From NCBI RefSeq assembly GCF_964194155.1, contig NC_135891.1:49538001-49602000 (forward strand): a stretch of DNA of 64,000 nt, in the 5' to 3' direction. Shown here piece by piece: positions 1 through 64,000 of the stretch. A model generated the notes under the pieces. It was given only the letters and a program-made list of their open reading frames with translations. It ran no database searches and was not told the origin of the DNA. Source of the stretch: Cetorhinus maximus (taxonomy: Eukaryota). The translations under genes were made by a program, and so were the position numbers. Positions within the stretch are counted from its first letter, which is position 1. Each line of letters starts with the position of its first letter.

Positions 1-1769
1 TTGGCAATGCAGTTCAGCCCATGCAGTAGTGCAGGAGCGATGTCCTGGACCAAGTTCTCTATGGCGGCTGACATCCTAGCAGTGTTGACCTCGATATATG
101 TTGCCATGCTGGCACTATCACCTCAGCCTGAAGGTGGATGGACTCCTCCATTGTGCCTCACAATCTGAGGAATGCAGCGGGCATTCTTCTCTGATGTTCC
201 CGAGCTTGCCTTTGCAGCTCCAGCAACTGTGACATTGACCGAGCCCAAAGGCTTCTCATCTGACTCGGACTCAGCAGACTTCTGGCCTCCAGCAGTCCTC
301 CGAGTGCCAGACAACTGGGAGGTCCCTGCCGCCACATGCTGTGGATCAGAAAATGTGATGTGCTCACCAGATTGTGATCCCGAGGCTATTGTAAAGCTAG
401 GTCCCACCGAAGTGTGTGTCTCTGCGCTGGTGGAGGGTGTAGGTGGGCACTGTGATGGGTTTCAGCTGATTCCTCTTTTGAGCTTCCCTCGGAACTTGAT
501 TGGAGGCCCTGGGTCATGGACTCTCTTGGCAGTTTCCCAGATGTGCCTGCGAAAGCAAAGAGAGATAATTAGTGTATGGCAGTGGCCTGTGAAATTGGAC
601 TCATCACTCACAGCATGGTTATCTGATGGGTGTTGCACTGCTGGATCCTCACTTAGTAGAGCAGTGCCAACCTCACCATCAGCACAGGACCGGTCCAGAT
701 TCTTGCCGGCCAGCTGGATGGCTGTTTTCAAAATCTGAGAGGGCCTTGATTTCAGGAACTCTCCCTCTTGTTGCATGCCAGTTTGTCCTGCATGAATAAA
801 GATGAAGAGAGTATAAGCAGGATGCCTGCCATGCTGGATGATAAGTATGCCTGACATGTGTGGGTGGTGAGTGGTCCCACGGATGGGATGAGGACAATGA
901 TGTTTCCTGTTTCATAGCCCACAGCCATGCAATAATTGTCTCCCCTTGCTTCAACAGGCACATCTGGGAAATAGTCGACAGAGCTGGACAGAGTCCATGA
1001 CCCAGGGCCTCCAATCAAGCCCTGTAGAAACCTCTGTAAAGGAATATGGAGGAACCCACCTTGAAGTGCCATTACAGTGCTCACCACACTCCCCACTAGT
1101 GCAGAGACACACACCTTGGTGGGACCTAGCTTTACAGTAGCCTGGGGATCACAATCTGGTGAACACATCGCCCTGTCTGAGAGAGTGAATGGTGATGTCC
1201 CTTGAACTGGAAGAGAGTGAGGGCCCTGTGGATGTGTGATGGTGTGATGGGATTGTGAGTGTGCGAGTTGAGGATGATGAGAAGGGTGACTTACCCTGGC
1301 AGAACGGAGCAGGTCATTCATTCTTTTGTGGCACTGGATGGCTGTCCTCTTTTACAGGGCATTGGCACTGACCACCACTGCCACCGCCTCCCAAGCCGGA
1401 CTAGTGATGTTGCTGCCCTTCCTGTGGCCAGAGCGGGATTAGAGGTGCTCGAGGGATGTGTCATTGAACCTGGGGGCTGCAGTCTTCTTGTCTTTCGGGG
1501 CCACGTCTTCCATGCAGCAGTCCTGGACTGGAAGCACTGAGAGTTGTACACGCGGCTTCACTTTAAATATGATGAAGCAGCAAGGTGATGGCATGGCGGG
1601 AAAATTAGAGCACACCTGCAATGGAGCCGGCGTGTTTCCTGGGAATGCACAATTAATGCGGTGAGTTTGGGACGATACGGCGTGAGAAGCCGCCATTGCA
1701 GCCGGCGGGTAAAACATTGTTTTACCCGACCAATACCGCACTTAGTGCAACTCTGAGATGATTCTGCCC
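1..1769 (-). mobile_element. PIF/Harbinger DNA transposon, terminal part with decayed intron-containing Myb/SANT gene (truncated by window start)
   Basis: Minus strand reads MEDVAPKDKKTAAPRFNDTSLEHL (from 1512). Splice donor gtaagt at ~1290-1295. Terminus gatgattctgccc at ~1757-1769 resembles gatgattccgccc at 30844-30856. Strong similarity to 29880-30856 (e.g. antisense MQRAFFSDVPELAFAAPATVT vs MQRASLPDVPELAFAAPATVT). Confidence 0.85.
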
Positions 1770-2633
1770 CAAGTCAAACAATCTCATTGAAACTCCTCTG
1801 CACGAGCAATTCTCGGCTTCAGCTTCAAAGATCTCTCCTCTGAATTTTCTCTAAAGGTCACTCCCAGTCGGACAACGTTAAATATGGCCCACCTCACAGA
1901 GCATCAATCTTGCCTTCAGAGATTCCTTCTCCCTGGATTCCTGAGTACTTTCAAACACTAGGTCACAAGCACACTTTCAGATCTATGGCTGTGCCAAGCA
2001 GAACACCACTGCTCCAAAGGGGTCCCTTTGCCCCAGCGGCCCACTGTCTGAAGTCAGTCTGCTAACTGCAGCTCTGTCTTTAATTCAGAGCCTATTTCTT
2101 TGCTCCCTTCTTTTAATTTACTTAACGGAATCTATTCTTGTCACTGTGTATGGGATACTTCTGGCTAGCAGAATCCCCAAACTGACTGCCTCAAGAAGAG
2201 CTGTGCACTGACTCTTGAACTGATCTGGGGACCTATCAAAACATTCCCAGAGGATCCCCCACCTTATGGCTAGGCTGGAACCAATGTGACAAGCATTGGA
2301 ACATCTGATACCTTAAATGTTACACTCCCCACAGGCTTCAAATTGAGCACCCAGGGACACAAAGATCAATGGATTTCATGACAGTTGCAAAATGCAGATC
2401 CCCTGAAATTACAAAATAAAAATGGAAGATCTACAGAACTCTGCATTTTGTATTAAAGCCCATGGATCATATGCTGTTAAGTTAACTTCCTTACATTCTC
2501 AATAATTTACATACTATGGGGTATTTAAATGGTTGATGGCTGCCAGGGCAATGGTAACATCTAAAGTTCTGACTCTGAGACTATGAACATGGCTGCCATG
2601 GAATGGATCCCTGGATCCGCTGGGCCTCCCCTG

Positions 2634-2890
2634 TTAGTTCTGGAAAATAACTCTCTTGCAATTTGCAACTATCTCTTTCTGCCATTTCCATGACTGTGTT
2701 CTCATCACAGGTCTCCTTCCACATAGCTTATTATCCTTACTCAGAAGCATGGCGTAGATTTTTATGTTCTTTGGACATCCATTGACTGTGTCTCTGAGGT
2801 TGATTTCTAAGTTTGTGTCAAACCCACAGTGACAGGAGAGCTTCTTTAATTTGAGAATGTAATCTGCAATTGTCTCACTTAGCAAATGCT
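2634..2890 (-). pseudogene. Ty3/Gypsy gag relic
   Basis: ETIADYILKLKKLSCHCGFDTNLEINLRD matches the retrotransposon gag major-homology-region pattern (E-x-I-x-x-Y-x-x-x-L-x-x-L-x-x-x-C-x-F...LRD). Confidence 0.75.
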
Positions 2891-4364
2891 TCCTTCAGTG
2901 CAATCTCATACTTAGCTGTGCCATAATATGAGTCCAGAATCCCATCAATTTTGGAATAGTCCATAATATTGGGGTCTGCTTCATTCCTAATTATACCACT
3001 CCTCTTTGTTGGGGTTGAGTTCCCCCACTGTTCCTAACTATGTCTTCAGTGCCATTCTTTCAATTCATTTGCCATGCTAACTCATTGTGTACCTGAGCAC
3101 AATATGCACGTAGCAATCTTTCAAATATATAAAAATTCCTCAAAACCAACTTCAGAAGTTTCAAAACTTTGACGCAATCTTCTTCAGTCCTTAATTTCTC
3201 AAATGAAATGTAAAAGAAAATTCCATCCCAGCCTCGACATCATCTTTCTGTTCTGTATTGCACTGAGTAAGACTAACACATGCTCAGCTGCAGGCAGCCA
3301 TTATTGAACACATTTATTTGCACCTCCCCAACAGAGATGGCAAATTAACAACATGCTCAGATCTTGCAATATACTTTACAGACCCCACCTAAATTTCTGA
3401 TATGCTCTCCTTGAAATGAAGGTCCCTCACTGCCAGCTGAAAGTTTGAAAACTACTACTACTGTACCCAAGTCTCATTGCCTACTTTGTCTATGTGTTTT
3501 GACAGTGCACCTTGGAAGTTTCAAGCAGTTCTTTAGCTTGAACCACCTATCTCATTGCCATCAACTGAACATCTTAATAATGAAATAATTAAATCGTACA
3601 ATAATTCCTCATTGGGGATTGGTGCTGAGCTGAAAACTTTCTCCAATACTGCTTATGGAGCAAGAGAATCTAATTATAGCAGTAAGATGTAGCTTTTCTG
3701 CAATTTGAAAACATCTCAACTCCCTTTTTCCCCTTAATAGAGCATAGAAGAACTTGTCTAGTACCAGGTCATATTGAAGTTTGTCTCTGGACATCCTACT
3801 TACATCTCCTTTTCCTCATACTAACGAAAAGCAATATTCTTAATAGAAAAAACCAATTAGTTTTTCTGCTCTCGTGCATTTTCTCATTATTCCATTATTT
3901 TGCCATCCCAAGCCCTGTCACCTATGAGGACCCCAGTCCAAATGCTTCTTCATGTAACATCAAATGACTGCTGCTCCTACTGTGATAGCAATACAACACA
4001 TAGATTTTAAATCCTACTCCTTAATTTAATTGTTAGTAAAAAATTAAGAACTACTGACGCAAATTATTTTGTGTCTTTTGCAGAGACATAACACTATAAA
4101 TTGTGTTGGAAGTTAATTGTAGGTTAAAAATATTGAAGAATTCCATTAGTGAACATAAACCTGAACTACATCTTGCATCCTAGCTAATGAGCCAAAGGAA
4201 AATTTGCGTTAATCTTCTTAATTAGCTGTGAATCACAATTAGCAGACATCTAAACTGCAATGTGATAGCCAAGAAAGATATTTATTGAGGAAAACTGCTG
4301 TACAATTGGTCATTATAAAGGTTTTAAAGGCCAGGTGCTGCAACTCTTCCTGCAAGTGGTTAGG

Positions 4365-4443
4365 GAGCGTAAGGACAATTAGGGATGGGTAATAAATGCT
4401 GGCCTAGCCAGCGACGTCCATATCCCATAAACGAATAATAAAA
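4365..4443 (+). mobile_element. 3' tail of a second CR1/L2-group LINE lineage (or its partner SINE)
   Basis: caattagggatgggtaataaatgctggcctagccagcgacgtccatatcccat plus A-rich end. The same tail is at 30965-31040 (-) and 50910-50966 (+). Confidence 0.75.
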
Positions 4444-6002
4444 GGGTGACAAGTCCCCAGGACCAGATGGCTTACATCCCAGGGTCTTAAAGGAAGCGGC
4501 AGCGGAGATAGTAGATGCATTGGCTATAATATTCCAAAATTCCTGGGATTCTGAAAAGGTTCCAGTGGATTAGAAAAAGATAATATAACGCCCTTATTCA
4601 AAAAGTGGGGGGGAGTTTAACGCCTGTCATTGGGAAATTGTTGGAATCCATTATTAAGGAAGTAGTAATGGGGCATTTGGAAAGTCAAAATGCAATTCAT
4701 CAGAGTCAGCATGGTTTTATGAAGAGTAAATCATGTTTGACTAATTTACTAGAGTTCTTTGAAGATGTGACAAGCAAAGTGGATGATGGGGATCCTGTAG
4801 ATGTAGTATATCTGGGTTTCTAGAAGGTCTTTGATAATGTGCCACACAAAAGATTAATACACAAGATCACACAGAGTTAGGGGTAATATATTAGCTTGGA
4901 TAGAGGATTGGCTAACCAACAGAAAGCAGAGAGTTGGGATAAATGGGTCTTTTTCTGGATGGCAAGCTGTAACTAGTGGGGTACCACAGGGTTCGGTCCT
5001 TGGGCCCCAACTATTTACAATCTATATTAATGACTTGGATTCAGGGATAGAAGGTACTGATGCTAAATTTGCAGATGACACCAAAATAGGTGGGAAAGTA
5101 AGTTGCAATGAAGAAATAAGGAATTTACAAATGGATATGGACAGGTTAGGTGAATGGGCCAAAATTTGGTAGATGGAGTTTAATGTGGATTAGTGTGAGG
5201 TTATCCATTTTGGTCGGAAGAGTGAAAAGGCGACTTATTATTTAAATGGAGAGAAACTTCAGAATGCTTCAGTGCAGAGGGATCTGGGTGTCCTCATGCA
5301 TGAATCGCTGAAAGCCAGTGTGCAGGTACAGCAGGTAATAAGGAAGGCAAATTGAATTTTGGCATTTATTGCTAAAGGAATAGAGTATTAAAACAGGGAA
5401 GTGTTGTTGCAACTGTATAAGGCATTGGTGAGACCGCACCTGGAGTACTGTGCATAGTTTTGGTTCCCTTACTTGAGGAAGGATGTAGTTGTATTGGAGG
5501 CAGTTCAGAGGAGATTCACTAGATTGATTCCAGAGATGCGTGGCTTGTCTTATGAGGGGAGAATGAGCAGTTTAGGCCAAACTCGCTAGAGTTTAGAAGG
5601 ATGAGAGGAGATCTAATTGAGGTATATAAGATGCTAAAGGGGACAGACAAAGTAGATGTGGAGCGGATGTTTCCCCTTGTGGGGCATTCTAGAACGAGAG
5701 GCCATAGTTTTAGGCTAAGGGGTGGTAGATTTAAATCAGAGATGAAGAGGAATTACTTTTCTCAAAGGGTCGCGAATCTGTGGAATTCACTACCTCAGAG
5801 TGCAGTGGATGCCAGTACGCTGAATAAATTTAAGGAGGAGATAGACAGATTTTTAATTGGTAACAGGTTCAAAGGTTATAGGGAGAGGGCGGGAAATTGG
5901 AGTCGATGCCTAAATGAGATCAGCCATGATCGTATTGAATGGCGGGGCAGACTCGAGGGGCTGAATTGCCTACTTCTGCTCCTAGTTCTTATGTTCTTAT
6001 GT
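4444..6002 (+). mobile_element. CR1 LINE, 5'-truncated, decayed RT
   Basis: SQHGFMKSKSCLTNLLEFFEDVT, SGVPQGSVLGPQLFTIYINDL, KFADDTK, MRGDLIEVYKML. In-frame stops. Ends in a (gttcttat)n tail. Confidence 0.95.
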
Positions 6003-6244
6003 AAAAAAATTGTGGTTCCCTCACACCTCACCTTCCAGAAGTGCCTGGAGTAATATTTATGGGAGGGGCTTTTCAAAAAAGCAGACCAAACTAGATAGCC
6101 AAACATGATTGTCTCAAATATTGATGCTTTGGAATATTCCATCTAAGGAGTTCTACGACTAAGGAATTCAAGCAGACCACCATGAAATCTTGCTTTAAGT
6201 CAGCATAGGGAATCAGATAAGAAGGAAGCTCTTTAAGAAAATTT

Positions 6245-6440
6245 TATTGGGATGTGGTTAACACTGACAAGACTGCATTTGTTCATCATCCCCAGTTACT
6301 TTCAGAAGATGAAGGTCGGCCCCTTCTTTGAACTGCTGAAGTCCTTGGGGTGTTTGTGCTACCAAAGTGGTGTTAGCAAGGGGATGCTGGGTTTTTCACT
6401 CAGTGGTGATGAAGCAATGGTGATATATGTTCCAAATCAT
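6245..6440 (-). mobile_element. Degenerate 3' end of second-lineage LINE
   Basis: Visual similarity to 30985-31180 (gggatgtgg...gcattt...catccc...gaagatgaaggt). Confidence 0.55.
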
Positions 6441-6454
6441 TGAAACTCAGCTTC

Positions 6455-7395
6455 ATAAACACAGTAGCTTATCTGAAATGAATACCTCTGGCAATCCATG
6501 GATGGCGTAGGTCTGACATACGTTTTCTATAGCACCTGAGATTGGCGACTTTACCTCATAAATGTCTAACAACTAGGAATGAGCATCTATAATTAGTAGA
6601 AACATGGTTTCAAGGAAAGGACTGATGTAATCTATGTGCAATCACACCGAGGGTCTACCAGGCCACCCCAATGGGTGTAATGGGGCTGCCACTGGCAACT
6701 TTTGTAGCTGTTGATATTGCACACAGTGTTTTACCACCCTTTCATTATCGCTGTCCATCCCCAGCCACCAAAGATAACTTTGCGCTATCGTCTTCAGGTG
6801 TGAGGTTCCTGGATGGGCACTGTGTAGCTCTACTAACTAAGAGTGGTTCCCTTCCTTGTGAAGGAATGACTACTCATGCACACCACAATAGAATACCATT
6901 TTGACTGCTCATCTCATGTATTTGGTTGAAAAATGGCTTCAATTCATCAGGGACTGGCTCCTGGGGCAAACCATGTAACATTTGGTCTCTCACTCGAGAC
7001 AGGACTGGATCACAATTCGGCCAGTTTATTATTTGCCTAGCACAGACTGGTGAGAAATCTAGGAAATTCATCACTAACATGAGTTCTTGGGGAATTGGTA
7101 CAATGTCATTGGTTCTCTTGCCAAGGAAGGCGACTTAGGGCATCAAAATTTGCTATATGAATCCCTGGTCTATGTACGAAGCTGTATTCATATGCTGCCA
7201 AAATAAGGACTCATCTTTGTATTCATGCAGAAGCTATGGGTGGTATAGCCATTTCCTTGCTAAACAAACCCAAAAGTGGTTTGTGATATGATACTATTGT
7301 GAAATGTCGTGCGTACGCGTATTAGTGGAATTTCTTTACACCAAAAATAAATGAAAGGCCTTCTTTTTTGATCTGAGAATATCCTTTTTCACATG
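6455..7395 (-). pseudogene. Ty3/Gypsy pol relic (RNase H to integrase N-terminal part)
   Basis: Minus strand gives FIFGVKKFH, HFTIVSYHKPLLGLF, ILAAYEYSF, DPVLSRVRDQMLHGLP...ELKPFF...GILLW and LLIIDAHS, with stops and frameshifts. Confidence 0.88.
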
Positions 7396-7896
7396 TGAAC
7401 GTGATGAAGTTGTTGGCTTCAGTGAATTATGGATCTGGGACCTCCTTGATACTTCTGTAGACAGCAAACTGGCTGACATTATAATTGTGCCACTGATAAT
7501 GTAGAAGAAACCTGAAACATGAAAGTTGGGGCTGCATTGCTCTTGATGTTACAAGCATTGGCAAGAGCTTCTTGACTGAGATGGCCTTGTTCTATCTGTT
7601 CCTCCCTCCTCATCACGCGGAGTCACATCTGTACTGTTATTACCAGCTAGCTACAATTCCATTGTGTAGCTGAGTGTATCATGGACATCATGGAGCACCA
7701 TTTTCCAGCCCTTCCTGATTCATGGAGCACTGAAAGCATAGTGGACAAACACCTAGAATGTAGAAATAAATTTTGCCAGGGTGGACTGTGATAAAAATGT
7801 TTGTCCTCTCTGAGGTATGTTTCTTAGCTTAAAACAGGTTCTTTTGCAAAGTTACCATTTTCAAAGTAGCTTCTGCAGCTGTTTGCTATGAAATGC

Positions 7897-8230
7897 GAAC
7901 ATACATACGAACATATGAATTAGGAGCAGGAGTAGGCCACTTGGCCCCTCGAGCCTGCTCCATCATTCAATAAGATCATGGCTGACCTGAATGTAACCTC
8001 AAATCCACATTCCTGCCTACCCCGATAACCTTTCACCCCGTTGTTAATCAAGAATCTATCTAGCTCTGTCTTAAAAATATTCAAAGATTCTCTTCCATCA
8101 CCTTTTGAGGAAGAGAGTTCCAAAGACACTCAACCCTCTGAGAGAAAACAATTCTCCTCATCTCTGTCTTAAATGAATGACCCCTTATATTTAATAGTGA
8201 CCCCTAGTTCTAGATTCTCCCACAAGGGCA
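7897..8230 (-). mobile_element. CR1 LINE 3' end
   Basis: ESLNIFKTELDRFLINNGVKGY and a 3'UTR homologous to 5800-6002. Confidence 0.9.
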
Positions 8231-8404
8231 ATCCTATTGCGTCAATATTCTTCCCTAGAAATGTGCTCCGCCATTCCATACTACCATGGGCTCAAATTTG
8301 GTGGACCAGGCCATGAGTAATGGCCAGCTGCACTGCAAGCACAGACTTGCCACCTGTAGAGCCTAGCATCAGGAATCAGGGTGGAATCAAGAGCACAACG
8401 GCAG

Positions 8405-8903
8405 GGGCTGAATTTTCCCCCCGTCGGGGGGGAAGTTGATGGGTGGGCACACACAGACGCGCTTCCGATCAGCGCAGCCTCAGGGAAATCGGCTGAAAAT
8501 GTTAAAAACCTAAAAATAGAAATGTAAAATTTCCCTAACATGTCCCCTCGTGTGACATGACAATGTCACATGAGTTGGGATATGTCCATAATTTTCCAAA
8601 AAACTTTATTAAACTTTTTTAAAAGCTACATGAAACCTCATCCTGCCTGTGAATGAGGTTTCATGCTTTTTCTAGTTCGCACTGGGGCTCCTGGCCTGCC
8701 TGCCAACCTTAAGGTTGGACGGGCAGGTCCTTTAGTTACATAATTGACTCCGTCAATGGCTTCAATTTTGCTGCACCCCCACCTTCCTGAAAATTTAAAT
8801 GGGGCACAGTGACGTCGGAAGTTCCCCCTAACGTCACCGTGCGTCATTTTACACGTCGGCGAGCGGGCCCCGCCCCCAATCGCCGACAAGTAAACTCCTG
8901 CCC
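8405..8903. mobile_element. Non-autonomous Harbinger-type MITE
   Basis: Ends gggctgaatttt...aaactcctgccc. TSD CAG on both sides (8402-8404, 8904-8906). A longer homologue is at 51392-52119. Confidence 0.88.
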
Positions 8904-10521
8904 CAGGTCTTCCACCTCAATTTCCAAATTTTGTCCTATTTACCCAATTGCTGGTGGGGGGGGGAGGGGGGGGCGCCTTGTCCTGGAACCCACTTCCCAC
9001 TAAATCTCTCAATTTAAGGAGGCCCAACAACAAGATGAAATGAACCAAATAGTTAACCTAGCACAGCAGAAAACAATGATTTGTTGTCCCTCGAAGTCTT
9101 CTGGCTACAAGATTTCCTCAAGCAAGAATTTTCATTTCAGTCATTTTAACACATTTAAAAAGAGAGTGCAACATGTTTGTTTTCAAAACAGCTGGTGGTC
9201 TCTGCAAATTCTATTCCTAGTTAGATTTGCAGGAGGGAATAAACAGAACCATTGCCCATTCAATGTTCCTATTACTTTGAAGGGATTTGGAAACTTTTAA
9301 AAATGAAATATAGTGTACATATGTAACATCGAAATGCTAAATATAATGGTTGAGGAGACAAAATCATTAATTGAGTTATTAAACAATATTATAAATGTGA
9401 GATTATCAAGCATTATTAGCCAATTGGTAAGTGTTTCTCTTTAAATGTGATTTGATTGAAGGACTGTTATTGAAGACAGCCAACACAGATACATTTTGCT
9501 TGGAGGCAATCATTAACAGATTTTTTTTGCAGAACTAATGAATACATTTTGTACATCATTTGCAACCAGTAAGTTGATCTTTCGCCCCATATGTTGCCAT
9601 AACAACTGGCCTAAGCATTCCTTTGAAGGTTATGTAGGCCATAACAGCAGTATCTACATAATATTGTCAATTTTCTCACACTATTAATTTGTTTCCATTA
9701 TGATACCCTGAGCCTACAATAATTTCACAATATTATTTTACATTTTGAAGTAGATTTAATGTAAATTTAAAGACTTTTGATAGATTTTCTGGTCATTTGC
9801 ATCAGATGTACAAGCACAGGAGAATTGGCTGAGCAGTCATACATTGTACCAAATTCACTCTGCCTGACCAACTGCACTTTGTACAATTTCACCAACAGCC
9901 TTTTAAACATCAGAGATTAATGCTATTCTAGACTAGATTCTTACTAGCAGCCAGATCATTGAGCAGAGTTATAGCAGGAGCTCATATAAATCCAAGATTG
10001 CGAAGCTCTCCTCCTGGCCCTCTTATAAGCCATGTTTAGAATAAGCCAACATTCTGTCCATCCTAGGCACTGTTGGAAATTGCTGATCCTTCCTCCTCTG
10101 GGAGGAGATCGCCCAGTTGCAGACCTTGCCCAGATTTCCACCCTCCCCAACCTTAAGTTTATTCACTCAGTCTTCTAGTCAGCCCAAGGATTCTCACATG
10201 CAACATGCCTGTTGAGCTCTCTTCCACCTGTTAATAACATTCTGTCTGTCCATAAATGGTACAATAACTTAGGGAACAAGTCAAAGACAATGTAGTCAAA
10301 CCATTATAACAGAGCTATTTGCAATAAAATGATTGTTTAAATTAGAATAGGATTTCTGTCCACCCATAGGATAGCTGTGAAAACCCTAACTATTTTTCTG
10401 GCTTAAATGGTCCTCATTGTGTCCATAAAACAGGGTAACAGCCATCTTTCTGCTGCTAAAACAAAAACAGAATTACCTGGAAAACCTCAGCAGGTCTGGC
10501 AGCATCGGCGGAGAAGAAAAG

Positions 10522-10560
10522 AGTTGACGTTTCGAGTCCTCATGACCATTCAACAGAACT
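10522..10560 (-). ncRNA. Minimal hammerhead-ribozyme-like motif (variant core CUGUUGA)
   Basis: Minus strand agtt-CTGTTGA-a-tggtc atgag gactc-GAAAC-GTC-aact. Confidence 0.6.
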
Positions 10561-11178
10561 GAGTAATATTAGGAGAGGGGTCAAATATAAGCTGGTTTAA
10601 GGTGGGGGGGGTGGAGGAGAGAAGTGATAGGAGCAGATAATCAAAAGATGTCACAGACAAAGGAACAGAGATGTTGAAGGTGGTGATATTATCTAAACGA
10701 ATATGCTAATTAAAAATAGATGGCAGGACACTCAAGGTACAGCTCTAGTGGGGGTGGAGTGGAAAGACTAACAGGGCATTAAAAGTATAGATTTAAAAAT
10801 AATGAAAATAGGTGTGGTGGGAAAAGAAAAATCTATATAAATTATTGGAAAAAACAAAAGGGAGGGGGAAGAAACGGTAAGGGGGTGGGGATGGAGGAGG
10901 GAGTTCAAGATCTAAAATTGTTGAATTCAATATTCAGTCAGGAAGGCTGTAAAGTGCCTAGTAGGAAGATGAGGTGCTGTTCCTTCAGTTTGCGTTGGGC
11001 TTCACTGGAACAATGCAGCAAGCCAAGGACAGACACGTGGGCAAGAGAGCAGGGTGGAGTGTTAAAATGGCAAGCGACAGGGAGGTACAACCACCGCCCC
11101 CCCACCCCCCCAAACTTCTCTCCCCCCACCCCCCCACCTTAAACAAGCTTATATTTCACCCCTCTCCTAATATTACTC

Positions 11179-11216
11179 AGTTCTGTTGAAGGGTCATGAG
11201 GACTCGAAACGTCAAC
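11179..11216 (+). ncRNA. Minimal hammerhead-ribozyme-like motif (variant core CUGUUGA)
   Basis: gtt-CTGTTGA-a-gggtc atgag gactc-GAAAC-GTC-aac: stem I gtt/aac, stem II gggtc/gactc. Confidence 0.65.
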
Positions 11217-12269
11217 ACTTTTCTTCTCCGCCGATGCTGCCAGACCTGCTGAGTTTTTCCAGGTAATTCTGTTTTTGTTTTGGATTTCCAGCATCCGCAG
11301 TTTTTTGTTTTTATTTCTGCTCCTAACTGTTTTGTTACCACTGGGAGGGTGAGAAACATTTTGACTGCAGTAGTTAAAAGGCCAAAGTAGCTTAAAGTGT
11401 CAGAAGCTCTTGAATTGGAGGAATAGAGATGGAAGCAATGAGAGCCTTGTGATGCCCACCTGGAGTGTATCTGTCACCTTCTTAATGCAATAACATATTG
11501 TAGATGGACTTCTACAACTGTGGTCACATGAGGCTACCTGGAATGGCTTCAGAGCCTATGAATGATAGGCTGTGGTCACTTTAGCATCTGAAGACTGTGG
11601 TGTGCTGCATGTTTGTAACAACATTTAGTATAAATTCCCAATAGCAGGGAAACACGATGCATTGCCTCCTGGAAAAATTGAAGTTGGACCTCTAAAGTCT
11701 TAAGATACTGTGGAGTGGGTATTAATTTATTGGAAACAAATGTCTGCTGTGTTGCCTCATTCTGAGTTATCAAGGTTCTTCCTTCTCATCCATGCACATC
11801 TTCCTCCATGCAGATGTAAACGCTAGGCTCAGGATGGATAGTAAAGGGGAACTGGTCATTTTCTTTGGAGTAAAAGTGTTCACCTATTTCTCAGAGCAGG
11901 ATGTGGGGTCATGGCACTTCACCCAATTTATTTCTGCATAACAAAAATGCAGCCCTTCATTCGAAATAACAATCGGGTTTAAGCACAAACTGTTTAAGAG
12001 TTTTATGGCTGTAAGTTGACATACCCTAGATTCCAGGTACATGGTCTGCGATTCAAAACCTGCCACACCAATTCCATTAAATGTGGTGCTCCTGCCTCAC
12101 TATCCTGGATGCAGTGGAGGGCTGAGTGTCTGTAGCACTGCTGGTTGCCTCTGCACTATGCATGGACCAAACAGCGTTGCCTTAATAGCATAAGATGCAG
12201 CCAGCCTGTTCTTCTTAAAGGGAAGCTGCTCGAACTAATATTGCTGCAATTTAAAACATGAAAGATCAA

Positions 12270-13560
12270 ATCAGACAGAAGGTTTCAGGGTGACAGTGCT
12301 GGATGCATTAGGAAAGGAGATCGCCAGGAAGAGACATGCCATGGTTTCACTGGGGCCATGAGGCTCTGAACAACTGGTCTGAGAAGGAAGTGGGAATAGG
12401 TGGCCAGGGAGGTCAAACCACCGGGTCTGACGCAAGGACCAGGCAGCAGTGCCCAAAGTCACCTAATGACTCCACGTGGGCTGGTCAACATGAGTGAGTG
12501 CATCTTCTCATGCACCTCCTATCCACCACACCACCAACCTCTCACACTGCTCAATGCACAATACCCCCATCATTCACCCAACAACACACTCTGGCTCTCC
12601 ATATTTGAGTTGCACACAACATCCAGATACTCCACCCTCACCCTCACCCACCTGCCAATGCTGACAGCCTCACACTCACCTCTCACTGCCTCCAAATACT
12701 TCCAGCTTTAGAGCTATGGAGCACATCATCCAAACAGTGCTACACAATCACTGACATTCTGCCTTCTCTCTTACAGGACAAGGTGGCACACAGTGGAAGA
12801 GGGGAGAGCAGAGCCTTCAGGGGTCAAGGATGCCTGCACCTCATCAGCCCTGTGGAGAAGATGACTCTCAGCTTCATAGTGAGAAATTGAAGATGATGTT
12901 ATTTTCCTGCTTTATGGACTTTCTCAACAACCAACTCGCCTGCATCCTGTTATCTGATATGATGGTCAAGCTGCTGATGATGGGAACACAGGTCTCTTGT
13001 TTTTCTGCTTTGAGATGGCCAAGAACTGCTGCCTGCCCAGCTTGACCAGCCCCAGGAGAAAGAGAGAGCAACAGCACAGCACTGATGATCTGACACTTGC
13101 AGATGCCAGCTCAGAGACGGCACTGCACGTAACTTTGAGGTGAGTTTAGAGTTGGGATCAGCACATGGTGAATCATGCAGCCACAGAGGGCTGCAGCCAG
13201 GCCAGGGGTTAAGGACAGTTCACCTGCCAGCTCAAAGGAAGGCAAAGTTGGGCTTTGCTGCAGAGAACTCAGATAAGGACCTCAATGGGGTGGCATACAG
13301 GAGAACGCTGATGAGCATGCACACCAAAGTGCTGGGTGCACTGGCTGGCCTGTCAGGTAGCCTCCTGTCACTGTCAAGAAGCATAGAGAAGTTCGATTGG
13401 CAGAGGATAACATGCAGAGCTTGCCCTCTCTATAGTCTCTGCTCCATCTCCTTGTCATCCCGCAGGCCCAGGGATACTACCACTGCTACCCCCATACCTG
13501 CTTCAATCTTTGTGTGGGATTGGTCATCTAATTCTCTGTCCTCCTTGTCAGAATGCAGCA
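12270..13560 (+). pseudogene. Old Harbinger relic: Myb/SANT gene exons on + strand, followed by a probable transposase N-terminus on - strand
   Basis: VLDALGKEIARKRHAM...LRRKWE*VAREVK...RTRQQC. Exon-2 acceptor ctctcttacag|GACAAGGTGGCACAC at 12776. Later LELGSAHGES...LMSMHTKVLGALAGL. Minus MGVAVVVSLGLRDDKEMEQR at ~13495-13436. Confidence 0.65.
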
Positions 13561-15234
13561 ACTCTCCCTGTCAAATCCAGGAACTCATGACAACACCTCC
13601 AAAAACACTCGAGTATTTCCTGATACTTTGCCATGGCAGGTCTTTGTAAAAAAATTACCTTACCGCTGATCAGGTGCTTCGGTCTTTAAATAATGCTAGA
13701 GCTGTTTCCATCTTGCAGCTCAACACTAGGTCATTGTAGAATTATGTGCAAGTTCATCGTCTGAACCTGCGTGATCCAAGTAAGGCATTTGGATGTCACA
13801 TCAGTTGATAGGACTGTGTGACATCATGATAATGCTCCTTCTGAGACTTCTGGAGCATGCTGGGGACACCCGCACGGTCGCCCTTCTCAAGAGGAAGTGC
13901 CTTGCAGCTCTCCAGGGCACCATGGAGATGAATTTTGTGCCTTTTATGTCCTTAGTTTTTGTTGTGCCAAATTCTGGAAGATATTACCTGGGTGGGAACA
14001 GCCTCAATGAAATGTGTTTCAAGATTTGTGCAAACACTGGGAAAGATAGCCGCTGACTTCCGTGAAACATGAGCATTGAATTATTTTTAAATTATTCAGT
14101 CTTGACAATGAAAGTGTTCAGCATCATCCATCGGTTTCTAATTTAATGGGGGGGATATTGTGTTTTCAAATTTAATTATTTCTTCAAAGCACATGGGCTG
14201 ATAAAGACTTCTCAAAAGAACAAACAAAAACAAGTCAATGCAGTTTGTTTTGATGATGACAATTTTCACCACCTTCCGCAGAAGACAAACTTTGATTTCA
14301 GCAATTTCATATCAGAAGCAAAATGGATGCTTTGGAGTTTCATTTAAAATTGAACTATTAACAGCCCAGAGAAATCAATGTGTCACAGTGAAGACATTAT
14401 ATAGTATATCAGGAAAAACAGGCAGGCACATTAACTATAACTGTACAGATACCAGATTAATGGTTTGCTGTGGTTTTTGGACTGGAAGCGATGATGTTAG
14501 AAGTATGAATCACCTTGTGACAGCTAACCTAATGGAGCCATTTGTTGCAGTATAGTAAATGGAGATTTCAGAGGGACACCTATTAAACAGTAAATCATCT
14601 TTTCTTTCCAAGCTCGCGCTCTGGATTTCCAAAAAAGATTTAATCAAAATATGATTATCCAGCTTTTACCCCATAATGTGGTTACTCTAAATCAAAAGGT
14701 CTGTCAGTCTGGTTTGATTTGCAAAATGGAAGTAAAGACATTTGATGCTTCTAAAAGTCGCAGGAGTAAATGTATCTATAAAACCAGGTATTTTAAAGCA
14801 GATATGTGATCTTTGAAAACAAATTGAACAGTGAAGATTGTTTTCAATCTTCATTCCCTGCATTTTTTCTTCTAAATGGAATACTTTTTAGCATTTCAGT
14901 TCTTCTATATGATGGTTATCATTAATATATATTGCAGTACAAACTACCGATAGAAGTTTGTTTCTGAAAATGTAATCTGTTCATTCTTTATGTGCAATCC
15001 ATTCATGTCCACGCTATGCAAAATAGCAATTTTTAACAAACATTTGGTCTGAGTTAATGATCTAAGAACTTGAACCTATCAGCTCCATGAAAACATATGT
15101 AAAACGCATCCATTTTTGTCAAGTCTTAACACAGAAACAATCCACTGTCATGAAATAGAGAAAGGATTTTTTTGTTCTTTTACAAGCTATTTCAATCAGT
15201 TTTGCTCCCTGTTTCTTTCACCTCAAAAGACAAT

Positions 15235-15937
15235 AGCCACAAGATTTACTTGAGGGCATGAGGTGGACAGGGGTGAAGGGAATTTCCAGATGGGAAAACC
15301 AAAGTGAAGGTTTCTCAGATGTCCTTCTAAAATCAACAGCAGGGTGACTTTTAATTTTTTTCAGCAAGATTTCCTGCCCATCTGCCAGCCTGATTGTCAA
15401 GCTGGATGCCTGTTGGGTGGGAAAACCTATAGCACCATGCCATAGTCAGGGAGCAGAGGGGAGGGGGAGAATGGGATGAGCGGGGGAGGTATCTAAGGCG
15501 GTGATCGCAGAGTCCAGGAAGGTGGGGAGGGCATGGGGGTGGCCAACCATGGGGTCTGCAAAGAGATGCGCTTGTTGGGCTGGAAGGAACCACTTCTGTT
15601 CTTCCTGCCCACAAACATTGCTGTAAATCCATTTACCTCATGAATGTGGCTCTTCTCACTTTCTTATGCCTGTCAGAAGTTCTGAGTTCTGAGTAATTCA
15701 GCAGATATTATTAAAAAGTAAAAACCATGTTGAAATGGAGGCGTGCAGCCTCCTTAAAAAGATTCCAGTGACTGATTCTCCTCCTGATACCAGATTAGTC
15801 ACCCAAACACATCCCACCTCTTAAAACTGGAAGTGGGCAGTTTGGAGGCAGGCTGAGGTGGTGTTTGAAATTTAACATTTTTGCTTCTCATCTGAATCAA
15901 ACTCACTTGGGAGTTCTTGGGAGTTAAATTATTCCCA
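15235..15937. mobile_element. Degenerate Harbinger-type MITE
   Basis: GC-rich island. Right part (ggaagtgggcag...ttaaattattccc) resembles the reverse complement of the termini at 25150 and 53075. No clean TSD. Confidence 0.4.
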
Positions 15938-17562
15938 TTGATTCCTTGGCTCCATGCCAGTTTTTATGCTGCCTTGTCCAAGTGACTACTACGTGAGCTT
16001 TGAAGTTGTATGTGGGCAGGCTGTTTAACTCGTTAGGGCATAATCATTGAGCTCTCACCCTGCGCTCACCTGATAACCACATATATACATTTCAAGTCAG
16101 AATTGTTGAATACCAATTTGGATTGGGAACTTTTTTTTTTCTCCCCCCCTTGATCCTACCAGATGGACTAATGGCAGTTTTGGTTTTCCTTCTGCAAATC
16201 CACCAGGTGTCTCACAGACCCAGGAGAGAACCTTTGTCCTTTCTAACCTCCTTGGCTCATCTTTTCAGTGCATAAACAAACATAAGCCATCGGGGGTCAA
16301 AAAAAGATCATTTGAATTCTTCCCATCTTTGTTTTCTTGCCTTGTTCATGATTCTAAGAGCTTGAAAATCTTTTGTTCAGGAATTGTATTTTCACTCTCA
16401 TTTCCTGAAATTGTTTACTATGTCTGAGCTATGGTTTCACAGGTGCAGCTCATTCTCTGTACTTTAATGAATTGGCGACAATTCATGAGCCAAGAAGAAG
16501 TGTTGGCAGCAAATCAACTATGGAAGGCATGATAGCTGATCCAGTCCTGTCCGTACTCAACATCCACACATCTATATTTTATAAAAGGTCTATTCATTTC
16601 AGATATTGAGGGAACTTTTAACTGTTGGGTGCCAACTGGAAGAAAATACTATCTGCCAACCTGTGTCTGGAACAAAGAGGCTGTAGGCATTTAAATAGAA
16701 CTAGTAAGCTGTGGGCACCAAAAGATGTCCTGTTTCATGCTAGACTCAGCTATATCAGGCAGCTCAGATGCTGACTCCTCCGCAGCAAGGTAAATCCTGG
16801 GGAATAGGGGTTTGCAATGACATTAAGGTGGGAAGAATCCTCTGGGGTGAATGAAATTTAAAATATACCTCTTAAACTCAAACACAGCTGACAAACAAAC
16901 ATATCTACAAATTAAAACTACAGGATATCTATGTGTGAACTAAATTTCTGCCACCTTCCTTGAGTGTGTGCCTTATGTAATATTAATACATCAAAACAAG
17001 CTGGACTATTGTCTGAGTCAACCCCATTTTTAATCCCACATGTACCAGGCCTGAAAGAAGGAAACCAATATTTTTTCAAGTTTTAAGACTTTCACTCTAA
17101 CAAAAGCAACAGCTACTAAATAGTAGACAACTGGAACTCTAAATCACAGAAAGGACAACCCTCATTACTGTCTTAACATGACTAATAACCTCATGTCACA
17201 AAAATACACTTTCCAGCACACTGTACACATGATTACTGTCTTTAAGGGACACATCCACAGTCACTCCCAGCTTCCAAGGCGTTCACATCTCCCCATTTCG
17301 ATGAGTCATAACGTCGAGTGACCATCGAAAGGTGCTCCCCTCAGTTTTTGGAGAATCGGCAACCTGGAATAAAGCCTACTCTGGTGATCTCTCCTCCTGG
17401 CTTCTCCAGGGGAAAACTTCCACAGCCTTGAAAGTGCCACAGGATGCATCTCTTTGACCAGAGGCCATTCTCCCTCCCACATTCTGCTTGGTAGTTCACA
17501 GAAAAACAGCACACTCCTCTCTGCTGATCTAGCTCTAGCCTTTTGTTTTTCTGAGAAACCTA

Positions 17563-17600
17563 TCTCTCTTTCTTTCTTTCTCTCTCTCTCTCTCTTTCTG
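17563..17600 (+). repeat. CT-rich microsatellite within a possible solo LTR (~16930-17780)
   Basis: tctctctttctttctttctctctctctctctctttct. Confidence 0.8.
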
Positions 17601-17984
17601 TCCAAAAACTCAGAGACCGAAAGTCTGTCTATTGTCTTTTTATTGTCTATTTATTTTCAGGTATGAACATTTTGCACCTTACTCCTAGTAAGTCCCCATG
17701 GTGATCAAGCCACCCAGATTTGTTATAAGGCAGAATTTGAAGCAGATCATATGACCCTCTTGATTCCTCCATTTTACCTTGAATTAAAGAGACACTCTCA
17801 AAACATGATCATCTTAAGACCTCACTTTAATAACAGATAACAAAAGGGAAAATAAACAACTGTTTAACAAAAGGCAACAAGGCAAATTGATTTTCACTTG
17901 TAACCTTGCACTAATAATTTTATTGTACTCGTTCCAAGTCACAATATTATAAATATCCGCACTGCTCACCATATGGAAAATATC

Positions 17985-18228
17985 AATCACATTATTGTAC
18001 AATAACATCCTAAAGTGCTTCCCACCCAATGATTTACTTTTCAAGTGGAGTCACTTATGATATGGTGGGAAACAAGGCAGATAATTACACACAGTCTCAC
18101 AAATAGTAAACAAGACAAACATCAGCCAGGATGTGTGCATAACTGTCTGTTCTCCTTTCAATAATGCCAGGGGATTTTTTATATCAGTGTAGCAAACAGG
18201 AGAAACCTTGGTTTAATACCTCATCTGA
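17985..18228 (-). mobile_element. Deu-domain-like SINE fragment (may continue at ~19550-19605 after the L2 insertion)
   Basis: Reverse-complement similarity to 52340-52630. Confidence 0.6.
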
Positions 18229-18231
18229 TTT

Positions 18232-19545
18232 CTCTAACTCACCACCAGCTCTCTCAATCCCTCCACTGTATCTAAGTTGAAACACCGCTTGTCCAACATC
18301 CAACGCTGGATGGGCAGGAATTTCCTCCAACTAAATATTGGGAAGTCTGGCAGCATCGTCTTTAGCCACAAACTCTGCTTCCCAGCCATTGACTCCATCC
18401 CGCTCCCTGAAAGCCACTGAGGTTCATCCAGACTGTTCATAATCTTGGTGTTATATTTGACCCCAAGATGAAATTCCGACCGCATATCTACCTATTAACA
18501 GCCTTGTAAGATCACTTTTATCCCTGTCTCAGCACATCAACTGTTGAAACCCTCATTTAAGCCTTTGTTGCCTTTAGACTTGACAACTCCAATGCACTCC
18601 TGGCTGGTCTCACAATTTCCAGACTCCCTAAATTTGAGGTCATCCAAGCTCTGCTGCCTGTATCCTAACTTGAACCAAGTTCCATCACCCACCAGCATGC
18701 GCTTTCTGACGTACATTGGCTCCAGGTTTAGTAACTTCTCAATTGTAAACTCCTTGCATTCAAATCCCTCTATGGCCTCACCCATCCCTACGTCTGTATT
18801 CTCCTCCTGCCCTACAATCCTATGAAATATCTGCACTCCTCCAATCCTGGCCTCTTGAACATTCTTGATTTAATCATTGCACCACATTGGTGGCTGAACC
18901 TTCAGCTGACTAGGCCCTAAACTCTGGAATTCCCTTTGTAAATCTCAACACCTCTCCACCCTCCTTTAAGAAGCTCCATTTTTAAAAAATATTATTGAAA
19001 TATATGGATGTTGCTATCAAGGCCTGCATTTATTGCCCATAACTAATTACCCTTGAGGAGGTCGTGGAAGTCACTTTCTTGAATGCAACTGAGTGACTTG
19101 CTAAGCCATTTGAGAGGTCTGTTAAGAGACAATCACATTGCTGTGGGCCTGGAATCACATATAGGTCAGACTGAATAAGGATGGTAGATTTCCTTCTCTA
19201 AAGGACATTAGTGAACTAGATGTATTTTTATGACAATCTAGTAGTTTCATGGTCACCATTATTGACTAGTTTTTTATACCAAATTTATTTAACTAACTGA
19301 AATTAATTCCCATGATGGTATTTGATCTCAGGTCTCCAGATCATTAGTCCTGGATTACTCAACTTGTCAACATAACTACTATACAGTCCCTTAAAACCTA
19401 CCTCTTTGACCAAACTTTTGGCCATTTGGCCTAATATCGCTTTGTGGTTCAGTGTCAAATTTTGTTCAATAATCGCATCTTTGAAATGTCTTGGGATATT
19501 TTCCTGCTTTAAAGATGCGATATAAGTTATTGTCATTGTTGTTGA
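18232..19545 (+). mobile_element. L2 LINE 3' part, interrupted by a SINE at ~18985-19380
   Basis: LSNIQRWMGRNFLQLNIGK, HNLGVIFDP, aaactctggaattccct, cttaaaacctacctctttgacc and a (ttg)n tail. Confidence 0.85.
18985..19380 (-). mobile_element. SINE sharing its 3' tail with the second-lineage LINE
   Basis: gcatttattgccca...aattacccttgag tail joined to a non-coding body. A second body copy is at ~52672-52880. Confidence 0.65.
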
Positions 19546-21199
19546 TAGACATCACCTTCAACTTCCCTCAATGCTATACTGAAGTGCATGCCTAGTGCTC
19601 AAGTGGTGTGATGATTTATCAGAATAATGTGTTATGTTTTTAAATATAATTGTTAATTGTTTTCCGAACTCAGTAGCTTACACTTGATTCTTTCTTAATT
19701 TTTAATTATGATTAAGGACATGCCTTTTCTGCTGCTGATTTGAAATTTTTTTAAAATAAACTTGAGCTGATGAAAGGTTGTGTTTCAGAGGTTCCAGTGT
19801 TTTATTTTAAAGGCTTTCACTGTTTGTTATGATTTGTAGGTGGTTACCTCTTAATATATAACTAGTATTCAGATAAGTAAAGCATAGTATCATTTAGCTG
19901 AGTAACAACAATGCAACTCAAAAGACTTCTCATCCAGACTATCACTGAAAACCATCATTTTCAATCACTTTTACATTGGTAGTATCATACTAGCAGAATC
20001 AAAAATGGTGGATTCTTTTGCCTTTGTATATGGTTATGGAGGTAAATATTTGCCCTGACACTTCTGCTACTCCTGGCTCCACAGCCAGGCATAATAGCTA
20101 TTTTTTTGTTAGATTTCCCTGAGTGCAATCAGTATTGGTTACTTCAGGGCAAGCAAATTTTGGAAAGGGGACTTCAATCAGGCATTAAACCCTGCATTTG
20201 CACATGCAAAGGGGCTAATGCCTGCATCATGGATGGATAAACGATCTCTTTTGCTTGTCCTTAGCCAACATGGTAGTTAGCACACTTTCACCCCCAAACA
20301 CTAATCCCCTCCCACACCCCCACCACCATTTTGGGGCCTTAGGTGTCCATGAAAAATTGGTGCTGCACAATGCAATTTCTAGATAAAACTGCTCACAACC
20401 TGTTTTTCACAAGCATTGCCAAATGACAGAAGTAGTATCTGCTTTAATATTCATAGTTGTCTGACTTAATTTTTGTTAGTAAACAAGCCTTAAGACCAAA
20501 ACAGTTTATGCCTGGGAGGATATATTAAGGATTCAGTGCACGAGTTGGACTTGTTTCTATTCATTACAGCTTTGGAAGTAAACAGCATTGTACAAGCAAA
20601 GCAAGTGACTATTAAACTAAACATGCACCCTATTTTTAACTACTATCATAATGTGCTTGCATGGCACTTCATGAAAATGATAATTCATTACATGAACAGT
20701 AAAATGAGCCGATGCCAACAACTTTCTTGTTTTATTTAAAACAGACTGCTACTTATCTCTTTCCAAATATTAAAAGAAATTCTAAAGAACCAAAGGCTCC
20801 AATTCTTTTACTGGGTATGAGGGACTGAACAAAACAAAATTGTTGACTCTGTCTCCACCCTACACCTCTTCATAGTCCAATGTCCATTTCTCATTAGCAT
20901 TTGAATTTTGTTTTTCGAGAGTAAACATAAATTTGTATTGCTGGAGAGTCCCAAGTTCAATCTCCACCTATGAAATGAGTTAATGCATTTCAGCCAAGCA
21001 GCGGTTAGGTTGATTTGGCTGGAGATGAGAAGGTGGGGGATGGGTGGTGGTGGTCAGGTTTGACACATTTATGAAAAAAGCAGGCCCAAATATTGTGTAC
21101 AAAGAAGAAAAAATAGAAGGCATCCAAAATTAATTGAAACAAAGTGCCAGTGTATGATTGACTGTAAGAAAAACAATTGAGCAATTGAGATAAATAATA

Positions 21200-21780
21200 T
21201 CAGTAGTTGGGAAAATGCTAAAATCTATTTTTAAGGACACGGTAACAGAACACTCAGAAAATCAACATATAATTAGGCATAGTCAACATGCTTTTACTAA
21301 AATGAAATCATGTTTGTTAAACCTATTAGAGATTTTTGAGGGAGCAACTAGCAGGCTAATTGAGGGGGGACTAGTCAATATAGTGTGTTTGGATTTTCAA
21401 AAGGCATTCAATAAGCCACCACACAATAGGTTCTTACACAAAATTAGAGCTCATGGGAATGGTGGTAATATATTAGTGTGGATTGAGGTTTGGCTGACGG
21501 ACAGAAAATAGAATGTAAAAATAAGCAGGTCATTTTCAGGATGGTAGGGTGTAACTGCTGGAGTACCACAAGGATCAGTGTTTGGGACTCAGCTATTTAC
21601 AATCTATACTAATAACTTAGTTAAGTGGACCGAGTGTAATGTGTTTTCTGATGACACAAAGTTGAGTAGGAAAATAAGCTGTTAGGAGGAGGCAAAATGG
21701 CTGCAAAGGCATATACACAGTTAAGTGATAATGCAAGGTGTCAGATAGAGTATAATATGGGGAAGTGTGAAATTATCTGG
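21200..21780 (+). mobile_element. CR1 LINE RT internal fragment
   Basis: SQHAFTKMKSCLLNLLEIFE...CLDFQKAFNK...GVPQGSVFG...FSDDTK. Confidence 0.92.
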
Positions 21781-22767
21781 GGTTATCCAATTTAATCCCC
21801 ACTGGGTCATCACATGTGTGTATATTATTAATTATCGTTAATTGATCTTTTTATAATCCATTATCAGATGAATGTCCATTACTTTGAGAGATACTACATC
21901 ATGACTCTCCCGATTGCCTCAGTCCCGACACCCTCCAGAATCTCCTGAGGACCGTGATCAGCCTCCTGGACCAAATGGTTTGGGTGTCTCTGTCCCGCAA
22001 TTGGACAGATACCTCTGGGGTCACAAATGGCATCCATAGCTTGCCAAATCTGGCAAACCAATTTGCCAAGCTTTTTGCTGCTGGCCTTATTATGTGCACT
22101 GGGCTTGTGTGCTGATTTGAGTACAGTCCACATTCTATGACAATAAATTTCCAAAGTTCCATGTTTCATTTAGTCTTCTGATTACTTAAACAGTGAGAAA
22201 CTAAGACAGCTCAGAGGTAGCAATGGATTTGGAAATGTATTAAGATTTGCTATAGCAGCACCCAGAAAATGGGCTGCTCTACTTGGAAATTGGTGCCTGT
22301 TCAGGGACAAAACTATCATCTCAGTTGTAGATGTAACAACAGTACAAATACACTGAAAATCTGACTCTTAAATGTGTTTTTAGCTAGATATGAGAATTCA
22401 GGACATGCGATGGTCAAAGTAAAATTGTTTCATGTTAGCTCAAAATGAAATAAATTTCACTGAAACCATTCCAATTCCAAAGGCAACTCCAAAAAGAAGC
22501 ACCAAATGTTTGTAAGAATCCGTCCCTGAATTTGATCATTAGCCAGTTAAGTCAATCTTTATTCCTGCCTCGATGGTCCACGAGCTGATGTGATGGCAGC
22601 AGAGTCTCTTTCGCCATTTGTATAGAATAGACCAAATGAGAAACACAAATCCAGCCAGTCGGCATCTCACTAAAACTTCTCTTCTCTTTCCATAATTAAT
22701 GAATCGCTAATAAAATTGTATTCTCAGAAATAGCAAGTTTCAAAATTGCATTCCTGTAATTTAATTA

Positions 22768-24607
22768 CGGTGAGTCCTCACTTTAAAGTTGCGGTTGCGT
22801 CCCTGAAAATCACGACTTTAAGTGAAACATTGGTTTCCATAGTGATCAATGTTAAAACTGTAGTTAGCTTCTGTAGGACCTTCCTTATCAGGAAAAACAA
22901 ATATTAAAACATTGGGCTGTAACTTTCAACGAGCGTCGGAAAGTGCTGGCCCACAGGAATTAGAAGAAATAAATGCACACATACCTGGTCTTGAAATTTA
23001 CGCTGACCCTTACATTCGCCCGAGCTGCTTGAGGCATCGAAAGACTCCTCGCAGGCCCCAGTGAAGTCCAGCTCCGGCAGATTCAAGGAAGCCATGCCCT
23101 TTTTTTAATGGCACTTGTTGACGTAAAGCAGGTAACTTCAAAGGGCCAGTGAAATTGACAGGCCAGGGAGAAGGTAAGTGACTAAGGTAAGTGGATAGGA
23201 TTTGGAAGGATAGCAGGGGTCTGGGGAATGGGGGGATCCAGAGGGGCCTGGGAGAGTCCGGAGGTGCCTGGCGGGGGTGGAGCGGGAGGGGGAGGAGGAG
23301 GGGGAGGGGTGCCCGGGCGGATTTTGGGAGGGGTGGAGGTGAGGATCGGAGGTCCGGTAGGGTGGGGGTGGAATCAGAGGTCCTAGGGTGTGGGGGATGG
23401 TGGTGAGGGGAGTGGGGGGGGCGGAGGTCTGCGGGGAATTGGGGGGGCAGGGGAGGTCAGAGGCCCATGGGAGGGGGGTACGGTTTGTGGTCGGATGGGT
23501 GGGGGGTTGGTGTTCTGAGGTTGGGGGTGAATTGGGGAGATCAGAGGTGGAGGGGTGGGGGGGATCAGAGCGATCAGAGGTGGAGGGGTGGGGGTGATCA
23601 GAGCTCGGGGGAGGGTTGGTGGGCTCTAAGATTGGGGGTGGGGCCAGTCTACATCTTTACAACAGTTACCCAGAAGTTAGAAGAGCTTTTAATTCATCTA
23701 ACTTCTTCTGAGTAACTATTGGTGTGACCCTGGCTCAACCATCTGAAGTTTGCGATTTAAATCACATTTTTAAAAGGTTCCCAGTGCAGGGCAATTGTCC
23801 AGGGGAAGTGTGCACTTCTGGACAATTGGTTCGCAAACCTTTACCTGGGAAGTTCCCAGAGGGATTCCCCACCGCATCTTTAGGGTACCGCCCCTCCCCA
23901 AATCCAAGGCTAGGGAGCTCGGAGGTTACGGCCCATTATATCCTCTAAGTTGAAATATTTTACATTGCTAAGTTTCTACATTTGTAAATAAAATAACTTT
24001 TACAATAAAATAACTTTAAAAACATAAACGAAAAATGTAACTTGCCATCTACAATATCTCCTGCTTGCCACAGACCCTGCTTCCTGAACCTCCCACTTCC
24101 CGATCCTCCTGGTCACTACAGATCCTTCCCTTCCCCGACTTCTGAGTTGTGGCCTCCCCAACCCACTATCTGCCGAACCACCCACTCCCTGACTCATCCT
24201 CTCACCACTTCCCTCTTCTGAAACCCATGTTCCCACTGAAGATCCAGAACCGATCCGATCAGATCAGAAACCCGATCTCTGATGTTGTGGAAGCGCAAGT
24301 CCCAATGATGCAGGAGTGCTGAAATGGGGTGGGGGGTCTCAGGAGAAGAGTGGCGAGTGAGAGCATTTAAATACACTTAGATTGTAGCAGCCTTAGCACA
24401 GCACTTCTGCACCATTGGGCCTCACACTTCCAAAACATCGGAGCTCCAGCTTCAGATCGGATCTGGATCTTCAATGGGAACACAGGTTTCCCCAATCGGG
24501 ACACATGGGAAACGATGTTAAAACAAGCCTCGTAAGGCTCAACAAGATTACAGGCCCCATTAACTCGTCAACATTAATGCGAAGCAACACTAAATGAGGG
24601 CTTGCTG
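22768..24607. mobile_element. pogo/Tigger-like (Tc1/mariner) non-autonomous element
   Basis: Left end cggtgagtcctcacttta vs reverse complement of right end cagcaagccctcattta. TA on both flanks. Confidence 0.7.
22914..23934. mobile_element. Harbinger-type MITE nested in the pogo-like element
   Basis: TIR gggctgtaactttc / ggaggttacggccc. TSD ATT on both sides. G-rich core at 23190-23643. Confidence 0.88.
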
Positions 24608-25649
24608 TATAGGAACGTGATTATAAGTATTTTTCTGTTAGAAGAAAATATAATTTTGCCAGTTTCTTCAAGTCTGGCTATTGTCTTTGATTATACTTCT
24701 AAGTGTGAAAATGCAATCTGTAGTTAAGATTACAGCTCTGAACTTATATTACACAGATATGGTCTTTAGTCTTGTTCCAGTATGGTTTCCTGTTTATTTA
24801 TTAAATGTCCCTCCAATCCAACGCAGCATACTATTTCTCTGGGAAAATTTCTTTGATTATGCATCTCAAAGTACCTCAGCTACAGAATGAATGGAATATT
24901 GCATAAAAGGAAACAGCAGCGAGCATTGAAGCTTATGGCCTGGCTGCAAAAAAATAAGACATTTACAATAGAATTACTTTTTTTCTTTTTCAAGAATGCA
25001 ACTGAAGATCTGCTTTTCTCATGCATATTTCTTAGAGTCGACCTTTGAATATTTTGCAACTATAATACACACAATCTAATCCATTGGAGCTGCACAGGGA
25101 GAATTTATAGGACATATTTTTCTTTACTACTAAGTATCAAGAAGTTATAAGGCACAATTTTAACTGCCAAAGGGGTCAGTTGGTGGGGCTGCATCCAAGT
25201 GCAAGTTGGGGGGGGCAGGGGTTTAAATGCCTGAAAAATTCCAGTATGTCGGAAATCTGAAATGCCCACTTCCAAGTTTCATTGGGACTGTTTGGTGACA
25301 AGCTGCAAACTCTCATGGAACTGTCAGGTCAGTCATTTAAATATTTAAATAATCAATTACTTGAGCCTTTAACACTGAATTCTGGCTTTAACACAGGTTT
25401 CTGAGCTATGTGGAACTTGTCAGAGCCAACAAGGCAAGAGCACAACAGGGACTCATTGATTAATGAAACTGACAGGCTGGAAAGTCAATTCACAGTGAAA
25501 CTGCATAGCTGCTGCCCTGCCTATAGGAAAGGCCTGCACTCACAGTGTCGGCTCTGAGAATCTGATTTCAATGCTCTGAAGATTCCTGACTTCTTGTAAG
25601 TTATTTCACCCACTTTGGACTTTGCTCACCTTCATTTGATCATCGCTGC

Positions 25650-26432
25650 TGTCAGCCTTCTTTGCAGCATTGGAGCAACTTATATAACTCTTGGACCTTT
25701 AATGAGAAACAAGAGGAGTAGCAACTCCCAACACCAACTGCACTAGGAGCGGCAGCAACAGCAAGAGCCTCTACTTGCTGTCCAACCACATGCTGTTCCC
25801 CAGGACAGGGGTGATGAACACAGAGCTCCAGCTTGAAGGAGGTAATACTCCCCAGAGCACAAAGGCAGAGGATTAACTTCCTCAATGTGATGGAGCAACA
25901 ACATTTCAGGCTTTCACTGCAGATCATCGCAGAGATATGCAACCTCCTAGAACATCCTGCCTTCCAAGAGAGTGAAGTGGACACACATTGCCAGTGGCTG
26001 TTAAGGCCACAACAACCCTAAATTTATCTGCCTCCAACTGCTTTTATGAATCAGCTGCCCATAAATTATCTCCCAGGTAACCAATGGTACGTTTGCCAGG
26101 GTTGCCACTAATGTCCAGTTTGACATTGATGAGGTAAGTTAGACAGAGGGCTCTCACATGTGTTGCAGTGGCTGGATTCCCACAGGTATAGAAAGCAATT
26201 GGCTGCATGAATGTGGCAATGAAGGCACCCTCAGGTTAGCCTGAAGTATTTATCAATCCAAAGGTATTTCACTTGCTCAATATTCAGCTGGTATGTGACC
26301 ACTGGAAGGTTATCACGCACGTCTGTGCAAGATATCCTGGAAGGTGCCATGATTCTTTCATTTTGCACAGTCATACATCCCACATGTTTTGCAAATGCAC
26401 AGAGTGTCAGTGGGTGACTTCTTGGAGACCAG
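25650..26432 (+). pseudogene. HARBI1-like DDE transposase relic (outer element)
   Basis: FRLSLQIIAEICNLL, VAGFPQV, FHLLNIQLVCDHWKVITHVCARYPGRCHDSFIL, then LLGDQ at the insertion point. Confidence 0.9.
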
Positions 26433-27601
26433 GACCGGGATTTTCCATGCCCACGGCATCAGGCATGTTCGGTGACGTGAGCGGACAATGTGGTGTGATC
26501 GGTTTCACAACGGCATGAAACCAGTTTGCGATCAAGCTCTCAGCCCACCGATGGCAGGCCACCATCAGACATCGAGAACCTTTTTGTAATAAACCTGCAT
26601 ATCATTATGAAGCCAGCCCACTGGAATCATTCCCACTCCACTGGATCGTCTGTCCCACTGATGTGTTTCGCAACAGCACATAAAAGGTGTGCACTTTGAG
26701 AGGAACTCGAAGGTGAGTACACAGCAATGATGTGCACTGCTCACCAGGGTCACCTGTTGGACTTCAAGCTTGAGGAGAGTTGACAAGAGGGCGGGGGGCT
26801 AAGGGCTAGCCCTGCTGCTGAGGTGAATTGTGGTTGGCGGAGGGGGGTGGCAAGGGTTGCCTTGCAGTTGAGGCAACTTTGTGGGGGGTTTGGAGAGCTG
26901 TCTTGCAGTTGAGACGACTTGTTGGGGGGGGAGGCAAGGGCACCCTGGCCGTTGAATAGAGTGCACAAGCATTCGGGGTGAGGGTTAGGGTGGGCGAGGG
27001 AAGCAGCCACGTGGTAAGGAAACCTGTATAAAGTGACCATTCCTCTGCAGTTGAGACAGTTCAGGTGCAACCACATTGATTGGAGTTGGACTTCTAGCTT
27101 ATCTGCATCAAAGTGCCACCAAGTGCTCCGAAGCTTTTCACACCATCGGCACAGACTGCAAACTAATGAGCATTTTAATGGACTACAGAACAGTTAGAAA
27201 ACTGCACACATTGTACAATCTCCTCGCTAATGCTGGCCAAGCAGCAGTCACTGGTGGAGGCACACACAGCCCCTTGCAATGTCAGCATTCTGGTTTGGAC
27301 CTGTCTCTCCCATGGTTCAAGCCTTGAAATGCATGTTAGGAGAATGCCTGTACCTGATCTGAGAGCACAGCATGCAGTCCAATGGGCAAAGCTGCCGCCA
27401 ATCAGTCGGGTGGAGTGGGGCGGAGGTGGGTGGGGTCTCGGGCAGCTCTCCAGCGCACTAAACTCTAGCCATTCAAATGCTGGGCAGCACTCTCCGGGAA
27501 GCGTTAAAGGGCCTTCGCACTCAACCAGGACAGGTTCTTAGTGCACCCATGCTAACCACTTGTCTCTCTCTTTCATCCTGCAGGAGGAGTACATCAGGAT
27601 C

Positions 27602-28768
27602 ATGGAGCCTGGTGAACTAGCTGTATGCCTGAAAACCTACAGAGAGCGAAGACGACAGAGGAGAGAGTGACTGAGGCCCCTGGCTGCGCAGAGGTAGGAG
27701 CAGCAACCTCAGGAAGGGGACGGCTGAGGCTCTTCACATGCCACAGAAGAGCCACAGCGAGCTGTCGCTGGTTGGCACCCAGCGACACCCAAGGTCTATA
27801 GAAGCTGCCTTTCATTCCTGCAGATGACCGTGAACCAGTGTCGTCAAAGACTGCACATATCTAGGGAACTGGTCAGTCACATCTGCCAGCTACTGCAGGG
27901 TTTGGTGCCATGGGGGCTGCCAGTGATCATGAAGGTGACCACGGTGCTCAATTTCTATGCCAGTGGCCCCTTTCAGGGTTCCATGGGTGACCTCCGTGGG
28001 ATCTCACAAGCCTCCACCCACAAATGCATCCATGAGGTCATGGAAGCCATCTTTGCGAGGACACACAACTTTATGCATTTCACCTGGGACCAGGACAGCC
28101 AGGATGCAAGAGCAATTGGATTAGCCCAGATCTCAGGTTTCCCACAGGTGCAGGGTGTGATTGAATGCATTCATGCGGTGCTCAGATCTTCATTTTTAAC
28201 ACGTGGTGAACTATATCAACCGCAAGGGGTTCAACTCGCTGAATGTGCAGCTGGTGTGCAACCAACAGAAATGCATCCTGCAGGTGTGCGCACAGTTTCC
28301 AGGGAGTGGCATAGCTCCCATATCCTTAGTTGGTCACCGATCCCTGAAGTCTTCTAGGGTCCACAGAAGCTGCAGGGATGGCTCCTTGGGCACAAGGGCA
28401 GCCTCAGACTGCTGCAGAGCGACAGTATAATGAGGCTCACACTGCAAATCACAACTTGGTGGAGCAGACCATTGAGATGCTGAAGATGAGGTTCTGGTGC
28501 CTGGTCCAGCCTGGTGGAGCCCTACAATATAGTCCACAGAGGGTGTCACACATCCTCATTGTCTGCTCGCCCTTTATAACCTGGCACTGCAAAGGGGATA
28601 CAAGCTGGCTGAGGAGGAGCTACAGGAGCTGGAGGTTTCCGCTGAGAACGCCGACGGGCATAAGTATGAGGAGCTTTTCGAAGGCTATGATGACGGAGAT
28701 GAGGCAGGCACGCTCGGGAGGCCCTCATAGCTGCTAGATTTGTGGAAGATGATGACGACATGCAGTGA
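27602..28768 (+). pseudogene. HARBI1-like transposase, frameshifted
   Basis: [71 protein letters not shown]...VEQTIEMLKMRFWCL and an acidic C-terminus. Confidence 0.93.
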
Positions 28769-29469
28769 GGTGTCCCCATAGATCGTCACATAGCATCTGT
28801 GAACATTTGGCTCTAGTCAGGCATTTGACAGCGAGAATACCCTATGTGAGAATGCTCCTGTCATGGAGATGCAGTGGAGGCCCTAATAGCCGATTGTTTG
28901 CAGGAGCACGATGACGACCTGCAGTGAGGACTTTCCCTAGATCTTCACATAGCCTATGAGAATGCCTGACTCCTGTCTGGCCGAGGGCAGCTCGCTTACG
29001 CTCCATGATCAGGGTCATATCATAGAGACGCAGCCATGAAACTTTAGAAGCATCTGATCCTTTGTCCATCTTCAGCACCTGAGCCCTTCAGAAGCACAGC
29101 ATCGCTGGTCACAGATGCTGAAGAAATGGGGGCCAGCCCCATCTTGAAGATGCTAAGAGCACACAGAGAGAATGATGGAACACTGTGACACCTGCCCACT
29201 ACAATGGCAAGCACCATCGAGGTGCAGGCATCAGCAATGTGTCCAGGGAGTATGAGGCCAGACCATCACTTTGGTCTGAAGGCTGCGTAGAGCACAGGGA
29301 AGAGGCCCTGAACTGAGACATCTGCCTTTATCTTGTGCAGGAAGGCTTCACAGCTGAGTGACAAGAACACTGCTCATCAGAACAAGAAGCCACAGGCAGG
29401 GAGACATTCTTGGGAATTTATTGACAATAGTCAGCAGTATGTACAAGGGATAAACACCCGTGCCCAGGC

Positions 29470-30584
29470 TGTGCAATTAATTCTTCTTAACGTTCCTACA
29501 CCAGCCGCTTGGCCTTGGTGCTCCCAGGACATCACAGCGGAGGCGGAGGCAGCCTGCTGACTGCAACGCCCTGTCTGTGATGACCTTGACAGACATCCTG
29601 TTGAGGGCTGAGACCTGGAGAGCCCCAGCTTGCTTTCGGGGTCCTGCTGTGTGGCAGTGGCACCCTCCTCTGCCTGTGGAGTTGGAGCTGCTGAGGTCAC
29701 AGGAAGAGGGGATTCGGATGGGCTGGACACTACAGGAGTCACCTGGGTGGATGGCCCTGGGGTGTGCACCTGCTGATCCTCCTCCCTATGGGTGTCTGAG
29801 GGCCCGAGGTTGACTCCTTAAGGAGAAGGGGTAGCTGGAATGAGATCAAGCTGCCTGGTACCTCTCTCACGTACACACTGTTGGAGGCCAACTATGGCAT
29901 TAGCGATGGTGCTGTACTGCTGCACAGGTTGAACTCCAATGTCCTGGACCAAGGTCTCCATGGCGGCCGCCATCCTACCAGTGTTGACCTTGGTGCATTG
30001 CAATGCTGGCGCTATCACCTCAGAGTGAAGGCTGATGGACTCCTCCAGCATGCCTTGCAACCTGAGGAGTGCAGCGGGCATCCCTTCCTGATGTTCCCGA
30101 GCTTGCCTTTGCAGCTCCAGCGACTGTGACATCACCAAGTCCAGAGACTCATCTTCTGACATGGATGCAGCAAATATCTGGCCTCCAGCAGTCCTCAGAG
30201 TGCCGGACACCAGAGAAGTTCCTGCCACCGCCTGCTGTGGACCAGACAGCACAATGTGCTCAGCAGATTGTGATCCCGAGGCTATGCTAAAGCTAGGTCC
30301 CACCGAGGCATGTGCCGCTGCGCTGGTGGAGGGTGTGGGTGAGCGTTGTGACGGGACTTCAAGCAGGGTGCCTTCAGATTTCTCTTCAGAGGTTTCTTCA
30401 GAGCTTGATTGGAGGTCCTGGCGCTGACCATCGCTGCCACCTGCCTGGTTGGGTATGCCACTGCCCATCCCGCGGCCAGAGCAGGAGTAGATGACATCCC
30501 AGTGGGGATCCACGGCATCCAGAGGTATTCCATGATGCATCACTGAACCTGGGGGCTGCAGTCTTTTTGCCTTTCTTGGACATC
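29470..30584 (-). pseudogene. Harbinger Myb/SANT-domain gene, internally deleted and frameshifted
   Basis: MSKKGKKTAAPRFSDAS...QVAAMVSA joined directly to the Ser/Thr-rich and coiled-coil C-terminus (ELQRQAREHQEGM...RMAAAMETLVQ). Confidence 0.85.
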
Positions 30585-30964
30585 TTCCCTGCAGCAGTTG
30601 TGGGATAGGAGTGCTGAGATGTGTGGGCATGGCCGGACTGTAAATGTGGCGCCCGGCGTGGCGAAGCAGCGAGGTGATGGCGGGCAGGCGAATGAGAGCC
30701 CACGGCCAAGGAAACAGCTTGTTTCCTGGGAATGCATAAATAATATGGCGGGTTTGGAACAATACCACCTCAAAACCCGCCATTGCGGCCGGCGGGAAAA
30801 GCGTCATTTTACCCGCCTGCTACCACACTTAGTGCAAATGTGGGATGATTCCGCCCCAAGTCGAAACCGTGAGGACCTGATTGATGAGTTTGTGAGAAGC
30901 CATACTATGATACAGAGGAGAGGTACAACAAGAGCAGTAGTAAATAGTATGATAGTAAAGGCAA

Positions 30965-32512
30965 TTTTTTTTTTGATTCATTTATGGAATGTGGGCATCA
31001 CTGGCTGGGCCAGCATTTATTGCCCATCCCTAATTGCCCTTGAGAAGGTGGTAGTGAGCTACCTTCTTGAACAGCTGCAATCCCTGTGGTGTAGGTGCAC
31101 CCACAGTGCTATTAGGGAGGGAGTTCCAGGATTTTGACCCCACAACAGTGACGGAACGGCGATATATTTCCAAGTCAGGATGGTGAGTGGCTTGGAGGGG
31201 AACTTCCAGGTGGTGGTGTTCCCACCTATCTGCTGCCCTTGTCCTTCTAGGTTGTAGTGAGGAGTCTTGATGAATTTCTGCAGTGCATCTTGTAGATGGT
31301 GCACACTGCTGCCACTGTGCATAGGTGGTGGAGGGATTGAATGTTTGTGGATGGAGTGCCAATCAAGTGGGCTGCTTTGTCCTGGATGGTGTCAAGCTTG
31401 TTGGGTGTTGTTTTAGCTGCCCTCAACCAGGCAAGTGGAGAGTATTCCATTGCTGACTTGTGCACTGTAGATGGTGGACAGGTCTGCGGAGTCAGAAGGT
31501 GAGAATTCCCAGCCTCTGACCTGTTCTTGCAGCTACAGTATTTATATGGCTAGTCCACTAAAGTTTCTGGTCAACGGTAACCCCCAAGATATTGATAGTG
31601 GGAGATTCCATGATGGTAGTGCCATTGAATGTCAAGGTGTGACGGTTAGATTCTCTCTTGTTGGAGATGGTCATTACCTGGCACTTCTGTGGTGCGAATG
31701 TTACTTGCCACTTGTCAGACAAAGCCTGGATATTGTCCAGGTCTTGCTGCATTTGGACACGGATTGCTTCAGTATCTGAGGAGTCGTGAATGGTGCTAAC
31801 CATTGTGGAATCGTTAGTGAACACCCCCACTTCTGTCCTTATGATGGAAGGAAGGTCATTAATGAAGCAGCTGAAGATGGTTAGGCCTTTGATGCTACCC
31901 TGAGGAACTCCTGCAGTGATGTCCTGGAACTGCGATGATTGACTTCCAACAACCGCAACCATCTTCCTTTCTGCTAGGTATGATTCCAACCAGGAAGAGT
32001 TTTCCCCCGATTCCCATTGACTCCAGTTTTGCTAGGATGCCTTGATGCCACACTCGGTCAAATACCGCCTTGATGTCAAGGGCAGTCACTTTCACCTCAT
32101 CTCTGGAGTTCAGCTCTTTTGTCCATGTTTGAACCAAAGCTGTAATGAGGTTAGAAGCTCAGTGACCCTGGAGGAACCCAAACTGAGCGTCAGTCAGCAG
32201 GTTATCGCTAAGCACGTGCCGCTTGACAGGACTGTTGATGACCCCTTCTAGTATTTTACTGATGATCAAGAGTAGACTGATAGGGTGGTAATCAGTCAGA
32301 TTGGATTTGCCCTGCTTTTTGTGTACAGCGCATATCTGAACAATTTTCCACTTTGCCGGGTAGATGCCAGTGTTGTAGCTGTACTGGAATAGCTTGGCTA
32401 GGGGTACAATTGGAACACAAGTCTTCAGCACTATTGCCGGAATACTGTCGGGGCCCATAGCCTTTGCAGTATCCAGTGTCTTCAGCAAGTTTCTTGCTGT
32501 CACATGGAGTGA
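30965..32512 (-). mobile_element. CR1/L2-group LINE (second lineage), 5'-truncated RT plus 3' tail
   Basis: YHPISLLLIISKILEGVIN, AQFGF, TALDIKAVFDRVWHQG, AGVPQGS...FSCFINDLP, KSWNSLP. Poly-A appears as T run at 30965-30973. Confidence 0.93.
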
Positions 32513-33649
32513 ATTGGTCTCCCACCAAGGATGCGCATTGCCTCTGGAAACGCTGATAGAACTTCTCACATTGCCCATCCCACAAAGCATGGTGCGTACT
32601 TCACTTTGTGGCCACCTAGCGATATCTACTCCAGTACCCATGGAGATGGATGCTTCTGCACTATTGAAGGATGCACATGAGTCCTGTGACAGTGCTCTCT
32701 CTGATTGCACGTCCTTCTCTGAGGACTCATTGGTGGTCTGCTCCTGCTCCATCTACTACATCACCTTTGAAGGAACCCTGGGAGATGAAAGACATGCATT
32801 AAAACCAACAGGAAAATGTTCAAAGTCTACATTGTGCAGGTCTTGACATTTCTGTCAGTATCAACATCAACTGAGCATGAGGGACTGTTAGATGCCAAAG
32901 GGAAGTTTGAAATTTAATTCTCTCATTGGGTCTTTTGGACACCACTGTCTTTCTATTGCCTACATTCATTGCCTGTGCCACCATCCAATGCCACCTTCTC
33001 CATAGCAGTCAGGGCCACTCTGCCTCTCTGTGGAAATGTGCATTCTCTTCCCCTAAAATAAATGAAAGCAAGGAGTGGAATGTGTGTTGAGGACGGAATG
33101 AGAACATTTGAAGAGGGTGTCAGTGAGGGATAGGTGTGAGGTGACACTAAGATGAGAGAGTGTGAGTGAGTGTTTGGTATCCAGACTGGAATATAATGTT
33201 ATGCCTGGAGATAGAGGTGTGTTGGTCTGAGTCGTGCTGTGCTGGAGAATGCTGGGCAAGGCAGAGTGTGAGGCTTAGCACCTGAAAGTTTTATGCTACT
33301 TAGCTTCCATCATCTCCAGGGAAGAGTCATAAAACCGGGACTAACCTTCCCATATGTCACTTCCATCCTTCTTCCTGCAACCTTTAAAATAATCTTGGAT
33401 GCAGCCATTCTGACCCCTCCAGACTTCCCGTCACACATCCTTCCATCGACAGGTGTGGGCATTGATCATACCTGCACTCTGTGAATGGTTGGAAAACCAG
33501 GAAGCAGGATGCTACTGTTGCTGAGTTAAACAGCCATGCCAAAGCCCACTGCTGAAGCAAATGGGTATGAACAGATCAGTTCAAAGAGAATTCTCCCATT
33601 GTCTTAGCCTTCGCTACAAGCTTCATCTCCTTGCCTTCAAAACCCATAA

Positions 33650-33800
33650 AATAGGAAACATGGCAGCCAATTTGCACACAGCAAAGTCATGCAAACAGCA
33701 ATGAAATAAATTATTAGACCATCTGTATTAGGTGTTGGTTGAGGGTGAAATATACACACTGGGGATAATTACCCTGATCTTGTTTAAATAGTGCCTGTCC
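33650..33800 (-). mobile_element. Deu-domain-like SINE fragment
   Basis: taggaaacatggcagccaatttgcacacagc is the reverse complement of ~52505-52535. Confidence 0.65.
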
Positions 33801-34759
33801 CAACTTCCTGTGGTGAGGTTAATTTGTGACTACTGCGCACATGCAGCAATTTCAGCCAGGATTTGGTCTAAATTATTCATCATTACTTTAAAAGCCATGC
33901 ATTTTGTTACCTATCAATGAAGTTCTCTTGCAAGCTTAGCATGAGATTTGTTTTCTTTCATAACCATATGCCTTATGTTCAGCCGAAAATGAGTGCAGCA
34001 GCAGTGGAATAAACTGATGAAATCCCAAACCTGAAAAATAAAAGACCAGGTTTTATATGTACATATGATTAATGAATGCTAAGTGTCTGCAATTTCTAGA
34101 TTCTAGTTTAATTCAGCTTCTGCTGCAAAGTTTAGTCTCCTACAGTACAGCAGTGATGACACTTCAAAAGTGCTCAGCTGTGAAGTGTTTTGAGATATCC
34201 AGAGTCATGAAAGACTCTATAAAAATGCAAGCCTGTATTTCTTTCTTCTTGGCAAATAGCTAAACTAGACTAATTAGTCCAAGAAGTGCTATAAAAGATG
34301 TCACCACATGCAACACTACATTGTGTCATAGAATGGTGACATTTCGGTTTATGCTGGCAGCCTTTTAGGTGGTCAATCCGGATGCCCTCTATGTCAATGC
34401 AGGTCTCAAATGCAGTTGAACTATTGGCCACATGGATGGATGAATCATCGGAGGACAAGCATGGATGTATGCATTCCTGTTTATAAACTGGGAGCAGCCC
34501 ATTTGTTTAACTTCTTGGTTGGGGATCAGTGAGTAATTTAGGTAGAACCTAAGAAGGAGAATAGATATTTATTTTAAAGTAGGATAAAAATTAGCTACCC
34601 AATGATGGAACTGATTAACACTTGAGTAACTGAGTCATGAAGAATCAGAAGATCTGAAGTTTAACCTCTGTCTTTGCTGATCCAGTTAGTGATAAGGCAC
34701 TCAGCACTTCAAAGTCCACTCCTTCCTCCTCACCACAGAAGTATTTGAGTGTTTGAAGA

Positions 34760-35335
34760 TCACGACATTTAAACTGAAACCAACCTCATGGTTTGCCATG
34801 CGGCCATGATCTCTTCCTTCATGTACGGAGCTGAAACATGGACAGCGTACAGGAGGCACCTCAAAGCACTGGAGTCATGCCACCACCGCCACCTGCAGGA
34901 GATCTTAAATATTGAGTAGGAGGACAGATGCACTGTCAGGCCCCAAAGCAGGTGGTCTTCTCCCAGCTGAGTCAAGGCAGATGCACCAGAGGAGGACAGA
35001 AGAGGTCCTTCAAGGATGTGCTGAAAGCCAACATGAAGAAATGCAACACTGACATTAACTCCTGAGAGACCACCATCCTGGATGGAACCAGATGGCAGCA
35101 GAGTCTGTGGGAAGGATCCCAGTATTTTGAGACCCAACGATGACAAAATGAAAAGGAAAAGCAAGAGTGGCGAAAAGAATACACATGACCCGAACTAATA
35201 ATACACGACCAGGCATCCCACCTGGTGACAAATGCCCTACATGCCATAAAGGCTGCAGATGCCGGATCGACCTCATCAGCCATCTTCAGACCATGGAAGA
35301 CAATCGTCCTCACTAGCGAGGGATAGCCAATAATA
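34760..35335 (+). mobile_element. RTE-clade LINE 3' end
   Basis: MYGAETWTAYRRHLKALESCHHRHLQEIL, GGQKRSFKDVLKANMKKC and C-terminal CPTCHKGCRCRIDLISHLQTH. Confidence 0.88.
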
Positions 35336-35429
35336 TAGGGCGCTCAGATTATCTGAGTTTCTGTGCCTTACTGGTGGGGAAAATCAGCTGGGATTTTAAT
35401 TTCTGAGGGCTGTTCAGCTACTGAGTGCA

Positions 35430-35645
35430 AAGCCTGGATTTTACAGGCTGAAGGCAGTGCCTTAAGGCAGAAAGTGGCTCTTAATTGACCACTTAAGGGT
35501 TTCAATTTTCCTCAAGGCCAGAGGGCCTTTCACCACCTTCTGCGCCACTACTAAAATGCCAGCAGTGGAGGGAAGGCAATGGTCATGCCACCCCTTGCAT
35601 CCCACCTCCCAGCACGCTCCCTCAGACCCCATAAAATCCTGACCC
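35430..35645. mobile_element. Short degenerate Harbinger-type MITE
   Basis: Ends gcctggattttac ... ataaaatcctgaccc. Confidence 0.5.
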
Positions 35646-36874
35646 ACATGCACACTTTGGATGAGGACATGTTCAACAATGGTATCCTTTGGCCAAATAG
35701 CAAAAGGCATTCACGCCCTAAAATTCCAACTGAAGGAAGGCAGAGGTAGGGCAAACCAATTGCCCAGGGGGCAGGGTGAAGTGGATCCCGAGTCTGCAGG
35801 GATTCTGTCCACCTTGCATTCATAGGAACGTGAGAATTGATAGATCCAAGAAAGATTGAGGGCCATCTAATTTACCTTCTACTATTCTGGTAGCTGCATG
35901 ACGCAGTGATAATTGAGTTATTGACTAATCATAGCAATAAATCTCTATCAATTAATCAACGACAGATGACCAATAACTGGTTTGGAATGGGATAACATCA
36001 CATCTGATCAATTTTTTATCTTTGATTTTGGCCGCATAATGAATGTCTGTATTTAACCAACATTTCTGCCAGGATCTAATGAACTGGGCACAAGTCATTC
36101 TTAAAGGTGAAACAATTTAATTGGCATTCCTTTGAATATGTACAATCTGTTGGAGAAAACGATACAGGTGAGCATGGGGCTGTCATGGAAAACAGAAAAA
36201 TGAGGCAACATCAGAGAAAACCAGACTCTCCTTGGGCTCTGGGTGAAATTTTAATTATGGCGTGTTGTACCCAACGGCGATTCTAATTAAAATCTAAAGT
36301 GCTGATGACATGCATGGGAGACACATGCGATCACACAGTGGGAGAAGCTTTTCAGTGGTGAAAACCAGCTACAGCCATTGTCAGCTGACAGTAACAGGTG
36401 AGATACAAAAGAGTGTTCTAGTCAAACAGGGAGGCTTTGCATCATGGCCAAAAATTTCTTGCCCAACCCCATTGTCATTAACATAAGACTTATTGAGAGC
36501 ACAAAGGTGGCACGAGTGTTTTTCAGTATTACATTTCACGTGTAAATATTTCATATTACATTGGTTTCATTTTATTCATGTATGCAACATTGTTATTTGT
36601 TGAGACTAGCGTAGTCAGAGATCTAAAAGTACTGGTACGTCTCGTGGTTGGCACACACTGACAGTTACAGAGGAGTAGGGACATTTTTTTTATTGCTGAA
36701 GAAACAATGTTTTTTTTTTGCATTCAGTCTTTGTTGAATATTCTTGTTCGTGTCCAGTTCTGTACCTGCAGAACCTGCAGGCTTAGTCTTCTATACATTA
36801 TAAAGGACATTATCTGAGATCACTCACAGCAGGGGTAATTCAAATGATGCACTCAAAGCTCTATAAGAGCTTAT

Positions 36875-37068
36875 CTTAACCTATCCTAAGCTTCCCTTTT
36901 GTTCTACCCGATGCTCTCCCCTTTTCCAACAGCCTAAAGCCCATCACATTTCTACCTCTCTTCAGTTCTGAAGAAGTAATATTGAACTCGAAACGTGAAC
37001 TTTGTTTCTCTCTCCACAGATGCTGCCAGACCTGCTGAGTTTTTTTCAACATTTTCTGTTTTTATTTA
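36875..37068 (+). mobile_element. Penelope-like 3' region with hammerhead-like motif (36964-37001)
   Basis: agtt-CTGAAGA-agtaatattgaactc-GAAAC-GTG-aact followed by agatgctgccagacctgctgagt, as in 11180-11310. Confidence 0.8.
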
Positions 37069-40000
37069 TGATGCAATGGAGTTGGTTCCAATTGCAACAC
37101 ATTCATCTGCACTGAAAGAGCCCAGTTAGCTGACCTCACACTTCTCTGCCCTACTGCTTCAGTCATGGCCAGTACCATGAACACAATGATCTCCTGGTCC
37201 TCCAGGCATTACCTGATGTTCCTGTGCATTGGGAGCTATTTTCTCCTGTAACAGAAATAAATCATTTTACTGGTGTTTAACATTTTGATGGTCTTCCTTT
37301 CAATGTTAATAATTGTTATGCTATTGAAATGGAATTTTGACAGGTGTGTGAGAATATAACATGAAATGAGATGTATAAGAAGACAGATATGGATAGATAC
37401 ATGAGAACACAGGTAATTTGGAGGAACCTAGCCGATAGGGTGACTGCAGTTATTAATTCCTTGCTCACTGTGGTACCTCACAGGGGAATGCTAGAATGCT
37501 TGTGGAACCCTTGGCTCTGTGGCTATGTTATACTAATCAGTTGTGAAACTGCTGTAGCACCAAACTTAGCTGCTGTTGTCAAATTATTGGGCTTTTGCAA
37601 CACAAGAGGGTGTCCTGCTGGTTAAATGCCAATGTTACTCTTTTTGAATAACTTCCATAGTGCAGTTTGCAGGCTTCTTGGCTCAAACCCTAGAAGATGA
37701 ATCCATTCCCTGCCTCATTATGCATAGGAGATGCTGCAACTCATTTTCAAGAAAATTAACTGATTTTCTTTTACTTCTATATTTCAGCTGGTGTGGGGGT
37801 GGGGGGCGGGAGGTGCTGACTCTCTAAATGCCTTCAAGAAGGAGTTAGGCCAGTTCCTGGCAGGACAGAGATCCCATCCTTTAGAAGGTAAATGTTTTTA
37901 CAGATAATGCTTGACCCAATGATCTCCTGGACAGGTTTGATCACCTGAGGGGGTTGGAGAGTAAGTTTTCAGAGCATTTTGTCCCCAGATTTTGCCTCTC
38001 CCAGATTACATGGCTATAGGTCGTGACGGGAGCTAGGGGTAATGATAGGTGGAATTTAGTGAGTGCATTGGGGCCTCATCCACTGGTTGGAAAACCGGTG
38101 AGAGCCCTGCATCGCTTCTTTCCAGGTGGTGCAATACAACTACCAGGCAACGATGCATAGCTGGACAGTGTCAGACCTCCCACTCGATTAAACCCCCAGT
38201 GGTGGGGGAGTCCCATCCCTGGGACCTGCCAGCCAATCAGAGGCCACCAGCTCTCCAGTAGGTGAGCACTGCCAGTACTACACTCCGGCCTAAAGGAGGG
38301 ATCAGCCATGGATCCCTAGATGGAGGTGAGTGCAGTTGGGATGGGAGTCATAGGGACAGCATGCCTGTGAATGAGGGATCCCCTGGTAGGCTGCTGGAAA
38401 ACCTGACAGGTTTTGCTGAGCGGTCTCCCTGGATACTGAATCCCTTGCCTACCATTGTGGGCTGAGGCCATTAAGTGGCTGTTTATGGACCTTCACTGGC
38501 ATCCAGGCAGGTGTTACAACAAAGATGCATTGCAAATCATGCAGATCAGCCGACCCAGGATTTCTGTCAGGGTCAGTGCCTATGCATAAGAGTGAATTTG
38601 TGACCCACAACACAGTACATCCAGCAGCAGTTAGCCAACATTAGGATTCCAGGCCTTGCAGCCCTGGTTCACACGTGGAGAATGAGGGCAACTAATGACC
38701 CCAGAAATGTAACTGGGAAAGAGTTATTACATTCAGGAGATAAGGAAGAAAATAAAAGCGTAGAGGAAGGACAAAAAAAATGCTGAGAAAAGCTTTATTA
38801 CAATTTTAGTAGGGTTGTTTCTTCTAAAACTCTTTAAAATCCCTGTTATTATACAGAATATACTCTGGATAAATACTGAATGTTTTCCAATACACAGACC
38901 TCATCTCAGCTCTGAAATGTATAATGAAAAAATAGATTACTACTGCAATTTTCTCAATGCCATTTTAATTCACTCTTCACCAAGCCATTGGCTTTATTCC
39001 ACATCTCTCATTAGACTGAGTTAATACTTGAGATGCTTTATGTGCGAGGGGTGGTTAATTATGCCAGCAATGCATGGACTCAGAACACTTCAAACACCCA
39101 GAGAAGTTCAGTGCTTGACACGTGTCAACTCGAACGTCAGAAGGCCAGTTTACCTGATTATTTTTTCTATTTTTCACAAGAAAGGTGAGTCTGCCCAATC
39201 ATGTATTCCATTATAAGAGCGGCTGATCCTGCTTGCAGTCTGTACTTTACAGGCAGATCTTTAATAAACAATGTATGTTATCTCAACGTGATAATTAAAT
39301 CCAGATGCAAGATCAAAATAATCAACATGAGGGGAAACTAAAAACATGACATGTAATTTACAATACCTTATATGATTTATACAAACTGTTGGAAATGCCT
39401 AATTAAATGTGTTTTTGTTTTTTATGCTTTTTGGCATCCATATCTCATTTTGAAATTTTGCCTCAGAGGATGGAAAGCAACTGTGCTAAAATAAGGAAAA
39501 GAGGCTCAAATTTATTCTTTGCAGCTGAGAATTGTTGCCATTTTTATTAAAACTAGTCATGTTTTGTCAGCCTAAACATTACGGAGGGCCTTTCTAAGTG
39601 TAAAATTGACAGACATTATTGCAGCTGATTTTTTAGAGAAATTAATTCACTATACACAAGAGTACATTGATATATATGTGTTTCCTTATCACTGAGGTTT
39701 CTGCAACTCTGCGACTTACCGAGCTCCGGACATTTGGTTTTGCTGTTGGAATTGTCTCCCAACATGGAAACTTAAGAACCCATGAAAAATTGAAATCTCT
39801 GTCTCTCCATACCTTAGCAGCAGAGGATATGCTGTTCAAACTCAAACATAGGTGATGACCATCAGTGGTACCATGCGGTCCTGTCTAGTGTGTAGCAGTA
39901 CACTTTCGTTAATATCTTTCACTCGTGTGCAATAGGATTTCTTTGTTGACATTTGGATGAATAAAAGCATGTCATAAAAAATCAATAGCATGAGATTACA

Positions 40001-40279
40001 TATTGTCTTTATAAGCTGGTGATCATGGCAAAAATTATGCCAACTTTGAGAACGCTGCCATTTTAAGTATGGCGTATGGAAATTATCAGTTGATCTGATG
40101 AGAAAAAAAACTATCCTGACTTACCATCCAAATTCTGATTTTAGAAACAAACCAAAATTGCTACATAATTAAAATCATTTTGCATAGAATTCAAACACTG
40201 ATCTTTGGACACTGAATGCCAGGGTCTGTATTACAAAACTATTGTTTCAAACACTATTCACTAATATAACATGAAGATG

Positions 40280-40681
40280 GGGCTGGATTTTACGGGCCAC
40301 TCATGGGTGGGAAAGCAGGCTGGTGAACCCATGAAATAGGATAGTGTGCCATCAGCAGCGTGCCTGCTGCCAAACCACCCACCCCAGCCATGGTGGGGGA
40401 TGCATGGGTGGATCACCCACCCACCACTTATGGGCCTCATCCTGCTGCTGCTCAGATTTACTGGGTAGTGGGAGAGGCCTGAGTCCAATGTGCAGTTGGG
40501 AAGGTTTGTCCCTGTGAACTGTTGGCCAGTGAAAGGGGGGTTTCCAGGTCTCCAGTATCAATTGGAGGCCCCCTCCTGCCACAGCTTCCCTCTGTGTTCA
40601 CCCTCCCCTGGGGTATGGGGAGCCTACACTTAGCTCTTAATCCAGCCCATGTTATCCAACCCACTTTTTTGAAAATTGGGC
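40280..40681. mobile_element. Degenerate Harbinger-type MITE
   Basis: Starts gggctggatttt, ends gaaaattgggc. ATG on both flanks. Confidence 0.55.
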
Positions 40682-42388
40682 ATGAGATTCAATGCAATGT
40701 CAAAATTTGGAAACAGAAAAACCAAACAGCATTAAGTAAAAGAAAAATGTGCAGGGTTATGGGGAAAGAGCAGGGCATCGGGTCTATTTGGATGGCCATT
40801 GCAGATGAAAGAGGCTGAATGGCCTCTTTCATGGCAGTACAAGTTGGTACTGCAATGTGCTCCCAGGCTATTGAGATGTTGATTTCTGTTTCTTTGCTGC
40901 ACATGGCAGAGATGGAAGTCAAGCATCTCCAGGCACTGGGCAGAAGAAGAATCAAGTAGAGAGCTATGACTAGCTGATGGTTCTACACCACCTTGTGATC
41001 AGCTAAGAACACTTTAAAGAGATCTGACGATGATCACTTCTTGTTTGTCTTACAGTTTTATCATGTAAGTTCTACCTATAGGCTCTGTTATACAGTGCTC
41101 TTGCTTTATTTTGTTTTCCATTTCAAAAACATGACAATGTTTTAATGAACTCCAATCATTGACAAAATATGGATAAAATTCACAGCCCGCCTGTGTTATT
41201 ATGGCTTATTCCCCACACAAGGCACTCCAGATCATGTTACACAAAGCTCGCTCTAATTTACAGCAAGAATACGATTTAACCCCAATTTTAAACAAGTCTC
41301 AAACGAATACAGAAAATTTTGGAAATGCCTGTCAAAGCAGATTAGACATCTGACAAAAATACGTTCGCATTTCAAGGGAGACCTTTTATTTGGTTAGAAT
41401 TTTTTTCACTGGTAAGTTGGTCGATCTGCTATGATTTCTATCATTTTATGCTTCTGAAATGCTGAAATTTCCAGCACTCAGTATTTTTTTTTTACTGTTC
41501 ATCAGCCTCAGGTTGGCAGCTTGCCACCCGGTTGCAAAACTGGTGTTGCTGGTTGATTGTCCATTACAAAGATCGCCCAGTTTTCAGTTCTATAATGGGA
41601 ACCCAATTTGCAACTTGGTACCAAAATTAAAAACCTGCATCCTCCTCTGCTCCATCAGTATAACTAACCTATTTCTATATCCTAGCCTGTCTGAATAATT
41701 CTGCCAAATTATGGACTTTATGGCAGTCCAAATTTATTTCACCAATGACCTCACAAGGGTAGATCATGAGAAGATCATTGTGGAAGCTATATTTGAACTT
41801 TGATCTGAGATGCACCATGCTGTAAACTGTTGCTTCAGCTGGTCCCTGAATCTTTCCACTTCAGTCCCCCTTAAGAAAGGATCTAGAGTGACCTATAACC
41901 AATTTAGTTTATTAGCAAATTGATAAAATTCATACTTGCCAAAAAATTAGGATCTCAATATTTTCTTTATTCAATTTTCACCACCTCACATCTTCATTAT
42001 CAGGTGAAGTATGTACCTCCAAGCTCCCCCTCAGAGTTGAAAAGAAATGGACGGTGTCTATAAAGTACTTGACCTGTCAGTGACACAAAAGATTCCAGAA
42101 CCCATGTTGACTTACACATGTAGAAGAGCTTCTTTGTGAATTTGAGAAATAAGGGGCTGAAGACTAGAATAATTCCCTAATTAGATATGGTAAAGTTGGA
42201 TACAGAACAAACTTCCTTTTGTTCTATCCCAACCATATATCTTGGGGATGTGGATCCAGTGTAGTTTGGATGGATAATGGGCAGGATTTTGATGGATAGT
42301 TGGATTTTTTTTTATGGTTGAAGCCTTATCTAAATAGGACAGACAAGGTAGCAGTGCTAATCGTTAGGAAATAGAGATAGTTTAAGTA

Positions 42389-43643
42389 TGTTATATTTGT
42401 ATTTGTGGATGTTAGGAATGAGTTTTATCTTTAAAGTTTAAGTTTGATTTGTTTTTCTATATCTGTGTGTTAAAAAAGATCAAATGAAGTTTTAGTTCCA
42501 CTTTAAAAGGTTGTTTGCATTTCTAACAACGAATGTACAACTGCTATAAGGTAAAGGTAAACACACAAGAGTAGAAAAACTGTGCTGTTGCTAGCAACAG
42601 GAGGGGGCAGATAGGCAGGTTCCTCCCACAGACATACACACAGAACTAAAGAAACAACAGTTTTAAGTTCAGTTGAAGCCAGGACCCCAGAGAGACTGGA
42701 CACTGGGAGAGGGAACTGCAGATTTCCCAAAAGAACAAAAAGGGCCCAAGTGAAGAAAAGCCCCAAAAATCCAGGAGAGTGGAAGAGGGGAAAGTCCAAA
42801 GGAGACCTTGTAGTCAAAGGAAGGACAGGAACCTGAGAAAAGGTCCTGTTAAATGAAGTTAAGAGTGAGGGGCAGAGGGAAAGGCTCCAAGCTTCATAGT
42901 TAGAGTGAGAAAACTTGCAAGAAGCAAGAAGGTTCAAAGAGACAACTGAAGACTTGTAATTCTTTGCTATGGGCATACGAAGCAGTGGTGTACTGTTAAG
43001 GCTGAGTTGGTGAGACAGAGTGCATGGAAGACAGCTTGAATGCATGCGGTGACCCAGGGAAGAGGAACATCAGAAGGAGAATTTGAAACCCTGGAGGTAA
43101 ACCCTTGTGAAAGTTGTCCAGGAGAAAGCATCAGTTTGGGTGAAGATTCCAAGGCGAGGCTTGGAGAGTGGAGATTGGAAACCCTCGTGCGAAGGATGGA
43201 ATTCCATGAGACTGGCTGTCTGATGGTGTGACAAGCGTCTGGGGGAAGTTGAGATCCATAGCATCTGGTTGAGGTAACACCTGTCACTTGAGGCCAGAGT
43301 GTGGTGTGTCTGACCACAGGGCACCATAGGTTTACATGGACTGGGTACTTACTGTGTACAGTAAAGTGTAAGAAAGCTTTTGTGACTTGTGTTATCCTTA
43401 CAAATATGTATATACCTGTAAAGGTATACTTTTGGGTGAAGGAGCATTGTAATATAGTTAATCTTTTCTTGTTGAATAAATGCTTTATTCTTTTGTAAAA
43501 AGTTAATTGGCTGACTCCTGTGACTCTGTTCAGTAGCTACTCTCCACATAATTAAACAAAAATAAAAGTTAGGATCTATCAGGCTGGGTTCCACCCTGGG
43601 ATCAGGCTTGTCCAGGGGGTAATCTCAGTGGGAGATCGTAACA
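42389..43643 (+). mobile_element. Probable solo LTR (Gypsy-type)
   Basis: TGTTAT...GTAACA termini, purine-rich body and two AATAAA near the 3' end. No matching TSD found. Confidence 0.6.
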
Positions 43644-45221
43644 TAACCATGTTGCTTATAGGCAGCTTGTTACCTGGCAGGGCAATAAATCAGCTATGGC
43701 TAGAATGAAGTAGCTCTGCATGAAATGTATCTGCAGCAACACTTTAAAGAGGAAGGCTAAAAATATCAAGAGATCAATGCAGCAGATTTAAGTTCACAAG
43801 GAAATTACAGAACACCAAGCAGCAAGGGATTAAATTTACAGAAGCATTTTAAACCTAAAAACCCCAAAAAAGAATAAAGAAAAAGTTATTGCCAAATTCT
43901 CTTGTAGGTTTACCTTTAGCTTATGATCCTGCATCACTATTCCATCCAAAGCTACAGAGCATTGAGTAGAGCTCTTTAATGGAATCAGAATATAACTTCA
44001 TATATAATTTAAAAGCTAACCTGATGTTCAATATTGTGAATTCATATAGTTTAAAAGTAGCCAGTAAGTGCTGGAAGCTGAAATATCAACTAAGTTCTTC
44101 AAGGGACCACCAAAAGCAACAAAGATTATAAATATATGTGAAAAATGAACAGTTTTGAAGAGCAGGTATCAGGTCCCCTGTGGACATCCATTCAGAAAGC
44201 TTCAAACTGCCTTGTTTCTGCTTTAAGGTTTATTCGCAATTCAGCACTTACCTTTTCTCCTAGAATCAGCCAGCCAATTGAGCAAATGGTTACCGAAAGT
44301 GATGCAGGTGAGAAAATCTAAATCACTGTAATGGGCTGACATCAAGGTGCATTTTATTTATCACTGAACATACCTGATGGGCCCTCATTCCTTTAAAGTG
44401 AAAAAACAGTGGCAGGAAATTGGGTTATATAAATCAGAGAGCATTGGAAAGTAAAGCTTGGATACCAGCACTTTCTTTGAATGAGCTGTTTTCCTTTGGT
44501 TCATGATGTATTGCTTTTGCTTCACATATTTACATCTGCTAATTCAGCATTGCAACACTAGTTAACTATAACCCCCCTGTCTAAGCTACTCACATATATC
44601 AGCTGTTTTCTATTAGTGTGTATCAGGAGTTAATCCATGCTTGGACAAATATTCTCTTTAAAGTAATATTCTCATTAATAGGGTGCCTATTAGCTGATGC
44701 ATATTCTAAAAAAAAACACCTGGTGTTCATTATAGTGAGCTGGCGATATCCCTTTGAGATTTCTAACTGTAACTTAGCCTAACAGATAATAACCAGTCTT
44801 TATAGTCAACACCAAGTGCATAAAGTGAAAATCTAGAAGCCACATGCCAGCATCATGCATTATTTTTAATTGTCAAAATAAGCTCTCAGATGTTGCTACA
44901 GGAATGAGAGGGGGAGAAAAATCAGATCAAAATATTTATGTCACTTTGAATTTGTTGAGGGAAACAAATTCAATACAGTCCTGACATCTTTTGGCATAAA
45001 TATCATCAATATCAGAATACAGCTGAAATTTGAGTGGTCAAAAAACTCCTCTCATGAGCAGCAAATCAAATACTGGTCACAATCAATCAATATCCATACA
45101 ATGACTTGAATGCAAAATTTGCTAAAACTCAATGTTCTGTCAGCTTGAAAGTGAAAGGCTGAAGTTCACATTTTTATCCCTCAACTGTCTTGTTGATTTT
45201 GCAGTATATTGGCTTTGGTTC

Positions 45222-46960
45222 AACATAGAATCATAGAAAGTTTAGAAAGAGGCTACTTGGCACATTGTGTTTGTGCAGCTGAAAAATGAGCCACCCAGCC
45301 TAATCCCACTTTCCAGCATTTTGTCTGTTGTGCTGCAGGTTACTGCACTTGAGGTGCATACCTAGACACCTTTTCAATGAGTTGAGGGTTTCTGCCTCTA
45401 CTACCCTTTCAAGTAGTGAGTTCCAGATCGCCATAACTGTCTGGGTGAAAAAACTTTCACTCATCTCCCCTCTAATCTTTCTACCAATCACTTTGAACCT
45501 ATGCCCCCTAGTTACTGACCTCTCTGCTAAATTAAATCGGCCTTTTCCATCGACTCTATCCAGGCCTCTCACAATGTATATAAACAAAAAACTACTGCGG
45601 ATGCTGGAAATCCAAAACAAAAACAGAACCACCTGGAAAAACTCAGCAGGTCTGGCAGCATCGGCGGAGAAGAAAAGAGTTGACGTTTCGAGTCCACATG
45701 ACCCTTCAACAGAACTGAGTATAATTAGGACCCCTCTCCTAACTATACTCAGTTCTGTTGAAGGGCCATGTGGACTCGAAACGTCAACTCTTTTCCTCTC
45801 ACAATGTTGTACATTTCAATCAAATCCCCCCTCAGCCTCCTCTGTTCCATGGAGAACAACCCCAACCTATCCAATCTTTCCTCATAGCTGCAACTTTCCA
45901 GTCCTGGCAACATCCTCATAAATCTCCTCTGTACCCTCTCTAATGCAATTTCATTTTTTTCTGTAATGAGGTGACCAGAACTGCACACAGTAAAGTTCTG
46001 GCCTAACTAATGTTTTATATTGTTCCAGCATAACCTCCCTGCTCTTATATTCTATTCTTCGGCTAATAAAGGAAAGGATTCCACATGCCTTCTTAACCAC
46101 CTTATCAAACTGTCCTGCTACTTCAGGGATCTGTGGACATTCACTCCAATGACCCCCACTTCATCCACACCTCTCAGTACCCTCCCATTTATTGTGTAAT
46201 CATTTGCCTTGCTTGACCTCCCAAAATGCATCACCTCACACTTCTCCAGGTTGAATCCCATTTGCCACTTTTCCTCCCACCTGACCTGTTCATTAAAATC
46301 TTCCTGCAGTCTACAGGAATCCTCCTCGCTATCTACCGCACAACCAATTTATGTGTCATCTGCAAATTTCTTGATCTTTCCCCCTACATTTACATCCAAA
46401 TCATTAGTATGTACCACAAAAAGCAGGGGACCTACTACTGAGCCCTGCAGAACCCCTTTGGAAATAACCTTCCAGTCGCAAAAACATCCATCAACCATTA
46501 CCCTTTGTTTCCTGCCATTGAGCCAATTTTGTATCCAGCTTGCTACATTTCCCTGGATCGCATGGGACTTTTTAAAAAAACCAGTCTGTCATGTGGGACC
46601 TTGTCAAAAGCCTTGATAAAATCCATGTAGACTACATCAACTGCACTACCCTCATCAATCCTCTTTGTTACCTCCTCAAAAAATTCAATCAAATTAGACA
46701 GACACAACCTTTCCTTAACAAGTCCATGCTGACTGTCCTTAAGTAACCCATGCCTTTCTAAGTGACAGTTTATCCTGTCCCTCAGAATTGATTCCAATAA
46801 TTTGCCCATGACTGAGGTCAGACTGACTGGCTTGTAATTATCCTGTCTATCCCTCACTACCTTTTTTAACAAAGGTACAACATTAGCAGATCTCCAATTC
46901 TCCAGCACCTCACTTATATCCAGTGAGGATTGGGAAATGATGGTCAGAATTTTATATTCC
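45222..46960 (-). mobile_element. CR1 LINE, 5'-truncated, interrupted by a Penelope mini-insertion
   Basis: WRSANVVPLLKK...NYKPVSLTSVMGKLLE...YMDFIKAFDKVPH and LERVQRRFMRMLPG...RLRGDLIEMY. Tail catagaatcatagaa equals (ttctatga)n on the minus strand. Confidence 0.95.
45578..45794. mobile_element. 217-bp palindromic Penelope-derived insertion
   Basis: Perfect 13-bp TSD cctctcacaatgt (45565-45577, 45795-45807). Arms 45673-45730 / 45737-45794. Hammerhead-like motifs at 45678-45716 (-) and 45751-45789 (+). Confidence 0.92.
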
Positions 46961-47050
46961 ACCTGCTGCAGTGGGATTTGAACCCATGTCTCCAGAGCAT
47001 CAGTCTGGGCCCCTGAATTACTAGCCCATTGACATTAGCACTACGTTGCT
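46960..47050 (-). mobile_element. tRNA-derived SINE head
   Basis: Minus strand contains the Pol III B-box gggttcaaatcccact. Confidence 0.6.
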
Positions 47051-48759
47051 TCCCACGGCATAAAGTTGGGTTCTGATGATGTACATACAGATGAAATATT
47101 AACTTATCTTGTTATGAATGGCTACTGACTGCTCTGAATTCCCAGCATTTGCTGTTTGTACTCTTCAGTGTGGACAACCCAAAAGCAACTTCACTGCCAT
47201 ATCAACATATCCAAAAGTCTACTACCTGCTTTAGGTGGCTGCCAGATGCCTGAAAAACAACCTGACAAAATATCCAGTTGGCAGTTTTTCAGGCATGTTT
47301 GAAGTACATAAAATTGCTCCCCAAAATCAACTCTCTTTGTGCCCATTTGAGATCATAAATTTGGTGAAATAAGATCCAATTTAAGTCAATGCTCCCTCTT
47401 CATTGATTCAACAGGGTCAGTTTGACTTTGCACATTAGTGGATAATGAGTGAAGTAAGTCACTATTTAAATCAGGCACGATGTAGAACAGACTGCCAATT
47501 CGCTATCATCTACAAAACATTATCTCACAAAGTTAAAATTACCCCCACATTCTTTCACCGTAATCTTTAAGTTGCTACAAAGACAGATTTGAACATTTTA
47601 AGACTCAGATTCCATCCCTCATCCCAACCTTCTCTGTTTCAAAGGAAAAAGGCCATTTTTCACCCTTTCTTCAAAGCTAGCACCTCTTATTTTTGGTTTA
47701 ATGTTTGTAAGTCTTTGCTGGACCCTATGATTCCTATAACAGAATGACCAGAACTGCACACAGCTCACCTACCTTTCCTCAGATTACCAATGAAATTTCT
47801 AGTGGCTCTCTGCTGACAATTTTATCCATTCCCCGACTTTCTCCTCTCCTCTTCTGAAGGCATAGGCATTGCCAAGTAATCATTCTCTATGACAGAGCCT
47901 GGAGGATGAATGTTCAAGGACTATTCAGAATGAGTGGACACACACCCAAGTCACATCATTTCTTTAGCAACAGCCAAATTGATGCAGTTTTTCAACAAAA
48001 CTTATGTTTCTGTGAGGCAAAAAATGTATTGGAAAAATACAGAATCCACTGTATAACTGCACTAAAAGTCACTAACATTGCACAGCAAAACTTAGCAGGA
48101 ATTTATATAAGAGTTGATCACTGGACTGTTGCTTCACGAATGATTAGCTCAACTCTTATCCTTGCTGATAGGTATTTCTAGTATAGTTATGGACAGTTCA
48201 ATTTCTCTATTTGATTATATCTTCATTATATCTTTTAGACTCATGCATTCTGCTTACTGACAAAGGGGAACTAATACCAATTAAATAAATTATTTCTTGC
48301 TGAAGCAGTAGGCATGTATCACTTATTGAGCCTGTTTGGTAAGTCAGATCTTATTCAATAAAATTCAGATAATGCACTAAATCTGTGCATTTCTCTGGTG
48401 GCTAATCATGGGACCTTTAAAAGCACAAACTATCAGAGTGTTGAAGGGAACCCTATGGAGTTGAGAAAACCCAATGATTTACCTCTATTCTTGGATTCAT
48501 GTTGGGAAACAAGTTTGACACCTTAGGAAAAGCTGTTGTCCTCCTGGAATTTTCAGCATTCACATTTCAACATCAGGCCATCTGGTCAGGTAGTCAGCTC
48601 ACTCAGAGGTAAAGTAGGTGAATTTCATTCACACTTGGTGTAGATACATGATCTTTGTGCTCATTAGACAGGTTGCTGTGACAGAAGAGGTTACATCTGA
48701 TGTAGGAGCTTGGGCCTAGAAATTTAGGCACTCCCATTTTTGGGCTCACAGGAAGCCCA

Positions 48760-50966
48760 ACATACATTTCCTCACCCATCGACAGAACAGACCCACCAGA
48801 AATGGTGGCACAGCAGTATACAGTCAGGCCAGAGTGGCCTGAAAAACCATGAATTCTCATGGCATCAGGTCAAACATGAGCAAGAATTAACACCAAACAT
48901 GGGCTATGATGACCACCTACTGCCCTCAATCAGCTGATGAGTCAGCACTCCTCCATGTTGAACACCACTTGGAAGAAGCACAGAGGGTAACAAGGGCACA
49001 GAATGTACACTAGGTGGGGTCCTCAATGTCCATCAACAAGACTTGGTCAGTAGCACCTCTACTGACCAAGCTGGCCAGGTCCTGAATGCTTAACCATCCA
49101 AGCTGGCCTGCAGCAGTTGTTCAGAGGACCAATATGAGGGAAAAAAATACTTGATCTCATCCTCACCAATCTACATGTCACAGGTGAATCTGTTTGTGCC
49201 AGTATTGGTAAGAATGGCAACCAAGAGACAAAGTTCCATCTCCACACTGAGGATACCCTCCATTATGTTGTGTGATACCACCACTGTAGTAAATAGGATG
49301 AATTCTGAACAGATCTAGCAGCTCAAAACTGAGCCTCCATGTGAGTCATGTGGGCTATCAGCACAAGCGGAATTATATTCCACCAGGACCTAGAATATCC
49401 CTCACTAACAATACGATCAAACAAGGGCATTAGCCATCGTTCAATGAAGAGTATGCCAGGAGCAGCACCAATTGTACCTAAAAATGAGGTACCAATCTGG
49501 TAAAGCTACAACACAGAGCTACATGCATGCTAAATAGTGGAAGCAGAATGCTAGACAGAGCTAAGTGATCCCACTACCAATGGATCTGATTAAAGCTCTG
49601 CATTCCTTCGACATTCACTCATGAATGATGGTGGACAAGTAAACAACTAACAGAAGGTGGCACTTTGTGAACATCCCATTCTCAATGATAGTGGAGACCA
49701 ACATTTCAATGCAAAAAATAAGGCTGAATCATTTGCAACTATCTACAGGCAGAAATGTCAAGTTAATGATCAATCTCAATCTCCTTCTGAAGCCAGCCTT
49801 CAGCCAATTTGATTCACCCGTGTGGTTTCAAGAAACAGCCAAGTGCAATGTATGCAGCTAAGACTATGGGCCACACCAATATCCTGGCTGTGGTGCTGAA
49901 CACTTGTGCTCCAGAACTAACTGTGCCTTTAGTAAAGCTTTCTAGTATAGCTACAACACTGACATCAACCTGACAAAGTGGAAAATTGCCCAGATATGTC
50001 CAGCCCATAAAAAGTAGCACAAATCCATTCTGGCCAATTATCCCACCATCAGTCTGTTCTCGATCATCAGGAAGGGGTCATTGACTGGGCTATAAACCAG
50101 CTCAGTTTGGTTTCCCCAGGACAACTCCACTCCATACCAAGTGTGACTTCAATGAATCAGAATGAAATTGAAGTCAATGGGAATCAGAGAGAAAACTCTC
50201 CGATGGCTGGTGTCAAAACTAGCACAAGAGAAGGTTGTGATTGTTAGAGGCCAACCACCTCACGCCCAGGACATTTTCTTAGGATAGTAAATTAGGCCCA
50301 AACAACTTCAGTTGCCTCATAAATGACATTCTCTCTATAATAAGACTAGAGTTGGGGATGTTTGCTGATGATTACACCTGTGTTCACTACCATTTGCATG
50401 TTCTTAGATTATGAAGCAATCCGTGCCAGCATGCGGCAAAACCTGGACAACATTCAGCTTTGAGCTGATACACTGCAAGTAACATTCATGTCACACAAGC
50501 GTCAGGCAGAGATCTTTTCTAACAAGAGAAAACCTAACCACCTCCCCTTAATATTCAAGGTATTACCGTTGCCGCAACCCCCACCATCAACATCCTGAGG
50601 ATCGCTATTGACCAGAAACATATCTGGACCAGCGACATAAATTCTGTGGCTACAAGAGCAAGTCAGAGGCTGGGAATTCTGAAGCGAGTATCTTACCTCC
50701 TGAATCCCAAAAGCCCGTCCACCATCTACAAAACACAAGGCTAGAGTGTAATGGAATACTCTCCACTTATGGATGATTGCAGTTCCAATAGCACTAAAGA
50801 AGCTCAACATCATCTAGGTCAAAACAGCCCACTTGATTGGCCACCACCTTAAACATTCACTCCCTCCATCACCAGCACACAGAGGCAGCACTACCACCTT
50901 CTTAAAGAGTGGGCAATAAATACTGAACTTGCCAGTGACAGCCACACCCCACGATCAAGTAAAAAC
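48760..50966 (+). mobile_element. Second-lineage LINE, heavily decayed endonuclease plus RT
   Basis: Collinear with the reverse complement of 30965-32512 (aagactatgggcc..., tttgctgatgat, aacattcactccctcc, gggcaataaatact tail). Upstream EN motif LDLILTN. Confidence 0.88.
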
Positions 50967-51257
50967 AGAAGAATTGTCCAAGGGGATGGAGGCTGTTTAT
51001 CTGGCCTTCACAAACAGCACATCAGTTATTCATATATAAAGCTGTCAGGGGCAGGCATGTACAATTTCCCATGTAGTTGCCTTGAAGAGATCCTGACACC
51101 TAGAAACTGAGACTTGTGCTCACTTTCACTGCCACCCTTTGCTGCAGCATGACTACACATCAGTTTCAAGCTCACAGTACAATCCTCTCACGATCTCCAT
51201 CCAGAAGCAATATCCCAAGGCAGTGCATTTAAAATTAATTTCACATCTATAACTTGA

Positions 51258-51360
51258 TCCAGTTCTGATGCAAGGTCACTAACCTGAAATGTTAACTCTG
51301 TTTCTCTCTCCACTGATGTTGCCTGACCTGCTGAGTATTTCCAGCATTTTCTGTCTTTGT
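51258..51360 (+). mobile_element. Penelope-like 3' fragment with decayed hammerhead motif
   Basis: agtt-CTGATGc-aaggtcactaacct-GAAATGTT-aact, then tctctccactgatgttgcctgacctgctgag. Confidence 0.75.
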
Positions 51361-51391
51361 GGTTCAGTTAGTATAGCACTCTTGCCTCTGT

Positions 51392-51558
51392 GCGCTGATG
51401 TACCCCTGTTGGGGGGGAAATTGATGGGCGGGCGCATATGGGCGTGCTTCCGATCGGCACCCCCAATCGGAGGCACGCCGCCATTTTACGTGGGCGAGCC
51501 AATTAAGGCCTGCCCAGCATGACGTCCGCACAGAAGCACTATGTGCTCCCTGTGCGGG

Positions 51559-51589
<31 letters not shown>

Positions 51590-52119
51590 CGTGGAATCCC
51601 AAAATCGAGAGTGCATTCTTTCACGCATGCGCACGAAAGAGTGCACTCATCTCCCGGAGGCTAAATGCTGCCTCAGGGAGATCGGCTGTAAAAAAGACAA
51701 AAATAGAGAAAAAAAAAAAATTCCCTTACATGTCCCCTCATGTGACAATGTCACATGAGTTGGGACATGTCCATAATTTTTACAAAATCTTTATTAAAAT
51801 TTTTTAAAGCCTACACGAAGCCTCATCCCACCCGTGGGTGAGGTTTCATGTTTTTCCTAGTTCCTGCCAGGGCTCTTGGCCTGCCCAGCAACCTTAAGGT
51901 TGGACAGGCAGGTCCTTTAATTACTTAATTGACCCTGTCAATGGCATCAATTGGCCATTGACAGGTCGGCGGGCGCGCTGATTTGGCTGCACTCCTGCCT
52001 TCCTGAAAATTTAAATCGGGCAGGGTGACATCGGGAGCTCCCCCTGATGTCACCGCACATTATTTTACACGCCAGCGAGCGGGCCGCGCCCCCGCTTGTC
52101 AACTTGTAAAATTCTGCCC
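51392..52119. mobile_element. Harbinger-type MITE (longer version of 8405-8903)
   Basis: Ends gcgctgatgt...aaaattctgccc. TSD TGT on both sides. CpG-rich, with G29 run at 51561-51589. Confidence 0.88.
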
Positions 52120-52202
52120 TGTGAGTTAAATCCCATTCCAGGGCTCAAGCACAACTATCTAGGCACACGCTTCAGTGCAGTACTGAGAGAATGCTGCACT
52201 CT

Positions 52203-52331
52203 GGCCGGGATTTTCCGGCCCCATCGCAGGCGGGACCCACTGCGGCTGAGGCGGTGCCCCAGCCAGCAGCCCACTGACTTGCGGCGGGACCGGAAGATCC
52301 TGGCGACGGGCGGGTGTGGAAAATCCCACCC
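52203..52331. mobile_element. 129-bp Harbinger-type MITE
   Basis: TIR ggccgggattttcc / ggaaaatcccaccc. TSD TCT on both sides. Confidence 0.9.
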
Positions 52332-53559
52332 TCTGTCTTTCAGATGTGATCTTAAAACTGAGGCCTAATCTGCCTTCTCAGTTGGGTGTAAATGATCCAT
52401 TCACACTATTTTGAAGAGCAATGGGTTTTTCCCTGGTCTCCTGGCCAATATTTAACCCTGAACCAACATCTCAAAAACAGGTTATCTGGTCATGGTGTGG
52501 AAGCTGCTGTGCGCAAATAAACTGCCATGTTTCCTACTTTATAACAGTGACTACAATTAAAAAGAACTTCCTAGACTGCATGTGAAGCACTTCGAGACAT
52601 CCAAAGGTTCTGAAAGGTACTATTTAAATGCAAATGTTTCTTTTTTTTTCTTCTTGAGTACTTATTTTTACAGCTGAGTGGCTATCTTGGCCATTTTAGG
52701 AGGCAGTCAGAATCAACCATGGACCTACGGGACAGGGATGACCAGCTTGCTTCCCTAAAGGACATTGGTTGGTTTTTGAACAATTCGTTCACTTTCATGG
52801 TCATTTATTTGTTTGGTGCTAGCACAAATATTATTGATTTCAATTTCTCAACTTGCCGTAATGGAATTTAAATTCAGGCCAACCCTGACTAAATTTGTGA
52901 GATGGGTCCATTCTCCCTGTCCAAAGAAAAACATTTGTGAGTGACACTTTTACCTTAACTTCCTGCTGTTATATATAATATGGAACAACATATCCTTTAA
53001 ATGGAGAAGAAAAAATGAACTTCACACAGTTCAATAGTGACCCCGATTTTCAGCTGCTTTAAATTCAAAAATTATGGGAGACATTTTTAAACCCCAGGAA
53101 TGGGCGGATTGCGGACGGGAGTGGAGTTAAAATAATAGAATTTTCAATCACTACCACAACCCAGCTCCAACATGTCCACTTCCAGGTTTAATGGTGGTGT
53201 GTTTGGGTCTCCTGAGTGGCAATATCTTATCTTAAATTATTACTCGTAGACAGGTACTTATTGCTACAATTAAGGGGTGAGAAAACAAATGAAGCCTGTT
53301 GTGAGTGAGCGAAGGTGAAGTAATCACTCAATCGATGCTATGTATTCGGTGAGAGTGACTATGAGACAATTATATCACATTGCAAAGAGTGGCAACAGTG
53401 GATGGATAAGTGCAGGGGTGACAAATACATAGAAAGTGAAGGTAGGGTGCTTCTGAAAATTGTGTTGGTGTGAGGAGCAATGTGATAAAGCACACTTGAC
53501 AAGACAAGACAAGACAAACTACAGGATGTAGGTGAATCAGCAAATCTACTAATTTTTCT

Positions 53560-53790
53560 GGACATGGTTAGAAAATTAAATTGTTTCGTACATTACATCC
53601 ATGACCAGGGCACATTGCTCCTGCACTTTATCTCTTCAGCTACCTCCAACCAAACTTCTTGGTGGGGGCCATAGGTTTCTTATTCTCATTACTGGGGAAA
53701 GGTATGTTCTTCTTGCTCCTGACTGGGAACAGCAGTAAATCCAGCAATGCATCATTAAATCTAAGGTACTGCCCCTTTTCTATGTGCACC
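53560..53790 (-). pseudogene. Myb/SANT exon of an outer, internally deleted Harbinger (~53075-58450)
   Basis: EKGQYLRFNDALLDLLL...FPSNENKKP, then WLEVAEEIKCRSNVPWSWM*CTKQFNFL. Harbinger-like left end at ~53075. Confidence 0.75.
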
Positions 53791-55139
53791 TTTCCTAAAC
53801 ACCTGGATCCATCTGTATATTGTCCTATAAATGTAGCTGAGGTTGCATCATGCTTGCTGCACAGCTTGGAGATGCGAAACGCAGAAGTCAAAATCTATCG
53901 CTTCAACTGAGTTGATGGGTGGAATCTTGTGCTGCTCCCAGCAGCAGAAAGCAAGGTGGGTGGGGGAACTTAATGGAGCAGGAGGCCAAAAAGCAGCTTC
54001 CCAATGGGGGCTGGGGGTTGGGGGGGGGCGGGGTGTGGGGGGGAGGTGATACTAAGCTATTAAGTTTTGGGAAATTTGAAGGCAAGCATCAGGAAGCCCT
54101 TTTGCATGCATTTACATGTCATGCATGCTCAATAAAAGACAATCTTGCCAGAATTAAGTTACCCGTGAGGACCAATATGTGCCTTCAGGTTTACGACTGC
54201 ACAAAAGTGACATGCTAGCAGGCAAGGTAGTCAACTTGCTGGCGTTCACGTGAGTAGCCGCTGTATTTTTCCTCTTTGGGGAGCGTTGTTCAGTCATGCG
54301 ATGATTGAGATTAGACTGCTTTCCACTCAAGGCACACGGGATAGGGAGGCTGGCTGACCGAGGGAGGGAGTCCGAGGATGGGAGGAAGGCAGAGAGTCTG
54401 GGGAAGAGTGGGAGGCAGGGAGGGAAGGCAAGAGTGCAGAGAAGTGGGTGGGGAGGAAAGGGGGGCTGGGGTGGGAAACATGAGGCTACTGGACCAAGTA
54501 GGGAACCTCAATGTTGGAAGAAATGGCTGTAAGAAGAACAAGGGGCAAACTGGGAATGGTTTTCCTGAGGTCCTGAGACTCGGGGGTAACGGAGCTCAAA
54601 GATGATAGATGGAGTGCATAGGATGATGGATGGCAGGTTGAGGGTTGGGGTGGGTGTGGGCCACAGTGCAGTCTGGGAACCTCAAGTTCCCTGACAGCTG
54701 GTCAAGGCTAATAAGGGGTTGGGTGGAACTTATCTGAGTTCAAGGCAAGGGTGTTGGACTGTGGCTCAAGGATGGTGGAGGGAAGCTCGGCAGTGATAGG
54801 AGGGCACACAGTCATGGCTTCCAGTTCCAGAGTCAATGCTCCAGTCTCCATGCACATGGCTGCATTAACAAGAGATCTCGGCACTGATCCTCCAGGATGG
54901 GATTGATCACAGTGGGGTGGGTGGACGCCAAGGTTTGCCCGATGCTAAGTATGGGGCTTCCCATTGGGCAGAAATGCTCAGGACAGGAGGGAGGGCCTCA
55001 AAGAATATGCTGACCAAATCGAACCCTGCAATTTGTTCACAGATAACCTCAGTCAGACATGATGTTGGAGCAAGTCAATCTAGCACTCCTGATAGTAATG
55101 TTACAACTGCGGAGGAACCGCCGGAGTGTGGGCCAGGGC

Positions 55140-55558
55140 CATGCAGAGCAACTACCGAAACATCAACAGGGAGAGGCAGCAGAGGGACAAGCAGTGCAGG
55201 ATGCCTGCAACCAGGGATCTGTGTGACGTCCAGCATTGGCACACAATCATACCGCAGGCAATGCTGATGTTTGAGAAGCAACACCTGAGGCGGCTTAGGA
55301 TGTGGTAACTTGCCTATTCCAGCTGCTCCATGAAGACCTGTGCACATGAGGAATGGGAGACAATTCAATGCTGGTCGCAGATTTTGTTGCAGAGGGGTGA
55401 TGGAGGGGCCAGATGTCTCCTCTGACCAGGAGGAAGGGGAAGACGATGCTGCTCGTCAGGGAGTGGATATTGCAGATGCAGCAGAAGCCAAGACAACGGT
55501 GCATCATGGCAGACAGGCCCGTGACAATCTTATCACCACCAGATTCCAGGCCGAGTGA
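55140..55558 (+). pseudogene. Transposase relic lacking the DDE core
   Basis: N-terminal MFEKQHLRRLRM lies next to the acidic C-terminus ...GRQARDNLITTRFQAE*, which resembles the end of 27602-28768. Confidence 0.7.
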
Positions 55559-56399
55559 GGCACTGACACATGTCTACTGCGCTGTGGGTTCTAATCCTCT
55601 GTGAGGCCGGGTTCCCTAGTGGGCACAGACGTTTTGATTTCATTTCATTGCTCTTATATCCTGGTGGCTGCATTAAATTTTATGTATTCACATTAAACCT
55701 GCTGGTATTGTGATCTTGTGTATGGGCCACTCAGAAATGGAACACATCACACTGGTGAAAAATGTGCTTCCCTGACAACATTGTGGCATCAGTGCCAGCA
55801 GCAGTGCAACGCTACCTGTATAACACTGCATATTCCTGTGACCAGGTAAATGCTGCAGCCCCTTGGCTCAAGCAAGCCCACATGCATGCAACATTGGAAG
55901 CCACATGCACTGTTAATTTGGTGGAGATTCATTCCTGTCTCACTTGACGCATTCTCCAAATGGGGCAAGGCCTTGCAAAGAACTCTGTCATGCGGACACC
56001 AGCAAGGCACAGAATGACTCGGCTGCAGACGCTCCTCAGACAGCAGCCTCAGAGGAATGATGATCAGGTGAATACTACATGATGGGTAGTCAGTTGCATT
56101 CCAAGGCTGCAACTTTACAAATGACGCCTGAGGTTCAATCCCACAGGTGTCAGATAAACAGAGATGCCACCACTGACAATATGACACAATAAATGGTGTA
56201 TCCATAGGCCCACACCATCCACGACTGATCAAGAATTAAGTACAATGCCCTTAAATACATGTGACCATTGCAGCAACTAGCAGCATAATGAAAATATGAC
56301 ATACATGAATAAATGCAATTAAACATGTATTTACAAGTGTGTTTCATATGTGCAGTGATTAAACACCCATGCCACCTTTGTGCCCTTATAATTTCTTAA

Positions 56400-58113
56400 T
56401 CTTTCTTTTTCTATTATTATGCCTAGGTGCAGCCCCGACATGCATAGCTCAGGTGGAGGCAGCCTGTTGATTGCTACGCCCTAGAAGGCTCCAGCCTGCT
56501 GAGGGTCTCCTGCACAGGTGACGATGCACCATCCTCGGCCTGACCCACTGGGGGTGAGGGAGAGGCAGGGCACCCTTGGAGTGTCCTAGGATGAAGCCCC
56601 TGGGGTGCCTGGCTGGCACTCCTCCTCCCTGTTGGTACGCTATGGTAGCTCCTGACTATTAGAGGAGAATGCGCACCTGATGGAGGTGGAGGAGCCTCGA
56701 CCCCTCTCACCTCGTCATTGCTGCACTGCATCCATCTCTGGCATAATGGAGTACAGTTCCAAGCACATAGCCGTAGTCACTGAGTACTCTTTTGGACTAG
56801 TTCCTCCATGGTGGTTGCCACCCTCTCCATGGGGGAAGTAAAGTCCTCGCATGCCGGAGCCATGACAGCACTGATAACATGGGCGGATTCCTCTATGCTT
56901 CGCTCAAGACTGTACATGGTCTCTGGCATATCCAAATGATGTTCTCTCACCTGTCTCCATCAAGTCTGTTATGGATGAACTCAGAGACTCATAATCTCTA
57001 TGGGGCTCAGCATGGGCCTGCTCTGCAGATGTCCTCCGAATGTCAGGGGCCTCAGCTGTCACATCCTCTGTCAGCTGCAGGCATGTGTCTGTGATTTGCT
57101 CACCAGATTGTGACCCTGAGCCTATTCTAGAATGTGCACCCAATAAGGTGAATGTCTCTGTGCTGGTGGAGGGTGCAGGGGAATGCTGTGATGGTGCATC
57201 CTCTATGGATTCTGGGGTAAACTCAGAGATTGTCCTCAAGGTGGAACTGGAGTTGTAGATGGAGGTGGAATTGGAACCGTGGGAAGGGTGTTTCGTCATC
57301 TTGTTCTTTGAGTGTGTGAGTACCTGCAATGGAGAACAAAAAGAATTAGCTGATGGTTATGCACAATCCTTTTTCAGAACAATGTTTCAGGCATTACTGC
57401 TCTAAGGCCATTTGTGAACACAAGGCTGGAGGCATCCTCACTTGATGGTCTCTCCATCTGCGTATGCTCAGTCCTGGTCATCCCCGGCAAGTTCCAGAGC
57501 CTCTTCCACAAACAAGGTAAGGATTTTTATGTCTGGGACTCCTTCTCCAGTCATGTTGTGCTCCTGGTGATTATGAGCATTTTTCTCCTGCAGAGAGAGG
57601 TGATTGAATGTCATCCCAATGGATGCAGAACCACTATGAGCATGCAAGCCCATGACAGCTCCCAAGCCCTCTCCAGTCAGTGTTTGACATCCACACTGTC
57701 TTACAACTAGTATAGCATTCACAGCATGAAGCGGTTCCCACACATTAGGTCCACATGTTCCATCTGCTGCTGAGCCCAACAACCCAAACTCCCCTCTGAC
57801 ATCCCTCTGCGCTTGCACTACTTAATGCCCCTATGGCTGTTATTTTGCAGTGACTATATGATGCCACTTACCCAGGTGGAGCACATGATCATTCATCCTC
57901 TTCCTGCACTGCACCCAGGTTTTGTAGTGAGCCCCACTGGCACTAACCTGTGCTGCAACCTCCATCCAGGCTGCCTTGGTCAGACAGGGGGAACTCCTGC
58001 TGCCATCCCTGGGAAAGGCAGGAGCCTTTCCCACCTATTCTGGATGGCCTGGAGGACAACCTGCAGTGAGGAATTGCTGAACCGTGAGGCCAGTCTTTGC
58101 TTTTTCTGAGACA
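56400..58113 (-). pseudogene. Three-exon Harbinger Myb/SANT gene relic
   Basis: MSQKKQRLASRFSNSSLQVVLQAI...TKAAWMEVAAQVSA...KTWVQCRKRMND, donor gtaagt ~57871. Exon 2 EKNAHNHQEHNMTGEGVPDIKILT after acceptor ctctctctgcag. Exon 3 after acceptor tccattgcag ~57324. Confidence 0.88.
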
Positions 58114-58483
58114 TATCCAGATGGGGAAAGATCCAAAAGTTTGATTGCAGTCTCGGCGTCCACTCAGACATACGGACTGATGCTGCTGGCTTGTAGGGAA
58201 TGAATGCCTGTTCTTGTGACCTTTAAATACGGTAACCCCATGAGGTAACGGCAGGAGCACTGACTTCCAGCCCACCCTGCCGCATAAATCACCATGCTCC
58301 TTGACCATGCATAGCTAATTGGCTGGCCGCCATATGGTCTCGGATGGCTAGCCGCCCCACCCCCAAGCGGAAGTGTTGCTCACTTCCTGTCCTGCTGCTG
58401 ACAACCTCGTTGTTGCCAGAAGATTCCACCCGATGTCACAGATTCCCACCTACTGATTTGACATCAGGGTTTCACATGTGCAA

Positions 58484-58805
58484 TTCATAGGAACATAGGA
58501 GCAGGTGTAGGTCATTCAGCACGTCGAACCTGCTCTGCCATTTGATACGATCATGGCTGATTATCCACTTCAAGGCCTTTTTCCAACACTATCCCCATAT
58601 CCTTTTATGTCATTGGTATTTAGACAATTTGTCAATGATTGAGCTTCCACAGTCCTCTGGTGTAGAGAATTCCAAAGATTCACAACCCTGAGTAAAAAAC
58701 TCCTCATCTCAGTCCTAAGTGGCTCCCCCTATATTTTGAAATCATGCTCCCTGGTCCTAGGTTCCCCAACGAGGGGAAACATCTTACCTGCATCTACCTT
58801 ATCCT
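58484..58805 (-). mobile_element. CR1 LINE 3' end
   Basis: DKVDAGKMFPLVGEPRTREH and (cataggaa)n tail. Confidence 0.9.
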
Positions 58806-61380
58806 CATGATGGTGATGATGATGGCAGATTGTTCCCAGGTGAAGATCATGGGAAGGCTTATCTCTGGTAGTTGGCATGATCATTGGTGACCGATGAGAA
58901 TTCCTCCTCCCCTGGACTCCCACCACCTTCCAGATTAATATCAGGGCCAGTGTTTCTGGTTAAAGTTCTGATGAGATTTTCCATTCCGAAAACATTTAAG
59001 AAAAATTGTCCTCTGTTTTGCATCACAAAGGTTCAGTTTGGATTTGTAACATTTCCTTCTGTATGCTTAAGTGAAAAAGACTTGATGAACTGGGCCTGTT
59101 TCCAGTTGGATGGTAAGATCAATTATGCAACAACATGAAGTAAAAACTCAGGTAACCGTAGAGATGAAGCTACTCTGAATCCACAGAAAATGGAATGTTG
59201 CATATACCACTTAACTGAAGCTCAAATCACCAAACATTCAGGGGTTGCCAAATATTGCATCACATTTAATCTTACAACTGAAAAGTGAACATGAGTGTGA
59301 GCTAATCCACTTAAAATTCTATAAACAATAAGAAGGTTGTATCTCTGTTGCATCCTTTCTTGTCTGGCGATCATTTAGTAGCACCTAACATTTTAAATAG
59401 CCAAAAATCTTTAATTTGATTACCCAGGCTTACCAATGAAAATATAATTATAAAATCTTCCCAGAGGACACTGTAATTATTGTCTATCTGGAGGTGATTG
59501 TCAGTCTGGCTAGGGGGTCCCGGATGAGCCATCTGGGTCGCGAGCTCCGGGGCAGCAATGCAACTGGTGGGGCGGGGCGTGGGGGGGATTCAGATTTTAC
59601 AACCCCGCAATAAACCGCGAGGGCCCTTTAAATGTGCACAATTTGTTTAGCCTGTGGCCAATGAGCTGATTGCTGACATCAACAGAGCCTGCAAAATGGT
59701 AGATGTCTTAGTTTTTTATGCTTGCATCTCTGTGGTTTGAGCCCCCAACCCTGCTCAACAACTATCCCCTTGCCCCCCTCACCCTGTAATATTCACTCTG
59801 GGACTGCACCAAGTATCAAGCATTAAAATGTGTGTCACAGCAGAAAAGAAGTTTGGAAGCACCGTGATAGTAAGTTTTCTTCTTCAACTTCTGTCAGCCT
59901 TGTGGTGAGGGCGCTCCTACATTGATGGTAGGAAGAAGCTGCAGACAGAATAGTTTCTACTTTCACAGCATTATGGATTTCTAAGTCTAATAAGGTACAT
60001 GCAATATAAACCTTCCGATGGTGAATCTCAATCTCACCTCAGCAAAGCCTCCAGCATTGCCTTAATTAAGAGTGTTTACATGGAATGTTTTAGTGATGAA
60101 ATTTAGAGTAATTTTGTGCACTGCTATTATTCATCTACTGAATTTGAGAGGTTTCAGCAATGCAAAATAAAAGTTATTAAAATTATTTAAGTAAATTAAC
60201 TTAATGTGCACTTGTTTGCCAGAGTATCACTTTCAATAAAATTAACTATGGGGTAATTAAAGTGTGAACCAAATAAATGAAACCTTTCTACTTCTGACGG
60301 AAGCAATATATCATACATATATAAGATGTTCTATAGATCTGAAAGGGTTACATCAGTTTAAGACTACCACAGTTTTTACACTTGGATAAATTTACAAGTG
60401 GATGTTCTGAAAAAATTAACTTGCAGATTATGCTGCCAATGTGGATGACTTCTTCTCACTGACATCTGCAACTGTACAATGGATGGTGAAAGGAGCCTAT
60501 TTACACCATGTAGACTGCAGACATCCCACTTTAACATGCAGCATCCTAACATTAATATCCAACAAGGGCAAAAGAGATTAAAATCAGAATAATAAAACAG
60601 CCTCGATAAAAGCGGTGTTGAGTGTTTTTTTATCTCAGCCCATTCCATATACTTATACGAAATTGGCCAATTAGCAAACAACTGAAGTATGTGTCAGTTG
60701 AGCAAGTGAAGTGAAAGATTGTGGAAAATGGTACATTTCCGGCTAATCCAGCCTGTCTGTCAAGCATTAACTACCTGTAATGGGCAAATCGATAAGCAGG
60801 CCACTATGTGACAAGCCTCTGATCTGTATAATCATCTAGAAGCCCACCAGCATTTGCAGTCAAAGAAATAATGCACCTACTGCTAAATGTTTGCATTACC
60901 TTTAAAATCTGTCCAAAATTTGTACATTCTCCATCCTCTCTGAAATACAGCTCTTTGATCAGACAACTATTTTTTGACAATGAGTTCCAGGTGTTAGACA
61001 TGACAGCAATATCTAAAACACTGCAAATGAATACAGTTAGTGTCTTTTTCCTCCAATCGGAGTTGAATGAAATATTTATAACACTCCTGTGCCTAACAAT
61101 TGTGTGAGCTACAATCACAATTTTGCAGTTGCTATATTATCAGCTGCCTTTAGCAGAACTAGTTTCCTCATAATCCCAGTGTTTAGTTTTCAAGGGCAGT
61201 TGTCCTGAATGTTACTCATCTTATAATGTTATCCTTTCATTCCCAAAACCACCAGTACCAGCATCAAAACAGTAATTATAAAATGATTGTGCATCATTAA
61301 AAATTTAAACATACCTAGAGTTAATACAATATAAATCTACTTTATATTTAAAGAAATACTCAACTTAATGAATGAACAAA

Positions 61381-61497
61381 GGGTGGAATTTTACCACCCT
61401 GTAGCAGTGGGGGCAGGGCTGTAAAATATGGCGAGCCATTCAAAAGTCCATCGACTTTGGCGGGATCGTAAAATCCCGTGGGCATGACATTTCACCT
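61381..61497. mobile_element. Short MITE
   Basis: gggtggaatttt...acatttcacct in an AT-rich background. TSD not clean. Confidence 0.55.
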
Positions 61498-61749
61498 ATA
61501 AAACACGTTGCCTCTGATAGTTGCTTTCTTCTTGCTCTGATACAAATCTTAAACTACCTTCACCGATGTGTGCCATAGGATGTGCGCTCTCCAACTTTGG
61601 ATACTTCTTCAATTGATACAGTTATGATCAAATCACCAAAGTATTCATTATCACAATGCTTTACTTGGAAAGTCAATCTTCAGCCAGGAAAGAAGTGAAA
61701 ATGTAAATGTTGATTTGAGTTAAAAGAGCTCAAGTTTTTTTTTGTGTAG

Positions 61750-62190
61750 TTACCATGTATTACATGGTTTACACAGTACAGAAACAAGCAATTTGGCCCA
61801 ATTAATCTGTGCCAGGGTTTATACTTCACTAGGTCTTCTCCCATTCCATCAACCTGATTTTAGCCTTTTAGCATATATTTATGTTCGCTTTTCTCTCTTG
61901 TTCTTGGATTCTTTCCAAAGGGACTGGACAAGTTATTCACCTTAACTGCTTTCTGTGAAAGCAAGTTCCACATACTAACCACAAAGTAAAGACATTTCTC
62001 TTTATTTCCCCAGTTGAATTTATTAGTAATTATTTTGTTTTATGGGCCCTAGTTTTGGATTCTCCTGTAAGTGGAAACATTCTCTCTACATCTACCTTGC
62101 CCAACCTAGTTATACTTTAAAACCATTCATTGGGTCTCCTCTCCGTCTTCCCTTTTCTAAAGAAAAACAACTTGTTCAGCCTTTCATGAT
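61750..62190 (-). mobile_element. Degenerate CR1 3' end, followed by a MITE-like start at ~62198
   Basis: ggtttacacagtacagaaacaagc..., caagttccaca..., tctacatctacc...ccttttctaaagaaaa. Confidence 0.65.
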
Positions 62191-62549
62191 AACTTTAGGC
62201 TGGGATTTTCATGCCTCCATTCGTGGCATGAAATGGAGGCAGAAGGGTTATAGAATGGCAAGCAAGCCCTGTTTCCAGGATTCCTGTTCCTCTTCCCAAC
62301 TCTGGCAATTTTTGTCAGCATGGGTGTAGGTAGTGAGCCCACGCACAGCATTTCTGCCCTTGCCAGCTCCATTAAAGGAGTGGGCTTTTCAGACCCCCCA
62401 CTATTTTAATGGAGATGGGCCCATTTTGGTAGCAGACATGATACATGGCATCTCAGAAGGCTCCGAATGGATTGCAAATGGACATACCCAGACATTTGAA
62501 ATTCAATACACATTTTCACAAGGGTAAACAGAAATTAGTTGACAATGGC

Positions 62550-63390
62550 TTTCCTGGAGGTTTGAATTACTTTTTCCCTATCTCAACAAACTTGGAAGAA
62601 TAGGAGCTATAAAAGTTAAGAGCTGAGACATTTAAAAGGTTAATTACCTCAGCTCAAAGACAATAGATGCGACTCTGCCCCAGACTTGGGCCAACCTAAT
62701 ATGGAAGCATTATTTGACAGTTTTTGGAAAGCAGCCATTTTGAGTTTTGAACTGAAAAAGGACAGGCTGCAAAAGAGTCCCAGGAAGAACTCAGAGAGAC
62801 ATCATAGGAGAGGGTTCTTGGCCAAGGGAAGGCAAAAAGGAAGGTATTCAGAAATCAACTGCTGTTTTGCTGAGAGAGTCCAGGCAATCTGTAAATGCAG
62901 TAACCGCAGAACTAATGAGGAACAAGAAACCTTTCTCTCCCAAAACCTGCTGAGTCCACCTGAAAAAGGCAAACCATGGCTATTCCACTACAGAAGCCAT
63001 CACAACTGTTGAGACCAACTCTTCAACTTCAATCCTTCGTTCCAGGTTACCAACGCTTCAATTGCAAGCTACAGGTCTGCAACGACATGTTAAAGGGCTG
63101 AACTGAATTTCATCTTTATAAGTGTATTTTATCCTTATCTGCATTTAACCTTTGTATGTATTTAGTTAGTAACTTTATAACTTTTCCTTAAGGAACTTGC
63201 AGCAGTAGTTCTGTCATAAAATAACCTTTATCTTGTTTAAGACTAAAGCTTTGCTGCTGGTTACTTTTAAATTGAATCACTCGCAGATTAAAAGGGGCCT
63301 ACAAATGCGTACAAAGATCCTTAACTCACAGGCCACTTTGAGGAAACTCCTTTACATGAACGTGACAACTGGGGTCTCATGTCTGGAATT
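62550..63390 (+). mobile_element. Gypsy LTR (5' boundary uncertain) ending ...gtgaca at 63367, plus tRNA-Pro-like primer-binding site
   Basis: tggggtctcatgtctggaat at 63370 resembles the PBS-Pro consensus TGGGGGCTCGTCCGGGAT. Confidence 0.7.
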
Positions 63391-63566
63391 GTATCCCATT
63401 GCAAAATGAGCTAAAGCCAGGATTTAATCCATTGCAAAAAGAGCCAAATTTTGAACTGCAAAGAAATGGGAAGTAGAAGGAAAGTAACAGAGACCAAATT
63501 GTTTGAAACCTAATCAGAAGTTACAACAGCAAGCTTTGTTTTGTAAAAATACAAACAACAAATTAA

Positions 63567-64000
63567 ATGGCAACTTTTGAAGCATGGGTTTATTGATCAG
63601 GAGGGTTTAAATTGGCAAAAGTTGGCATCCTTAGACATGGAGTAACTGAAAACCATTGCTTTCAGATTTAAGATTCCCAGTAAGAAAAAGAGATGGGAAT
63701 TCCTGAAAATGCTAGCTAAGGATTTTGAATTCCGTCCAGGTTCAGAACAGGCAACAGAAGCTGAATTGTAGCCAGACTGGGTAACTTTAGCCAAAACAGA
63801 GCTGAAAAAGTCGAAAATTGAGCTGGAGTTTAAGGCTCAGAAAAAAAGGGAAGAAAGACTAGCCCGAGAAAAGGACCGAGAGTTTCAATCCCAGGAAAGA
63901 AGGGTACAGGGAGAAGAAAAAGGAGAGAGAGAGAGAGAGAGGAATTTCCAGCTATAGAAGTTGGAATTGGAGCTGCAAGCACAGAGGGATAGAGACCAAA
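63567..64000 (+). pseudogene. Gypsy gag N-terminus, coiled-coil type, decayed; runs off the window
   Basis: MATFEA / FIDQEGLNWQKLASLDME*LKTIAFRFKI...LEFKAQKKREERLAREKDREFQ...ERERNFQL*KLELEL, downstream of the PBS. Confidence 0.75.

Follow-up and report, generated by a model that had tools for sequence, protein, structure and literature searches.

In the genome of Cetorhinus maximus, the minimal type I hammerhead in the terminal repeats of a Penelope-like element has lost A6, an invariant position of the canonical core (CUGANGA). One master lineage appears to have exchanged A6 for U and then for C, with the rest of the core and the stems kept. Judged from sequence comparison, the U6/C6 motif is probably a slowed ribozyme, assisted (most plausibly by a protein), that still cuts a small share of the RNA after GUC or GUU. 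The window, by which we mean the whole 64,000-nucleotide stretch of contig NC_135891.1 analysed here, contains four U6 copies, and an earlier note on it had taken the change either for a tolerated catalytic variant or for the sign of a role without cleavage. Our evidence leans towards a tolerated, weakly catalytic variant over a purely non-cleaving role. The lineage forms an ordered natural series (A6, U6, C6, and C6 with stronger stems), and it bears on why Penelope-like elements keep a hammerhead, given its weak cutting in vitro.

Hammerhead copies in the window

The four CTGTTGA motifs described in the earlier note were read directly in the window sequence, with coordinates and strands as reported. 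The window has five matches to the pattern CTGTTGA N10-35 GAAAC where 0.33 would be expected; the one additional to the four motifs is at 15310 and does not belong to the element family. The four motifs had been attributed to two insertions, and the target sites bear this out, each event being a pair of divergent arms with a 13-bp target duplication. Event 1 (about 10458-11319) is flanked by 10447-10459 and 11314-11326, which differ by one mismatch, and event 2 (45578-45800) by the exact duplication 45565-45577 and 45795-45807. In both events the arms point outward on opposite strands, so that the two motifs of an event cannot pair as a dimer in one transcript. Only the copy at 45678 is free of lesions; the other three each carry a private one, and all four are inert relics. 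The features of the window are as follows.

10458..11086, minus strand: 5'-truncated Penelope-like copy that spans the last part of the GIY-YIG endonuclease frame, the 3' UTR, the pseudo-LTR with its hammerhead, and the tail (BLAST to the full element in L347; translation)
10905..11084, minus strand: remnant of the C-terminal endonuclease frame with one internal stop, 44/50 residues identical to the 925-codon frame of L075 (E=5e-28)
10522..10560, minus strand: minimal hammerhead with U6 (10553) and a private G10.1U (10548); predicted cut 10526/10525 (sequence)
11100..11319, plus strand: inverted pseudo-LTR arm of event 1 (BLAST comparison with L347)
11179..11217, plus strand: minimal hammerhead with U6 (11186) and a disrupted outer pair in stem I (11217); predicted cut 11213/11214 (sequence)
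45578..45730, minus strand: minus arm of event 2, with hammerhead 45678-45716 and U6 at 45709 (sequence)
45730..45800, plus strand: plus arm of event 2, with hammerhead 45751-45789, U6 at 45758 and a stem II C.A mismatch at 45766 (sequence)
36962..37067, plus strand: older related tail with a canonical A6 core, CTGAAGA at 36968 (nhmmer)
47065..47160, plus strand: distant decayed relative, CTGATGA at 47073 (nhmmer E=0.013)
51260..51360, plus strand: third older tail with a decayed A6 core, CTGATG-C (nhmmer)

Two older related tails with the canonical core had also been claimed. The tail with CTGAAGA is a clear relative (nhmmer E=1e-34); the one with CTGATGA is a relative too, but a weak and decayed one, and the third tail listed was absent from the earlier note. 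An Rfam covariance-model scan of the window gave no hammerhead match at E<=1, and it missed the older A6 copies too. Single-copy folding of eight segments gave no z-score beyond -1.2, so folding energy alone is no evidence. Elsewhere in the window, a long inverted repeat at 24279-24441 gives a weak match, on each of its strands, to a plant microRNA model (38 bits, with a gathering threshold of 150), and is probably the hairpin of another repeat.

The Penelope-like element

In a full copy of the element (L075/L347), a C6 motif lies about 150 nt upstream of an open frame of 925 codons, and a second motif is found 3,310 nt downstream of the first. This single frame encodes both a reverse transcriptase (RT) and, C-terminally, a GIY-YIG endonuclease (EN), as in EN+ Penelope-like elements; the Pfam matches to RVT_1 (E=7e-6) and GIY-YIG (E=4e-4) are both slightly under the curated cut-offs. 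The architecture is also Penelope-like, with pseudo-LTRs, partial tandems and inverted 5'-truncated arms, as seen in L347 (pseudo-LTR, frame, pseudo-LTR and an inverted arm) and in the window events. The linker that separates RT from EN in L075, CPRRRCNTC (CX4CxxC), fits the CX2-5CxxC pattern described as a Neptune feature common to Nematis (PMC8557442). By this linker, common to Neptune and Nematis, we class the element as Neptune-type.

The motif had been identified as the terminal-repeat minimal type I hammerhead of a Penelope-like element, and its anatomy agrees. Stems I and II, a palindromic helix III without a loop, the bulge between 9 and 10.1 and the G10.1-C11.1 pair are all present, with 91% of cells paired. 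These are traits of the minimal hammerheads described from metazoan Penelope-like elements (Cervera and De la Pena 2014, PMC4209133), which are likewise type I motifs with no loop 3, a palindromic 15.2-16.2, an extra base between 9 and 10.1 and G10.1-C11.1, and which likewise occur in both pseudo-LTRs and as divergent pairs from inverted insertions. The motif lies outside coding sequence, adjoining the upstream edge of a conserved tail in which copies end. A hidden coding constraint on it was considered and rejected by hand reading, as the frame starts downstream and an ATG in the loop runs into a stop.

Several further features of the terminal repeat were noted. At L307 (G000:C1:116802000-116811900) the pseudo-LTR and the opening bases of the frame together form a unit of about 529 bp that is tandemly repeated; every unit has a U6 motif, and the array, which occurs in two orientations, resembles a non-LTR retrozyme array. 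The terminal repeat is present in contigs of four organisms (runs X1, X2, X5 and X12), and the family is therefore common to related species. Shortly before the loss of A6 the tail changed from CAGCA through CAGCTA to the splice-donor-like CAG|GTA (window 11260-11267, and all subfamilies with the GGTA tail), and L075 has a possible splice acceptor directly before its first ATG. No splice joint at CAG|GTA was found among the RNA contigs of four runs.

Position 6 in the genome

Copies were counted in the 4.0-Gb genome, both arms of inverted events included; pairs of letters below give positions 6 and 7. A pattern with 31 flanking bases fixed and only positions 6 and 7 free had 8,852 matches, of which 4,009 were TT, 1,812 CC and 3,016 others, the latter CT in all but one of the matches listed. 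A6 stood in only 15 of the 8,852, so the canonical core fails at this position; the canonical letters are kept at C3, U4, G5, G8, A9, G12, A13 and A14, in the A15.1-U16.1 pair and at H17. CTGTTGA is thus far from rare beside CTGANGA, the comparison on which the earlier note had proposed to judge it.

A second pattern, with the whole core free, had 35,179 matches. Among the first 100 of these listed, counted by hand, position 6 was U in 71, A in 14, C in 13 and G in 2, and the other core letters showed only sporadic variation or CpG decay. That U6 was present in active masters, as had been proposed, is upheld by these 71 and by the 4,009 exact copies in one context. The tail is more abundant still (73,737 matches to a 27-mer), and 98 copies fetched by the tail formed a sample not selected on the motif. 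The motif was complete in 65 of the 98, with TT in 34, CC in 13, CT in 11, AT in 6 and GT in one. Copies with G6 (CTGGTGA; L118, L136, L146, L192 and L193; 5/100 among the matches listed) lie near the transition from A6 to U6 and are possibly a short-lived side branch. The form ACCU, which breaks helix III, occurred in two of the first 100 listed of 5,275 matches; such sporadic occurrence rules it out as a subfamily.

Order of the changes

Trees were built with FastTree from the columns of the endonuclease, the UTR and the tail, after masking of the motif; many of their short forks are weakly supported. The subfamilies nevertheless form a single ladder, from AA through AT, four successive TT subfamilies, CT and CC to a CC form in which stem II has a new pair. 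Along it tip lengths drop, from about 0.06-0.08 to about 0.015, with medians of 0.058 for the old AT copies (5 rows), 0.039 and 0.030 for TT (20 and 33 rows), 0.023 for CT (6 rows) and 0.013 and 0.016 for CC (24 and 22 rows). Because the ladder runs from A6 through U6 to C6, U6 is an intermediate state and the U6 copies in the window are of middle age; the copy at 10522, whose tip measures 0.043, belongs to the last U6 subfamily. The view that U6 is the fixed mark of a young subfamily has to be abandoned, as U6 occurs in at least four successive subfamilies, the youngest have C6 and a few copies have G6. CpG decay was rejected as the source of U6, the tree placing TT before CT and CC. In the young context, A6 copies are spread over the tree, with the look of reversions that arose in dead copies. 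The oldest A6 subfamily (consensus S00) had a C.A mismatch in stem I, which was repaired to U-A before A6 was lost.

Predicted and published effects of the changes

In four U6 consensuses, U4-G5-U6-U7 is predicted to pair with A14-A15.1-C15.2-G16.2 with a probability of 0.77-0.98, against 0.00 in the A6 and C6 consensuses, as computed on consensus segments of 43 nt. U6 is thus predicted to add a four-pair helix that buries the ACGU palindrome and locks the monomer, and C6 to remove that helix. The predicted energy of stems I and II also falls, from -7.5 kcal/mol in a mid U6 consensus to -12.6 kcal/mol in the youngest C6 consensus.

Published measurements bear on the change itself. A saturation scan reports low activity for all single mutants of the CUGA turn (PMC9901934). 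For the natural A6C hammerhead of phage Bcep176, the reported cleavage is residual and metal-dependent, at 0.004-0.05 per minute in 1-3 mM Mg and about 0.3 with Mn (PMC7151607). No measurement of A6U was found in the literature on hammerhead position-6 or CUGUUGA variants.

5' ends at the predicted cut and fusions to 18S rRNA

Copies that start at the predicted cut gave 54 matches; 30 of these are junctions in inverted orientation that share 2 nt or more of microhomology, and stem I snap-backs account for half of the 30. The 5' ends free of microhomology number 4/9 at +27, 20/27 at +29, 20/54 at +31 (the cut), 22/28 at +32, 5/11 at +33 and 9 of the 20 examined (of 23) at +35. After removal of microhomology junctions and duplicates there was no sharp spike of 5' ends at the cut, only a broad rise from +29 to +32, and two of 269 copies in the general sample start at the cut. 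A cut-start search with early U6 tails gave 53 matches, which were not counted. Stem I of the youngest subfamilies is a repeated site of such inverted junctions (L367, L371, L375 and 12 more); its two strands give 6 nt of homology, and the stronger stem probably creates a snap-back hotspot.

A second kind of junction involves rRNA. On contigs C1-C24 a 24-mer from 18S rRNA has five matches, and in three of them the 18S sequence is fused to the element.

G000:C7:11639688-11639928: 18S-element fusion (L546/L547)
C21:32563996-32564258: 18S-element fusion (L548/L549)
C24 and two small contigs: 18S-element fusion with a 15-bp target duplication, in at least six duplicated copies (L550-L553, L411, L412)

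The three fusions are independent, and all join the element at nucleotide 1.1, the first after the predicted cut, and none elsewhere in it, allowing for a possible one-base shift, on both sides, in one fusion and for a single shared base in the U6 fusion. Two of the events show the junction on both arms. One tail is of a U6 subfamily (one difference from S04, at least four from the others) and two are of the youngest C6 type; the U6 fusion is a single event, assigned to its subfamily from the tail alone. Because the 24-mer was chosen from the first event, the other two are independent tests, and we estimate the chance of two junctions within 2 nt, if they could fall anywhere in about 100 nt, at near 4e-4.

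At the 18S end shared by the fusions, 24 of 24 rRNA array copies checked continue differently. In one further case this end is joined to an abundant LINE-like repeat, putatively CR1-like, at the repeat's 3' end (L516, G000:C1:197992656-197992679). Such fusions therefore need no ribozyme, and the 18S end is a general donor; the shared end suggests a recurrent ligatable break in an 18S hairpin. What is special to the element fusions is the fixed acceptor position.

Constraint on the motif after the loss of A6

A walk along the subfamily consensuses is partly circular, because the groups are defined by motif letters. A non-circular test was made on 142 long rows, from which one near-duplicate and 17 second arms were removed; 10 old A6/G6 rows were left uncounted, giving 114 post-loss rows. 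Inner branches carried no change at any of the 23 sites in the core, stem I, helix III and the bulge; by comparison, 124 of the 392 sites in the UTR and spacer had changed (Fisher p=3e-4), and so had five of the seven sites that are free in hammerheads (N7, H17 and loop II; p=1.5e-4). The changes at H17 were between U and C only. The 30-nt tail adjoining the motif was as constrained (1/30 sites changed), so that constraint alone does not prove catalysis, and in the consensus walk the contrast between the motif and four-fold degenerate sites of the frame (8/54 changed) was not significant (p=0.10).

The changes in stem II preserved pairing, first from A-U to G.U and then, in the youngest subfamily, from U-A to C-G. 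A hand count of the first 100 listed of 6,845 matches gave C-G in 82, U-A in 17 and C.U in one, with no G.U or C.A intermediate of the double change among them; one U.G copy occurs in the tail-anchored sample. Covariation of stems I and II had been proposed as a check on the ribozyme reading, and its outcome is divided: there is one compensatory double change in stem II, but a formal covariation statistic on 14 hand-picked rows was not above shuffles (271/500).

These observations bear on three other explanations. In the first, the motif no longer cleaves and is kept as a fold or a protein site (for RT/EN recognition, as a promoter or in splicing), A6 having been lost because only catalysis needed it. 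The acceptance of U, C and occasionally G at position 6, the lock predicted for U6 and the equal conservation of the adjoining tail would all follow. Insertion of the green anole element in vitro is reported to be unimpaired by catalytic mutants (PMC11167929), and Naiad elements are described as amplifying without canonical hammerheads (PMC8557442). We still consider this explanation unlikely, as the catalytic G8 and G12, the C3-G8 pair and G5 are unchanged, H17 is never G, and the three independent fusions at nucleotide 1.1 are left unexplained.

The second explanation, which we hold to be more doubtful again, is that another agent cuts the site, either transcripts of older A6 relatives acting in trans through stem I and the ACGU palindrome or a protein nuclease, or else that nucleotide 1.1 is a transcript start or an RT stop. 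The fusions would then be accounted for without catalysis by a core lacking A6. A pure substrate strand, however, needs no CUG-GA, GAA or stem II, yet all of these are fixed and the stem II pair is compensated, and the capped or triphosphate end of a transcript start is not an RtcB substrate (PMC6789731). To its credit are the broad rise of 5' ends and the abundance of A6 relatives with an identical stem I and palindrome (14 among the first 100 listed of 35,179). The third, that the motif is a vestige decaying neutrally since the loss of A6 and looks conserved through short time and pattern-based sampling, is very improbable and largely refuted: many copies were fetched by patterns inside the motif and the four-fold-site contrast falls short of significance, but the tail-anchored and core-free samples show no common variant at other core sites, CpG decay aside, the flanking UTR changed at about a third of its sites on the same branches, and the stem II double change is fully linked.

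A probable slowed ribozyme in the element's life cycle

If the U6/C6 motif is a slowed ribozyme, its position offers a setting for slow cutting. Priming would take place in the tail downstream of the motif, so the RT must cross an uncut 3' hammerhead to copy the body of the element, and slow cutting would cost little or even help. Copies that run through an intact motif make up 80/132 and 85/137 of a sample partly chosen by motif patterns, which fits an uncut linear template and also a circle that was cut and religated. One circular template is unlikely for L347 only, because its two motifs differ at several diagnostic sites. To fold, the motif would have to associate with another copy by way of the ACGU palindrome, and it would probably also require the protein that the element encodes, as is reported for the anole element. 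Rare cut products would carry a 5'-OH at nucleotide 1.1, be joined to an rRNA fragment by RtcB-type ligation or a template jump, and be inserted as chimeras.

Taken together, these steps allow a fuller scenario that we offer tentatively, with a little less than even confidence. A hammerhead with U or C at A6 would cleave in vertebrate cells, tuned down because the template must stay mostly uncut; the U6 lock would later have been released and both stems re-stabilised, and the genome would hold fossils of the 5'-OH product ligated to a fixed break in 18S rRNA.

Relation to known hammerheads and retroelements

The motif has the anatomy of a minimal hammerhead of Penelope-like elements with a core that departs from the canon at A6, and A6C is already known from one phage. 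In the text of PMC4209133 the sole core change described is U3-A8, whereas position 6 is U or C here. The Bcep176 hammerhead (Perreault 2011, PMC3088659; Naghdi 2020, PMC7151607) is changed at the same core position. It is described as a single phage example with full helices, in contrast to the minimal, dimer-type motif found here, in which U preceded C and which occurs in tens of thousands of copies. The literature searched, which did not extend to Lunse 2017, Nelson and Uhlenbeck 2008 and the figures of Cervera 2014, yielded no retrotransposon with a U6/C6 series and no paper on this lineage.

The Poseidon element PAc of the green anole (PMC11167929) likewise has its hammerhead directly upstream of the priming tail. 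In that report the uncut RNA is the main template, and the hammerhead cuts only with the element's own protein. Whereas the PAc frame begins within stem II, the present one begins about 130 nt past the cut, and its linker is the CX2-5CxxC of the Neptune/Nematis type. We found no mention of an A6 change in PAc. In this sole reconstituted system, insertion in vitro did not require the hammerhead, and no RNA ends were observed.

The fusions resemble U6/LINE-1 chimeras (Moldovan 2019, PMC6789731), in which a small RNA with a fixed 3' end is joined to retroelement RNA and the two are inserted as one; those are described as made by RtcB ligation, with U6 snRNA as the donor for L1. The L1 partners are variably truncated. 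Here a fragment of 18S is the partner, and all three junctions coincide with a single predicted cut site. Cutting in vivo is suggested by these rRNA fusions, which, if this is true, would be direct in vivo evidence that Penelope hammerheads cut. Searches with descriptors that fix CUGANGA miss tens of thousands of such motifs per genome.
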